Below, one piece after another: positions 1 through 64,000 of a stretch of 64,000 bases of DNA. Below the pieces are notes generated by a model, which made no database searches, was not told the origin of the DNA, and saw only the letters and a list, made by a program, of their open reading frames with translations. Source of the DNA: Escherichia phage vB_Eco_BGP; sequence record OZ035849; one strand, written 5' to 3'. Numbering within the stretch: position 1 is the stretch's first letter; each line of letters opens with the position of its first letter. Made by a program: the position numbers and the translations under genes.

Positions 1-77
1 GGTGCTGTAGTAAATAAAGGTCCTGAACAGATTCCTAAAAAGAAAAAAGAGGAATCTAAAGAAAAAGAAGAGTAAAA

Positions 78-1106
78 ATGTCATCAATACCTTGGATTGA
101 TAATGAGTTTGCATACCGTGCATTAGCTCATTTACCTAAATTCACACAAGTAAATAATAGTTCAACTTTTAAATTACGGTTTAGATGTCCTGTTTGCGGA
201 GATTCAAAAACCGACCAAAATAAAGCCCGTGGATGGTATTATGGTGATAATAATGAAGGAAATATTCATTGTTATAACTGTAACTATCATGCACCAATCG
301 GAATATATTTAAAGGAGTTTGAACCTGATTTATATCGTGAGTATATCTTTGAAATAAGAAAAGAAAAAGGTAAAAGTCGTCCAGTAGAAAAACCTAAAGA
401 ACTTCCTAAACAACCTGAGAAGAAAATAATTAAATCTCTTCCGTCATGTGTTAGATTAGATAAACTGGCGGAAGACCATCCAATTATAAAATATGTAAAA
501 GCTCGTTGTATTCCAAAGGATAAATGGAAATATCTTTGGTTTACAACCGAATGGCCTAAATTGGTTAATAGCATAGCACCGGGAACATATAAAAAGGAAA
601 TTTCTGAGCCTCGTCTTGTTATTCCAATTTATAATGCTAATGGAAAAGCTGAGTCGTTTCAAGGACGTGCATTAAAGAAAGATGCTCCTCAAAAATATAT
701 CACCATCAAAGCTTATCCTGAAGCAACAAAAATTTATGGAGTCGAACGAGTTAAAGATGGTGATGTATATGTTCTAGAAGGACCTATAGATTCACTTTTT
801 ATTGAAAATGGTATAGCTATTACGGGTGGTCAATTAGACCTAGAAGTTGTTCCATTTAAAGATAGACGAGTGTGGGTTTTAGATAATGAACCTCGTCACC
901 CTGACACTATCAAACGAATGACTAAATTAGTTGATGCAGGAGAAAGGGTTATGTTTTGGGATAAATCTCCCTGGAAATCAAAAGATGTCAATGATATGAT
1001 TAGAAAGGAAGGTGCAACCCCTGAACAAATTATGGAATATATGAAAAATAATATTGCCCAGGGGTTGATGGCTAAAATGCGGCTATCTAAATATGCCAAG
1101 ATTTAA
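78..1106 (+). CDS. 61: DNA primase gp61
   Basis: 342 aa; N-terminal Cys4 zinc ribbon (CPVCGDS...CYNC); matches T4 gp61 sequence and length from memory. Confidence 0.93.
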   Translation: MSSIPWIDNEFAYRALAHLPKFTQVNNSSTFKLRFRCPVCGDSKTDQNKARGWYYGDNNEGNIHCYNCNYHAPIGIYLKEFEPDLYREYIFEIRKEKGKSRPVEKPKELPKQPEKKIIKSLPSCVRLDKLAEDHPIIKYVKARCIPKDKWKYLWFTTEWPKLVNSIAPGTYKKEISEPRLVIPIYNANGKAESFQGRALKKDAPQKYITIKAYPEATKIYGVERVKDGDVYVLEGPIDSLFIENGIAITGGQLDLEVVPFKDRRVWVLDNEPRHPDTIKRMTKLVDAGERVMFWDKSPWKSKDVNDMIRKEGATPEQIMEYMKNNIAQGLMAKMRLSKYAKI

Positions 1107-1303
1107 ATTAACCCAACTAAAGCAAATGCTAAATCTACGAATGTATCAAGAGTAACTACTGGAATACTAACGCCATGAGCAATAGCAACTGGCGATAAAA
1201 CAAAATTCCAAAGTAAAATTCCTACCATAGCAGAAATAGTAAAAGCTATACGTTTTTTATTACCTTTTATGGCATTAACAAGTGCCATTAATTTTTGTAC
1301 CAT
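1103..1303 (-). CDS. hypothetical small membrane protein (66 aa)
   Basis: Minus-strand ORF, basic N-terminus then about 45 hydrophobic residues; strong SD AAGGAGG 4 nt before ATG; stop overlaps gene 61 stop; only ORF in a 296-bp gap. Confidence 0.45.
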   Translation of the reverse strand: MVQKLMALVNAIKGNKKRIAFTISAMVGILLWNFVLSPVAIAHGVSIPVVTLDTFVDLAFALVGLI

Positions 1304-1347
1304 ATGTCCTCCTTTAAATTAATATTTATCACAAATTTCATAAATTT

Positions 1348-1377
1348 GTTTACTTTCTCAGCTTGTTATGGTATTAT
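1348..1377 (+). promoter_or_regulatory. T4-type early promoter (GTTTAC -18 bp- TATTAT)
   Basis: GTTTAC at 1348-1353, TATTAT at 1372-1377, upstream of ORF 1403. Confidence 0.55.
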
Positions 1378-1402
1378 AAAATAAATTGCTGAGGATGATA
1401 TA

Positions 1403-2742
<1,340 letters not shown>

Positions 2743-2768
2743 TTGCTTACATACTCAAATGATATAAT
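2743..2768 (+). promoter_or_regulatory. putative promoter for gene 56 (MotA-box-like TTGCTTAC plus TATAAT)
   Basis: TGCTT at 2744-2748, TATAAT at 2763-2768; imperfect MotA box. Confidence 0.35.
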
Positions 2769-2802
2769 TATTTAACTTATTAATGAATTGAAAGGAAAAA
2801 TA

Positions 2803-3321
2803 ATGGCTCACTTTAATGAATGTGCTCATTTGATCGAAGGTGTTGATAAAGCAAATCGTGCATATGCTGAGTATATTATGCACAGTATTGACCCATTGCA
2901 GGTTATGCTTGACATGCAGCGGCATTTACAGATTCGTTTGGCTAATGATAAGCCAGAAACAAATCGTCATCCTGATTCACTTGAAACTGCAGGAGAAGTT
3001 CTTGCTTGGTTGCGAAACCAAGACGATTATATCGCAGATGAAACTCGCGAGCTATATACTTCTCTTGGTGGTATGAGTAATGGTGAAAAAGAAGCTTCTG
3101 CTGTATGGAAACCTTGGAAGAAACGTTATTCTGAAATGCAATCCAAGAAAATTCAAGATTTATCTCCTGAAGATCAGCTTGAAATTAAATTTGAACTGAT
3201 TGATCAATTTCACTTTTTCATGAATAAATTCATTGCTCTTGGAATGTCGGCTGAAGAAATCTTTAAACTTTATTATCTGAAAAATGCTGAAAACTTCGCT
3301 CGTCAAGACCGAGGTTATTAA
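2803..3321 (+). CDS. 56: dCTP pyrophosphatase gp56 (MazG-like)
   Basis: Starts MAHFNECAHLIEG, about 172 aa; matches T4 gp56 from memory. Confidence 0.9.
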   Translation: MAHFNECAHLIEGVDKANRAYAEYIMHSIDPLQVMLDMQRHLQIRLANDKPETNRHPDSLETAGEVLAWLRNQDDYIADETRELYTSLGGMSNGEKEASAVWKPWKKRYSEMQSKKIQDLSPEDQLEIKFELIDQFHFFMNKFIALGMSAEEIFKLYYLKNAENFARQDRGY

Positions 3322-3515
3322 TGGCTCGTTTAAATAAGCGTCAGCTTAAGAAAGCCCATAAGAAACGTATTGACCAGCTATTTAAAGATTATAACAAAGA
3401 GCTCGTGTGTGAGCTCTTAACTAATCAACTTCGTATGGTTGAAATTATAGAAGGTCCTGACGAAATTTTTGTCAGTGAAGAAGCTTTAAAATTAATTATA
3501 GAGCATTCAAAATGA
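3321..3515 (+). CDS. hypothetical protein (64 aa, basic)
   Basis: ATG overlaps gene 56 stop; occupies the position where T4 carries segF. Confidence 0.45.
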   Translation: MARLNKRQLKKAHKKRIDQLFKDYNKELVCELLTNQLRMVEIIEGPDEIFVSEEALKLIIEHSK

Positions 3516-3721
3516 AATTTGATTTTTATGCATGGCAAAAAGCCGGGAGACCGGCTACTCGAGCATTTGGTTCTGATGGATATAATATTAGAGCCCATTG
3601 GAAATTTAATGCTCCAGAAGATTATTCTCCGGTAATTATTAACGGTGATGTTGTTATATTAACTAAAATTGGGTATTTTAACGTTCCGCGAGAATTTATT
3701 ATAAATAGTCATGTAATTTAA
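3512..3721 (+). CDS. hypothetical protein (69 aa)
   Basis: Overlapping start/stop with the previous ORF; no recognisable motif. Confidence 0.45.
   Translation: MKFDFYAWQKAGRPATRAFGSDGYNIRAHWKFNAPEDYSPVIINGDVVILTKIGYFNVPREFIINSHVI
3700..3707 (+). promoter_or_regulatory. late promoter TATAAATA upstream of soc
   Basis: Exact TATAAATA about 30 nt before soc ATG. Confidence 0.6.
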
Positions 3722-3737
3722 ATAAAAGGAGAATTAC

Positions 3738-3983
3738 ATGGCTAGTACTCGCGGTTATGTTAATATCAAAACATTTGAGCAGAAATTAGATGGAAATAAG
3801 AAAATTGAAGGAAAGGAAATTTCCGTAGCTTTCCCTCTTTATTCTGACGTTCACAAAATTTCTGGCGCTCATTACCAGACATTCCCTTCAGAAAAAGCAG
3901 CATATTCTACAGTATATGAAGAAAATCAACGTACTGAATGGATTGCTGCAAATGAAGATTTGTGGAAAGTAACTGGTGAATAA
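3738..3983 (+). CDS. soc: small outer capsid protein Soc
   Basis: 81 aa, MASTRGYVNIKTFEQKLDGNKK...; matches T4 Soc from memory. Confidence 0.92.
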   Translation: MASTRGYVNIKTFEQKLDGNKKIEGKEISVAFPLYSDVHKISGAHYQTFPSEKAAYSTVYEENQRTEWIAANEDLWKVTGE

Positions 3984-3989
3984 ATTCAA

Positions 3990-4015
3990 GGACTCCTTCG
4001 GGAGTCCTTTTTTCA
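3990..4015 (+). terminator. rho-independent terminator (GGACTCC-UUCG-GGAGUCC, T-run)
   Basis: 7-bp GC stem, UUCG tetraloop, TTTTTT. Confidence 0.8.
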
Positions 4016-4023
4016 TTTAAATG

Positions 4024-4053
4024 GTTTACTTTCCAAAATGAGTATGGTATAAT
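4024..4053 (+). promoter_or_regulatory. T4-type early promoter
   Basis: GTTTAC 4024-4029, TATAAT 4048-4053. Confidence 0.65.
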
Positions 4054-4079
4054 AGAATTATCTTATAGAGGAGAGCACT

Positions 4080-4286
4080 ATGTTAAATCGCTGGATTAAA
4101 CCAAATGAAGATTTAGATATTATCATTTCACGACATGTAATGAAGAAATATGAATTGCAACCATGGTCTACAGAAGTTGTTGTTCATTCATTTATGATGT
4201 ACGCAGATGGTTCTGTCGAATTTAATGCAGAAATTCGATATGATTATGGCGAAAAGCAAGTCGAATTCAAGAGAGGCTTTTTGTAA
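4080..4286 (+). CDS. hypothetical protein (68 aa)
   Basis: ORF after early promoter, SD GGAGAG. Confidence 0.5.
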   Translation: MLNRWIKPNEDLDIIISRHVMKKYELQPWSTEVVVHSFMMYADGSVEFNAEIRYDYGEKQVEFKRGFL

Positions 4287-4627
4287 TGTTTATCTTTAAT
4301 TGGTTTAAAAGTTTCTTTACAGATTTTTTCTCTACAACTCCCGGAGAAGGTGTAGTTCCTATTTCAAATGACTACCTTCCTTTAACTGTAGTTGAGTATG
4401 TTTATATGGGAGATGGAACAGTAGAAGCAGTTACTATGACTTATGAAGAAGCCCAAGAATATTATAAAAATCCTTGGCGCTGGTCAACACCTACTATATC
4501 ATCTAATGCACAGAAAACACAATCTAGTTCTGATTCATATGACACTAATGTTCCTGTTCATGTATGGGCAGGTGATTCATGTGGAAGTTCTTGTGATTCT
4601 GGTTGTTCATCTACATCTTGTGATTGA
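4286..4627 (+). CDS. hypothetical protein with Cys/Ser-rich C-terminus (113 aa)
   Basis: C-terminus [18 protein letters not shown]; start overlaps previous stop. Confidence 0.5.
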
Positions 4628-4635
4628 GGAAAATT

Positions 4636-5121
4636 ATGGAAGCGATTTTGTTTGAAATATCTATCAATAGTATTAGTATGGCGTTTGTCAAGGATGTTCC
4701 AATTACCGTAGCAGTAATGATTGATAAAAGATATGACAATAACATGTATCTAGTAGAAGATTTTATTTCAATGCCAATTCCAGAAGATGTTGAAATAAAA
4801 CTTAAAAAGATCGGAATTATTGAAACTGTACAAAATTCTCCATTTATGGCAATTCAAGCATTTACTAAATCTAACTATATTGATGTTGCTGAAGCATATT
4901 ATAATAATAAACCGTTATCCTTCTATTCATATGATTCAATATATGATTGGAAAATAGATAAAGGAAATAAATTTATAATTACAGACGAAAGTGCGCTATC
5001 ATATTTTATTACCTCTTTATGGAATAATTTAAATCCAAATTTGCTAAAAATTCATAAATTTGACGATGCTCCTACTATTGTTTTAGGTAAAATAAATGAA
5101 AGTTCTGAAGAAGATGCTTGA
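4636..5121 (+). CDS. hypothetical protein (about 161 aa)
   Basis: Track ORF 4624-5121; ATG at 4636 with SD GAGGA. Confidence 0.5.
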
Positions 5122-5299
5122 ATGGTTCAATAGACCAAACTCAATGTACATTGATGATGGTTGGGTTGAACAAGCAAATAAAGAAATGCAGAATGAATCG
5201 GAAGAATGGATGAAATCAATGATTAGTGCTGAGAAAGAAAAGAAATTAGAACGCTCAGCGCTTAAATTGATGAGAGACATCTATGGTGATAAATCATGA
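5096..5299 (+). CDS. hypothetical protein (67 aa)
   Basis: ORF overlapping the 3' end of the previous ORF; charged, helical-looking. Confidence 0.4.
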
Positions 5300-5460
5300 A
5301 CAAAGATATGACATTAGAAGAGGCTAAAGCTAAAGCAAATGAAGCAATGGATTTGCTTCTTAAAATTGGTAGTAAAATGATGGAAGAAAATGAGAAGTAT
5401 ATCCAGGAAAACAAAATTCCTGATGGTCCATTAGTAGGCAAAAGGAAATCACATGATTGA
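5296..5460 (+). CDS. hypothetical protein (54 aa)
   Basis: ATG overlaps previous stop (ATGA); below the track's 60-aa cutoff. Confidence 0.4.
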
Positions 5461-5923
5461 AGTAGCAAAACATTATTCAATAGAATTTATGTCTAAAGAA
5501 GGTAAATCAGTAAATACACTTGATAAAAATTGCTCGTTAATTATTCCTTTAGCAGAAAATCCGGATATTTTAATTAAAGATATAAAAGAAAGAAAATATC
5601 CAGAAAATGTTATTCTAATTATAAAGCATACTGAAGATATTTTGCAAAATACAGATTCACCATTTTCTTCTTCTGAAGCTTTAACTATTAAAGGCTATAA
5701 AAGAGCTCATGAATATGGTCTTTTTGACCTGTTTGAAGATGATAAGGTTAAATTAGCGAGTCAACCTTCGAAAAGTAAAACATTCATTATTGAAGATATT
5801 AAAGATATAAATGCATTTGTTAAGATGGTCTGGGCTCATTTTGACGTTGGATTACGCTGGAGAATGTCCGAAGAAGAAAGAAAGATTGCTGAAGCTAATC
5901 GTCATTTTGGTTTTTATCGCTAG
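5453..5923 (+). CDS. hypothetical protein (156 aa)
   Basis: ORF with overlapping start/stop in the array. Confidence 0.5.
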
Positions 5924-5931
5924 GAATTAAT

Positions 5932-6114
5932 ATGGATTTATTTGAGATGTTAGAAGATAATCATTCTACGAATATCCAGAATGATTCTAGTGATTATAAG
6001 AAAGAGTACCGTATAGTATTACAGAATTATGGAATTGAAGCCCCAGATGCTCTTCTAGAAGAACTAGCTTCATACCATCTTGACCCTCCGCCCTGGGCTC
6101 CCTGGGCAAAATAA
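5932..6114 (+). CDS. hypothetical protein (60 aa)
   Basis: Short acidic ORF. Confidence 0.35.
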   Translation: MDLFEMLEDNHSTNIQNDSSDYKKEYRIVLQNYGIEAPDALLEELASYHLDPPPWAPWAK

Positions 6115-6125
6115 TTCAAAAAGTT

Positions 6126-6155
6126 GTTTACTTTCCTTTCTAACGATGATATGAT
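6126..6155 (+). promoter_or_regulatory. T4-type early promoter
   Basis: GTTTAC 6126-6131, TATGAT 6150-6155. Confidence 0.6.
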
Positions 6156-6181
6156 AGCTTCTGAAGTATACGGAGGCTATC

Positions 6182-6805
6182 ATGATTATTAATCTTGCAG
6201 ATGTTGAACAGTTATCTATAAAAGCTGAAAGCGTTGATTTTCAATATGATATGTATAAAAAGGTCTGTGAAAAATTTACTGACTTTGAGCAGTCAATTCT
6301 TTGGCAATGTATGGAAGCTAAAAAGAATGAAGCTCTTCATAGGCAGTTGAATAAAATCATTAAAAAGCATTTAACTAAATCGCCTTATCAGTTATATCGT
6401 GGTATATCAAAATCAACAGAAGAACTTATTAAAGATTTACAAGTTGGAGAAGTGTTTTCAACGAATAGAGTAGATTCATTTACTACTAGTTTGCTCACAG
6501 CGTGTTCTTTTTCTTATGCTGAATATTTTACTAAAATAATACTTCGTTTAAAAACTGATAAAGCTTTTAATTATTCTGACCATATCAGCGATATTATACT
6601 TTCTTCTCCTAATACTGAGTTTAAGTACACGTATGAAGATACTGATGGGCTAGATTCAGAGCGTACTGATAACTTAATGATGATTGTGCGTGAACAAGAA
6701 TGGATGATTCCAATTGGAAAGTATAGAATAACTTCTATTTCAAACGAAAAATTACACGATTCATTTGGAACATTTAAAGTTTATGATATTGAGGTAGTTG
6801 AATGA
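6182..6805 (+). CDS. modB: ADP-ribosyltransferase ModB-like
   Basis: 207 aa; R (LYRGIS), S-T-S-like (SFTTS) and EQEWMIP motifs; size and position match T4 ModB. Confidence 0.7.
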   Translation: MIINLADVEQLSIKAESVDFQYDMYKKVCEKFTDFEQSILWQCMEAKKNEALHRQLNKIIKKHLTKSPYQLYRGISKSTEELIKDLQVGEVFSTNRVDSFTTSLLTACSFSYAEYFTKIILRLKTDKAFNYSDHISDIILSSPNTEFKYTYEDTDGLDSERTDNLMMIVREQEWMIPIGKYRITSISNEKLHDSFGTFKVYDIEVVE

Positions 6806-7404
6806 AATACTCAGTAATGCAACTAAAAGATTTTAAAATAAAATCAATGGATGCATCGGTGCGTGCTTCTATTCGTGAAGAATTACTTTCTGAAGGGTTT
6901 AATTTATCTGAAATTGAACTTTTAATTCATTGTATTACCAACAAACCAGATGACCATACTTGGTTAAATGAAATAATCAAATCTCGTTTGGTTCCAAACG
7001 ATAAACCTCTTTGGAGAGGTGTTCCAGCTGAGACTAAGCAGGTGTTAAATCAAGGAATTGATATTATTACATTTGATAAAGTAGTATCAGCTTCATATGA
7101 TAAAAATATAGCTCTACATTTTGCTTCCGGTTTAGAGTATAACACACAAGTTATTTTTGAATTCAAAGCTCCTATGGTATTCAATTTCCAGGAGTATGCT
7201 ATAAAAGCTCTACGCTGTAAAGAATACAATCCAAACTTTAAGTTTCCGGATAGCCATCGTTATCGTAATATGGAATTAGTTTCAGATGAACAAGAAGTAA
7301 TGATACCAGCTGGAAGTGTATTTAGAATTGCAGATAGATACGAGTACAAAAAGTATTCAACATACACTATCTATACTCTTGAATTTGAAGGATTTAATCT
7401 ATAA
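6802..7404 (+). CDS. modA: ADP-ribosyltransferase ModA-like
   Basis: 200 aa; LWRGV, SASYD, EQEVMIP motifs; paralogue of the preceding ORF. Confidence 0.7.
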   Translation: MKYSVMQLKDFKIKSMDASVRASIREELLSEGFNLSEIELLIHCITNKPDDHTWLNEIIKSRLVPNDKPLWRGVPAETKQVLNQGIDIITFDKVVSASYDKNIALHFASGLEYNTQVIFEFKAPMVFNFQEYAIKALRCKEYNPNFKFPDSHRYRNMELVSDEQEVMIPAGSVFRIADRYEYKKYSTYTIYTLEFEGFNL

Positions 7405-7461
7405 TGGAAGGACTTAGATTCATTATACCATGAAAGTTTTAAAGCATTTTTACATAAAGTT

Positions 7462-7491
7462 GTTTACAAGTTAAGGTAAAAATGTTATAGT
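7462..7491 (+). promoter_or_regulatory. T4-type early promoter
   Basis: GTTTAC 7462-7467, TATAGT 7486-7491. Confidence 0.55.
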
Positions 7492-7527
7492 ATAAGTAGT
7501 TAACCGTCCGTAAGATGTGAGAAAAAT

Positions 7528-8274
7528 ATGAAGCTGTCTAATAATCAAATTCGTAAAATTAAACGTCGTCTAGAGCATACTCAGGCATCTGCAAAAAGAC
7601 GTTCTAAAGATTTTAACTTAGACTTCAATTACATTAAGAACATTTTAGATCAAAAAGTTTGTGCCTATTCAGGAGAACCTTTTGATAATCGTATTGAAGG
7701 AGAGAAATTATCATTAGAACGTTTTGATAATAACGTTGGATACATTAAAGGGAATGTTATTGCAGTAAAGAAAAAGTATAATACATTTCGTTCTGATTAT
7801 ACTTTAGAGGAGTTGATTGAAAAGCGTGATTTATTTGCTTTGCGAATTGGTCGTTCATCTGCGAAAAAAGTTCATAAACTAAATTTAGATGAAAAGAAAT
7901 GGGCTAAAATCAAAAAGACTTATAATCAAATTAAAGCTATACAGAAAAAACGTGAAAACCGAATTGAACACATTTCTCAGCTTTCTAAATCAAAACAGAC
8001 CTCTGACATTAAGCTAAGAATTATAGCGCTTAAAGCTCGTATTGATGGTTCTCGCATAGCAGAAGGCGCTGAAGTTGTTAAATTGAACGTTCTTCTTAAA
8101 GGCTCGGATTGGAAAATTGTGAAAAAGTTGTCAGAAGCAGAAATGCAATATGACATGTGTGATAAAATTATTCAAGGTGTAGAGCGGTTTCAAAACTTAT
8201 CATTTATTGATAAACTCAAATTAAAAAGAGGATACCCGCTAAATTGTTCAATTTTTAAACTTATCCGAGGATAA
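7528..8274 (+). CDS. srd: Srd-like protein (248 aa)
   Basis: Position between modA and dda as in T4; HNH-like segment SLERFDNNVGYIKGNV; name assigned by synteny and size. Confidence 0.55.
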   Translation: MKLSNNQIRKIKRRLEHTQASAKRRSKDFNLDFNYIKNILDQKVCAYSGEPFDNRIEGEKLSLERFDNNVGYIKGNVIAVKKKYNTFRSDYTLEELIEKRDLFALRIGRSSAKKVHKLNLDEKKWAKIKKTYNQIKAIQKKRENRIEHISQLSKSKQTSDIKLRIIALKARIDGSRIAEGAEVVKLNVLLKGSDWKIVKKLSEAEMQYDMCDKIIQGVERFQNLSFIDKLKLKRGYPLNCSIFKLIRG

Positions 8275-8275
8275 T

Positions 8276-8587
8276 ATGGTTTATGTATATACGATAGTTT
8301 ACCGAGACAAAGACGGATTTACGGCGCCAGTTCCACTTGATGAACATCGTCCTGCTGTGTTTTTTGAAAGAGAGATTGCTGATAGAGTTTTTACTACTCT
8401 CAAAGAGCAGTATCAACTAGCTTTAGGTAAGGGAATTCCAAGATTAGTTGAGACTCCACGTAAATTTTGGTTTAATAAAATAGAAGTTAAACATGTTAAG
8501 CCTGATGTAGATACACAAAGATTATATCAACGAATTCTAGATACTGGGCGTATTGTTAGTATACCAATTGCAGGGAATTTACGATGA
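8276..8587 (+). CDS. hypothetical protein (103 aa, dda.1 position)
   Basis: ORF immediately upstream of dda. Confidence 0.5.
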   Translation: MVYVYTIVYRDKDGFTAPVPLDEHRPAVFFEREIADRVFTTLKEQYQLALGKGIPRLVETPRKFWFNKIEVKHVKPDVDTQRLYQRILDTGRIVSIPIAGNLR

Positions 8588-9903
8588 CATTTGATGATTT
8601 GACCGAAGGCCAGAAAAATGCCTTTAACATCGTTATGAGGGCTATTAAAGAAAAGAAACATCATGTAACTATTAATGGACCTGCTGGTACTGGTAAGACT
8701 ACTCTTACTAAGTTCATCATTGAAGCCTTAATATCTACGGGCGAAACTGGCATTATTTTAGCAGCTCCTACTCATGCAGCTAAAAAGATTCTTTCAAAAC
8801 TGTCAGGGAAAGAAGCGAGTACTATTCACAGTATTCTCAAAATTAACCCGGTAACATATGAAGAAAACGTTCTTTTTGAACAGAAGGAAGTACCGGATTT
8901 AGCTAAATGCAGAGTATTAATCTGCGACGAAGTGTCAATGTATGATAGAAAGCTATTCAAAATTCTGCTTTCAACTATCCCGCCGTGGTGTACTATAATT
9001 GGAATAGGCGATAATAAGCAAATTAGACCTGTTGACCCAGGAGAAAACACCGCTTATATCAGTCCATTCTTTACGCATAAAGATTTTTATCAGTGTGAAC
9101 TCACTGAAGTTAAACGCAGTAATGCTCCTATTATTGATGTAGCTACTGATGTTCGCAACGGTAAGTGGATTTATGATAAAGTTGTTGACGGGCATGGAGT
9201 ACGTGGATTTACTGGTGATACCGCTTTACGCGATTTTATGGTAAATTATTTTTCAATCGTAAAATCACTAGACGATTTGTTTGAAAATCGCGTAATGGCA
9301 TTTACGAATAAATCTGTTGACAAGTTAAATAGCATTATTCGTAAAAAGATTTTTGAAACTGATAAAGATTTTATTGTCGGTGAAATTATTGTAATGCAGG
9401 AACCATTAATTAAAACATATAAAATTGATGGAAAGCCTGTGTCAGAAATTATTTTTAATAACGGACAATTAGTTCGTATTATAGAAGCAGAGTATACATC
9501 AACCTTTGTTAAAGCTCGTGGTGTTTCTGGAGAATACTTAATTCGTCATTGGGATTTAACAGTAGAAACTTACGGCGATGATGAATATTATCGTGAAAAG
9601 ATTAAAATAATTTCATCTGATGAAGAGCTATATAAGTTTAACCTATTTTTAGGTAAAACGGCAGAAACTTATAAAAATTGGAACAAAGGCGGAAAAGCTC
9701 CATGGAGTGATTTTTGGGATGCTAAATCACAGTTCAGTAAAGTGAAAGCACTTCCTGCATCAACATTCCATAAAGCTCAGGGTATGTCTGTAGACCGTGC
9801 TTTCATTTATACGCCTTGTATTCATTATGCAGATGCTGAATTGGCCCAACAACTTCTTTATGTTGGTGTTACCCGTGGTCGTTATGATGTATTTTATGTA
9901 TGA
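8584..9903 (+). CDS. dda: DNA helicase Dda (SF1B)
   Basis: 439 aa; Walker A GPAGTGKTT; matches T4 Dda from memory. Confidence 0.95.
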   Translation: MTFDDLTEGQKNAFNIVMRAIKEKKHHVTINGPAGTGKTTLTKFIIEALISTGETGIILAAPTHAAKKILSKLSGKEASTIHSILKINPVTYEENVLFEQKEVPDLAKCRVLICDEVSMYDRKLFKILLSTIPPWCTIIGIGDNKQIRPVDPGENTAYISPFFTHKDFYQCELTEVKRSNAPIIDVATDVRNGKWIYDKVVDGHGVRGFTGDTALRDFMVNYFSIVKSLDDLFENRVMAFTNKSVDKLNSIIRKKIFETDKDFIVGEIIVMQEPLIKTYKIDGKPVSEIIFNNGQLVRIIEAEYTSTFVKARGVSGEYLIRHWDLTVETYGDDEYYREKIKIISSDEELYKFNLFLGKTAETYKNWNKGGKAPWSDFWDAKSQFSKVKALPASTFHKAQGMSVDRAFIYTPCIHYADAELAQQLLYVGVTRGRYDVFYV

Positions 9904-9909
9904 TTAAAT

Positions 9910-10170
9910 TTGAGGAAGCTATTCGTGGAAATAACTAAAGATCAGTTTTATCTTCTTCAAGATAAAGTAAGCGAAATTTATGAAATAGCTTATAGCAAAA
10001 ATCGCAAAAATGTGAAAACTGAATCAGGCAAGTTAATGCTTCAATTGGAAGAAATTGAACGAGATTTGATTGCGTTAGAATTCTTTTGTGGTGAAGTAAA
10101 AACTGTTACAATCAGTGATTACATTTTAGGTGAAATTAGCCATCTTTATAAGGCGGTTATTAATGATTGA
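9910..10170 (+). CDS. hypothetical protein (about 81-86 aa)
   Basis: Track start is TTG; in-frame GTG at 9925 with SD GAGGAAG; paralogous to the next ORF. Confidence 0.45.
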   Translation: MRKLFVEITKDQFYLLQDKVSEIYEIAYSKNRKNVKTESGKLMLQLEEIERDLIALEFFCGEVKTVTISDYILGEISHLYKAVIND

Positions 10171-10405
10171 ATTAAGTTTGCAGCAGTTTAAATCTCTTAT
10201 GACAAATGTTAAAGCTGTCATTGAGAAAAATTCGGGTCCTGAAAATATTACTATTCGCGAAAAAGCTTTAAAGATAATACACAGTCTTGAAGAGATGCAA
10301 AAAGATATTGAATCTATGGCAAAATTTATTGATGAGCCTATTAATAAAGTTTATATTCAAGATTATACTGTAGGTCAAATTCGTGATTTAGCGAGGAAAA
10401 TTTAA
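10163..10405 (+). CDS. hypothetical protein (80 aa)
   Basis: ATG at 10163 overlaps previous stop; shares ...I.DY..G.I..L pattern with the preceding ORF. Confidence 0.45.
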   Translation: MIELSLQQFKSLMTNVKAVIEKNSGPENITIREKALKIIHSLEEMQKDIESMAKFIDEPINKVYIQDYTVGQIRDLARKI

Positions 10406-11088
10406 TGTTTGATTTTATTATAGATTTTGAAACAATGGGAAGCGGTGAAAAAGCAGCTGTTATTGATTTGGCTGTAATTGCTTTTGACCCTAATCCAGAA
10501 GTCGTTGAAACATTCGATGAATTAGTTTCACGTGGCATTAAAATCAAGTTTGATTTAAAAAGCCAAAAAGGACATCGTCTTTTTACTAAAAGCACTATCG
10601 AATGGTGGAAAAATCAGTCTCCCGAAGCTCGAAAAAATATTGCGCCATCAGATGAAGATGTAAGCACTATCGATGGTATTGCAAAATTTAATGATTACAT
10701 CAATGCACATAACATCGATCCTTGGAAATCTCAGGGCTGGTGCCGTGGAATGTCGTTTGATTTTCCAATTTTAGTCGATCTCATTCGCGATATTCAACGT
10801 CTTAATGGTGTTTCCGAGAATGAGCTTGATACATTTAAGTTAGAACCTTGTAAATTTTGGAATCAGCGTGATATTCGTACCAGAATTGAAGCACTTCTGC
10901 TTGTTCGTGATATGACCACGTGTCCTCTTCCAAAGGGAACTTTAGATGGATTCGTTGCGCATGATTCTATTCATGACTGTGCGAAAGACATCCTGATGAT
11001 GAAGTATGCTTTGCGATACGCTATGGGTCTAGAAGACGCTCCGTCAGAGGAAGAATGCGATCCTCTATCTCTTCCAACAAAACGATAA
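10405..11088 (+). CDS. dexA: exonuclease A DexA (DnaQ-like 3'-5' exonuclease)
   Basis: 227 aa, FIIDFETMG exo I motif; matches T4 DexA. Confidence 0.9.
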   Translation: MFDFIIDFETMGSGEKAAVIDLAVIAFDPNPEVVETFDELVSRGIKIKFDLKSQKGHRLFTKSTIEWWKNQSPEARKNIAPSDEDVSTIDGIAKFNDYINAHNIDPWKSQGWCRGMSFDFPILVDLIRDIQRLNGVSENELDTFKLEPCKFWNQRDIRTRIEALLLVRDMTTCPLPKGTLDGFVAHDSIHDCAKDILMMKYALRYAMGLEDAPSEEECDPLSLPTKR

Positions 11089-11094
11089 AAAGTT

Positions 11095-11124
11095 GTTTAC
11101 TTCCTCGGTTAGTTGTGGTATTAT
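11095..11124 (+). promoter_or_regulatory. T4-type early promoter
   Basis: GTTTAC 11095-11100, TATTAT 11119-11124. Confidence 0.6.
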
Positions 11125-11151
11125 AACACCATAGCTACTGAGGATAATAAA

Positions 11152-11655
11152 ATGAAAATTTATCGTGTTGAATCATCGTTTAGTATTCTTAATAATGAAG
11201 ATGCTATAACAATACGTCGAAATCTTTGTGTTCAAATAACGCCGTACAGGAGTATAATAGATTCATGGAGCGAAGAGTGGTTATTACACGTAGGTTATGA
11301 CAGACCTAATTTTATGCATCATAGTAATGATAACAAAAGAATTCCTCTTCCGCGCGAAGACAAATTATTAGTTAAAAATGCTAATATAGCAATTAATACT
11401 AACTTTGAGAAAGAAGAATATGTAGGCGTAGATCATTATATTCCTGGATGGTTTATAGCTCTTTATCATTTTGCTTTCGCTAGCGAATATGATATGATGA
11501 GATGGTTCACACGAGAAGAGCGGGAAGAATTATCTTCTAAAGGATTTTATCTCGCTGTATACGAAGTTCCTGAAGATGAAGTTATCATTGGTGGGCACCA
11601 AGTAATGTTCCGCAAATCGCATGCTGAACTCGTAGATTTTATTGAAATGAGATAA
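11152..11655 (+). CDS. motB: MotB-like protein
   Basis: About 167 aa from ATG 11152 (SD GAGGA); position after dexA as in T4; name by synteny. Confidence 0.5.
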   Translation: MKIYRVESSFSILNNEDAITIRRNLCVQITPYRSIIDSWSEEWLLHVGYDRPNFMHHSNDNKRIPLPREDKLLVKNANIAINTNFEKEEYVGVDHYIPGWFIALYHFAFASEYDMMRWFTREEREELSSKGFYLAVYEVPEDEVIIGGHQVMFRKSHAELVDFIEMR

Positions 11656-11657
11656 TT

Positions 11658-12200
11658 ATGAAATTTAATTATAATCCTGAATACATACCAAATCCGGTAG
11701 CTAAACCGTTTGATATGGATATAGCAAACATGTACGGCACTCTTGTTAAACCATTAGAAATTAAGGAAACATTTATGACTGCTCGGACCATCGAAATTGG
11801 CAAAACCTACAAACTGGTTGAAACTGAAATTAAAACTACTGAACTAAATTTGGGTTATAAAGCATTGACTAATGCTTTTGGTGAAGGCGAGTTTGTGGTT
11901 AAAAGTTTTTCAAAAAGTAACTGGTATGATAAGAATAAAGCTTACGTGATTCGAGTACACCGTTTAGATAATGATGAAGTAATTAAAACTATAGTCTTTG
12001 AAGCAGAGCTTATCCTCTTCAAAGAAGTTGATCCTACTGACCTTTTGACTCATGCGGTAGCTATTAAGACCCCATTTATTTCGGTCTGTGGTTGGGTAAC
12101 AGACCAATGGATTGAAGATGGTGTTGAACTTCTGAACGTTGTTCATGCGGGTGATTTTAGCGTAGTACCTCGTAGTGCAGTGGTAGCTATTTTGAATTAA
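11658..12200 (+). CDS. hypothetical protein (180 aa)
   Basis: C-terminal motif TDQWIEDGVELLNVVHAGDF shared with ORF 12277-12768. Confidence 0.55.
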   Translation: MKFNYNPEYIPNPVAKPFDMDIANMYGTLVKPLEIKETFMTARTIEIGKTYKLVETEIKTTELNLGYKALTNAFGEGEFVVKSFSKSNWYDKNKAYVIRVHRLDNDEVIKTIVFEAELILFKEVDPTDLLTHAVAIKTPFISVCGWVTDQWIEDGVELLNVVHAGDFSVVPRSAVVAILN

Positions 12201-12202
12201 TA

Positions 12203-12232
12203 GTTTACAAACTCTTGGGACCAGAGTATAAT
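12203..12232 (+). promoter_or_regulatory. T4-type early promoter
   Basis: GTTTAC 12203-12208, TATAAT 12227-12232. Confidence 0.65.
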
Positions 12233-12276
12233 GGTCCTGTGGAGTATAAAATCTTTTTAACAAGTGAGAGATAACT

Positions 12277-12768
12277 ATGATTATTAATATTGGTGAAATT
12301 GCTCGTGTGTCTGATAAATCCCGTTCTAAAGCAGCAGGAAAATTGGTCGAAATTGTAAGCATTCAGCTTAAACACGGCGTTAAAGATGAAGATTCTGAAG
12401 TAAAAGTGCGTATCATTCCTAAAGATGGAAAGTCTAAACCTCAGTTTGGTTATGTTCGCGCGAAATTTCTTGAATCTGCGTTTTTGAAAGATGTTCCCGC
12501 TAAAGGAATTGAAACGATTGATACTTCGCATGTAGGTGTAGACTTTAAGTGGAAACTCGGTCAAGCTATCAAGTTCGTTGCTCCTTATGAGTTTGAATTT
12601 ACTGAAGGTGAGGAAGGTGTTGTTAACCGTACTCGCGCTATGTGTGCATACATTACTGATCAATGGGTAGAAGATGGCGTTAAGTTATACAACGCAGTAT
12701 TTTTAGGAACATACAAAGTCATTCCTGAAAGTTGGATTAAACACTACAGCAAAGCTCGCTATGCATAA
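12277..12768 (+). CDS. hypothetical protein (163 aa), paralogue of 11658-12200
   Basis: Shares TDQWVEDGVKLYNAVFLGTY motif with the upstream ORF. Confidence 0.55.
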   Translation: MIINIGEIARVSDKSRSKAAGKLVEIVSIQLKHGVKDEDSEVKVRIIPKDGKSKPQFGYVRAKFLESAFLKDVPAKGIETIDTSHVGVDFKWKLGQAIKFVAPYEFEFTEGEEGVVNRTRAMCAYITDQWVEDGVKLYNAVFLGTYKVIPESWIKHYSKARYA

Positions 12769-12940
12769 AGTTTAAAATTTTTTTCATAAAACTATATACA
12801 TCAGTAGTTGATTATGGTACTATATCAATATCAACTACTGATACAGAAAACAACTTGGAGAATAAAATGGAAATTCGCTAAAGGTGCTGATACTCTTCTG
12901 AAACGCATCGCTCCAATGTTTAATTAATGAGGAAATTGTA

Positions 12941-13156
12941 ATGAAACGTAAAATTGTTCAGAATTGCACTAATGACGAATTTGAAGATGTATTATTTGAT
13001 CCAAATTTGGTAGTAGTTCAAAAGGAACATACTAGCAAGTTTACTCACTTGACTTCTGTTTATGTGTATGAGAAAGTCGGTGATAAACAGCCAATTTACG
13101 GTGTATTTCGTGAAATTACTGAAGACGGCACAACTTACTGGAAGGAAATTTATTAA
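12941..13156 (+). CDS. hypothetical protein (71 aa; possibly cef-like)
   Basis: Size and position resemble T4 cef; not confirmed by sequence. Confidence 0.45.
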
Positions 13157-13575
13157 TGGCTATTAAATTTGAAGTTAATAAATGGTATCAATTTAAAAAT
13201 AAACAAGCTCAAGAAAATTTTATTAAAGACCATACTGATAACGGAATCTATGCGCGGCGTTTAGGTATGGAACCTTTTAAAATTTTAGATGCTGATTATC
13301 TTGGGCGTCCTACTAAAATTATGACATCCATAGGTGTACTCAAACGTTGTGCCGGTGGTGATATCCTTGACGAAAACTTTATCTGGCTCTCTACTAACGA
13401 AGCTGGGTTCTTTGATGAAGTGGAAAATCCATATCAGGCAGCTGAAGAGCAAGAGCAGGAAGAGCAAGAACAAATAGAAGATTTCACAGAATTCCCGGTA
13501 ATGAAAGTTACTATTGAAAATAATGAACAGGCGTGGTCCTTGTATCAGATGTTGAAAGCTCACTTTAAGGAATAA
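13156..13575 (+). CDS. hypothetical protein (139 aa; possibly goF-like)
   Basis: Acidic [10 protein letters not shown] stretch; position as T4 goF; low confidence on the name. Confidence 0.45.
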
Positions 13576-13577
13576 TT

Positions 13578-13754
13578 ATGCCTCTTTATGATTATAAATG
13601 TCAATCCAAAGACTGCGCAAAAGAATACGAAAAAATCAAGAAAATTTCTGAAAGGGATACTGATGTATGTCCTGATTGTCATCGGATTGCTATTCGGTTA
13701 GTTTCCGCTCCTAAGCATGTGAATGGTGGATTTTACGACTTACTTAAAGGGTGA
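13578..13754 (+). CDS. zinc-ribbon protein (58 aa, CxxC...CxxC)
   Basis: MPLYDYKCQSKDC...CPDCH, FmdB-like ribbon; below the track's size cutoff. Confidence 0.5.
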   Translation: MPLYDYKCQSKDCAKEYEKIKKISERDTDVCPDCHRIAIRLVSAPKHVNGGFYDLLKG

Positions 13755-13756
13755 TT

Positions 13757-14128
13757 ATGTTTAAAATCGGTAAGAAGTATCGTATTCGCGAAGGCGAAGA
13801 AAAGAAATATCTAATGTCTGCTATTTATAGGAATGGTTCTATTAATGCTGTAATATCTACAAGCGAATTTATCGTTGAAGATATGAAAGGTCATAATGTT
13901 ACGATGATTAGTACAGCATCTGGAAATGACGGAAAAATTCTTCACAGTATGCAGAGTAATGTTCTAATTTATGCTGAAGAATTTGACTTCTTCGAAGAAG
14001 TTCCCGAAAATTTTGATTTTGGATGCACTATCACTATGAAATCTGGCGACCCCCTTTCCTTTACAGTTAAAGATGAAAGAAGCCGCTTGAGAGTTATTAG
14101 TCTCCTTCAAGCCATTAAATTTAAGTGA
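13757..14128 (+). CDS. hypothetical protein (about 123 aa)
   Basis: Track ORF 13751-14128 (GTG); ATG at 13757. Confidence 0.5.
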   Translation: MFKIGKKYRIREGEEKKYLMSAIYRNGSINAVISTSEFIVEDMKGHNVTMISTASGNDGKILHSMQSNVLIYAEEFDFFEEVPENFDFGCTITMKSGDPLSFTVKDERSRLRVISLLQAIKFK

Positions 14129-14133
14129 AAATT

Positions 14134-14394
14134 ATGAAATATGTTAATCGTTCTATCGCAGCATTAGTATTAGCAGTATCTTTAGTAGGATGTACTGATG
14201 CTGATAATGCAACCAAAGTTTTGTCTTCAAGTGGTTTTACTAATATTGAAATCACTGGATATAATTGGTTCGGTTGCTCTGAAAATGATTTCCAGCATAC
14301 TGGATTTCGTGCTATTGGACCTACTGGGCAGAAAGTAGAAGGAACAGTATGTTCTGGTCTATTCTTCAAGGATTCGACTATTCGTTTTAAATAA
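14134..14394 (+). CDS. putative lipoprotein (about 86 aa)
   Basis: Signal peptide ending in lipobox LVGC (Cys about position 20). Confidence 0.5.
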   Translation: MKYVNRSIAALVLAVSLVGCTDADNATKVLSSSGFTNIEITGYNWFGCSENDFQHTGFRAIGPTGQKVEGTVCSGLFFKDSTIRFK

Positions 14395-14410
14395 AAGGCC
14401 TTCGGGCCTT
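14395..14410 (+). terminator. hairpin AAGGCC-UUCG-GGCCUU (terminator-like, weak T-run)
   Basis: UUCG tetraloop hairpin right after the stop codon. Confidence 0.4.
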
Positions 14411-14463
14411 TAGCTTTATGATTATTGGAGTATAATATTCCCGAAACCAAACGAGGATAAGTG

Positions 14464-16281
14464 ATGATTAAGAATGAAATTAAAATTCTGAGCGATATTG
14501 AACATATCAAAAAGCGTAGCGGCATGTATATTGGCTCTTCTGCTAATGAAATGCATGAGCGCTTTCTGTTTGGTAAATGGGAAAGTGTTCAGTATGTACC
14601 TGGTCTTGTTAAGCTTATTGATGAAATTATCGATAACTCAGTAGATGAAGGTATTCGTACTAAGTTTAAATTCGCAAATAAAATTAATGTTACTATTAAA
14701 AACAATCAAGTAACAGTTGAAGATAACGGTCGTGGTATTCCACAGGCGATGGTTAAAACACCTACAGGTGAAGAAATTCCTGGTCCTGTTGCTGCGTGGA
14801 CTATTCCAAAAGCAGGTGGTAACTTCGGTGATGATAAAGAACGCGTCACCGGCGGTATGAATGGTGTTGGTTCTAGTTTGACAAACATTTTTTCTGTGAT
14901 GTTTGTCGGTGAAACTGGCGACGGTCAAAATAATATTGTAGTTCGTTGTTCAAATGGCATGGAAAATAAATCATGGGAAGATATTCCTGGAAAATGGAAA
15001 GGAACTCGTGTTACTTTCATTCCTGATTTTATGTCATTTGAAACTAATGAGCTGTCCCAAGTTTATCTTGACATTACACTAGATCGTCTCCAGACACTTG
15101 CAGTAGTTTATCCTGATATTCAATTTACCTTTAATGGTAAAAAGGTTCAGGGCAATTTTAAGAAATATGCACGACAGTATGATGAACATGCTATTGTTCA
15201 AGAACAAGAAAATTGTTCTATTGCGGTTGGTCGTTCACCGGATGGTTTTCGTCAATTAACATACGTCAATAACATTCATACTAAGAATGGTGGCCATCAC
15301 ATTGACTGCGTTATGGATGATATTTGTGAAGACCTTATTCCACAAATCAAACGTAAGTTCAAAATTGATGTAACTAAAGCGCGTGTTAAAGAATGTTTGA
15401 CTATCGTTATGTTTGTTCGTGATATGAAAAACATGCGATTTGATTCTCAAACTAAAGAGCGTTTGACTTCTCCATTTGGCGAAATTCGTAGTCATATTCA
15501 ACTTGACGCTAAAAAGATTTCACGCGCTATTCTAAATAATGAAGCAATTCTGATGCCAATTATTGAAGCTGCCTTGGCTCGTAAATTGGCGGCAGAAAAA
15601 GCAGCAGAAACTAAAGCAGCTAAAAAGGCTTCTAAAGCTAAGGTTCATAAACATATTAAAGCGAATCTTTGTGGTAAAGACGCTGACACTACTCTTTTCT
15701 TGACTGAGGGTGATTCTGCTATCGGATATCTTATTGATGTTCGTGATAAAGAACTTCATGGTGGTTATCCATTGCGTGGTAAAGTTCTCAACAGTTGGGG
15801 TATGTCATATGCCGATATGCTTAAAAACAAAGAACTGTTTGACATTTGCGCAATCACTGGATTAGTTCTTGGTGAAAAGGCTGAAAACTTGAATTATCAT
15901 AATATTGCTATTATGACCGATGCTGACCACGATGGTCTAGGAAGCATTTATCCTTCTCTGCTCGGATTTTTTAGTAATTGGCCAGAACTGTTTGAACAAG
16001 GAAGAATTCGCTTCGTCAAAACTCCTGTAATCATCGCTCAGGTCGGTAAAAAACAAGAATGGTTTTATACAGTCGCTGAATATGAGAGTGCCAAAGATGC
16101 TCTACCTAAACATAGCATCCGTTATATTAAAGGACTTGGCTCTTTGGAAAAATCTGAATATCGTGAAATGATTCAAAATCCAGTATATGATGTTGTTAAA
16201 CTTCCTGAGAACTGGAAAGAGCTTTTTGAAATGCTCATGGGAGATAATGCTGACCTTCGCAAAGAATGGATGAGTCAGTAG
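14464..16281 (+). CDS. 39: DNA topoisomerase II large subunit, uninterrupted (T4 39 plus 60 equivalent)
   Basis: 605 aa from ATG 14464; GyrB-like ATPase N-terminus and TOPRIM C-terminus in one frame. Confidence 0.9.
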   Translation: MIKNEIKILSDIEHIKKRSGMYIGSSANEMHERFLFGKWESVQYVPGLVKLIDEIIDNSVDEGIRTKFKFANKINVTIKNNQVTVEDNGRGIPQAMVKTPTGEEIPGPVAAWTIPKAGGNFGDDKERVTGGMNGVGSSLTNIFSVMFVGETGDGQNNIVVRCSNGMENKSWEDIPGKWKGTRVTFIPDFMSFETNELSQVYLDITLDRLQTLAVVYPDIQFTFNGKKVQGNFKKYARQYDEHAIVQEQENCSIAVGRSPDGFRQLTYVNNIHTKNGGHHIDCVMDDICEDLIPQIKRKFKIDVTKARVKECLTIVMFVRDMKNMRFDSQTKERLTSPFGEIRSHIQLDAKKISRAILNNEAILMPIIEAALARKLAAEKAAETKAAKKASKAKVHKHIKANLCGKDADTTLFLTEGDSAIGYLIDVRDKELHGGYPLRGKVLNSWGMSYADMLKNKELFDICAITGLVLGEKAENLNYHNIAIMTDADHDGLGSIYPSLLGFFSNWPELFEQGRIRFVKTPVIIAQVGKKQEWFYTVAEYESAKDALPKHSIRYIKGLGSLEKSEYREMIQNPVYDVVKLPENWKELFEMLMGDNADLRKEWMSQ

Positions 16282-16310
16282 TTTACTTTACCACAAGGAT
16301 GTGGTATAAT
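16281..16310 (+). promoter_or_regulatory. T4-type early promoter
   Basis: GTTTAC 16281-16286, TATAAT 16305-16310. Confidence 0.65.
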
Positions 16311-16335
16311 TAATTGGGCAAATGAGGATATTGAA

Positions 16336-16539
16336 ATGAAATCATATAAAGTAAATTTAGAACTTTTTGATAAAGCAGTTCATCGAGAATATAGAATCAT
16401 TCAACGCTTTTTCGATATGGGAGAAGCCGAAGAATTTAAAAACCGCTTTAAGGATATTAGAGATAAAATTCAATCCGACACTGCAACTAAAGATGAACTA
16501 CTAGAAGTTGCTGAAGTTATTAAGCGTAATATGAATTAA
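16336..16539 (+). CDS. hypothetical protein (67 aa, rIIA.1 position)
   Basis: ORF after early promoter, directly upstream of rIIA. Confidence 0.5.
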
Positions 16540-16549
16540 TGAGGAAATT

Positions 16550-18727
16550 ATGATTATCACCACTGAAAAAGAAACAATTCTTGGTAATGGTTCTAAATCA
16601 AAAGCATTTAGCATCGCAGCAAATCCTAAAGTATTTAAAATTCTGTCATCTGATTTGTATACAAACAAGATTCGCGCAGTAGTCCGTGAATTGATTACTA
16701 ACATGATTGATGCTCATGCACTTAATGGAAATCCTGAAAAATTTATCATACAAGTTCCTGGACGTTTAGACCCACGATTTATTTGTCGAGATTTTGGTCC
16801 GGGTATGAGTGATTTTGATATTCAAGGTGATGATAATTCTCCTGGTTTGTATAATTCATACTTCAGTTCATCTAAGGCTGAATCTAACGATTTCATTGGC
16901 GGATTTGGTTTAGGTTCTAAATCTCCGTTTAGTTATACTGATACATTTAGTATTACTTCGTATCATAAAGGTGAAATTCGTGGTTATGTAGCTTACATGG
17001 ATGGCGATGGTCCACAAATTAAACCTACATTCGTAAAAGAAATGGGTCCAGATGATAAAACTGGTATTGAAATCGTAGTTCCAGTTGAAGAAAAAGACTT
17101 TAGAAACTTTGCTTATGAAGTTTCTTATATCATGCGACCATTCAAAGATTTGGCTATCATTAATGGTCTTGACCGCGAAATTGATTATTTTCCGGATTTT
17201 GATGATTATTACGGTGTAAATCCAGAAAGATACTGGCCTGATCGCGGCGGATTATATGCTATCTATGGCGGTATTGTTTATCCTATCGATGGTGTTATTA
17301 GAGACCGTAACTGGCTAAGCATTCGCAATGAAGTGAATTACATTAAGTTTCCAATGGGTTCACTGGATATTGCTCCATCTCGCGAGGCTCTTTCATTAGA
17401 TGATCGCACTCGTAAAAATATCATTGAACGAGTTAAAGAACTCAGTGAGAAAGCATTTAATGAAGATGTAAAACGATTTAAAGAATCTACATCTCCTCGT
17501 CACACATATCGTGAATTGATGAAGATGGGATATTCTGCTCGAGATTATATGATTAGTAATTCAGTCAAATTCACGACTAAAAATCTGTCATATAAAAAGA
17601 TGCAGAGCATGTTTGAGCCTGACAGTAAGTTATGTAATGCAGGAGTTGTGTATGAAGTAAATCTTGACCCTCGACTGAAGCGAATTAAGCAAAGTCATGA
17701 AACTTCAGCCGTTGCATCAAGTTATCGTCTGTTTGGTATTAATACAACAAAAATTAATATCGTTATTGATAATATTAAAAATCGTGTTAATATTGTTCGT
17801 GGATTAGCACGTGCGTTAGATGATAGTGAATTTAATAACACTTTGAATATTCATCATAATGAGCGTCTTCTGTTTATTAATCCAGAAGTAGAATCGCAGA
17901 TTGATTTACTCCCTGATATTATGGCGATGTTTGAAAGTGATGAAGTTAACATTCATTATTTGTCAGAAATTGAAGCTTTAGTTAAAAGTTATATTCCAAA
18001 GGTAGTTAAAAGTAAAGCTCCTCGTCCTAAAGCTGCTACAGCATTTAAGTTTGAAATTAAAGACGGGCGCTGGGAAAAAGAGGAATTATTTACGCTAACA
18101 TCAGAAGCAGATGAAATTACTGGTTATGTAGCGTATATGCATCGTTCTGATATTTTCTCTATGGATGGTACTACATCTCTCTGTCATCCATCTATGAATA
18201 TTTTGATTCGTATGGCTAATCTTATTGGCATTAATGAATTTTATGTTATTCGTCCGCTTTTACAGAAAAAGGTAAAAGAACTCGGTCAGTGCCAATGTAT
18301 TTTTGAAGCTTTGCGTGATTTATATGTAGATGCTTTTGATGATGTAGATTATGATAAGTACGTAGGTTATTCAAGTTCAGCTCAACGATATATTGATAAA
18401 ATTATCAAGTATCCTGAACTAGATTTTATGATGAAGTACTTCAGTACAGATGAAGTTTCTGAAGAATATACACGACTCGCTAATATAGTTAGTTCATTGC
18501 GTGGTGTATATTTTAATGGTGGAAAAGATACCATCGGTCATGACATCTGGACAGTAACTAATCTTTTTGATGTATTATCAAATAATGCTTCAAAAAACAG
18601 TGATAAAATGGTTGCTGAGTTTACCAAGAAATTCCGTATTGTTTCCGACTTCATCGGATATCGCAACTCTTTAAGTGATGATGAAGTTTCCCAAATCGCC
18701 AAAACTATGAAGGCCCTTGCGGCCTAA
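16550..18727 (+). CDS. rIIA: rIIA protein
   Basis: 725 aa; matches T4 rIIA from memory. Confidence 0.95.
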
Positions 18728-18738
18728 TAAGGAAAATT

Positions 18739-19677
18739 ATGTACAATATTAAATGCCTGACCAAAAACGAACAAGCTGAAATTGTTAAACTGTATTCAAG
18801 TGGTAATTACACTCAGCAGGAATTAGCTTATTGGAAGGATGTATCGGTTGACACAATCCGTCGTGTTTTGAAAAATGCTGAAGAAGCTAAACACCCTAAA
18901 GTTACTATTAGCGGTGATATTACAGTTAAAGTTAATAGCGATGCAGTTATTGCTCCAGTTGCTAAATCTGACATTATTTGGAATGCATCTAAAAAATTCA
19001 TTTCAATTACTGTTGACGGTGTAACTTATAACGCAACTCCTAATACTCATTCAAACTTCCAGGAAATTCTTAATCTGCTTGTAGCAGATAAGCTGGAAGA
19101 AGCTGCACAAAAAATTAATGTTCGTCGCGCTGTTGAAAAATATATTTCCGGCGATGTTCGAATTGAAGGTGGAAGCTTGTTCTATCAAAATATTGAATTG
19201 CGGTCTGGTTTGGTTGATCGTATTCTTGACTCGATGGAAAAAGGCGAAAACTTTGAATTTTATTTTCCGTTCTTGGAAAATCTGCTGGAAAACCCAAGCC
19301 AAAAAGCGGTATCTCGACTCTTTGATTTCTTGGTAGCAAACGATATTGAAATTACAGAAGATGGCTACTTCTATGCTTGGAAAGTAGTTCGTGACAACTA
19401 CTTTGACTGTCACTCAAACACCTTTGATAACAGTCCGGGTAAAGTAGTTAAAATGCCACGTACTCGTGTGAATGACGATGATACACAAACTTGTTCTCGT
19501 GGTCTGCATGTGTGTTCTAAATCTTATATTCGTCATTTTGGCAGTTCAACCAGCCGAGTTGTAAAAGTTAAAGTTCATCCTCGCGATGTAGTATCAATTC
19601 CGATTGATTACAACGATGCTAAAATGCGTACCTGCCAATACGAAGTAGTTGAAGACGTTACTGAACAATTTAAATAA
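18739..19677 (+). CDS. rIIB: rIIB protein
   Basis: 312 aa, MYNIKCLTKNEQAEIVKLYSSGNY...; matches T4 rIIB. Confidence 0.95.
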   Translation: MYNIKCLTKNEQAEIVKLYSSGNYTQQELAYWKDVSVDTIRRVLKNAEEAKHPKVTISGDITVKVNSDAVIAPVAKSDIIWNASKKFISITVDGVTYNATPNTHSNFQEILNLLVADKLEEAAQKINVRRAVEKYISGDVRIEGGSLFYQNIELRSGLVDRILDSMEKGENFEFYFPFLENLLENPSQKAVSRLFDFLVANDIEITEDGYFYAWKVVRDNYFDCHSNTFDNSPGKVVKMPRTRVNDDDTQTCSRGLHVCSKSYIRHFGSSTSRVVKVKVHPRDVVSIPIDYNDAKMRTCQYEVVEDVTEQFK

Positions 19678-19709
19678 GGGCTTCGGCCCTTATCACATTA
19701 AGGAAAATT

Positions 19710-19904
19710 ATGTTAGGTTATCAAGCACGAGTAAAAGAAGAATACGATCAATTAATGCTCAAAATTAATGCACTGAGTAAATTTTTAGAAAGCGCAAAGT
19801 TTCTAACAGTTAACGCAGTTGAGCAAGAACTGCTACTTTCGCAGTTCATCTCAATGAAATCTTATGCTGAATGTCTAGAGAAAAGAATTGCACAATTCAA
19901 GTAA
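19710..19904 (+). CDS. hypothetical protein (64 aa)
   Basis: ORF between two UUCG hairpins. Confidence 0.45.
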   Translation: MLGYQARVKEEYDQLMLKINALSKFLESAKFLTVNAVEQELLLSQFISMKSYAECLEKRIAQFK

Positions 19905-19908
19905 AATA

Positions 19909-19931
19909 AAGGGCTTCGGCCCTTTTGTTTT
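19909..19931 (+). terminator. rho-independent terminator (AAGGGC-UUCG-GCCCUU, T-run)
   Basis: 6-bp stem, UUCG loop, TTGTTTT. Confidence 0.7.
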
Positions 19932-19942
19932 AAGGAAAAATT

Positions 19943-20272
19943 ATGATTTATTGTATGAATATCGGTGATTCCGACATAAAAGAGATTAAACTGCACGGAA
20001 ATCATCACGCTAATATTGTGTACTGTAATAAATTTGAGTTTGGTCACGAAAAACTTGGGTTTCTTTACTGTAATGATGTTATAGTCATGGATAAAAAGGA
20101 GCTTGATGAACTTGACCGCGAGTCTTTAGATGAAAATGACCGAATTTATTACGGCACTCTTAAAGTATATAACGCTTATCTCAGTGGTAAAAAGGAAAGT
20201 CTAAATGCAGAAAACGAATCCGGGTTTACAGAGACTATTTCAGATTCCGACATTTACCCTATCGAACGGTGA
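19943..20272 (+). CDS. hypothetical protein (109 aa)
   Basis: ORF with SD AAGGAAAAA; overlaps the denB start region. Confidence 0.45.
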   Translation: MIYCMNIGDSDIKEIKLHGNHHANIVYCNKFEFGHEKLGFLYCNDVIVMDKKELDELDRESLDENDRIYYGTLKVYNAYLSGKKESLNAENESGFTETISDSDIYPIER

Positions 20273-20762
20273 CTTGACTAGTGAAATGAAGGTCAAAATT
20301 GCTGATACAGCAAGATACTCTTTAAAACAAAATCCGAATCAGGATAAGGCAGAAGTTATCGAAAGATGCCGTATCGCTGTGTACGCAGAATTTTTTGTAG
20401 CAGATTGGCTGAGCGGGTATGTTAACAAAGGTCAAGAAGATGTCGATGATCCGTACACATATGCATGGGATGTATTGGCGCATCCAAAATACTGTGGGCT
20501 TCGTGTAGAAGTTAAGACACATCAAACTGACTCACGTTGGATTTCTGTAACAACAGGATGCAGCGGAGAGTATCCATACGGTTCTGGAATAAATCTAGGG
20601 CCCATTCTAAATCATCAAGTCGCTGACTGTATAATTATATTCAACACTAAAGAAATTCATCCAGGTGTCATCCAGTACACTCCGAAGTTCATCGGTGACA
20701 GAGAAGACCTTCGTAAGGTTGTAAGAAAAAGCAACTACAACGGATGGTATCTTTCCATTTAA
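20205..20762 (+). CDS. denB: endonuclease IV DenB
   Basis: 185 aa; size and position match T4 denB; sequence looks familiar. Confidence 0.75.
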   Translation: MQKTNPGLQRLFQIPTFTLSNGDLTSEMKVKIADTARYSLKQNPNQDKAEVIERCRIAVYAEFFVADWLSGYVNKGQEDVDDPYTYAWDVLAHPKYCGLRVEVKTHQTDSRWISVTTGCSGEYPYGSGINLGPILNHQVADCIIIFNTKEIHPGVIQYTPKFIGDREDLRKVVRKSNYNGWYLSI

Positions 20763-20782
20763 AAAAAAAATTTCACAAAATG

Positions 20783-20812
20783 GTTTACATACCACAAGGA
20801 CCGTGGTACTAT
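20783..20812 (+). promoter_or_regulatory. T4-type early promoter
   Basis: GTTTAC 20783-20788, TACTAT 20807-20812. Confidence 0.65.
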
Positions 20813-20839
20813 ACAACTATCAGCTACGGAGGAGTAAAA

Positions 20840-21103
20840 ATGAAATTTAAATTTTATTACGCTAAACATAAAATTACCGGTGAATTTATTGCATTTACGA
20901 CTTCAACTACAGGTGAAGGAGATATTTTTACTGCAGTATTTTTATCAAAATGGGAATCAGATCAACCTTACTTATCATCACGTGAAGATCTCCAACGATT
21001 AGTTAATGGAGAATATAATGATTCATGGTCATATTTAGTCCATGATTGTGTTAAAAAGGCAATAAAACAAAAACACTTGGAAATCGTTGAGATTGAACTA
21101 TGA
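20840..21103 (+). CDS. hypothetical protein (87 aa)
   Basis: ATG 20840 after SD GGAGGAG. Confidence 0.5.
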   Translation: MKFKFYYAKHKITGEFIAFTTSTTGEGDIFTAVFLSKWESDQPYLSSREDLQRLVNGEYNDSWSYLVHDCVKKAIKQKHLEIVEIEL

Positions 21104-21288
21104 GTTCATTATGGTGGTGTTTTGTTTGGTTAATTAGTATTCCAGTAATTTGTTTAACATTTACTTTTGTGATGAGGTTATTATGAAAATTTTGAATTCT
21201 GTACTTATTGCTTGTGCGTGGTGGGTTGTGCAAGTTTCAGCGGTAGTAGTTGGTATTCACATTTATTACGAATATTTTTAAAAAAGTT

Positions 21289-21318
21289 GTTTACAAGACT
21301 GTTCCTCTGTGGTACTAT
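21289..21318 (+). promoter_or_regulatory. T4-type early promoter
   Basis: GTTTAC 21289-21294, TACTAT 21313-21318. Confidence 0.65.
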
Positions 21319-21346
21319 ACAACTATCAACTACGGAGGAACAGAAA

Positions 21347-21460
21347 ATGAAAAAGATTGTTAAAGCTATATGGAATGTAGTTATAATACTAATAGTTTTG
21401 AGTATATTCCCAATCGTTTTAATGATTGATGTATTAAACGTTTACTTTGGATTTATGTGA
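21347..21460 (+). CDS. hypothetical small hydrophobic peptide (37 aa)
   Basis: ATG after SD GGAGGA; single predicted TM helix. Confidence 0.4.
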   Translation: MKKIVKAIWNVVIILIVLSIFPIVLMIDVLNVYFGFM

Positions 21461-21467
21461 GGAAAAT

Positions 21468-21665
21468 ATGAAGCGTAAACGCAGTGCTTTTACATCTATT
21501 GAATGGTTTTTCGATAATATTTTTCCGGCTTTATTCATTTTCATGCTGATTTTTGCCTTAGGTTCAGTTGTAGTTGGAATCTATTTGATGACAGTAGTCG
21601 GAATTGATATTCATCAAAATGGTTTAAAATCCGTAGTTGAAACAATTTGGAATGGTGTAAAATGA
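21468..21665 (+). CDS. hypothetical small membrane protein (65 aa)
   Basis: SD GAGGA; hydrophobic core. Confidence 0.4.
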   Translation: MKRKRSAFTSIEWFFDNIFPALFIFMLIFALGSVVVGIYLMTVVGIDIHQNGLKSVVETIWNGVK

Positions 21666-21772
21666 TGAATTTACTAAACATTTGGTTTTATATTCTTATG
21701 TTTTACATTGGTGCAAATTTCCCATATTGGATGGGATGGTCAACAACTGCATTTGGATTTTATACTCCTTGA
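21662..21772 (+). CDS. hypothetical small hydrophobic peptide (36 aa)
   Basis: ATG overlaps previous stop; aromatic-rich hydrophobic. Confidence 0.35.
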   Translation: MMNLLNIWFYILMFYIGANFPYWMGWSTTAFGFYTP

Positions 21773-21780
21773 GGTGAATT

Positions 21781-21996
21781 ATGAAAAGTTTTAAAGATGT
21801 AAAAGTTGGTGAAATTTTTTGTTTAGATAACGGTGATCAGTTAATTCGTATTTCACCTCTTAAGAGCACTAGCGAGAAACCGACAGTTAATGCTACTTTA
21901 GCAAATAATAGTAATGAACGTTTCTGTATTGAAAATGATACTGAAACTTATACCGTAGAAGAATTCTGGGAATTGAGCGTCGACTGCGACGATTAA
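21781..21996 (+). CDS. hypothetical protein (71 aa)
   Basis: SD GAGGTGAA before ATG. Confidence 0.45.
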   Translation: MKSFKDVKVGEIFCLDNGDQLIRISPLKSTSEKPTVNATLANNSNERFCIENDTETYTVEEFWELSVDCDD

Positions 21997-22056
21997 TTTA
22001 ATGGCCGTGTGTATTCATGCGGCCTTGGAGTAGAAAATAATTTAGAGGAAATTAAT

Positions 22057-22515
22057 ATGAAATATATGACTGTTACTGATCTGAACAACGCAGGCGCTAC
22101 CGTTATTGGTACAATCAAGAACGGTGAATGGTTTTTGGGAGTTCCACATAAAGATATTTTATCTAAACCTGGATTTTACTTTTTAGTGTGTAAATTAGAT
22201 GGTCGTCCATTTAGTAATCCGTGCGTGTCTGCACGATTTTATGTAGGTAATCAGCGTTCTAAGCAAGGATTCAGTGCGGTTCTAAGTCATATTCGTCAGC
22301 GTCGGTCTCAGCTTGCGCGTACTATTGCAAATAACAATGTTCCATACACAGTATTTTATCTGCCTGCTTCTAAGATGAAACCTCTGACGACGGGATTTGG
22401 TAAAGGTCAGTTAGCTTTGGCGTTTACTCGTAATCATCATTCTGAGTATCAAACACTTGAAGAAATGAACCGTATGTTGGCTGATAACTTTAAATTTGTT
22501 TTGCAGGCATATTAA
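22057..22515 (+). CDS. ndd: nucleoid disruption protein Ndd
   Basis: About 152 aa from ATG 22057; matches T4 Ndd size and position. Confidence 0.8.
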
Positions 22516-22595
22516 TGAGTAATTTCCATAACGAACACGTGATGCAGTTCTATCGTAACAATCTTAAAACCAAAGGCGTCTTCGGACGCCAGTGA
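22515..22595 (+). CDS. stp: Stp peptide (26 aa)
   Basis: [26 protein letters not shown] matches T4 Stp as I remember it; start overlaps ndd stop. Confidence 0.6.
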
Positions 22596-22602
22596 GGAAA
22601 AT

Positions 22603-22761
22603 ATGAATATTGCAAAATTATTAGGAGTTATTTCATTTATTTGTTGGATAGTAGCATGTGTTTTAACTATCTGTATTGATGCCAGCAGTGTGTTTTCGCA
22701 AGCTTTAGCTCAGGGTATGTGTGCATATTTAACATTTGTGTTGTTATCTACTAATGATTAA
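22603..22761 (+). CDS. ac: Ac-like small membrane protein (52 aa)
   Basis: Hydrophobic about 50-aa ORF in the ndd-ac-52 position. Confidence 0.6.
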   Translation: MNIAKLLGVISFICWIVACVLTICIDASSVFSQALAQGMCAYLTFVLLSTND

Positions 22762-22894
22762 GAAAATCTTGGGCTATTCATTAGCCCTTGCTATTTTATT
22801 AATAGCACTATATTATGGAGTAATGTTTGGATTAATTCAAGTCGTGCTTTTCATTTCTGATGTTATTATGGCACTACATTCACTAGTATGGTAA
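22754..22894 (+). CDS. hypothetical small membrane protein (46 aa)
   Basis: Overlapping start; hydrophobic. Confidence 0.35.
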   Translation: MIKKILGYSLALAILLIALYYGVMFGLIQVVLFISDVIMALHSLVW

Positions 22895-22898
22895 ATTT

Positions 22899-24227
22899 AT
22901 GCAACTGAATAATCGCGATTTAAAAAGTATCATTGATAATGAAGCATTGGCTTATGCTATGTACACGGTTGAAAATCGTGCCATTCCAAATATGATTGAT
23001 GGATTTAAGCCAGTTCAACGATTTGTTATTGCTCGAGCTCTTGATTTGGCACGAGGAAATAAAGATAAGTTTCACAAACTCGCTTCTATCGCAGGCGGTG
23101 TAGCTGACCTTGGATATCATCATGGTGAAAACTCTGCACAAGACGCAGGCGCTTTGATGGCTAACACTTGGAATAATAACTTTCCTTTGTTAGATGGTCA
23201 AGGAAACTTCGGTTCTCGTACCGTTCAAAAAGCAGCAGCAAGTCGTTATATTTTTGCTCGTGTAAGTAAAAATTTCTATAACGTATATAAAGATACTGAA
23301 TATGCTCCGGTACATCAAGATAAAGAACACATTCCGCCTGCTTTTTATTTGCCTATTATTCCTACTGTTCTTCTTAATGGCGTTTCCGGTATTGCAACTG
23401 GTTATGCAACTTACATTCTTCCTCATAGTGTTTCTTCTGTCAAGAAAGCTGTATTGCAAGCTCTTCAAGGAAAGAAAGTAACTAAACCGAAGGTAGAATT
23501 CCCAGAATTTCGTGGTGAAGTCGTTGAAATTGATGGGCAGTATGAAATTCGTGGAACATATAAGTTTACTTCACGAACTCAAATGCATATCACTGAGATT
23601 CCATATAAGTATGATCGTGAAACTTACGTGAGTAAAATCTTAGACCCACTTGAAGATAAAGGCTTCATTACATGGGATGATGCTTGCGGTGAGCACGGTT
23701 TTGGCTTCAAAGTTAAATTCCGCAAAGAATACTCTTTGAGCGATAACGAAGAAGAACGCCATGCAAAAATTATGAAAGACTTCGGGTTGATTGAGCGTCG
23801 TTCTCAGAATATTACGGTTATTAATGAGAAAGGAAAACTACAAGTTTACGATAACGTAGTTGATTTAATTAAAGACTTTGTTGAAGTTCGTAAAACTTAT
23901 GTCCAAAAACGAATTGATAACAAAATTAAAGAAACTGAGTCAGCTTTTCGTTTAGCCTTTGCCAAAGCACATTTCATTAAGAAAGTAATTTCAGGTGAAA
24001 TTGTTGTACAGGGTAAAACTCGTAAAGAACTGACCGAAGAACTTTCGAAAATCGATATGTATTCTTCTTATGTTGATAAACTAGTTGGAATGAATATTTT
24101 TCATATGACTTCCGATGAAGCGAAGAAACTTGCTGAAGAAGCTAAAGCTAAAAAAGAAGAAAACGAATATTGGAAAACTACTGATGTAGTTACCGAATAC
24201 ACCAAAGATTTAGAGGAAATCAAATGA
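22899..24227 (+). CDS. 52: DNA topoisomerase II medium subunit gp52
   Basis: 442 aa; GyrA-like; matches T4 gp52. Confidence 0.95.
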   Translation: MQLNNRDLKSIIDNEALAYAMYTVENRAIPNMIDGFKPVQRFVIARALDLARGNKDKFHKLASIAGGVADLGYHHGENSAQDAGALMANTWNNNFPLLDGQGNFGSRTVQKAAASRYIFARVSKNFYNVYKDTEYAPVHQDKEHIPPAFYLPIIPTVLLNGVSGIATGYATYILPHSVSSVKKAVLQALQGKKVTKPKVEFPEFRGEVVEIDGQYEIRGTYKFTSRTQMHITEIPYKYDRETYVSKILDPLEDKGFITWDDACGEHGFGFKVKFRKEYSLSDNEEERHAKIMKDFGLIERRSQNITVINEKGKLQVYDNVVDLIKDFVEVRKTYVQKRIDNKIKETESAFRLAFAKAHFIKKVISGEIVVQGKTRKELTEELSKIDMYSSYVDKLVGMNIFHMTSDEAKKLAEEAKAKKEENEYWKTTDVVTEYTKDLEEIK

Positions 24228-24373
24228 GTCCATTCATAGGTATTACAAGCGCTGCATTAGTATCTGGTAGCATTTTACTGACGGGTTTAGGCGTTGTTCC
24301 AGCCGTAGCAGGAGGTCTTCTTGCGTTCGGAATTCAACGTGTTATCATGACAGTTATCACAGTCATGCAGTAA
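24224..24373 (+). CDS. hypothetical small membrane protein (49 aa)
   Basis: ATGA overlap with gene 52 stop; Gly/Ala-rich hydrophobic. Confidence 0.4.
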   Translation: MSPFIGITSAALVSGSILLTGLGVVPAVAGGLLAFGIQRVIMTVITVMQ

Positions 24374-24378
24374 TTTTA

Positions 24379-24404
24379 GGGAGAGCCTCGGCTCTCCCTT
24401 TTTT
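24379..24404 (+). terminator. rho-independent terminator (GGGAGAGC-CUCG-GCUCUCCC, T-run)
   Basis: 8-bp stem followed by TTTTTT. Confidence 0.8.
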
Positions 24405-24430
24405 ATTTAAATTTTTTTTTTTACAAAACG

Positions 24431-24460
24431 GTTTACAACCAAAGCATTCCATGGTACTAT
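24431..24460 (+). promoter_or_regulatory. T4-type early promoter
   Basis: GTTTAC 24431-24436, TACTAT 24455-24460. Confidence 0.65.
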
Positions 24461-24502
24461 TACCCTATCAACACTGATACAGAAAAATAACTGGAGATTA
24501 AA

Positions 24503-24718
24503 ATGAATAAGATGAAAAATACTCAAAACGCTACCACCCGTTTCGGTAAAGTTAAACCCGGCATGAATGCTAAACGTAAAGAACTAGTTGAAAAACTAAA
24601 TTGGTTGGAAGTGGAGATAAATTCCTTAGTAGTTCGCGGCTCTAATGGTCGTAAACTGGAAAAACTTCGTGAAGGAAAAGCTGTTTTAATAGCTAAGATT
24701 AAAGACCTATCAATCTAA
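24503..24718 (+). CDS. hypothetical basic protein (71 aa)
   Basis: Lys/Arg-rich ORF with coiled-coil-like C-terminus. Confidence 0.5.
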   Translation: MNKMKNTQNATTRFGKVKPGMNAKRKELVEKLNWLEVEINSLVVRGSNGRKLEKLREGKAVLIAKIKDLSI

Positions 24719-24759
24719 GTAATTTTTACCAGAGCTCTTGAAAAAGAGCTCAAAATAAA

Positions 24760-24789
24760 GTTTACTTCTGCTTTAACTTATGGTATTAT
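24760..24789 (+). promoter_or_regulatory. T4-type early promoter upstream of motA
   Basis: GTTTAC 24760-24765, TATTAT 24784-24789. Confidence 0.65.
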
Positions 24790-24815
24790 AGTCTTATCAA
24801 CTACGGAGAAACAAA

Positions 24816-25451
24816 ATGTCTAAAGTAACTTACATCATCAAAGCTTCTAACGATGTTCTGAATGAAAAAACTGCTGCGATTTTAATTACTATTGCTAAGA
24901 AAGATTTCATTACAGCTGCAGAAGTTCGTGAGGTGCATCCAGATTTAGGTAACGCAGTAGTTAATAGTAATATTGGGGTATTGATTAAAAAAGGCCTGGT
25001 GGAGAAATCTGGTGATGGATTAATCATTACTGGTGAAGCTCAGGATATTATTTCAAATGCAGCAACTTTATATGCACAGGAAAATGCTCCGGAACTACTG
25101 AAAAAACGAGCAACTCGTAAAGCTCGCGAGATTACTTCCGATATGGAAGAAGATAAAGACCTCATGTTAAAACTTTTAGATGAAAATGGATTTGTTCTTA
25201 AAAAGGTTGAAACTTATCGTAGTAATTATCTTGCCATTTTAGAAAAACGCACTCACGGAATTCGTAATTTTGAAATTAACAACAATGGAAACATGCGAAT
25301 TTTTGGATACAAAATGATGGAACATCATATTCAGAAATTTACTGACATCGGAATGTCATGTAAAATCGCTAAAAACGGTAATGTGTATCTTGACATTAAA
25401 CGCTCGGTAGAAAACATTGAAGCAGTAATCACTGTAGCATCTGAACTGTGA
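24816..25451 (+). CDS. motA: middle-transcription activator MotA
   Basis: 211 aa; matches T4 MotA. Confidence 0.93.
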   Translation: MSKVTYIIKASNDVLNEKTAAILITIAKKDFITAAEVREVHPDLGNAVVNSNIGVLIKKGLVEKSGDGLIITGEAQDIISNAATLYAQENAPELLKKRATRKAREITSDMEEDKDLMLKLLDENGFVLKKVETYRSNYLAILEKRTHGIRNFEINNNGNMRIFGYKMMEHHIQKFTDIGMSCKIAKNGNVYLDIKRSVENIEAVITVASEL

Positions 25452-25461
25452 GGAATAAATA

Positions 25462-25791
25462 ATGAACAAGTTAGAAATTGTTAATGAACTTCGTCGTTGT
25501 GCAGAACCCACTCAAGAGGGTTGGGACATCTGGTATCATGGAGCTTATCTTGGAACTATCGTAAAGATTAAGACTGGTAAATACATGATTATTCGTGAAA
25601 GTAAAGATGCTCCAGTAGGTATTCGCAATAATTTCATGGCAGCGATAAGTTCCTTTACAGATGCAGCTTACGAAATTTACCTTGCCGATTATAAAGAATT
25701 CCAGGAATCTCAACCGGTTATTCGTTCAATTGGTGTTAACAAAGCTCAACAGAAAACTTTGTGGCAACGTATTAAAGGATGGTTTAAATGA
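25462..25791 (+). CDS. hypothetical protein (109 aa)
   Basis: ORF downstream of motA. Confidence 0.5.
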
Positions 25792-26249
25792 ACCCATTTA
25801 TCAATCGTTTAAAAATGCTGAATGTTCCTTTATCTCGTGAAACTCCAGAAAGTCTTGTTGAAAAATTTAAAGCGCATGGTTATAAATGCACAGAAGAAGA
25901 TATTCTGAAAGAAGTTCCTGAAATCTGTTGGCAGACTGCGTATTGGGATGAAAACCAAAAGTATCAACGACGAATTGTCTGTGCAGCCAACCGTTTTAAA
26001 TTAAAAGATGGACGAACTCTTATTATTCCAGGTGCTCGTCATTATTCTAAAGATATGGCAGAAGTTTTAGATGTAGTTAAACCTCAATTAGTTACTCAAC
26101 AAGTTTGTGATGATGACCAAGGGTTTATTGACCAATATAGTAATTATTGGACACGTGAAGAAGCAATGATTATTGCAACTTACGCTGGACAAGTACGTAT
26201 TGAACGTGGTGGTAGTGAAAAAGAACTTTACTCTGAGGACCTTTACTAA
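25788..26249 (+). CDS. hypothetical protein (153 aa)
   Basis: ORF with overlapping start. Confidence 0.5.
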
Positions 26250-26545
26250 TGAATATTAAAAAGTTTCAAATTGATGGAATTATGAATCAAATCCAGGCAC
26301 TAGAATATGCCAATAAAATGATGTCAACTAATTGGGGAATTTATACCAATGAGCCGGGATTTAAGTTCTGTGATATGGAATTCACCAAAAAGCTTGTAGG
26401 AAAAGATTATGTATGTCCATTTAGTTCTCCAGTAAATGGAATGCTAAAACCTGCTTTACGCGATCTTTATATTGCGATGAACGAAGAAATGATAAAAGAG
26501 TTAAAACGTCAACTGAAGGTGATTCAATTTGGCCAGGGAAATTAA
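26249..26545 (+). CDS. hypothetical protein (98 aa)
   Basis: ORF with overlapping start. Confidence 0.5.
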   Translation: MNIKKFQIDGIMNQIQALEYANKMMSTNWGIYTNEPGFKFCDMEFTKKLVGKDYVCPFSSPVNGMLKPALRDLYIAMNEEMIKELKRQLKVIQFGQGN

Positions 26546-26747
26546 TTCAAAATCCGATTATTTTAACTCTCTCAATGATAAAGATAAAAATCTAATACGG
26601 CATTTTATTGTTGAGATGGGATATACTGACACACGTGATTTAAGAGAACATATATTTGAATGTGGTGTAGCTAAAAAGTTTTCATTCACATGCAAATGTT
26701 TGAGAGAGGTAATTCAGCACTATGAACAATTTAGTCGCAAAACATAA
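26529..26747 (+). CDS. hypothetical protein (72 aa)
   Basis: ORF; Cys/His residues present. Confidence 0.4.
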   Translation: MAREINSKSDYFNSLNDKDKNLIRHFIVEMGYTDTRDLREHIFECGVAKKFSFTCKCLREVIQHYEQFSRKT

Positions 26748-26830
26748 TTTTAATAAAGCTTCTGTTCATAAGGATAAGAAGAAAGCGTTTAAAGAATCTA
26801 ATCGCAAACAGAAACATAAGGGGAAGGTCT

Positions 26831-27109
26831 ATGATTATTGATTCTCAATCCGTGGTTCAATACACAATCAAAATTGATATTCTAGAAAAGCTATATAAGT
26901 TTCTACCAAACCTATACCATTCAATTGTTAATGAATTAGTTGAAGAACTACATCTTGAGAATAATGATTTCTTGATTGGAACTTATAAAGACCTCTCAAA
27001 AGCAGGATATTTCTACGTAATTCCAGCTCCAGGAAAAAGTATTGATGATGTATTAAAAACTATAATGATTTATGTCCATGATTATGAAATTGAAGATTAT
27101 TTCGAATGA
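26831..27109 (+). CDS. arn: Arn-like acidic protein (92 aa)
   Basis: 92 aa, strongly acidic, adjacent to asiA as T4 arn; name by size, charge and synteny. Confidence 0.5.
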   Translation: MIIDSQSVVQYTIKIDILEKLYKFLPNLYHSIVNELVEELHLENNDFLIGTYKDLSKAGYFYVIPAPGKSIDDVLKTIMIYVHDYEIEDYFE

Positions 27110-27261
27110 GTCATAATCTTGAAAAGGTAATCGAGCATAATGTAGCTCAGGAACGTAAGTCGTTCAAGGAATTCGTAGAAAAATTTTTTTTTTTTGAAGA
27201 AAATAACACAGACCAGTTTACAAATCAAGCGTCTGATGATATTATAACAAAGTCAACTAAT
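27106..27261 (+). CDS. hypothetical protein (51 aa)
   Basis: ATGA overlap with previous stop; contains FFFF encoded by a T12 run; overlaps the asiA promoter. Confidence 0.3.
27216..27245 (+). promoter_or_regulatory. T4-type early promoter upstream of asiA
   Basis: GTTTAC 27216-27221, TATTAT 27240-27245. Confidence 0.6.
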
Positions 27262-27276
27262 TGAGTGGTATAGTTA

Positions 27277-27549
27277 ATGAATAAAAACATTGATACAGTT
27301 CGTGAAATTATTACTGTTGCGTCTATTTTGATTAAATTTTCCAGAGAAGATATTGTTGAGAATCGTGCTAATTTTATTGCATTTCTGAATGAGATTGGAG
27401 TAACGCATGAAGGTAGAAAATTAAATCAGAATTCATTCCGTAAAATTGTTTCTGAATTAACTCAAGAAGATAAGAAAACCCTCATCGACGAATTCAACGA
27501 GGGTTTTGAGGGTGTATATCGATATCTAGAGATGTATACGAACAAATAA
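27277..27549 (+). CDS. asiA: anti-sigma70 protein AsiA
   Basis: 90 aa, MNKNIDTVREIITVASILIKFSRED...; matches T4 AsiA. Confidence 0.93.
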   Translation: MNKNIDTVREIITVASILIKFSREDIVENRANFIAFLNEIGVTHEGRKLNQNSFRKIVSELTQEDKKTLIDEFNEGFEGVYRYLEMYTNK

Positions 27550-28206
27550 TTATTTAGCCCTTCCTAATATTCTGGCCGCCTGAGCACATATTGATTCAAG
27601 GCGGTCATTACTTATATGATCATTTCTATACCAGTACATGGTTATCGTTCCAGCATAGATATTATCCAAATTAAAATATGGACAACTGTACATGTAGTTT
27701 ATTTCGGGAGTAGGCTTTTTAGTTGGTAAAAAAGCAAATTTTGAGTTGGAATAATAATGACGTCCATTTAAATGAACTGCATATTCATCCATAGTTTTAT
27801 CAACAGGATATCCTCCAAGTGATTTTTCAGTTATTGTTGAAGGTAATCTTCCTTCGTATGCTATAATATCAACAAAATAGTTTAAGTTTTTAGGGCGGAA
27901 AGAATACACCGCACTAAAGTCTGCCTCAGATGATATATGAACTATCTGGAGTTGTTCCAGGGCGACAGATTCAAAGCGTGCATTTCTTTCCTTTTCAATA
28001 ATTTCACTGTATGTTTCATACTTTGATTGCTTATAGTACTCAAAGAAACTATCTCCCCTATACCAAACAATCGCCATCATAAATAAAAGAATTACGACAG
28101 CTACCCGGGAAGCAAGAACTTTCCCGGTAGCGTTATCTTTGAACAAGCGATCTAGAACACCAAATAGAATATCAGAGGGCGAAAATGATATTCTAGGTGC
28201 TGCCAT
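27550..28206 (-). CDS. t: holin T
   Basis: 218 aa; N-terminal TM then large periplasmic domain; matches T4 holin; SD AAGGAGG. Confidence 0.92.
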   Translation of the reverse strand: MAAPRISFSPSDILFGVLDRLFKDNATGKVLASRVAVVILLFMMAIVWYRGDSFFEYYKQSKYETYSEIIEKERNARFESVALEQLQIVHISSEADFSAVYSFRPKNLNYFVDIIAYEGRLPSTITEKSLGGYPVDKTMDEYAVHLNGRHYYSNSKFAFLPTKKPTPEINYMYSCPYFNLDNIYAGTITMYWYRNDHISNDRLESICAQAARILGRAK

Positions 28207-28237
28207 AGACCCTCCTTTTAAGGATATTTATTCAAAA

Positions 28238-29023
28238 TTATACTCTTGAACCATATATTGTACCAACCTTAGTCCAAGTTGGAGCATTACCAGTAACAGC
28301 TTTACCGGCCGCACCGCCGTTATATTCTGATCCTTGCCCACGAATATTACATTTACCACCTGCGGCACCAGCATCACCGCCATTCCCGCCATTATAGATA
28401 CCATTGACAGACCCTTTACCAGGTGCAGAAATAGTACCAGCAGTAGCGCCCTGTTCCATATTAGCAGACCCGCCAGCAGCACCAAATGGACGACCGCCGC
28501 CACCGCCAAAAGTCAATTTCATTTGTGAAAAAGGAGAATAATATCCGCCTCCACCGCCGCCACCGCCTCCTGCGATAACACCATTGTTGTTAATACGCAA
28601 TCTAGTTCCAATTCCATTATTTATTGCAGTTCCTCCTGCTCCACCGGCAGAGTTATTTCCGCCATTCCCGCCACGGCCCCAAACATGCACGCCTGAATTG
28701 ATATTAAGTGTCACGTATGCATTAGTTAATGAGCTAGGAAAATCTAAGCATGGAACACCAGTAGATTGAGAAACAATATTTCCTGTAATAGTAATAACAA
28801 CAGGCGTGGACCCTTGTGCTTTTATCCAGTTTATTAATGTATCTTTATTATAAGAATTACTAGCACCAATGCTGTAATATACTTCTTTAGATTGCCCAGC
28901 CATTGAGCTCATCCATCCGGGAACTGAAACACGGACTGCTCTCATTGCAGCATCCATCCAACGTTGTCCAGTTTCATTCACGGCAGATTCGCCAATCCAG
29001 CCAGGAACACCTACAATTGCCAT
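28238..29023 (-). CDS. 38: tail fibre adhesin gp38 (T2/T6-type, glycine-rich)
   Basis: 261 aa with poly-Gly blocks (GGGGGGGGGYY, GGNGGNN) separating variable segments; position after gene 37. Confidence 0.8.
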   Translation of the reverse strand: MAIVGVPGWIGESAVNETGQRWMDAAMRAVRVSVPGWMSSMAGQSKEVYYSIGASNSYNKDTLINWIKAQGSTPVVITITGNIVSQSTGVPCLDFPSSLTNAYVTLNINSGVHVWGRGGNGGNNSAGGAGGTAINNGIGTRLRINNNGVIAGGGGGGGGGYYSPFSQMKLTFGGGGGRPFGAAGGSANMEQGATAGTISAPGKGSVNGIYNGGNGGDAGAAGGKCNIRGQGSEYNGGAAGKAVTGNAPTWTKVGTIYGSRV

Positions 29024-29053
29024 TAAAAATCCTTAGAGGGCCGAAGCCCTCTT

Positions 29054-32000
29054 TTACATAAGTTTAGATTCAAGTTCTTTTACACGAGAAGAAAGCGTTT
29101 TCACAGCTTCAACCAGAAGAGCGATCTGGGCTTGAGAAGAAACAGTGAGTATTTTATTACCCCTGCTGTCTTCTGTTTCACGGACAGCTTCTGGTAAAAC
29201 GTCTTGTAACGTTTGAGCCACAATACCCGCTTCAGTTTCAATTGCCTCTCCACCGATGTATTCAGCTTTATCATAAATGACACCATTAAGTTTTTCAACT
29301 TTATCAAGTGCATTTTCGATAGGTTTGAAGTTAGATTTTAAACGAATATCAGAACGAATATAAACGTTTGGAGCATTTATATTTTTATATGAGTACAAAT
29401 CACCGTTTTGGAAACGGAACACTTGCACGTTGTTCGCATATATGTCTAATAATCCATCGCCATTTTGCTTAATACCAGTATCGCTATCACCAAATGCTAT
29501 ACTATTTCCACCAAGTGCGTTATTGATATTAATACCAAATGAATTCATTTGATTAACACCAGCTACAGTAGCATTATTTACTACAAAGCGGTTAGCTCCA
29601 CCTGGAGCTTTTTCAAAGTAAGCAATATAGTTAGTTTCATCGGCAATTTCAATACGGTTACCGCGAGAAGCATCGCCAGCATGAAATATTCTCATATTTC
29701 TCGGGTTAGCACCAGACTTATCAAAGTTAATGCTTCCATTATTTTTGATGTTAAGGCCATTATAAAACTCTGATACCCCAGAAACGCTCATAGAGTTTGA
29801 AATAGTTACTTTACCTGAAGCGATATTGATAGAAAAAGGTCTCAAGCTATTATAAGAACCCGAGGCTTTAGTTTTATCAGTATCGGTATTTTTATCTGTT
29901 AATAATATGTGGAACGTAGTACCATCATTATAAAACAGAGCAGCTGCAGAGCCACTTTCGTCGCCGTTAGATTTGTGACGGTATCCTATAGTAGTATTTG
30001 CCACAAAAGTTGCATTTGTAGAAATATTAGAACTACCCGCGTCAAAAACGCCTGAGCTATTATTAAGAAGTTTAAAAACACGACCTTTAACAATATCTAC
30101 AGGAAGCTCTTCTACCGGTGATTGCGTAGGCCCATATAATCCATGAACTACCACAGAAGCATTTTCTGAAGTGCTATATTCTATGGTAAGTCTATTTAAA
30201 TAAGTGCCACAACTAATATAAACATCATACTCATCGCCTGAGGTATTAATATACGCAATATCTTTAATAGCATCTGTTTCACGTTGCCACAAAACACCGT
30301 TAATTCCTTTAGGTGTATTATTACCAGAACGTAATACAATTTCATTAATTGTTGCTTGTTCGAAAATACCAACGTTAAAACCGGAACCGCCTGTTATTTT
30401 AAATTGGACCGTAGCTACACCTTGAGGCATAGTTACTGTTGCCAATTTATACCAACCGCTTACAGAAGAATAGTTAATCCAGCCGGTAGTTACTTTACGG
30501 TTTAAAGTCGTATTTAGGTTAGCAAAGTTACCAGAACCACCGGTAATATTACCGTCTGTTCCGATACGAATATTTCCAGCACCTAATTTACCAGGAGAGT
30601 AAAAATCACCATTTTTGTTAAATTCCCAGCCTAAATCCTTTATAATCGCACCAGTTGAACCGCCATCACCACCTTCATGATAATGAACTCTAAAATTACC
30701 GCCATTAATTAAAGTACCAATAGAATAGCAACTATTATTTTGTACGTATCTCTGTTTAACAATTGGAACGTAAGTACTTGTATCTGTGCGATTAATATTC
30801 ATATAGAACGGAGCACGGACGTTTTCATTATTTTGCGAAGCAAATGAACCTGCACCGGCTGGACGAACGGCATCAGTGCATTCTGCATCAATATATGTCG
30901 ACTGCCCCAATTGCATTCTAAAGTTGGCATTAATGCGAGAGTTACTGTTTATAGTAGTTAAAGCATTATTTTGATCTACTATAAAAGAATCTCTTCCTAA
31001 CCCAACCATGCCATCGCTTAATCCTATTCTAACAGGTCTTAAAGAGCTGTGAATGTCTCCACTTTCGCCTTCATTTTGATTGGTTGGAATAATATAAAAG
31101 TTACTTTCTGAACGACGGAAAATAGCGCCATATTCGGCGTTCCAAATTCTCAATGCGTTTGCTGTTCCGCCAAATTTAGCCTGACCATTTACTGACATGC
31201 CATTATTGGCAACTAAACTTGATTCAGTAACAATAGAACCAGATGATGTAATACCCCCACCAGTTAATAATGCTCCAGCAATTCTGAATTGAACTACTCC
31301 AGTTGTTGAACCTGCCGCAGGAGCTACACGCTGCGCATAAAAATAATAACCTTGTCCATCAGCTACTTCAAAAACTGATTCACGAGCGCGATCGCCAGAT
31401 GTGTTAAAGGCGTTACCCCATGCTTTGATAGATAGATAACTTTTATTCTGACCTGGGCGAGTACCGCCGGCCCACAATATAGTTTTAGTGCCATCTGTTG
31501 TTGTAGGAGCGTCAAGTTGAATACCGTCGGGTCTAGCACCAGTAAGAACTAATCCGTTATCAAATTTAATTCTTTGTATTGAAGATACTGTTCCGTCAGC
31601 ATAAAACTGTACGTTATTAGAGCCAGTTACCAATTTCAAAATACCCGGATTAACTTCCATGCCTTCTTGAGTATTAATATTAGTTTTTCCTTTACCACGG
31701 AAATAGTGGTTCATTTTACCGCCAGAGTTATATCCAATATGGGTTTGACCGTCTCCAGCAGTGTTTTCATCAGCCTGTGTTTGAACCGATAAAAACGCGG
31801 CGTTCGTTCCAGGCATATTCCATGTTCCGCCTTGGTCTTCTGAACGTCCAAATAATGCTTTACGAGTACTACGGAAACTGTCAGGAGTAATAGACGCGAT
31901 AGAAAGACCATTAGCAACTAAATCATATACACCAGATCTTTTATATGATACACCAGTTGCGGCATCTCCAATGACTATATAGCATTCACCCATTGCTCCA

Positions 32001-32923
32001 GTGGAGCCGTAATTATTAATGTTTTCATCTGTTGTAATTGTACCAATTGCGAGTGAGCGTCGCAACACTAAAGACCCATCATTGCGAAGGCCCATTTGTT
32101 TATTAACGGCTGTATTACCGGTCCACCAAGACAGTTCATCACTTTTTCCGGTTTGTGCAGAAGCTAATTCATGATAAATCGTACCACCAGATTTTGCACG
32201 GAATTTACGAAGGTAATTAATTCCGTTTGTTTCACCAGTTCCAGGATAAACATATTGAACTAATGACTGCGAATCGTATTGTCCAAACGCTTTCGTATCA
32301 AATGAAATATTTTTAGTTACAACAGATGGACCAATCAAAGAACCTGTTCTTGTTTCAATATTACTCTGAGCGACTAAATACCCACCAGATACTAATAAAT
32401 TACCAGAATCAACTTGAAAATTACCTGAGCGCGCAAATGTCCAATATTTAGATTGACCAGTTTCATCAATATAATGAATCTTCAACGAACCTTCAGAAAC
32501 TAAAGTACCTAATGAAAAAGTTCCATCTTTAAAGCGCTGTTTAATTATAGGATTATATTCAGATGTGGAAGTAGCTGAGCTTAAATCTACAAAAATTGGA
32601 GCTTTCGCAGTATGTTGACCGGACCAAGCCCCACTTCCAGTAGTACGATAATTAAACTCAATATATCCACCACTTGCTATAATCTGTGGGCCAATTAAAT
32701 TAAATTTTCCAGTCTGTGTATAATCACCAGTTTGAGTGATATTACCACTGATATTACCGCCAGCGGAAATGCTTAAGTCAATGATATTTCCTGAATCGTC
32801 TTTAGTAAAAATTGTTCTATCTTTTAAATTTATAGCCAATTCACCTTCGGCTAATACTGAAGCAGCAGGACGTGCACCTGCGGTTTTGCTTCTTTTAAAT
32901 TGTATTTGTTTTAAAGTAGCCAT
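29054..32923 (-). CDS. 37: long tail fibre distal subunit gp37
   Basis: 1289 aa; N-terminus [13 protein letters not shown] as T4 gp37; C-terminus differs from T4 and resembles an intramolecular chaperone domain. Confidence 0.9.
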
Positions 32924-32931
32924 AAGTCCTC

Positions 32932-33594
32932 TTAATAATAGCCGAAATCTTGAACAGAATCCTTAATTACGATTTGGTCAAATCGTGGAACATGTGAAGG
33001 TTGAGATGCGGGATTCTGCGAGAAAAAGTTTGGTGCGGTTAAGTTACCCGTCATAGTGTCGCCAGATCGTAACACTCTAGAGTTTGCATTTGCTGTAACA
33101 GTATTTATTGCTCCATCAACATAGTCCTTTCTAGTAAGGTCATTCGCTGCTATAGGAGCAACTGCATTACTTCTTATTTGACCTACTGCTGTCACAACGC
33201 CTTTTGTACTAATATCACCATTACGTGCATTAATTACAACAGTTCGGTCTGCTGAACCTTGTGATGATTTAAAACCAATACCATTCCACGAAACGATGTC
33301 AATATTTGCCATAGCAAAAGTAGCTGCATCACCGTTACCTGGATAAACACCGCACTGTTGACTACTACCTATAGTAGGAACATGTACTCCTCCATTAAAT
33401 CGAACAGTCGCGGCGTAAGTACCACCATTAGCTTTAGAAACGAAATCGTTATCAGCAGCTTGTGGTTTATTATATTCTGAATATAGTTTAAATGATTTAT
33501 AGAGTACATCGTCACCGGCTGGATTCAATGGAAAATTTCCTTGATGCCAAATGACAGAGCCTCCGGTTGTTGAACCTACTTTTAAATCAGCCAT
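32932..33594 (-). CDS. 36: long tail fibre subunit gp36
   Basis: 220 aa; size and synteny; late promoter upstream. Confidence 0.85.
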
Positions 33595-33617
33595 TGTATG
33601 CCCCTTTATTTTAATAG

Positions 33618-33625
33618 TATTTATA
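33618..33625 (-). promoter_or_regulatory. late promoter TATAAATA for gene 36
   Basis: Reverse complement of 33618-33625 is TATAAATA, about 24 nt before the gene 36 ATG. Confidence 0.6.
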
Positions 33626-33651
33626 AAGAAAAAGGGAACCCGAAGGCTCCC
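33626..33651 (-). terminator. terminator-like hairpin after gene 35 (GGGAGCC-UUCG-GGUUCCC, U-run)
   Basis: Minus-strand hairpin with G-U pair, followed by U-rich run. Confidence 0.5.
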
Positions 33652-33656
33652 TCAGT

Positions 33657-34772
33657 TTAAACTTCTCTAAATTCTTGCCCAAACACTTTACCAGTTTTAG
33701 ACGATGCTTGTGTAGGAAGTACCATTATATCCGGAGGTGAAGCAGATTCGCAGATATAATTAACACGAATACCATTGACGCCAAATTCAGCAGGTTTTGA
33801 AATACCGCCGTTTCTTGATACTTCAGAAAAGCTTAAATTTCTCATGCCACCTTGTCCAGCTTGTGCAGTTCTTTGTGCATATATCGTAAATCCAACTGCA
33901 TTTTCTGGAACAACTACATAATCTTCCTTTAATTCCCAAGACCCAGCTTGTCCAGTAAACTCAGCTTGTGTCGAGGAAATATATCCGTTAGATGCATTAT
34001 AAAAACGGATAGATATATTTGTTGTTCCAAGAGCAAGTAAATCGTCATCAGCATATAACTGGGCTTTAAGATAAAGAACGTCACCAGGAATTAAATTATA
34101 ATCAGATAATTTACTTATAGCAGCTGAAGTTGGCAATCTCGCAATTTCGTTATTAGTTCCGCCAACTGCCGACATAAATTGCTCAACGCTTTCATATGTT
34201 CTTCTTGGAAACCCGGTAGCTCCAACGTCTTCTAAACTGTCAAATACAACATCTAAAATAGTTTGATAGTCATCTGTGCTTTTTCTATTACTTAGTTTAA
34301 CATGCTCCAATGCAATAGCTCTTTTAGAAGAAGTGTAAAAAGCAGCATATGATACGTCAAATCTTGACAATATAGAATCAGATGGAAAAGCAGACGTTCC
34401 TGCAGCTCTTAACCAAGATACTACTTCAGGAGGAAAATTAACCTTTCCGCTAGTTAATATAGCAACAAGTCTGTTATTCGTCAAAGAATTCATGAAACTA
34501 ACAAAAGCAGCTGATGTAGTATCGTTTGAAGTCGAAAAGGCGTATGACTTACTATCAACTAATGCTCCGGTGGAAGGGTCAAAAACTCTTAGATGAAGAC
34601 CTGCGCTAAATGTTTGACTTCCAACAGGATTATCCTGAAATTTAACGTATGGTCCTGCCGTAGAAAGCGGGCAAGAACCCGCTATACTTATTTTATATCT
34701 TACTGAATTACTTTCCGATAAAAATGGCGTTTGGACATATCCTTGTCCAAACTCTGCCATAAATTTTTCCAT
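33657..34772 (-). CDS. 35: tail fibre hinge protein gp35
   Basis: 371 aa, MEKFMAE...; matches T4 gp35. Confidence 0.88.
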   Translation of the reverse strand: MEKFMAEFGQGYVQTPFLSESNSVRYKISIAGSCPLSTAGPYVKFQDNPVGSQTFSAGLHLRVFDPSTGALVDSKSYAFSTSNDTTSAAFVSFMNSLTNNRLVAILTSGKVNFPPEVVSWLRAAGTSAFPSDSILSRFDVSYAAFYTSSKRAIALEHVKLSNRKSTDDYQTILDVVFDSLEDVGATGFPRRTYESVEQFMSAVGGTNNEIARLPTSAAISKLSDYNLIPGDVLYLKAQLYADDDLLALGTTNISIRFYNASNGYISSTQAEFTGQAGSWELKEDYVVVPENAVGFTIYAQRTAQAGQGGMRNLSFSEVSRNGGISKPAEFGVNGIRVNYICESASPPDIMVLPTQASSKTGKVFGQEFREV

Positions 34773-34780
34773 AATACCTC

Positions 34781-37700
34781 TTATTCAACCCATTCAAATT
34801 TAACCGTTTTATTCACTGGGTCAGGAATAATGCGAACATTACCAATTCGTAAGAAATCACGAATAGTAAGATTCCCCATTGTAGCATTATCAGATGGTAA
34901 AGCACCGATATCAGACGGCTGAGGAGGGTTACCTCCATCAAATACCTGAACAAAACTTGACCAAGAGTTTTTGGTTTTCTGCCATGTACGTGTCCAGCGA
35001 GTGGTACGTGCTTCTGGAGTCGTTGGATAAGTAATCCAATCTTGGTAAAGCGAATCAAGTGTGTTACCAAACTGAGTCAATGTACCAGGAGATTTAACTT
35101 CTTCGCCACGTTCTAAGTATGGAAGCCCAGTCACTTCATTAGTTTTTTCAACCATTTTAAAATAACCTGGGAACTGGTTATAAGTAGCTGAATCATTAAT
35201 ATCGATTGACCAGAATCCTACAGTATCAGACGTTGGCGCACGGGTATATAAGTCAGATGTTTTAGTGCCCTGAGAACGAATTCTCGAGTTAACAGTTAAA
35301 CCACCTGAATTTATAGTAGCACCTTTGGCAATGATTAAGCTTTCACCAATCGTTACTTGACCAGATGCATTATTAATAGCTAAAGGACGTAATCCATTAA
35401 ATCCGCCAGTCTGATCACCCGATGCAGTAAGCATAAAATAGGTGTTAGCAGCATCATTGCGAATAAAGAATCCATAGTCGCCATTTATTGCTCTGAAAGC
35501 ATTTGCAGACTTGCTGATGAATTCACCATTAGCAGTAACTGAACTACCAAATGTTGCAACGCCGTTCGCATTCAAAGAACCCGAAGCATTAACATTTATT
35601 GGCATTACAGTACCATTGATACTAAACGTTATATTCCCAGCTTTATTGCGTTGAGAATAAAAGTGATTAGACGTTTCATCACCAACTTCAAATACAGTAG
35701 AACGCATTGTATCTGAACCGCCACCAAACTGATTTCCCCAAACTCTGATAGTCATCGTCTGCGCTGGGTTAGTTCCAGTTTGAGGTCCTTTCTCAAAAAT
35801 CAGACGAGTTGCCGTTCCAGTATTAGAAATAGTTAATGTGCTGTTTGCCGAAACTGATCCGCCAAACGTAGCAGTACTAGATGATACAAGAGGGGCACTC
35901 AGATTCGTTTGTTGAGTTAAGGTTAGTGAACCATTAACTGTCTGTGCAATATCCCTACGAATGAACTGAGATGAATCTAGACCATCCAATAAATTTGTAT
36001 CAGCAGCTTTTGCTTTTAATGGCAAATAATTTGCTAATACACGGTTTAATTCATATGGTGATACTGCATAGCTGTTTTTCTCGTATAGCTCTAAGTCCTG
36101 CGTAGAACCAGCTGTATCATTACCAACGAATGTAATTGAACCAGATGAAGTTTTAACAAAGCCTCTTATCGCAGTAGTAGCTGCCCAAGTAGGTTCACTC
36201 TGCACAATCCATTTTAAATTTTTTGGAGATACAGCAGTATTTGCTGATGTTCCAGTCACAGTTTCAGACTGAGTTGCAACTTTAATAACACCTTCTTGCG
36301 ATTCGGTAGATTTAGTACCTAAAAGCTTTTTAGGAGTTATTAAAACATTATCTAATGTTCCTGCAGCAGCTTCAACCTGTGTAGCTACACGAAGTGTACC
36401 ACGCTGTGTCTCATTTGCTTCAAGAATATTAAGGGTATAATGGTCCCAGAGAGTTCCTGATTCAACTAATCCAGATAGAGCAACAACAGAAGTACGATCA
36501 GTACTATTAAATCTAGTTTTAATTTTTAATGGTGTAGAGATACGAGTATCGTCGACGCCTGCGTCGAATTCAACTTGTGTAGCAATTTCAGCTATACCAC
36601 TTAAACTTTCAGTTGCTCTACGGTCATTTAAAGTTTTAGGAGTGACTGCACGAGTATAATCAGTTCCTGTATTAACTTCACTTTGTGTAGCAATTTCAAT
36701 TAAACCAATTCTTCCATCAGTTGATGTCTTTTTATGTAACGTTTCTGGCGTTACAACAGCATTTGCCCATCCTTCCTGACTTTGTCCAGCAATTACTTCA
36801 CTTTCAACTGCTAAAATTACTGCACCTTGCTGTGTTGGAGTAGCTTTATACTGATCCAAAGCTTTAGGTGAAACAACTAAATTATTAGTGTTTTTATTAT
36901 AAACATTCGTACCATTTAATTCACGACTAGAAGCTGGAGTAGCACCTGCAGTAGATACAAAAGTTACAATACCAGATAATGATTCAGAACCTTGGCGAGC
37001 TTGAAGCTTTTTAGGAGTGATGATTGTAGTATCATCAGTACCTGTATTAGTTTCCTGCTGCGTAGCAATTTCAGCAACACCTCTACGAGTTTCTGTAGCA
37101 GTTCTTTCATTCAGCTTTTTAGGAGTAATGATAAGGTCATCTGCAAAAGAGAATGTGGTGTTCTGATTCACTTGAGCAGTAGTTGCTATTCTTGCGATAC
37201 CTCTACGAGTTTCAGTAGCAGTACGATTAGCTAATGTTTCTGGAGTAATTGCTAATTCTTTTTGTGGAGAATTTTCTAAATCGACATTAGCTTGAGCTTG
37301 TGTAGCTAAAGCAATTACGCCTAATCTTGCTCTAGTAGAATCATTTAAAGAGTCTACTCTTTCTACAGTTGGAACGTTTTGCTGTACAACCCAGTATTTT
37401 CCATCAGAATCTTCTATATAAGCAAGCTGTAAAACTGGAACATAATTAGTTTCACCGTTAAAAACTAATTCTTGAACAGTTACCCATTTAGTTTCAGGCG
37501 GATATTCTGAACGTTTTGGGAATTGCAGCAATTGAACTGAAGAAGCAATTTTATCTTCGCCCGCAGCTTTGATTTTAACTGTTTGTCCTTTTCTCATGTA
37601 ATTCATGGAAATTTTAACAGTATCACCAACAGAAATATTAGTTGGAAGCTGAAGCTCAATTGTTTGAGTTGTTCCGTTATTCGCACCAAATACCATGACT

Positions 37701-38650
37701 TCTTCGTTTGGACGAATATTAGAATTAGTCGTTATAATGCGTAAACGTGCTTTACTATCCCCGTCAAACAATCTCCACAATTTCTCATTATCATCAAACA
37801 TCAAGAAACCGTCAATCGATGTACGGCCTTCAATGGAATGAGTTCCAACTTCTTGTACTGAAGTCGTTTCATCGTATGTAGTAACAATTGTATGATAAAG
37901 TGGATTCAGTTTATCTAAATCAACGAAATTAATAATATCGCCATGATTAGCAAATCTTGGAAGTTTAACATTAATTGGTGCAGCAGAAGTAAATCTACGT
38001 ACGATAAAATCATTTGATTGCGCTTGATAAGTATTCGCTGGTGTTACAACTACAGCTTCTCTACTATAATCAGCAACATACATTTGCCACAGACGATTAC
38101 TAAAAATTAAAACTAGCTGTGACTTTGGATGAGTCATTAGTACTGAACGTACTTGCTCGCCTCTGAAGTTTACAATACTTTGCACCGGAGCTACAATTAA
38201 AACTTGGTTAACTCCAGGTTTTCCTCCAATATCTTGGAGAACGATAGTATCACCATCAATTGGGGTAGATGGTAAAGTAAATGTAATATCATTACCAGCT
38301 GCGGTGTTAACCGAAATAGCTTCACCAGATTTTAATTGATATGAACCAGATGAAACCGTAATCCAGTTAGCATCGGTACGTAATGCTCTCCAGCGTCCGC
38401 TATTAAAAGCTCCTGCCGGTTTTGGAATATCATTTATAGCAGCCCAAAAGCGGTTATCATAAATGATTACAAAATCTTTTAAATATCCACGAGTTGGATC
38501 GTATTGTTGAACTGTGTTTTCTTGAATTAAGTAATCAACGTTAACACCGTCAGTTCCTACGGTACGATCAGCTAAAGCTACGTTGATTATTTTATCACCA
38601 CCTGCGTCCAGACCGTCTTCTGCTCTGAACTTTCTTTTAATCTCGGCCAT
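34781..38650 (-). CDS. 34: long tail fibre proximal subunit gp34
   Basis: 1289 aa; matches T4 gp34; internal repeats of about 35 aa (ITPKKL...ATQ). Confidence 0.95.
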   Translation of the reverse strand: MAEIKRKFRAEDGLDAGGDKIINVALADRTVGTDGVNVDYLIQENTVQQYDPTRGYLKDFVIIYDNRFWAAINDIPKPAGAFNSGRWRALRTDANWITVSSGSYQLKSGEAISVNTAAGNDITFTLPSTPIDGDTIVLQDIGGKPGVNQVLIVAPVQSIVNFRGEQVRSVLMTHPKSQLVLIFSNRLWQMYVADYSREAVVVTPANTYQAQSNDFIVRRFTSAAPINVKLPRFANHGDIINFVDLDKLNPLYHTIVTTYDETTSVQEVGTHSIEGRTSIDGFLMFDDNEKLWRLFDGDSKARLRIITTNSNIRPNEEVMVFGANNGTTQTIELQLPTNISVGDTVKISMNYMRKGQTVKIKAAGEDKIASSVQLLQFPKRSEYPPETKWVTVQELVFNGETNYVPVLQLAYIEDSDGKYWVVQQNVPTVERVDSLNDSTRARLGVIALATQAQANVDLENSPQKELAITPETLANRTATETRRGIARIATTAQVNQNTTFSFADDLIITPKKLNERTATETRRGVAEIATQQETNTGTDDTTIITPKKLQARQGSESLSGIVTFVSTAGATPASSRELNGTNVYNKNTNNLVVSPKALDQYKATPTQQGAVILAVESEVIAGQSQEGWANAVVTPETLHKKTSTDGRIGLIEIATQSEVNTGTDYTRAVTPKTLNDRRATESLSGIAEIATQVEFDAGVDDTRISTPLKIKTRFNSTDRTSVVALSGLVESGTLWDHYTLNILEANETQRGTLRVATQVEAAAGTLDNVLITPKKLLGTKSTESQEGVIKVATQSETVTGTSANTAVSPKNLKWIVQSEPTWAATTAIRGFVKTSSGSITFVGNDTAGSTQDLELYEKNSYAVSPYELNRVLANYLPLKAKAADTNLLDGLDSSQFIRRDIAQTVNGSLTLTQQTNLSAPLVSSSTATFGGSVSANSTLTISNTGTATRLIFEKGPQTGTNPAQTMTIRVWGNQFGGGSDTMRSTVFEVGDETSNHFYSQRNKAGNITFSINGTVMPINVNASGSLNANGVATFGSSVTANGEFISKSANAFRAINGDYGFFIRNDAANTYFMLTASGDQTGGFNGLRPLAINNASGQVTIGESLIIAKGATINSGGLTVNSRIRSQGTKTSDLYTRAPTSDTVGFWSIDINDSATYNQFPGYFKMVEKTNEVTGLPYLERGEEVKSPGTLTQFGNTLDSLYQDWITYPTTPEARTTRWTRTWQKTKNSWSSFVQVFDGGNPPQPSDIGALPSDNATMGNLTIRDFLRIGNVRIIPDPVNKTVKFEWVE

Positions 38651-38684
38651 TCTCCCGGGCTCCTATTGTGTTTTCAATAATAAG

Positions 38685-38692
38685 TATTTATA
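38685..38692 (-). promoter_or_regulatory. late promoter TATAAATA for gene 34
   Basis: Reverse complement is TATAAATA, about 35 nt before the gene 34 ATG. Confidence 0.6.
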
Positions 38693-38695
38693 CTT

Positions 38696-38724
38696 GTTTA
38701 CTTTAAGATTTGGATGGTATATAA
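38696..38724 (+). promoter_or_regulatory. T4-type early promoter for rnh
   Basis: GTTTAC 38696-38701, TATAAT 38719-38724. Confidence 0.6.
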
Positions 38725-38754
38725 TAGAAATCTCACTAATTGAACGAGGTTCAT

Positions 38755-39672
38755 ATGGATTTAGAAATGATGCTGGATGAAGATTACAAAGAAGGAATTT
38801 GCTTTATTGACTTTAGTCAAATTGCTCTTTCAACTGCTCTGGTAAACTTCCCAGATAAAGAAAAAATTAATTTATCAATGGTTCGTCATTTGATATTGAA
38901 CTCAATTAAGTTTAATGTCAAAAAAGCAAAAACGCTTGGATACACTAAAATTGTACTGTGTATTGATAACGCGAAATCTGGATACTGGCGTCGTGATTTC
39001 GCTTATTATTATAAGAAAAACCGTGGAAAAGCGCGAGAAGAATCTACTTGGGACTGGGAAGGTTATTTTGAATCCAGCCATAAAGTTATAGATGAATTGA
39101 AAGCTTATATGCCATACATTGTTATGGATATTGATAAGTATGAAGCAGATGACCACATTGCTGTTCTTGTTAAAAAGTTCTCTTTAGAAGGACACAAGAT
39201 TTTAATCATTTCATCTGATGGTGACTTTACTCAACTTCACAAATATCCAAATGTTAAGCAATGGTCACCGATGCATAAGAAATGGGTTAAAATTAAAAGC
39301 GGTTCTGCTGAAATTGACTGTATGACTAAAATCCTTAAAGGCGATAAAAAGGATAACGTTGCTTCAGTTAAAGTACGATCTGACTTTTGGTTTACCAAAG
39401 TTGAAGGTGAACGAACTCCTTCAATGAAAACTTCAATCGTTGAAGCTATTGCTAATGACCGTGAGCAAGCTAAGGTGCTTCTCACAGAATCTGAATATAA
39501 TCGTTATAAAGAAAATCTAGTTCTAATTGATTTTGATTATATTCCTGATAATATTGCTTCAAACATTGTGAATTACTATAATTCATATAAATTACCACCG
39601 CGTGGCAAAATTTATTCATATTTTGTAAAAGCGGGTCTTTCTAAATTAACTAATAGCATTAATGAATTTTGA
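38755..39672 (+). CDS. rnh: RNase H (5'-3' exonuclease, FEN family)
   Basis: 305 aa from ATG 38755 (MDLEMMLDEDYKEG...); matches T4 RNase H. Confidence 0.92.
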   Translation: MDLEMMLDEDYKEGICFIDFSQIALSTALVNFPDKEKINLSMVRHLILNSIKFNVKKAKTLGYTKIVLCIDNAKSGYWRRDFAYYYKKNRGKAREESTWDWEGYFESSHKVIDELKAYMPYIVMDIDKYEADDHIAVLVKKFSLEGHKILIISSDGDFTQLHKYPNVKQWSPMHKKWVKIKSGSAEIDCMTKILKGDKKDNVASVKVRSDFWFTKVEGERTPSMKTSIVEAIANDREQAKVLLTESEYNRYKENLVLIDFDYIPDNIASNIVNYYNSYKLPPRGKIYSYFVKAGLSKLTNSINEF

Positions 39673-39680
39673 GGTGAATA

Positions 39681-39950
39681 ATGGCTAAAAAAGAAATGGT
39701 TGAATTTGATGAAGCTATCCACGGCGAAGACTTGGCTAAATTTATTAAAGAAGCATCTGATCATAAACTGAAAATTTCTGGTTATAATGAATTGATTAAA
39801 GATATTCGAATTCGTGCCAAAGATGAACTTGGCGTTGATGGTAAGATGTTTAATCGTCTATTAGCTTTGTATCATAAAGATAACCGTGATGTGTTTGAAG
39901 CTGAAACTGAAGAGGTAGTTGAACTTTATGACACAGTTTTCTCTAAATGA
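39681..39950 (+). CDS. dsbA: dsDNA-binding protein DsbA
   Basis: 89 aa; matches T4 DsbA in size and position. Confidence 0.8.
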   Translation: MAKKEMVEFDEAIHGEDLAKFIKEASDHKLKISGYNELIKDIRIRAKDELGVDGKMFNRLLALYHKDNRDVFEAETEEVVELYDTVFSK

Positions 39951-40266
39951 TATTCGTCCGGTCGATGAGACCGGTCTTTCAGAAAAAGAACTCTCAATTA
40001 AGAAAGAAAAGGATGAAATTGCAAAGCTTCTTGACCGCCAAGAAAATGGATTTATTATTGAAAAAATGGTAGAAGAGTTTGGAATGAGTTATCTTGAAGC
40101 TACAACAGCATTCTTGGAAGAAAATTCTATTCCTGAAACTCAATTTGCTAAATTTATTCCTTCGGGTATAATTGAAAAAATTCAGTCAGAAGCTATTGAC
40201 GAAAATCTTTTACGTCCTTCTGTTGTTCGTTGTGAAAAAACTAATACATTAGATTTTCTATTATGA
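39928..40266 (+). CDS. 33: late transcription co-activator gp33
   Basis: 112 aa from ATG 39928 (track ORF begins at TTG 39919). Confidence 0.8.
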   Translation: MTQFSLNDIRPVDETGLSEKELSIKKEKDEIAKLLDRQENGFIIEKMVEEFGMSYLEATTAFLEENSIPETQFAKFIPSGIIEKIQSEAIDENLLRPSVVRCEKTNTLDFLL

Positions 40267-40916
40267 TTAAACTCCGCATGCCTGCTGGTGGTGAAAGATA
40301 TATTGATGGTAAATCAGTTTATAAATTATACTTAATGATAAAACAACATATGAATGGAAAGTATGATGTAATTAAGTATAATTGGTGCATGCGGGTGTCT
40401 GATGCCGCTTATCAAAAGCGAAGGGATAAGTATTTTTTCCAGAAGTTATCAGAAAAATATAAATTAAAGGAACTTGCTTTAATCTTTATAAGCAATCTTG
40501 TTGCTAACCAAGATGCTTGGATTGGTGACATCTCTGACGCTGATGCACTTGTGTTTTATCGTGAATATATCGGACGCTTAAAGCAAATTAAATTTAAGTT
40601 TGAAGAAGATATTCGCAACATTTATTATTTTAGTAAAAAAGTTGAAGTTTCTGCTTTTAAAGAAATCTTTGAATATAATCCAAAGGTTCAATCAAGTTAT
40701 ATTTTTAAACTGCTTCAGTCGAATATAATTTCGTTTGAAACGTTTATCTTGCTTGATTCGTTTTTAAATATAATTGATAAACATGATGAACAGACTGATA
40801 ATTTAGTCTGGAATAATTATTCTATAAAGTTAAAGGCTTATAGAAAAATTTTAAATATTGATTCACAGAAAGCTAAAAATGTTTTTATTGAAACTGTGAA
40901 ATCTTGCAAGTATTAA
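40263..40916 (+). CDS. 59: helicase loader gp59
   Basis: 217 aa; matches T4 gp59. Confidence 0.9.
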   Translation: MIKLRMPAGGERYIDGKSVYKLYLMIKQHMNGKYDVIKYNWCMRVSDAAYQKRRDKYFFQKLSEKYKLKELALIFISNLVANQDAWIGDISDADALVFYREYIGRLKQIKFKFEEDIRNIYYFSKKVEVSAFKEIFEYNPKVQSSYIFKLLQSNIISFETFILLDSFLNIIDKHDEQTDNLVWNNYSIKLKAYRKILNIDSQKAKNVFIETVKSCKY

Positions 40917-40924
40917 TTGCTTAT

Positions 40925-40932
40925 TATAAATA
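40925..40932 (+). promoter_or_regulatory. late-type promoter TATAAATA upstream of gene 32
   Basis: Exact TATAAATA; TTGCTT motif just upstream (40917-40922). Confidence 0.45.
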
Positions 40933-41015
40933 GATTATAATTATCTCACTGACCAGCTATGAGGTCATACATCGTCATAGCACCAACTGTTAATTAAATT
41001 AAAAAGGAAATAAAA

Positions 41016-41924
41016 ATGTTTAAACGTAAATCTACTGCTGAACTCGCTGCACAAATGGCTAAACTGGCTGGAAATAAAGGTGGTTTTTCTTCTGAAGATA
41101 AAGGCGAGTGGAAACTGAAACTCGACAATGCGGGTAACGGTCAAGCAGTAATTCGTTTTCTTCCGTCTAAAAATGATGAACAAGCACCGTTCGCAATTCT
41201 TGTAAATCACGGTTTCAAGAAAAACGGTAAATGGTATATCGAAAATTGTTCATCTACCCACGGTGATTACGATTCTTGTCCAGTATGTCAGTACATCAGT
41301 AAAAATGATTTGTACAACACTGACAATAAAGAGTACAGTCTTGTTAAACGCAAAACTTCTTACTGGGCTAACATTCTTGTTGTAAAAGACCCAGCTGCCC
41401 CAGAAAACGAAGGTAAAGTATTTAAATATCGTTTCGGTAAGAAAATCTGGGATAAAATCAATGCAATGATTGCAGTTGATGTTGAAATGGGTGAAACTCC
41501 AGTTGATGTAACTTGTCCGTGGGAAGGTGCTAACTTTGTACTGAAAGTTAAACAAGTTTCTGGTTTTAGTAACTACGACGAATCTAAATTCCTGAATCAA
41601 TCTGCGATTCCAAACATTGATGATGAATCTTTCCAGAAAGAACTGTTCGAACAAATGGTTGACCTTTCTGAAATGACTTCTAAAGATAAATTCAAATCGT
41701 TTGAAGAACTGAGCACTAAGTTCAGTCAAGTTATGGGAACTGCTGCTATGGGTGGTGCCGCAGCAACTGCTGCTAAGAAAGCTGATAAAGTTGCTGATGA
41801 TTTGGATGCATTCAATGTTGATGACTTCAATACAAAAACTGAAGATGATTTTATGAGCTCAAGCTCTGGCAGTTCATCTAGTGCTGATGACACGGACCTG
41901 GATGACCTTTTGAATGACCTTTAA
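41016..41924 (+). CDS. 32: ssDNA-binding protein gp32
   Basis: 302 aa, [24 protein letters not shown]...; acidic Ser/Asp C-tail; matches T4 gp32. Confidence 0.96.
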
Positions 41925-41946
41925 TAGATTATATTACTAATTAATT

Positions 41947-41971
41947 GGGGACCCTAGAGGTCCCCTTTTTT
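41947..41971 (+). terminator. rho-independent terminator (GGGGACC-loop-GGUCCCC, T-run)
   Basis: 7-bp stem followed by TTTTTT. Confidence 0.8.
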
Positions 41972-41996
41972 ATTTCAAAAATTTTTTCACAAAACG

Positions 41997-42026
41997 GTTT
42001 ACAAGCATAAAGCTTTATGGTACTAT
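41997..42026 (+). promoter_or_regulatory. T4-type early promoter
   Basis: GTTTAC 41997-42002, TACTAT 42021-42026. Confidence 0.65.
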
Positions 42027-42069
42027 ACAACTATCGGCAATACTGCTGATGATTAAAGAGGAAAACAAT

Positions 42070-42300
42070 ATGGCTAAAGTTGATATTGACATCGTTGATT
42101 TTGAATATATTGAAGAAATTATTCGTAATCGTTATCCTGAACTTAGTATCACAAGTATTCATGATGATCCCAATTATTGCAATTTTTCTATTGTTATTGA
42201 AGGTCCTTTAGAAGTTCTTGAACGATTTATGGCTAATGAATACTGTGATGGTATGGATGCTGAAGATGCAGAATTTTACATGGGATTGATTGAACAGTAA
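42070..42300 (+). CDS. hypothetical acidic protein (76 aa)
   Basis: ATG 42070 with SD AGAGGA (track ORF starts at 42049). Confidence 0.5.
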
Positions 42301-42344
42301 TTATCGAGGGGCTATCAAGCCCCTATTAAAATGAGGAAAACATA

Positions 42345-42710
42345 ATGTATATTGATAAAAAGTACGAACTTGTTCCAAGACTTATTGATACATTTATTAA
42401 TTATCGCCCGCGTTCTAATTCATTAATAGTTAAAGCTATTCAAGAAAATGGCGGATGGTTTGAAGTTAAAGAAGTTTTCTTTGCTGATGGATTTAAAGTA
42501 GTAAAACACGTAGAATGCGCCAATAGAAAGCATTTTTACTTCAACGTCTGCGAAGATGAATTTCATTGTTTTCGTGAGTATAAAGAACCGACTTCTGAAG
42601 AAGATGAAGTCAAAGACAAGGTTTCTGGCGTAACAAAAATTCACTGCATTGTTGACGAAAACAATGTAGATGAAATCATTGAACTTTTGCGAAAAACTTT
42701 CAAAAAGTAG
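42345..42710 (+). CDS. hypothetical protein (121 aa)
   Basis: SD GAGGAAAA; ORF. Confidence 0.5.
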   Translation: MYIDKKYELVPRLIDTFINYRPRSNSLIVKAIQENGGWFEVKEVFFADGFKVVKHVECANRKHFYFNVCEDEFHCFREYKEPTSEEDEVKDKVSGVTKIHCIVDENNVDEIIELLRKTFKK

Positions 42711-42739
42711 TTTACAGAAGGGTAGTAGTGTGATACTAT
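42710..42739 (+). promoter_or_regulatory. T4-type early promoter
   Basis: GTTTAC 42710-42715, TACTAT 42734-42739. Confidence 0.65.
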
Positions 42740-42848
42740 TACCCTATCAAAACTAATGGAGAAAAGAAAATGTTCGCACCTTATATTATGGCAGCAGTTA
42801 TGTTGGTCTGTTTATATCTTTTGATTAAAGCTTGCTAAGGAGAATAAA

Positions 42849-43091
42849 ATGAGATTACAACGCCAGAGCATCAAAGATTCAGAAGTTAGAGGTAAATGGT
42901 ATTTTAATATCATCGGTAAAGATTCTGAACTTGTTGAAAAAGCTGAACACCTTTTACGTGGCATGGGATGGGAAGATGAATGTGATGGGTGTCCGCTTTA
43001 TGAAGACGGTGAAAGCGCAGGATTTTGGATTTATCACTCTGACGTCGAGCAGTTTAAAGCTGATTGGAAAATTGTGAAAAAGTCTATTTGA
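42849..43091 (+). CDS. hypothetical protein (80 aa)
   Basis: SD AAGGAG; contains CDGCP. Confidence 0.5.
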   Translation: MRLQRQSIKDSEVRGKWYFNIIGKDSELVEKAEHLLRGMGWEDECDGCPLYEDGESAGFWIYHSDVEQFKADWKIVKKSI

Positions 43092-43101
43092 GGAAAATAT
43101 T

Positions 43102-43434
43102 ATGTCTGACATTCATGTAACTGGAATTTCACAAGTAAACATCCGCTGCCAATTTAAAACTGTACCTGGGGTGACTCATATTACTTTATCACACGACCCA
43201 TATTCTCGTGGAAGACAGTTAACTGGTATAATTAAGTTTTTCGGTGGAATTGGCGGAAACGAATTTACTATAGGCGATGACGAAATTGTTGGCTGTAAAT
43301 TAAAAGTTCAGAAGGGCGTGTTAGAACTTTTTAGTGATGAAGTTTTTGATGAAATCTCACGAGCAGTTAACAAAGGAATGTTAACGTTAATTAAAATGAT
43401 TAAAGCTAGCGGATATGTTCCTGATCCTTTTTAA
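43102..43434 (+). CDS. hypothetical protein (110 aa)
   Basis: SD GAGGAAAA; ORF. Confidence 0.5.
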   Translation: MSDIHVTGISQVNIRCQFKTVPGVTHITLSHDPYSRGRQLTGIIKFFGGIGGNEFTIGDDEIVGCKLKVQKGVLELFSDEVFDEISRAVNKGMLTLIKMIKASGYVPDPF

Positions 43435-43445
43435 TAGGAGATAAT

Positions 43446-44642
<1,197 letters not shown>

Positions 44643-44687
44643 TTATTTAGCTTCATAAAATGTATTATAATTTATATAAGGTACTAA

Positions 44688-45548
44688 ATGAAACAATACC
44701 AAGATTTAATTAAAGACATTTTTGAAAATGGCTATGAAACCGATGACCGAACAGGCACAGGAACAATTGCTTTGTTCGGTACTAAATTGCGTTGGGATTT
44801 AACAAAAGGTTTTCCTGCAGTAACAACTAAAAAGCTCGCCTGGAATGCATGCATTGCTGAGCTTCTATGGTTTATTTCCGGTTCTACCAATGTTAATGAT
44901 TTACGTCTTCGCACTCATGGCAGTCTTATTCAAGGTAAAACTATTTGGGACGATAACTATGAAAACCAAGCTAAAGACCTAGGATATCATAGTGGTGAAC
45001 TTGGTCCTATATACGGTAAACAATGGCGTGATTTCGGTGGTGTGGATCAATTAGTTGAAACTATTGATCGTATTAAAAAATTACCAACTGATCGACGTCA
45101 AATCGTTTCAGCATGGAATCCAGCTGAAATCAATCAAATGGCATTACCGCCCTGTCATATGTTCTATCAGTTTAATGTGCGTAATGGTTATCTTGATTTA
45201 CAATGGTACCAAAGAAGTGTAGATGTTTTCTTGGGATTGCCATTCAACATTGCCTCGTACGCTGCCTTGACGCATATTGTGGCTAAGATGTGTAATCTTA
45301 TCCCAGGAGATTTGATATTTTCTGGTGGTAATACTCACATCTATATGAATCATACTGAGCAATGTAAAGAAATTTTACGTCGTGAGCCTAAAGAACTGTG
45401 TGAACTTAAAATTGATTGGCCTATAGAGTTTGGAAATTGTGACACCGAAACACAGCTTTACTGGTTAACTGAATACATGAAACCGAAAGATTTTATCCTT
45501 GAAAATTATGAATCGCATCCAGCAATTAAAGGGAAAATGGCAATATGA
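44688..45548 (+). CDS. td: thymidylate synthase Td (no intron)
   Basis: 286 aa contiguous ORF; matches T4 Td spliced product. Confidence 0.95.
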
Positions 45549-45808
45549 TTTTACGATTTAAAGATACTTCTGGCGTTGTTCTTTTTACACTTCCTAACCC
45601 AAGCGAGTTAGAAGTTCCAGGACCAGAACAGCCTATTACCATTTATGGTAAAAAATACTATACTCATAAAATGACTCGTGAGTATTTTGATAATAAAATT
45701 TCCACAGTTAAAACTTCTTCTGACTGTTACTACGATATTACTGTTTTAACGGAAAAACAATATGACGAATTATTCCAGCGTGGGCCGTCTATGCCGGGTA
45801 GTGAATAA
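45545..45808 (+). CDS. hypothetical protein (87 aa)
   Basis: ATGA overlap with td stop. Confidence 0.5.
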
Positions 45809-46088
45809 ATACAAATCCGACTTTGATGTTAATATTCACCGCGGTACATTTTGGGGAAATTACGTCGGTAAAGATGCTGGCAGCCGGGAGGCTGCCATTG
45901 AATTATTCAAAAAAGATTTTATACGTCGAATTAAATCCGGAGAAATAACTAAAGCACATTTAGAGCCTTTACGTGGAATGAGGCTAGGATGCACATGTAA
46001 ACCAAAGCCGTGTCATGGTGATATAATAGCTCATATAGTTAACCGATTGTTTAAAGACGATTTTCAAGTTGAGGACTTATGCAATTAA
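45762..46088 (+). CDS. hypothetical protein with DUF4326-like motifs (108 aa)
   Basis: GTFWGNY...[11 protein letters not shown] resembles the WGNP / C-x-C...CH pattern of DUF4326 as I recall it. Confidence 0.45.
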
Positions 46089-48343
46089 TTAATGTTATCA
46101 AAAGTAGTGGTGTTTCTCAGAGCTTTGACCCACAAAAAATTATTAAAGTTTTATCTTGGGCAGCTGAAGGAACATCAGTAGATCCTTATGAATTATATGA
46201 AAATATTAAATCTTATCTCCGTGATGGAATGACAACTGATGATATTCAGACTATTGTCATTAAGGCCGCTGCGAATTCTATTTCGGTTGAAGAGCCTGAT
46301 TATCAATATGTAGCTGCACGCTGTTTAATGTTTGCTCTTCGTAAGCATGTTTATGGACAGTATGAACCACGTTCATTTATTGACCATATTTCTTATTGTG
46401 TAAATGAAGGTAAATACGACCCTGAATTATTGTCAAAATATTCAGCAGAAGAAATTACATTTTTAGAATCAAAAATTAAGCACGAACGGGATATGGAATT
46501 TACTTATTCCGGGGCGATGCAATTAAAAGAAAAATATCTAGTTAAAGATAAAACCACTGGTCAAATTTATGAAACTCCACAGTTTGCATTTATGGCTATT
46601 GGAATGGCATTGCATCAAGATGAACCTGTTGATAGATTAAAACATGTTATCCGTTTTTATGAAGCAGTATCAACCCGACAGATTTCATTGCCAACTCCTA
46701 TTATGGCTGGTTGTCGTACTCCGACTCGACAGTTCAGTTCATGTGTTGTTATTGAGGCAGGTGATTCATTAAAGTCTATCAATAAGGCTTCCGCTTCAAT
46801 TGTTGAATATATCTCTAAACGCGCTGGAATTGGTATTAACGTTGGTATGATTCGTGCTGAAGGTTCTAAGATTGGCATGGGTGAAGTACGCCATACTGGT
46901 GTTATTCCTTTTTGGAAACATTTTCAGACTGCTGTTAAATCATGCTCACAGGGTGGAATTCGTGGCGGCGCTGCTACTGCTTATTATCCTATTTGGCATT
47001 TGGAAGTTGAAAATCTTCTCGTTTTGAAAAATAACAAAGGCGTAGAAGAAAACCGCATTCGTCATATGGATTATGGTGTTCAACTGAATGATCTAATGAT
47101 GGAACGTTTTGGAAAGAACGACTACATTACTTTGTTCAGTCCGCATGAAATGGGTGGCGAGCTTTATTATTCTTATTTTAAAGACCAAGACCGTTTCCGT
47201 GAATTATACGAAGCAGCAGAAAAAGACCCTAATATTCGTAAAAAGCGCATTAAAGCCCGTGAACTATTTGAATTGCTCATGACTGAACGCTCAGGAACAG
47301 CAAGGATTTATGTGCAGTTCATTGATAATACGAATAACTATACTCCATTTATTCGTGAAAAGGCACCTATTCGTCAGAGTAACTTGTGCTGTGAAATTGC
47401 TATTCCAACAAATGATGTGAATAGTCCTGATGCTGAAATTGGATTGTGTACTCTCTCTGCATTCGTACTGGATAATTTTGACTGGCAAGACCAAGATAAA
47501 ATTAATGAATTAGCAGAAGTTCAAGTTCGCGCTCTTGATAATCTGTTGGATTACCAAGGATATCCAGTTCCTGAAGCAGAAAAAGCTAAAAAGCGTCGTA
47601 ACCTTGGTGTAGGTGTTACTAACTATGCAGCTTGGCTGGCAAGTAACTTTGCTTCTTATGAAGATGCTAACGATTTAACACATGAACTATTTGAGAGATT
47701 ACAGTATGGACTCATTAAAGCATCCATTAAGCTCGCCAAAGAAAAAGGACCTTGCGAATATTATTCAGACACTCGTTGGTCTCGAGGCGAATTACCTATC
47801 GACTGGTACAATAAAAAGATTGACCAAATCGCAGCTCCAAAATACGTTTGTGACTGGTCGTCGCTGCGGGAAGACCTTAAGCTCTTTGGCATCCGTAATA
47901 GCACATTATCAGCACTTATGCCATGTGAGTCATCTTCCCAAGTTTCTAACAGTACAAATGGTATCGAGCCTCCACGTGGACCAGTCTCTGTTAAAGAATC
48001 AAAAGAGGGTTCCTTTAATCAAGTCGTGCCCAATATTGAGCATAACATAGACCTCTATGATTATACGTGGAAATTAGCTAAGAAAGGTAATAAACCTTAT
48101 CTTACGCAAGTAGCTATTATGCTTAAATGGGTATGTCAATCAGCTTCAGCGAATACATACTATGACCCGCAGATTTTTCCAAAAGGAAAGGTTCCAATGT
48201 CAATAATGATTGATGATATGCTATACGGATGGTATTATGGCATTAAAAATTTCTATTATCATAATACCCGTGATGGTTCTGGTACTGATGATTATGAAAT
48301 AGAAACTCCAAAAGCTGAAGATTGTTCATCCTGTAAATTATGA
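46079..48343 (+). CDS. nrdA: ribonucleotide reductase large subunit NrdA
   Basis: 754 aa; class Ia RNR alpha; matches T4 NrdA. Confidence 0.95.
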   Translation: MQLINVIKSSGVSQSFDPQKIIKVLSWAAEGTSVDPYELYENIKSYLRDGMTTDDIQTIVIKAAANSISVEEPDYQYVAARCLMFALRKHVYGQYEPRSFIDHISYCVNEGKYDPELLSKYSAEEITFLESKIKHERDMEFTYSGAMQLKEKYLVKDKTTGQIYETPQFAFMAIGMALHQDEPVDRLKHVIRFYEAVSTRQISLPTPIMAGCRTPTRQFSSCVVIEAGDSLKSINKASASIVEYISKRAGIGINVGMIRAEGSKIGMGEVRHTGVIPFWKHFQTAVKSCSQGGIRGGAATAYYPIWHLEVENLLVLKNNKGVEENRIRHMDYGVQLNDLMMERFGKNDYITLFSPHEMGGELYYSYFKDQDRFRELYEAAEKDPNIRKKRIKARELFELLMTERSGTARIYVQFIDNTNNYTPFIREKAPIRQSNLCCEIAIPTNDVNSPDAEIGLCTLSAFVLDNFDWQDQDKINELAEVQVRALDNLLDYQGYPVPEAEKAKKRRNLGVGVTNYAAWLASNFASYEDANDLTHELFERLQYGLIKASIKLAKEKGPCEYYSDTRWSRGELPIDWYNKKIDQIAAPKYVCDWSSLREDLKLFGIRNSTLSALMPCESSSQVSNSTNGIEPPRGPVSVKESKEGSFNQVVPNIEHNIDLYDYTWKLAKKGNKPYLTQVAIMLKWVCQSASANTYYDPQIFPKGKVPMSIMIDDMLYGWYYGIKNFYYHNTRDGSGTDDYEIETPKAEDCSSCKL

Positions 48344-48387
48344 TATAATGTGACTCATGGACGAGTCACTAACAAATGAGAAATAAT

Positions 48388-49179
48388 ATGAAATACTGTT
48401 CGGCAATAACCTACCCAGGTTCAAAACACAAATACATGGATTTTATTAATAGATTCGTATTGGGCTTTGATGATAATATAGTTTTAGATGCCTTTTGTGG
48501 CGGCCTCGGATTTTCTATGAATTGTGGTCGCCGTGTTGAGTGTAATGATATTAATTTTCATCTTATTAATATGTATAACAAGATGAAAGAGTCTTCATTT
48601 AATGATATACTCCAAATCATTGATGATTTTGGTTTAAATGACGTGGACCCTAAACCATTTTATTCTCTAGCAAAAGAATATGATAAAACCAAAAACGGGC
48701 TATATTTATATGTTCTGCATTTATTTGCATTCAGTTCGATGTTAAAATTTTCTAAAGATGATAAGTATATAGCTTCTTTTGCAAATAGAGCCAAATATTC
48801 TAGAACTTCTTTTAATAAATCACAACAAGATAAATTCGCAGCTTTTAAAAATCGTCAACATTTGTTAAGTTTTTCAAATAAATCATTCAGAGATTTAGAT
48901 TTTGAAAACAAGAACTTATTTATCGACCCACCATATCTTTCTACTAAATTTAAATATTCAGGGTGGGAAGAAAAGGATGAATTAGAATTATTAGATAAAA
49001 TTAAACGATCAAAGTCTAAATTTATTATTACTAATAATCTATCAGATGATATTGATAATAACATTCTAAAAGATTGGGCCCTTTCTAATAATTTCAAAAT
49101 TGAATATTTTAAAACCAGATACCAAAAAATATCAAAAGGCGTATCATTTCAGACTGAAGTGCTTATACATAATATGTGA
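48388..49179 (+). CDS. second Dam-family N6-adenine DNA methyltransferase (divergent paralogue)
   Basis: YPGSK, AFCGGLGFS (motif I) and DPPY (motif IV) in the same order as the Dam at 1963; rough by-eye identity about a third; alternative ATG at 48376. Confidence 0.8.
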   Translation: MKYCSAITYPGSKHKYMDFINRFVLGFDDNIVLDAFCGGLGFSMNCGRRVECNDINFHLINMYNKMKESSFNDILQIIDDFGLNDVDPKPFYSLAKEYDKTKNGLYLYVLHLFAFSSMLKFSKDDKYIASFANRAKYSRTSFNKSQQDKFAAFKNRQHLLSFSNKSFRDLDFENKNLFIDPPYLSTKFKYSGWEEKDELELLDKIKRSKSKFIITNNLSDDIDNNILKDWALSNNFKIEYFKTRYQKISKGVSFQTEVLIHNM

Positions 49180-49213
49180 TTAAATATTTAAACCTATAAT
49201 AAGAGAGAATAAT

Positions 49214-49889
49214 ATGTCTACAGTTTTTAATACAAATCCAGTTGATGTTTTAAAAGAACCTATGTTTTTTGGTTCAGGTCTTGGTATTGCACGTTATGAT
49301 ATTCAACGGCATCGAGTATTTGAAGAACTTACTGAGAAGTCCTTATCATTTTTCTGGCGTCCTGAAGAAGTAAACTTAATGATGGATGCTGCACAATTTA
49401 ATAAGCTTCCTCAGTATCAGCAAAATATTTTTACTAATAACCTGAAGTATCAATCACTTTTGGATAGCATTCAGGGTCGTGCGCCATCTGCTGTACTTAT
49501 GTCATTAATTTCAGACCCAAGCCTTGATACATGGGTTGCTACATGGACTTTTAGTGAAACTATTCACAGTCGTTCATATACTCATATCATGCGAAATCTT
49601 TATACTGATCCGTCAAAGGTATTTGATGAGATTGTATTAGATGAAGCTATCATGAAACGTGCTGAATCCATTGGGCGTTATTATGATGATGTTCTGATTA
49701 AAACCCGTGAATGGGAAAATGCTAAAGAATTTGTAGAACTAGCTAAAGAATCTCCTGATGCTGTCTTTCGTTTAAACCGAGCTATTAAACAAGAAGCCGA
49801 AGCTAAACGTGCTTTAATGAAATCTCTTTACCTCTGTTTGCACGTTATTAATGCCTTAGAAGCTATTCGTTTTTATGTATCTTTTGCGT
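49214..49889 (+). CDS. nrdB: ribonucleotide reductase small subunit NrdB, exon 1
   Basis: Class Ia R2 N-terminal part; frame ends ...FYVSFA then stops 1 nt into the intron. Confidence 0.85.
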
Positions 49890-49999
49890 AAAATGCGCCT
49901 TTAAACGGTAACGTTTATCGAAAACTCCTTTAATTGCTGGAAAGTCCTTTATAGGAAAACTAGCAGCCAAGGTTTTGCTTGCACCTTTAATTAGTATAA

Positions 50000-50007
50000 T
50001 ATAAATA
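50000..50007 (+). promoter_or_regulatory. late promoter TATAAATA inside the intron, upstream of the endonuclease ORF
   Basis: Exact TATAAATA 28 nt before the ORF start, followed by SD AAGAGGA. Confidence 0.45.
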
Positions 50008-50034
50008 TGATTATACTTTTAAGAGGATGCACAA

Positions 50035-50844
50035 TTGAACTATAGAAAAATTTGGATAGATGCTAACGGACCTATACCTAAAGATTCCGATGGAAGAACA
50101 TACGAAATCCATCATAAAGACGGTAACCGTGAAAATAATGATTTAGATAATTTGATGTGCCTTTCTATACAGGAACATTATGATATACATTTAGCTCAAA
50201 AAGATTACCAGGCTTGTCATGCTATAAAGCTTAGAATGAAATATTCTCCTGAAGAAATTTCTGAATTAGCTTCTAAAGCCGCAAAATCTAGAGAAATCCA
50301 GATTTTTAATATCCCTGAAGTACGAGCTAAAAATATTGCCTCTATTAAATCTAAGATAGAAAATGGTACATTTCATCTTTTAGACGGTGAAATACAGCGT
50401 AAATCTAATTTAAATAGAGTTGCATTAGGTATACATAATTTTCAACAAGCTGAGCATATTGCAAAAGTTAAAGAACGCAATATTGCAGCTATAAAAGAAG
50501 GTACTCATGTATTTTGCGGTGGTAAAATGCAGTCAGAAACTCAATCAAAACGGGTAAATGACGGTTCACATCATTTCTTGTCAGAAGACCATAAGAAAAG
50601 AACATCAGCAAAAACATTAGAAATGGTTAAGAATGGGACCCATCCTGCACAAAAAGAAATCACATGTGATTTCTGCGGTCACATTGGTAAAGGTCCTGGA
50701 TTTTATCTAAAACATAATGACAGATGTAAATTAAATCCAAATAGAATTCAATTGAATTGTCCATATTGTGATAAGAAAGATTTATCACCATCAACATATA
50801 AACGATGGCACGGCGACAATTGCAAAGCAAGGTTCAACGACTAG
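50035..50844 (+). CDS. I-TevIII: intron-encoded HNH homing endonuclease (I-TevIII-like, full length)
   Basis: 269 aa; HNH motif EIHHKDGNRENNDLDNL; zinc-finger Cys pairs; probable TTG start with SD. Confidence 0.75.
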   Translation: MNYRKIWIDANGPIPKDSDGRTYEIHHKDGNRENNDLDNLMCLSIQEHYDIHLAQKDYQACHAIKLRMKYSPEEISELASKAAKSREIQIFNIPEVRAKNIASIKSKIENGTFHLLDGEIQRKSNLNRVALGIHNFQQAEHIAKVKERNIAAIKEGTHVFCGGKMQSETQSKRVNDGSHHFLSEDHKKRTSAKTLEMVKNGTHPAQKEITCDFCGHIGKGPGFYLKHNDRCKLNPNRIQLNCPYCDKKDLSPSTYKRWHGDNCKARFND

Positions 50845-50980
50845 TCTTCGGACGTAGGGTCAAGCGACTCGAAATGGGGAGAATCCCTCTGGGATTGTGA
50901 TATAGTCTGGTCTGCATAGTAATATGTAGCAGTTCATAAGAGAACGGGTTGAGAATTAGCGAGCTCAATCGAACATAACG

Positions 50981-51483
50981 GTACCTTTAACTTCCACAAG
51001 AATATGGAAATCATGGAAGGTAATGCCAAGATTATGAAGTTCATTGCACGTGATGAGCAGCTTCACCTTAAAGGCACTCAATATATTATTCGTCAACTTC
51101 AACTTGGCACTGATGGCGATGAATGGGTTAAAATTGCTCAAGAGTGTGAACAAGAAGCAGTTGATATTTTCATGGAAGTTAACCGCCAAGAAAAAGATTG
51201 GGCAGTTCATTTATTTAAAGATGGCGATGTTCCTGGATTAAATACAAATAGCATGTGGAGCTTTATTGATTACTTAACTGTATCTCGTATGAAACAGTGT
51301 GGTCTTCCATGCCCGATTACCGATGCTCCGGTTAAACATCCATATCCTTGGATTCGTGAATATCTTAATTCTGATAATGTTCAATCCGCGCCACAAGAAG
51401 TAGAACTGTCATCTTACCTTGTTGCACAGATTGATAATGATGTTGATGATAAAGTTATGATGAGTTTTAAAAAATACTTTTAA
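50981..51483 (+). CDS. nrdB: ribonucleotide reductase small subunit NrdB, exon 2
   Basis: Continues ...C-TFNFHKNMEIMEGNAK...; R2 C-terminal region. Confidence 0.85.
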
Positions 51484-51487
51484 GGAG

Positions 51488-51509
51488 TGGGCCGCAAGGC
51501 CCATTTTAT
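51488..51509 (+). terminator. hairpin UGGGCC-GCAA-GGCCCA plus U-run after nrdB
   Basis: 6-bp GC stem, GNRA loop, TTTTATT; lies between an SD and the denA ATG. Confidence 0.6.
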
Positions 51510-51510
51510 T

Positions 51511-53098
<1,588 letters not shown>

Positions 53099-53101
53099 GC
53101 T

Positions 53102-53131
53102 GTTTACAAGTCCCTCGTGTTGTGTTATAGT
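53102..53131 (+). promoter_or_regulatory. T4-type early promoter
   Basis: GTTTAC 53102-53107, TATAGT 53126-53131. Confidence 0.6.
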
Positions 53132-53159
53132 AGTCTTACTGACATAACATGAGGACTTT

Positions 53160-53666
53160 ATGATGGATTTACAACTTATTACTACTGAAATGGTCGTTGA
53201 AGCATACGGTGATACTACAGATGGGATTTCTGTATTCAAAGGAAATCGTCGAGTTGGATATATCACCGATCTTAAGAAAGATTTAGCTAAGCAAGTCAAG
53301 CGGAAAACGACCATTAAAGAATATCGAAATCGTCGTCTTGAGCAAGCCCGTGATATGCTTCCTGATGCGGTTGAAGAGATGAAAGTCTTTTTAGAAAATC
53401 AACTCGCTAAGTATGATTGTGAAGTGTTCATTAATCAGACTCAACCTAATGTTCATATCAATAGCTGTAAATGCTATATCATCGTTAATCCTTTAACGGG
53501 AAAACATCGTCTTGGAATTAGTAATCCAAATCGTAGCGCATCGGATATGGCAGAAGATGTTGAGGCATGCTTTAAAATTTCTAAATCTCCGGCTGAACAT
53601 CATATTTTAATTAACGGTCTTTCTCAAGACGATATTATAGAGGTTATTAAAACTTTATGCAATTAA
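53160..53666 (+). CDS. alc: Alc-like protein
   Basis: About 167 aa, MDLQLITTEMVVEAYGDTTDG...; size and position match T4 alc. Confidence 0.7.
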   Translation: MMDLQLITTEMVVEAYGDTTDGISVFKGNRRVGYITDLKKDLAKQVKRKTTIKEYRNRRLEQARDMLPDAVEEMKVFLENQLAKYDCEVFINQTQPNVHINSCKCYIIVNPLTGKHRLGISNPNRSASDMAEDVEACFKISKSPAEHHILINGLSQDDIIEVIKTLCN

Positions 53667-54010
53667 GTAATACGACAGCAGGCTTGCTATTAATTGTAAT
53701 TGCATTGGGCGGAACTTCTTTAATTTTAAAAAATAAAATTGAAAGATTAGAAACGTCTGTTGTAGAAATTACAAAAACGGCCAATGAAAACGCTTTAGCA
53801 TTAAATAATTTGCGAATTCAGTATAATTATATTGATGCGATGAATAATAAAAATCGTGAGGCAATTGCTGCTATTGAGCGTGAAAATGAAAAACTGCGCA
53901 AAGACGCAAAGAAGGCGGATGTGGTGGCTCATAAGCCAGGATTGGTTGAAAAACAAATCAACAACTCCTTCAACAAGTTCGCAGAAGACATCCAGGACCT
54001 TTCTAAATGA
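53657..54010 (+). CDS. pseT.3: inner-membrane spanin (i-spanin)
   Basis: 117 aa; N-terminal TM helix then coiled-coil periplasmic domain. Confidence 0.7.
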   Translation: MQLSNTTAGLLLIVIALGGTSLILKNKIERLETSVVEITKTANENALALNNLRIQYNYIDAMNNKNREAIAAIERENEKLRKDAKKADVVAHKPGLVEKQINNSFNKFAEDIQDLSK

Positions 54011-54306
54011 TTAGACTATCAGCAGTAATATTATCTATTGGTCTTCTAGTTGGTTGTTCGACAAAGCCTCTAGAAGTAAAGAAAGAAACAGTTCATCCTA
54101 ATTGGCCAGTACAAATAAAGTCATACGATGAAGCTAAACTATCCTGGCAAGTTAAAGTTATTGATGGTAAAGCTTGGGTCGGTATGCCATTCGAAGATTC
54201 CCAGGAATTTCGTATTTGGCTTAATGATGTAAAACGATATGTACATGATCAGAAAACTATGATATGTTATTATCGCCAAGAGTTAAAAGAGGATAAATGC
54301 AAATGA
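54007..54306 (+). CDS. pseT.2: outer-membrane lipoprotein spanin (o-spanin)
   Basis: 99 aa; signal peptide with lipobox LLVGC; ATGA overlap with the i-spanin stop. Confidence 0.7.
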   Translation: MIRLSAVILSIGLLVGCSTKPLEVKKETVHPNWPVQIKSYDEAKLSWQVKVIDGKAWVGMPFEDSQEFRIWLNDVKRYVHDQKTMICYYRQELKEDKCK

Positions 54307-54527
54307 TTTCATGGCATCAATTTGAACATCTCAAAGGATTGATTTATGAATCCGAGATGGCTGCAATGATTTACGGACGCCAGATTCAGCGGTTAGAATC
54401 TTTACCTCCAACTAATGATGTTTTATTAGCTCAATCTCGTGCTAATCTTAAAAATGAATACCAAAATAAGTGGGGTAAAGCATCTAAAGACCTGCATGAT
54501 TATATTCAATCATTGGTTGAGAAATAA
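54297..54527 (+). CDS. hypothetical protein (76 aa)
   Basis: ORF. Confidence 0.45.
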   Translation: MQMISWHQFEHLKGLIYESEMAAMIYGRQIQRLESLPPTNDVLLAQSRANLKNEYQNKWGKASKDLHDYIQSLVEK

Positions 54528-54530
54528 TAA

Positions 54531-55755
<1,225 letters not shown>

Positions 55756-55756
<1 letters not shown>

Positions 55757-55953
55757 TGGCGTGGCATCATGAAACTTGGTCTATTGTTATTGTAAATAGT
55801 GGTTTAGTTGGTACTAGTAATGGGCAATTTTGTGTATTCACTAGTGAAATCAGAGCTTGGGAGGAATGCCTTAAATTAAGAGAAAAGAATCCTGATATTG
55901 AACTAACAGTAAAGAAAACTAAACTGCCTTTACCATGGAAAACTTATGAATAA
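55756..55953 (+). CDS. hypothetical protein (65 aa)
   Basis: ORF, ATGA-type overlap. Confidence 0.45.
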
Positions 55954-56146
55954 TATAGAAAAGATTTATCGTCTTTGTGATAAAATTGAAAAAGAAAAGA
56001 AATATCTATTTTGTTTATGGCCTATTGTTGACGGAAGAGTAGGCCTAGATGTTCTTGATTATGAAACAGAAGACAAAGTAGATGGTTCAACTTTTGATAA
56101 CGCTTTGGATGTTATTGATTGGCTCGAAGAAAATTATGTGAGGTAA
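55946..56146 (+). CDS. hypothetical protein (66 aa)
   Basis: ORF. Confidence 0.45.
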   Translation: MNNIEKIYRLCDKIEKEKKYLFCLWPIVDGRVGLDVLDYETEDKVDGSTFDNALDVIDWLEENYVR

Positions 56147-56148
56147 AT

Positions 56149-56424
56149 ATGTTTCCGACTTACTCTAAAATCGTAGAAGTAGTGTTTAGCCAAATTATCG
56201 CTAATAACATGTTTGAAAAGCTTGATAATGCAGCTGAACTTCGAATCCACGCTCAAGTGACTCATGTATTGAATACTTTGCTTCCAGACCAGGTGGATTC
56301 TGTTGCCATCACGTTGTATCCAGGTTCCGCGCATATCATTGTTGTATTCGGTCTTGATGCTGAGCTAGTCATCAAAGGCGATATTCGCTTTGAATCACAG
56401 ACATCAGAATTCAAAGCAATTTAA
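56149..56424 (+). CDS. hypothetical protein (91 aa)
   Basis: ATG 56149 with SD GAGGTAA (track ORF 56119-56424). Confidence 0.45.
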   Translation: MFPTYSKIVEVVFSQIIANNMFEKLDNAAELRIHAQVTHVLNTLLPDQVDSVAITLYPGSAHIIVVFGLDAELVIKGDIRFESQTSEFKAI

Positions 56425-56426
56425 TA

Positions 56427-56456
56427 GTTTACTTTACGGTAGAGTTGTGATATTAT
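56427..56456 (+). promoter_or_regulatory. T4-type early promoter with inverted repeat flanking the -10
   Basis: GTTTAC 56427-56432, TATTAT 56451-56456; GGTAGAG (56438-44) / CTCTACC (56459-65). Confidence 0.6.
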
Positions 56457-56486
56457 AGCTCTACCAAAACAAATGAGGAAATTGAA

Positions 56487-57014
56487 ATGAGCGAATGGTT
56501 TGAAGAAGATAAGGTTTATCGCTTTAAAGCTGGATATAAAGATATTTTTAATGAAACTTGCGGGGCTAATAAACGAATTGCCCAGTTTATTGGGGAAAAT
56601 TCATTTAAAGTAAAAATAGATCCTGCGAAAAATGTTATTAGCATTAAACGCGAAATTGATGATTGTTGGTATAAAGCTGTTGATGTAATGGGCGAATCTT
56701 ATAAAGTTAGCCCGTTATTTTCAATTGCTTATATGTTAGAATATTCTTTTTTCGAAGAAGTTCAAAAAGATGATTCTGTCAGTAAATTTGAAATTAAAAC
56801 TGATAAAGAAATTAAGTGGAAAGTAGTAGGTATTACTGGTTGTATGTTTTATATCTATGCTCAAACTGATACGAAGGAAGAAGCTAAAAAGAAAGCTCTA
56901 GAATATCTTGAAGAGTATGAAGAAGGCCCGGTAATGATTACTCAAGATGCTGAATTAGTTTCTGTCAAATTAGTTAAAAACGTTGAAAGTAAGGAGCTGG
57001 GATCAACATGCTAA
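56487..57014 (+). CDS. hypothetical protein (175 aa)
   Basis: ORF with SD GAGGAAA. Confidence 0.5.
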   Translation: MSEWFEEDKVYRFKAGYKDIFNETCGANKRIAQFIGENSFKVKIDPAKNVISIKREIDDCWYKAVDVMGESYKVSPLFSIAYMLEYSFFEEVQKDDSVSKFEIKTDKEIKWKVVGITGCMFYIYAQTDTKEEAKKKALEYLEEYEEGPVMITQDAELVSVKLVKNVESKELGSTC

Positions 57015-57244
57015 GTGAAAAACCAATTACTGTTAAAGAATTCCAAGAAAAAGTTAAACTATTTGCACAGGAATTAGTAAATAAGGTTTCTGAACGATTT
57101 CCTGAAACATCGGTTCGTGTTATTACCGAAACTCCTCGTTCAGTATTAGTAATTGTGAATCCAGGTGATGGCGATCAAATATCGCATCTTAAACTGGATT
57201 TTGATGGATTAGTTGAAGCACAAAGGGTGTATGGCGTACTATGA
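57008..57244 (+). CDS. hypothetical protein (78 aa)
   Basis: ORF. Confidence 0.45.
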   Translation: MLSEKPITVKEFQEKVKLFAQELVNKVSERFPETSVRVITETPRSVLVIVNPGDGDQISHLKLDFDGLVEAQRVYGVL

Positions 57245-57579
57245 TGAATTTAACTGATATAATTGATAATTGTCTTGAAAATGATACTGGCGATCATAGA
57301 GCGCTTGACTCTGAAACAGCAAAGTTCATTAGAATAACTTTAATGAATGATACTCTAGTGAATAGTATTCATCCTTCTGTGTATGATGCTATTATTGTGA
57401 CGAAGTATCCGGTTGAGCTTCACAAAAAGATGGTTGGTGCAATTTTTATTGATAAGAAAAACCGCTTTAAAGATGGGCAGAATATAATTAGTTCTGTTAT
57501 TAAAAGTATAACTAAACTTCGTCACGAAATTTATCGTGTTGAAACTGCTAAATCTGCTTATCTGGTGATTATGAAATGA
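57241..57579 (+). CDS. hypothetical protein (112 aa)
   Basis: ORF. Confidence 0.45.
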   Translation: MMNLTDIIDNCLENDTGDHRALDSETAKFIRITLMNDTLVNSIHPSVYDAIIVTKYPVELHKKMVGAIFIDKKNRFKDGQNIISSVIKSITKLRHEIYRVETAKSAYLVIMK

Positions 57580-58157
57580 AAGCGAGTACAGTACTTCAAA
57601 TTGCATATTTAGTATCACAAGAATCAAAATGTTGCTCCTGGAAGGTAGGAGCGGTAATTGAAAAGAATGGACGTATTATTTCTACCGGATATAATGGTTC
57701 ACCTGCCGGGGGTGTGAATTGCTGCGATTATGCTGCTGAGCAAGGTTGGTTGCTGAATAAGCCTAAACATACTATCATTCAAGGTCATAAGCCTGAATGC
57801 GTATCATTTGGTTCAACTGATCGTTTTGTTTTGGCGAAAGAACATCGTAGTGCTCACTCGGAATGGTCATCTAAAAATGAAATTCATGCTGAACTAAATG
57901 CAATTTTGTTTGCTGCACGAAATGGTTCTTCTATTGAAGGTGCTACTATGTATGTAACACTTTCTCCTTGCCCAGATTGCGCAAAAGCGATAGCTCAATC
58001 TGGTATTAAAAAGCTGGTTTATTGTGAAACATACGACAAAAATAAACCTGGTTGGGATGATATTCTGCGAAATGCAGGTATTGAAGTGTTTAATGTTCCT
58101 AAGAAAAACTTGAATAAGTTAAACTGGGAAAATATCAACGAATTCTGCGGTGAATAA
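57576..58157 (+). CDS. cd: dCMP deaminase
   Basis: 193 aa; zinc-binding HAELNA...PCPDC deaminase motifs; matches T4 Cd. Confidence 0.92.
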   Translation: MKASTVLQIAYLVSQESKCCSWKVGAVIEKNGRIISTGYNGSPAGGVNCCDYAAEQGWLLNKPKHTIIQGHKPECVSFGSTDRFVLAKEHRSAHSEWSSKNEIHAELNAILFAARNGSSIEGATMYVTLSPCPDCAKAIAQSGIKKLVYCETYDKNKPGWDDILRNAGIEVFNVPKKNLNKLNWENINEFCGE

Positions 58158-58393
58158 TGAAATTTCGTTTGGTAAAGCTCACAGCAATTAGTTCTTATTC
58201 TAACGAGAACATCTCATTTGCTGTAGAGTATAAGAAATATTTTTTCTCTAAATGGAAACAGTATTATAAAACTGATTGGACTAGTATTGATAGACCATAT
58301 AGTTGGAAATCTGATTTAGAAAAATGCCAAAAATTACTTTCCACCCTTAAAGAACGTGGAACAACTCATATTAAAACTGTGATAGGTAAATAA
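58157..58393 (+). CDS. hypothetical protein (78 aa)
   Basis: ORF. Confidence 0.45.
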   Translation: MKFRLVKLTAISSYSNENISFAVEYKKYFFSKWKQYYKTDWTSIDRPYSWKSDLEKCQKLLSTLKERGTTHIKTVIGK

Positions 58394-58702
58394 ATGAAAC
58401 TAACAACTGAGCAGAAAGTAGCAATTCGTGAAATTTTGAAAACTAAATTGTCCATGGGTGTTTCAAACGTAGTTTTTGAAAAGTCTGATGGTACTATTCG
58501 TACTATGAAAGGTACTCGTGATGCAGACTTTATGCCAACCATGCAAACCGGTAAATTGACTGAATCTACTCGGAAAGAATCTACGGATATGATTCCAGTA
58601 TTTGATGTTGAGCTCGGTGCATGGCGAGGTTTTTCTATTGACAAATTGATTTCTGTTAATGGTATGAAAGTTGAGCATTTGCTTCAATTTATTGGTAAAT
58701 AA
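58394..58702 (+). CDS. hypothetical protein (102 aa)
   Basis: ORF. Confidence 0.45.
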   Translation: MKLTTEQKVAIREILKTKLSMGVSNVVFEKSDGTIRTMKGTRDADFMPTMQTGKLTESTRKESTDMIPVFDVELGAWRGFSIDKLISVNGMKVEHLLQFIGK

Positions 58703-58758
58703 ATGCTTTAAGAATTATTTGTTATTATTAACTCATCTGTTAACAAAAAGGAAAAACG

Positions 58759-59094
58759 ATGTCTGAAGTACAACAGCTACCAATTCGTGCTGTCGGTGAA
58801 TATGTTATTTTAGTTTCTGAACCTGCACAAGCCGGTGATGAAGAAGTTACAGAATCAGGACTTATTATCGGTAAACGTGTTCAAGGTGAAGTTCCTGAAC
58901 TGTGTGTAATTCACTCTGTCGGTCCTGATGTTCCTGAAGGTTTCTGCGAAGTTGGTGATTTGACTTCTCTCCCAGTTGGTCAAATTCGAAATGTTCCGCA
59001 TCCTTTTGTAGCTCTGGGTCTTAAGCAGCCAAAAGAAATTAAACAAAAATTTGTTACCTGTCACTATAAAGCTATTCCGTGTCTTTATAAGTGA
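58759..59094 (+). CDS. 31: co-chaperonin gp31 (GroES-like)
   Basis: 111 aa, [21 protein letters not shown]...; matches T4 gp31. Confidence 0.92.
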
Positions 59095-59102
59095 TATAAA
59101 TA
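59095..59102 (+). promoter_or_regulatory. late-type promoter TATAAATA
   Basis: Exact TATAAATA right after the gene 31 stop, 140 nt upstream of rIII. Confidence 0.4.
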
Positions 59103-59241
59103 ATAATATGAATTGGGTGTCGGAATAATAAGTTAACCGAACAATTCTATGTGGTAGTCTACAACTGAGAGATCTGTCGAAAGAAGATGAAATTCAGAAG
59201 AACGTGACTACCGAGTTTTAATCTCTAACGAGAATTTTTAA

Positions 59242-59490
59242 ATGATTAAACAATTACAACACGCTCTTGAACTGCAACGAAACGCATGGAATAATGGTCA
59301 CGAAAACTATGGCGCATCTATTGATGTTGAAGCCGAAGCTCTTGAAATCCTGCGTTATTTCAAACATCTGAATCCTGCTCAAACTGCATTAGCTGCTGAG
59401 CTTCAGGAAAAAGATGAACTTAAATATGCTAAGCCTTTGGCTTCTGCTGCACGAAAAGCAGTTCGTCACTTTGTGGTAACACTGAAGTAA
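59242..59490 (+). CDS. rIII: rIII lysis-inhibition accessory protein
   Basis: 82 aa, MIKQLQHALELQRNAWNNGHENYG...; matches T4 rIII. Confidence 0.88.
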   Translation: MIKQLQHALELQRNAWNNGHENYGASIDVEAEALEILRYFKHLNPAQTALAAELQEKDELKYAKPLASAARKAVRHFVVTLK

Positions 59491-59888
59491 TTTACTGGAG
59501 ATTCACTGCCTTAGTGTGAGCTAAAATCGAGGAGCCGTCGAACTGTCTGATTAATGATTTGCGAATCATTATAGTTTTAAGACCCCGGCAGTTTTACGGT
59601 GTACCTCTTGAATGTTATTCTTATAGCGGCAAGTGCATGCTACCCCGAGGTGATGGCCAATCGGGAGTACGCCTCAAGGCCTATATATCCATCAGTATAT
59701 ATCTTATCCTCGAGAAATCGAACCCGGAACCTTTAAGCTAACGGTGTGCAACAGATAAGAGCTATAAGGTATGATGACGGGTTTATGGTTATCCTGGTCG
59801 TTAAATATCCAAAAACCTATGTTCCCCTTGAGGGCTTGCGCAGGCAATGCCAATAAGTCCTGCATTTTCATTTAAAAGAGAATTTATA

Positions 59889-60065
59889 ATGGCAAAACAA
59901 GCTAAAGCAAAGAAAGCAGTTGAAAAGAAAGTTGGTGATTCTAAACGCGCTGGCTACAAGCGTGGGTCGAACTCTCGTATCAATCAAACTGTTGAGAAGA
60001 TCATGCGCCGAGCACGTGCGGTTCTTCGAGATGATGCTTCTCGTTTTGGTAAGCAGAAAGCATAA
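59889..60065 (+). CDS. hypothetical basic protein (58 aa)
   Basis: ATG 59889; Lys/Arg-rich (track ORF begins at 59847). Confidence 0.45.
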   Translation: MAKQAKAKKAVEKKVGDSKRAGYKRGSNSRINQTVEKIMRRARAVLRDDASRFGKQKA

Positions 60066-60070
60066 GTTGA

Positions 60071-60095
60071 GGACTCCTTCGGGAGTCCTTTTTTT
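60071..60095 (+). terminator. rho-independent terminator (GGACTCC-UUCG-GGAGUCC, T7)
   Basis: Hairpin identical to the one at 3990-4007. Confidence 0.8.
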
Positions 60096-60119
60096 ATTTT
60101 CCAAAGATTGCATAAAGTT

Positions 60120-60149
60120 GTTTACAGTATGGTTCCTTTGTGATAGTAT
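60120..60149 (+). promoter_or_regulatory. T4-type early promoter
   Basis: GTTTAC 60120-60125, TAGTAT 60144-60149. Confidence 0.6.
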
Positions 60150-60176
60150 TATCTTACACAAACAAAGGAGAATAAA

Positions 60177-60509
60177 ATGAAAACGATTAATCTGAACGCT
60201 ACAGTTAAAACTAAATGCTTCAATGGTAAATATGATGAAACTATGTGGTTCTTAATGGCAGTTGAAGGTGATATCATTGAAGTAGAAACAACAGAAGGTA
60301 TGGGAACAGATTTCACCTTTACAATTCAAGTTCATAATTTCTTTACTGGTTGGATTTATGAATTGAATACAGTAATCGTTGGAAAAATTGAACAAAATGA
60401 ATTAGGTGAATGGTATTATGTTACAGCTCGCCAACGTGCCGAACGCTTAATTGAGAAGATGAAAAAAGTTGGTAAACTTGACATGCAGCATTGGAAAGTA
60501 GTAAAATAA
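60177..60509 (+). CDS. hypothetical protein (110 aa)
   Basis: SD AAGGAG; ORF. Confidence 0.5.
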   Translation: MKTINLNATVKTKCFNGKYDETMWFLMAVEGDIIEVETTEGMGTDFTFTIQVHNFFTGWIYELNTVIVGKIEQNELGEWYYVTARQRAERLIEKMKKVGKLDMQHWKVVK

Positions 60510-60511
60510 TT

Positions 60512-60540
60512 GTTTACTTTGGTACAGGACATGATATTAT
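60512..60540 (+). promoter_or_regulatory. T4-type early promoter with inverted repeat flanking the -10
   Basis: GTTTAC 60512-60517, TATTAT 60535-60540; GGTACAGG (60521-28) / CCTGTACC (60544-51). Confidence 0.6.
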
Positions 60541-60576
60541 ATACCTGTACCGCAATTAAACATCTTGGAGAATAAA

Positions 60577-60942
60577 ATGAACTACATTAACTTTGAACGT
60601 AAATATGTTTCTAATGGTATTGCAGGTTCTATTGATACCATCTGCCTTTGGAAACATCAAAATGGATCAGTATGCGAAATCGAACAGTATATGACTCCTA
60701 ACTACGTTTATATGCGATTTGAAAACGGTATCACGGTTTCAATCACGATGGAAGGTTCCAACTTTAAAATCGCTCTGGATGATGATTTCCGTCAACGTGA
60801 TTTAGGGACTCATCCTTGCTGGAATGGTGCTAATCGTAAACTCTTAGTTAAAACTTGGATTCGTCATATTCTGAGTAACAAAGCTAAACCTGAGCACTTG
60901 GAAGCAATCTTTGATGTAGTTCTTAACGAATTTGATATTTAA
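60577..60942 (+). CDS. hypothetical protein (121 aa)
   Basis: ATG 60577 after SD GGAGAA. Confidence 0.5.
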   Translation: MNYINFERKYVSNGIAGSIDTICLWKHQNGSVCEIEQYMTPNYVYMRFENGITVSITMEGSNFKIALDDDFRQRDLGTHPCWNGANRKLLVKTWIRHILSNKAKPEHLEAIFDVVLNEFDI

Positions 60943-60981
60943 AATAAATGAGGGGCTTCGGCCCCTATTGAGGAAAATATT

Positions 60982-61269
60982 ATGTTTATGACTACTTATT
61001 TTGATACCCGCAAAAATTTCTGTGAAGTTGTTTTCTCAAAGGCACCTAAAGACCTTCCTGCACATTTGCAACCTACTAGCGAATCGATTAAAAACTACGT
61101 TGATGTGGTTTGTCCTTTAGAGTTCCGTACTGTAAATGGGCGTGATACTTTAGCTATCACTAAACTCAATCGCGAAATTGACATTGACCCTTCAATTGCG
61201 CGCGAAATTAATATCTCTGATATTGGCGGCGGTAATGTTAAATCGCACGGTTTTCAGATGAGGTTCTAA
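60982..61269 (+). CDS. hypothetical protein (95 aa)
   Basis: ORF after a UUCG hairpin (60949-60965). Confidence 0.45.
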   Translation: MFMTTYFDTRKNFCEVVFSKAPKDLPAHLQPTSESIKNYVDVVCPLEFRTVNGRDTLAITKLNREIDIDPSIAREINISDIGGGNVKSHGFQMRF

Positions 61270-61466
61270 TGAAATTCTTTTTAGGTCAAACTGTTGAATT
61301 AAAGGGAGTTGGTATACCTGGATTAATTTCTAAGGTTCTACCTCCATTTAAATGGAGTGGTATTCAAATAAAAGAGGCTTATATTGTTTCCTGGGTAGAT
61401 GGAAATGAAGACCTTCGTATGGGTGATGAATTATCTCCTATCTACGGATTAAAGGAATTAGTATGA
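61269..61466 (+). CDS. hypothetical protein (65 aa)
   Basis: ORF. Confidence 0.45.
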   Translation: MKFFLGQTVELKGVGIPGLISKVLPPFKWSGIQIKEAYIVSWVDGNEDLRMGDELSPIYGLKELV

Positions 61467-61669
61467 ATATAATTAATAAGATTTTTGGAATTCAGTACAT
61501 TAAGGTCACATATAAAGTAACAGATAAAAATCCATATACTGATGAACGTGAAGAACCACGAGTTGAGTCTATTATATTAGAAAAGGACCCTAACTGGCCA
61601 GTTGAATTTCGTCTTCCTTGCTATGGTCATTGGGCTGATGTTGAAATTATAAGCATTGAAAATGTCTGA
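61463..61669 (+). CDS. hypothetical protein (68 aa)
   Basis: ORF. Confidence 0.45.
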   Translation: MNIINKIFGIQYIKVTYKVTDKNPYTDEREEPRVESIILEKDPNWPVEFRLPCYGHWADVEIISIENV

Positions 61670-62120
61670 GTTAGAGATTAGAAGCAATTTTAGGTGGCCA
61701 TCATGTGCATTAAGTAATTTCGCCCAATGGCCTTTCGTTATGGATGGTATTCAATTTGGAGGTCTTGAAGGATTCCTCCAAGGATGCAAGGTGAAAAACG
61801 TTGAACAACAACGTCGTATATTTGGGTTATCCGGGCTTGCCGCTCAACAAGCTGGAAGGTCTTATGCTAGAGCTCAGGACCGTGGGACCCTCTTCTGGCT
61901 TGGAGTTCCATTTTCAAGATACTCCCCGGCGTGGAAAGAATTATACACAAATGCATATTTTGAAGCAGCGATCCAAAACAAGGGCTTTCGTGATGCATTA
62001 CAAGCCTCGAAAGGAAAAGTTTTGAAGCACAGCATGGCTAGTGGTCTAACAAAAGATGATACAATACTAACCGAAGCTGAATTTATTGATGTGTTAAACC
62101 TATTAAGAGACTCTCTATGA
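61656..62120 (+). CDS. NADAR-family (YbiA-like) protein
   Basis: LSNFAQWPFVMDGIQFGGLEGFLQGCK aligns with the E. coli YbiA core FSNFAAWPIKVDGKTWPTSEHYFQAQK as I recall it. Confidence 0.55.
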   Translation: MKMSELEIRSNFRWPSCALSNFAQWPFVMDGIQFGGLEGFLQGCKVKNVEQQRRIFGLSGLAAQQAGRSYARAQDRGTLFWLGVPFSRYSPAWKELYTNAYFEAAIQNKGFRDALQASKGKVLKHSMASGLTKDDTILTEAEFIDVLNLLRDSL

Positions 62121-62956
62121 AGCCTACTATTTTAACTGATATTGATGGAGTGTGTTTAAGCTGGCAATCAGGCCTTCCTTATTTTGCTCAGAAATATAAT
62201 CTTCCGTTGGAACATATTTTAAAAATGATCCAAGATGAAAAATTTATTTCTCCTGGTAAACTTTTTAATTGTGATGAAGAACTTGGTGTCAAGTTAATTG
62301 AAAAATACAATCGTTCAGATTTTATTCGTTACTTGTCTCCATATAAAGATGCTCTGTGTGTAATTAACAAATTAAAAGAAGATTATAATTTTGTAGCTGT
62401 TACAGCGCTGGGTGATTCTATTGACGCTCTGCTGAATCGTCAATTTAATTTGAATGCTCTTTTTCCTGGTGCCTTCTCAGAAGTACTGATGTGTGGTCAT
62501 GATTCTTCAAAAGAAGAGTTGTTCAAAAAGGCAAAAGAGAAATATAACGTAATTTGTTATATTGACGATCTCGCTCACCACTGCGATCACGCGAGTGAAA
62601 TATTAAGTGTTCCTGTTTATTGGATGGCTCGAGGGGAACGTGACAGTATTCCAAAAACTGCTCAGCGAGTTTATACATGGAACGATGTAGAGAATAAGCT
62701 TTTTTCACCAAAGGAAAATAAAGAAAGTTTTGATAGTGAAAAAGCTATAAAAGATGTAATTGAAAAGATGATTAAAAACGATTCTTTTCGTTGGAACACT
62801 ACCTGGAGAACTCCTGGATTTAATCCTTATAATCATCTATATCATCCATATCAGACACATCCGTTTCAGACATGGAACTATATTAAACCCGGCGGTATAG
62901 AGTATTTGTATAATAGACCTACTTGTGGTGATAATATTTTCCAAGGAGCATTCTAA
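62117..62956 (+). CDS. HAD-superfamily phosphatase-like protein (279 aa)
   Basis: N-terminal motif ILTDIDGV (DxDG, HAD motif I). Confidence 0.55.
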   Translation: MKPTILTDIDGVCLSWQSGLPYFAQKYNLPLEHILKMIQDEKFISPGKLFNCDEELGVKLIEKYNRSDFIRYLSPYKDALCVINKLKEDYNFVAVTALGDSIDALLNRQFNLNALFPGAFSEVLMCGHDSSKEELFKKAKEKYNVICYIDDLAHHCDHASEILSVPVYWMARGERDSIPKTAQRVYTWNDVENKLFSPKENKESFDSEKAIKDVIEKMIKNDSFRWNTTWRTPGFNPYNHLYHPYQTHPFQTWNYIKPGGIEYLYNRPTCGDNIFQGAF

Positions 62957-63225
62957 TGTTTGTTGTTCACACTATTTATGAAAATGAAGGTAATACTACA
63001 CGTGATTACGGTCACGTAAATCAATTTTTTAGATGCAATCCAGAATTCCGAGCTCAAAAAGACGAACGAATTTTTAAAAAATGTGTAGAGCAAGGTTTCA
63101 TTTATATCAAGCACTGGATGCAAGGAAATAAAGTTAGAACTACATATCATAGGTCTTTAACTGAGCTTAATGATGAATTGATTTATAATAGAGCTGTAAA
63201 TCAAACTCTGAAGGATGAACAATGA
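62956..63225 (+). CDS. hypothetical protein (89 aa)
   Basis: ORF; stop overlaps gene 30 ATG. Confidence 0.45.
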   Translation: MFVVHTIYENEGNTTRDYGHVNQFFRCNPEFRAQKDERIFKKCVEQGFIYIKHWMQGNKVRTTYHRSLTELNDELIYNRAVNQTLKDEQ

Positions 63226-64000
63226 TTCTTAAAATTCTGAACGAAATAGCATCTATTGGTTCAACTAAGCAGAAGCAAGCAATTCTTGAAAAGAATAAAG
63301 ATAATGAATTGCTTAAACGAGTATATCGTCTGACTTATTCTCGTGGGTTGCAGTATTATATCAAGAAATGGCCTAAACCTGGTATTGCTACCCAGAGTTT
63401 TGGAATGTTGACTCTTACCGATATGCTTGACTTCATTGAATTCACATTAGCTACTCGGAAATTGACTGGAAATGCAGCAATTGAGGAATTAACTGGATAT
63501 ATCACCGATGGTAAAAAAGATGATGTTGAAGTTTTGCGTCGAGTGATGATGCGAGACCTTGAATGTGGTGCTTCAGTATCTATTGCAAACAAAGTTTGGC
63601 CAGGTTTAATTCCTGAACAACCTCAAATGCTGGCAAGTTCTTATGATGAAAAAGGCATTAATAAGAATATCAAATTTCCAGCCTTTGCCCAGTTAAAAGC
63701 TGATGGGGCTCGGTGCTTTGCCGAAGTCAGAGGTGATGAATTAGATGATGTTCGTCTTTTATCACGAGCCGGTAATGAATATCTAGGATTAGATCTTCTT
63801 AAGGAAGAATTAATCAAAATGACCGCTGAAGCCCGCCAGATTCATCCAGAAGGCGTGTTAATTGATGGCGAATTGGTATACCATGAGCAAGTTAAAAAGG
63901 AGCCAGAAGGCCTAGATTTTCTTTTTGATGCTTATCCTGAAATTAGTAAAGCCAAAGAATTCGCCGAAGTAGCTGAATCACGTACTACTTCTAATGGAAT
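63222..64000 (+). CDS. 30: ATP-dependent DNA ligase gp30 (5' partial, runs off the window)
   Basis: MILKILNEIASIGSTKQKQAILEKN...; adenylation lysine context KADGAR; matches T4 DNA ligase N-terminus. Confidence 0.9.
   Translation, partial: MILKILNEIASIGSTKQKQAILEKNKDNELLKRVYRLTYSRGLQYYIKKWPKPGIATQSFGMLTLTDMLDFIEFTLATRKLTGNAAIEELTGYITDGKKDDVEVLRRVMMRDLECGASVSIANKVWPGLIPEQPQMLASSYDEKGINKNIKFPAFAQLKADGARCFAEVRGDELDDVRLLSRAGNEYLGLDLLKEELIKMTAEARQIHPEGVLIDGELVYHEQVKKEPEGLDFLFDAYPEISKAKEFAEVAESRTTSNG

Follow-up and report, generated by a model that had tools for sequence, protein, structure and literature searches.

The gene at positions 61656–62120 (+ strand) of the DNA analysed here, a 64,000-nucleotide stretch from Escherichia phage vB_Eco_BGP (record OZ035849; hereafter the window), is assigned as the ortholog of T4 gene 30.3 (adfN). 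Its product very probably acts as in T4: a DNA ADP-ribosylglycohydrolase that resembles DarG1 but is an orphan, it would repair phage DNA that has been ADP-ribosylated on guanine. The DarTG1 resistance of T-even phages was traced to gene 30.3, which was renamed adfN, for anti-DarT factor NADAR (Johannesman et al., Nat Commun 2025, PMC11825919). The original prediction, made from the letters of the window, had proposed a NADAR-family protein that reverses DarT-type guanine ADP-ribosylation as an anti-defence function, and this is the published role of T4 gp30.3/AdfN, to which the protein encoded here is identical at 151 of 152 residues. Because the function of the T4 protein has been published, neither the observation nor its interpretation is new; the function is already in the literature for T4, and the experiments suggested by that prediction have already been done with T4.

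The adfN gene and its genomic setting

The 3 kb around adfN share 99.7% identity with Escherichia phage EC128 and 95–99% with several hundred Tequatrovirus records. On the basis of this similarity (up to 99.7% identity to known phages), the window is classified as part of a Tequatrovirus (T4-like myovirus) genome. The gene order on its + strand (cd, 31.2, 31.1, 31, rIII, 30.9 to 30.1, gene 30) is that of T4 as read on the complementary strand. One + strand ORF spans 61656–62120, where 61656 (TTG) is the first possible start. The start according to the T4 annotation is the ATG at 61662, two codons after this TTG, and the published numbering of E36 and K43 is recovered solely from the ATG start, which gives this coding sequence:

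61662–62120, + strand: adfN (T4 gene 30.3), 459 nt, 152 amino acids plus stop; predicted NADAR-fold guanine-ADP-ribose DNA glycohydrolase.

The encoded protein is identical to T4 gp30.3 at 151 of 152 amino acids (99.3%) over its full length. Eight nucleotide differences separate the gene from T4 30.3; seven are synonymous and the remaining one changes Ile125 to Met, the majority residue at column 125 of the gp30.3 family, where T4 carries Ile. The gene is as long as that of T4 and is free of frameshifts, and identical AdfN proteins were found in other phages by tblastn. Since the protein matches the Pfam family PF08010 (Phage_30_3) at E 2e-70 (235 bits; cut-off 36) and has relatives in 1510 phage records (tblastn), the single ORF at 61656–62120 is not a chance feature, and the gene call of the original prediction is real. 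The PF08010 match above the cut-off, the 99.3% amino-acid identity and the gene order from 30.7 to the ligase gene, which is as in T4, together indicate orthology. In addition, adfN is an orphan in its setting: the neighbouring genes 30.4, 30.5, 30.2 (HAD) and 30.1 (DUF3045) gave no Pfam match to DarT or to ART families.

Other reading frames are present within adfN. Two ORFs of 43 and 53 amino acids lie on the opposite strand and have no supporting evidence. The T4 annotation also contains an internal, out-of-frame gene, 30.3', which corresponds to 61798–62025 (+) of the window and lies inside adfN in another frame; here its ATG start has become ACG. The 30.3' frame carries 5 amino-acid changes in 76 relative to T4, against 1 in 152 in the adfN frame, and of 13 related loci 12 keep it open, with a varying start codon (M, T or I). 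This variation argues against a conserved protein, without settling the matter.

Membership of the NADAR superfamily

Direct searches gave little indication of the wider family. The adfN protein had no match to the Pfam NADAR family PF08719 in hmmscan even at E ≤ 1, and its PHROG match, PHROG 652, is labelled as being of unknown function. A single-sequence phmmer search of the PDB returned nothing relevant, and a 9-sequence profile ranked YbiA first in the PDB at a non-significant E of 0.058. Because these PDB searches were weak, a 46-sequence profile, a profile–profile comparison and a fold search were needed. An exhaustive HMM search yielded 1454 representative clusters at E ≤ 1e-3, from which the 46-sequence gp30.3 profile was drawn; this profile matches YbiA at E 7e-4, and PF08719 is also matched by 7 of 46 and 12 of 75 members of the gp30.3 family. 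When the 46 gp30.3-family members were compared with 19 YbiA-family proteins by hhalign, the two profiles aligned over 146 columns with 97.8% probability and E 7e-13. An AF2 model of the protein (pLDDT 83) retrieved as its top three Foldseek matches YbiA (2b3w; E 2e-4, TM 0.63), a Geobacter NADAR (8bat) and a Phytophthora NADAR with ADPr (8bau). These profile and fold tests indicate that the adfN protein is a member of the NADAR superfamily (YbiA fold), in the AdfN/Phage_30_3 clade, so that the NADAR assignment of the original prediction is upheld. Its further statement that the core motif matches E. coli YbiA closely is right in that the motif match is real and the relationship holds at the level of profiles and fold, but it is overstated at the level of sequence, since BLASTP against E. 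coli K-12 YbiA aligned residues 17–70 only, with 19 of 57 positions identical (33%; pairwise E 8e-6).

The PF08010 family at large includes many longer proteins. About half of the best 147 of the 1454 family clusters (E ≤ 1e-3) exceed 200 amino acids, and recurrent extra domains are ASCH, BspA-type LRR and GDSL lipase; some members carry tandem NADAR stretches. Some of these fusions may be gene-calling artefacts.

Catalytic residues and the C-terminal helix

Three parts of the gene encode the elements on which activity would depend:

61767–61790, + strand: codons of the predicted catalytic residues Glu36 (61767–61769, GAA) and Lys43 (61788–61790, AAG), in the motif LEGFLQGCK.
62028–62036, + strand: codons of His123-Ser124-Met125 in the last beta-strand; Met125 is the sole difference from T4 (Ile).
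62073–62117, + strand: C-terminal helix, residues 138–152, intact; the model has a helix at 138–151.

The E-x-x-x-Q-x-x-K helix motif of the NADAR superfamily is found in the adfN protein with both the catalytic Glu and the catalytic Lys. Across the 46 family members E36 does not vary and K43 is kept in at least 90%, and hhalign aligns them with E47 and K54 of YbiA, respectively. The substitutions E36A and K43A lower the activity of T4 AdfN (PMC11825919). H123, which lies in strand 120–123 of the AF2 model, is likewise invariant in the 46 sequences; hhalign pairs it with YbiA H125, and K122 with YbiA E124. The catalytic position on the last strand is His in phage NADARs, Glu in YbiA and Asp in DarT-linked NADARs (PMC11125620); H123, as the residue marking the phage clade, is its probable counterpart here. 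The I125M substitution, two residues after His123, is conservative and restores the majority residue of the family. As for the C-terminal helix, in RB69 a frameshift at gene position 411 of 30.3 removes it, and the truncation lowers activity (PMC11825919).

Function of T4 AdfN and its probable transfer to this phage

The activity of the T4 protein has been described in vitro and during infection. T4 NADAR gp30.3 hydrolysed guanosine-ADPr and left thymidine-ADPr intact (Suskiewicz group, Toxins 2024, PMC11125620), and purified T4 AdfN strips ADP-ribose from DarT1-modified DNA and does not bind DarT1 (PMC11825919). Deletion of adfN from T4 or T2 abolished plaque formation on DarTG1 hosts, adfN had no effect on DarTG2, and ectopic adfN rescued RB69 (PMC11825919). 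T5 and Bas25 were rescued weakly by T4 AdfN, which is fully effective only in the course of a T-even infection. In a T4 transposon screen on DarTG1, insertions in 30.3 were depleted (log2FC -7.25, adjusted p 0), and the gene was non-essential on hosts without DarTG1 (bioRxiv 10.1101/2025.11.20.689424). In uninfected cells, T4 gp30.3 gave no protection from DarT1 and could not replace DarG1 (PMC11125620). Both experiments suggested for the window gene therefore have published counterparts: de-ADP-ribosylation in vitro was carried out with the T4 protein, which was active on guanine adducts (PMC11125620, PMC11825919), and deletion mutants of T4 and T2 were plated on DarTG hosts, where plaquing was lost on DarTG1 (PMC11825919). 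The cloning methods of one of these studies give the construct as 'E. coli T4 phage NADAR (gp30.3; residues 1-208)' (PMC11125620), compared with the 152 amino acids of T4 gp30.3; either the construct came from another phage or the range counts tags.

We infer that the T4 biochemistry and the DarTG1 phenotype transfer to the allele of the window, which differs by one residue. The tightly packed, early-type block from 30.7 to 30, with adfN inside it, would be expressed during infection, while the DarT1 toxin of the host would ADP-ribosylate guanines of the replicating phage DNA. The NADAR-fold enzyme of 152 amino acids would then bind the ADP-ribose on the modified DNA and cut the N-glycosidic bond that joins guanine N2 to the ribose, relying on Glu36 and Lys43 from the conserved helix motif together with His123, which is specific to the clade. 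Free ADP-ribose would be released and the guanine restored, so that replication could go on. AdfN would thus be an 'orphan antitoxin', DarG1-like and without a toxin, that acts on the guanine adducts of DarTG1 and spares the thymine adducts of DarTG2. Read in this way, adfN illustrates the capture by a phage of an 'orphan antitoxin' enzyme directed against DNA ADP-ribosylation by toxin–antitoxin defence. The assignment permits a confident adfN/anti-DarTG1 annotation for a gene labelled 'hypothetical protein' in most related records among the matches listed, and it predicts that the Escherichia phage of this window resists DarTG1 hosts.

The downstream genes 30.2, 30.1 and the DNA ligase gene

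Three genes follow adfN up to the end of the window:

62117–62956, + strand: gene 30.2, 279 amino acids; HAD-superfamily, 5'(3')-deoxyribonucleotidase-like, with a disordered C-terminal tail.
62956–63225, + strand: gene 30.1 (DUF3045), 89 amino acids; PF11243 at E 1e-64, 100% amino-acid identity to T4.
63222–64000, + strand: gene 30, ATP-dependent DNA ligase, 5' part; PF01068 at E 6e-14, the gene being cut by the window end.

The DNA ligase that the original prediction had placed near the NADAR gene is thus identified by its PF01068 match, and gene 30 starts 1.1 kb downstream of adfN at 63222. The same prediction had named a HAD-like phosphatase as the next gene, and this also agrees with the analysis of gp30.2 (62117–62956), although gp30.2 itself had no direct Pfam match. 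Among 26 homologous sequences, five residues (D8, D10, K132, D150 and D151) show no variation and T96 is kept in at least 90%, so that all four HAD motifs, I (DxD), II (S/T), III (K) and IV (DD), are present. The gp30.2 profile matches the mouse 5'(3')-deoxyribonucleotidase dNT-1 (2jao) at E 0.006. The structural model is confident for approximately residues 1–195 (pLDDT >90 for most of 1–190) and the tail is disordered; Foldseek aligned it with a probability of 1.0 to many HAD structures, and with TM 0.63–0.70 (target-normalised) to deoxyribonucleotidases, which were the most compact fits. These data support an NT5C-like protein with a Rossmannoid HAD fold that is predicted to be a phosphatase.

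The ATG of 30.2 overlaps the stop codon of adfN by 4 nt (ATGA), and 30.2 lies directly downstream of 30.3 in every one of the 14 close loci whose sequence continues beyond 30.3. Among distant loci it follows 30.3 within about 140 nt in three and, in one more, at a distance of about 1 kb; an adjacent 30.2 is absent at ten distant gp30.3 loci (L020, L022, L024–L031). Fusions of the two kinds of domain also occur. Three representative clusters (P0132, P0140 and P0249) join a gp30.3-type NADAR to an NT5C-type HAD domain, and the fusion loci are on bacterial-looking contigs (L034, 6001–6993; L035, 2534–3412; L036, 6001–6891), one of which, L034, also encodes an ADP-ribosylglycohydrolase, a second NADAR, RtcB, a PTP and an LMW phosphatase. 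The fusions mirror the adjacent 30.3–30.2 pair of T4. The gp30.2 profile gave no HMMER match to the fusion proteins; with hhalign it aligned through its N-terminal half to the C-terminus of P0132 with moderate support (64% probability, E 6e-5).

On account of the ATGA overlap, the conserved adjacency and the NADAR–NT5C fusions, gp30.2 was considered as a cofactor of AdfN. As an obligate, T-even-specific partner it is ruled out by the neutrality of 30.2 insertions on DarTG1 (log2FC -0.12; bioRxiv 10.1101/2025.11.20.689424) and by the ten distant loci that have no adjacent 30.2.

The upstream gene 30.4 and transcription of the block

Upstream of adfN, two features were recorded:

61463–61669, + strand: gene 30.4, 68 amino acids; ORF overlapping the adfN start by 8 nt.
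60478–60507, + strand: best sigma-70-like match, TTGACA-18-TAAAAT, 11 of 12 positions, upstream of 30.7; from a consensus scan only.

The 30.4 product is identical to that of T4 at 66 of 69 positions of the translation including the stop, and the gene is probably co-translated with adfN. It stands immediately upstream of adfN in 14 of 15 close loci and, among the loci examined, is kept there only in close T-even relatives (Tequatrovirus- and Mosigvirus-like), across which the C-terminus of gp30.4, YGHWADVEIIS, is conserved. Tequatrovirus- and Mosigvirus-like phages are the groups in which T4 AdfN works. Transposon insertions in 30.4 were moderately and significantly depleted on DarTG1 (log2FC -1.79, adjusted p 0.014), and those in 30.5 gave a value of -3.0 that was not significant (bioRxiv 10.1101/2025.11.20.689424). 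The simplest reading of the 30.4 depletion is a polar effect on adfN. That a co-transcribed neighbour, with gp30.4 as the better candidate, supplies the T-even factor needed for full AdfN function appears unlikely to us, and weaker still is the variant in which AdfN and the putative HAD phosphatase gp30.2 act jointly on another ADPr-derived substrate.

Neighbouring genes from 30.6 to gene 30 overlap at their start and stop codons, for instance by 8 nt between 30.4 and 30.3 and as ATGA between 30.3 and 30.2, which gives the block the look of a single translationally coupled unit. The match at 60478–60507 could be an early promoter of the tightly packed block from 30.7 to 30. Since the total number of sites in the promoter and terminator scan equals the shuffled expectation, the scan says little about transcription.

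Alternative explanations

A different main role for AdfN has some comparative support. Phage NADARs were predicted by comparative genomics to prefer low-molecular-weight ADPr derivatives, and co-expression with ARTs was noted in T4-like phages (PMC9503650). According to such a view, the enzyme would mainly process soluble ADP-ribose derivatives, such as by-products of signalling or RNA repair, or undo ADP-ribosylation by the phage enzymes Alt, ModA and ModB, and its activity on DNA would be secondary. The fusions of gp30.3-type domains to NT5C phosphatases, together with the one bacterial locus that combines an ARH, NADAR, RtcB and phosphatases, fit this proposal, as does the poor performance of T4 AdfN as a DarT1 antitoxin outside T-even infection. 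On the other hand, the DarTG1 knockout phenotype is complete and specific, the purified enzyme is active on ADP-ribosylated DNA, the gene is dispensable on hosts without DarTG1, and no soluble substrate has been reported; we therefore regard a mainly soluble substrate as quite improbable and repair of guanine-ADP-ribosylated DNA as the main role.

The fold match leads to another possibility: AdfN could be an N-glycosidase of the YbiA type that acts on riboflavin-pathway intermediates and serves metabolite damage control instead of anti-defence, given that YbiA, its best match in structure, carries an N-glycosidase annotation. However, hhalign places Lys122 at the position of YbiA Glu124 and the loop ENDxYWGDGG in a gap, and the identity to YbiA is confined to 33% over 57 residues. 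YbiA too hydrolyses guanosine-ADPr in vitro (PMC11125620), and the phage phenotype is accounted for by DarTG1, which leaves a YbiA-type role with hardly any probability. A similarly negligible chance is given to a decayed, non-functional allele as in RB69. Frameshifted, truncated or N-terminally short copies do occur in related phages, RB69 included, but here the frame is intact and of T4 length, the C-terminal helix is present and seven of the eight substitutions relative to T4 are synonymous; decay is already refuted by the intact frame and the C-terminal helix in the window sequence. A functional, DNA-repairing AdfN is the reading we retain as very probable.

Comparison with known NADARs and anti-DarT factors

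The nearest known protein is T4 AdfN, which shares 151 of 152 amino acids, the same E36, K43 and H123, a C-terminal helix of full length and the neighbour order 30.4, 30.3, 30.2, 30.1, ligase. It differs by Ile125 in place of the Met found here, and the phage of the window is another Tequatrovirus isolate. DarG1, the NADAR antitoxin associated with DarT1 (BC4488 family; Geobacter lovleyi 8bat, E. coli C7 NADAR), shows about 13% identity to AdfN in the structural alignment. In contrast to adfN, DarG1 is adjoined by darT, and its last-strand residue is Asp where AdfN has His; moreover, unlike DarG1, T4 AdfN fails to neutralise DarT1 when cells are uninfected. With no darT next to its gene and His in place of Asp, the adfN protein would work like DarG1 without being a DarG1-type antitoxin. 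E. coli YbiA (2b3w; PF08719), with 33% identity over 57 residues only, has a Glu124 position and a WGDGG loop that are missing from AdfN in the hhalign alignment, and AdfN is therefore not a YbiA-type enzyme. YbiA is encoded by a chromosomal gene next to dinG, described as part of a LexA-controlled operon, and gave no protection against DarT1 in vivo (PMC11125620).

Other phage-encoded factors also act against DarTG systems. [quoted passage not shown] AdfA (T4 gp61.2) and AdfM (T4 Tk.4) are further anti-DarT factors of T-even phages. AdfA is not a NADAR; it lacks both an enzymatic domain and known homologs, and binding to DarT1 appears to be the way in which it blocks the toxin. AdfM is a macrodomain protein, not a NADAR, and is directed against DarTG2. 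The adfA gene (61.2) is absent from the 64-kb window, which starts immediately before primase gene 61, and 61.2 would lie just outside it.

Other observations in the window

A search of the whole window (1–64000) against Rfam gave no family at gathering score. T4 has group I introns in td and nrdB in the homologous region, and therefore this phage may lack those introns. In addition, an ORF of 186 amino acids (1403–1963, + strand) separates primase gene 61 from dam and adjoins dam on its upstream side; the T4 gap there measures only some 300 nt. Its product has a faint similarity to the GATC-specific DpnII restriction endonuclease that stays below threshold (16.8 bits, where the cut-off is 23; E 0.0045). 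Of 503 related phage records, 145 contain the complete ORF, and it is named 'putative restriction endonuclease' in one.
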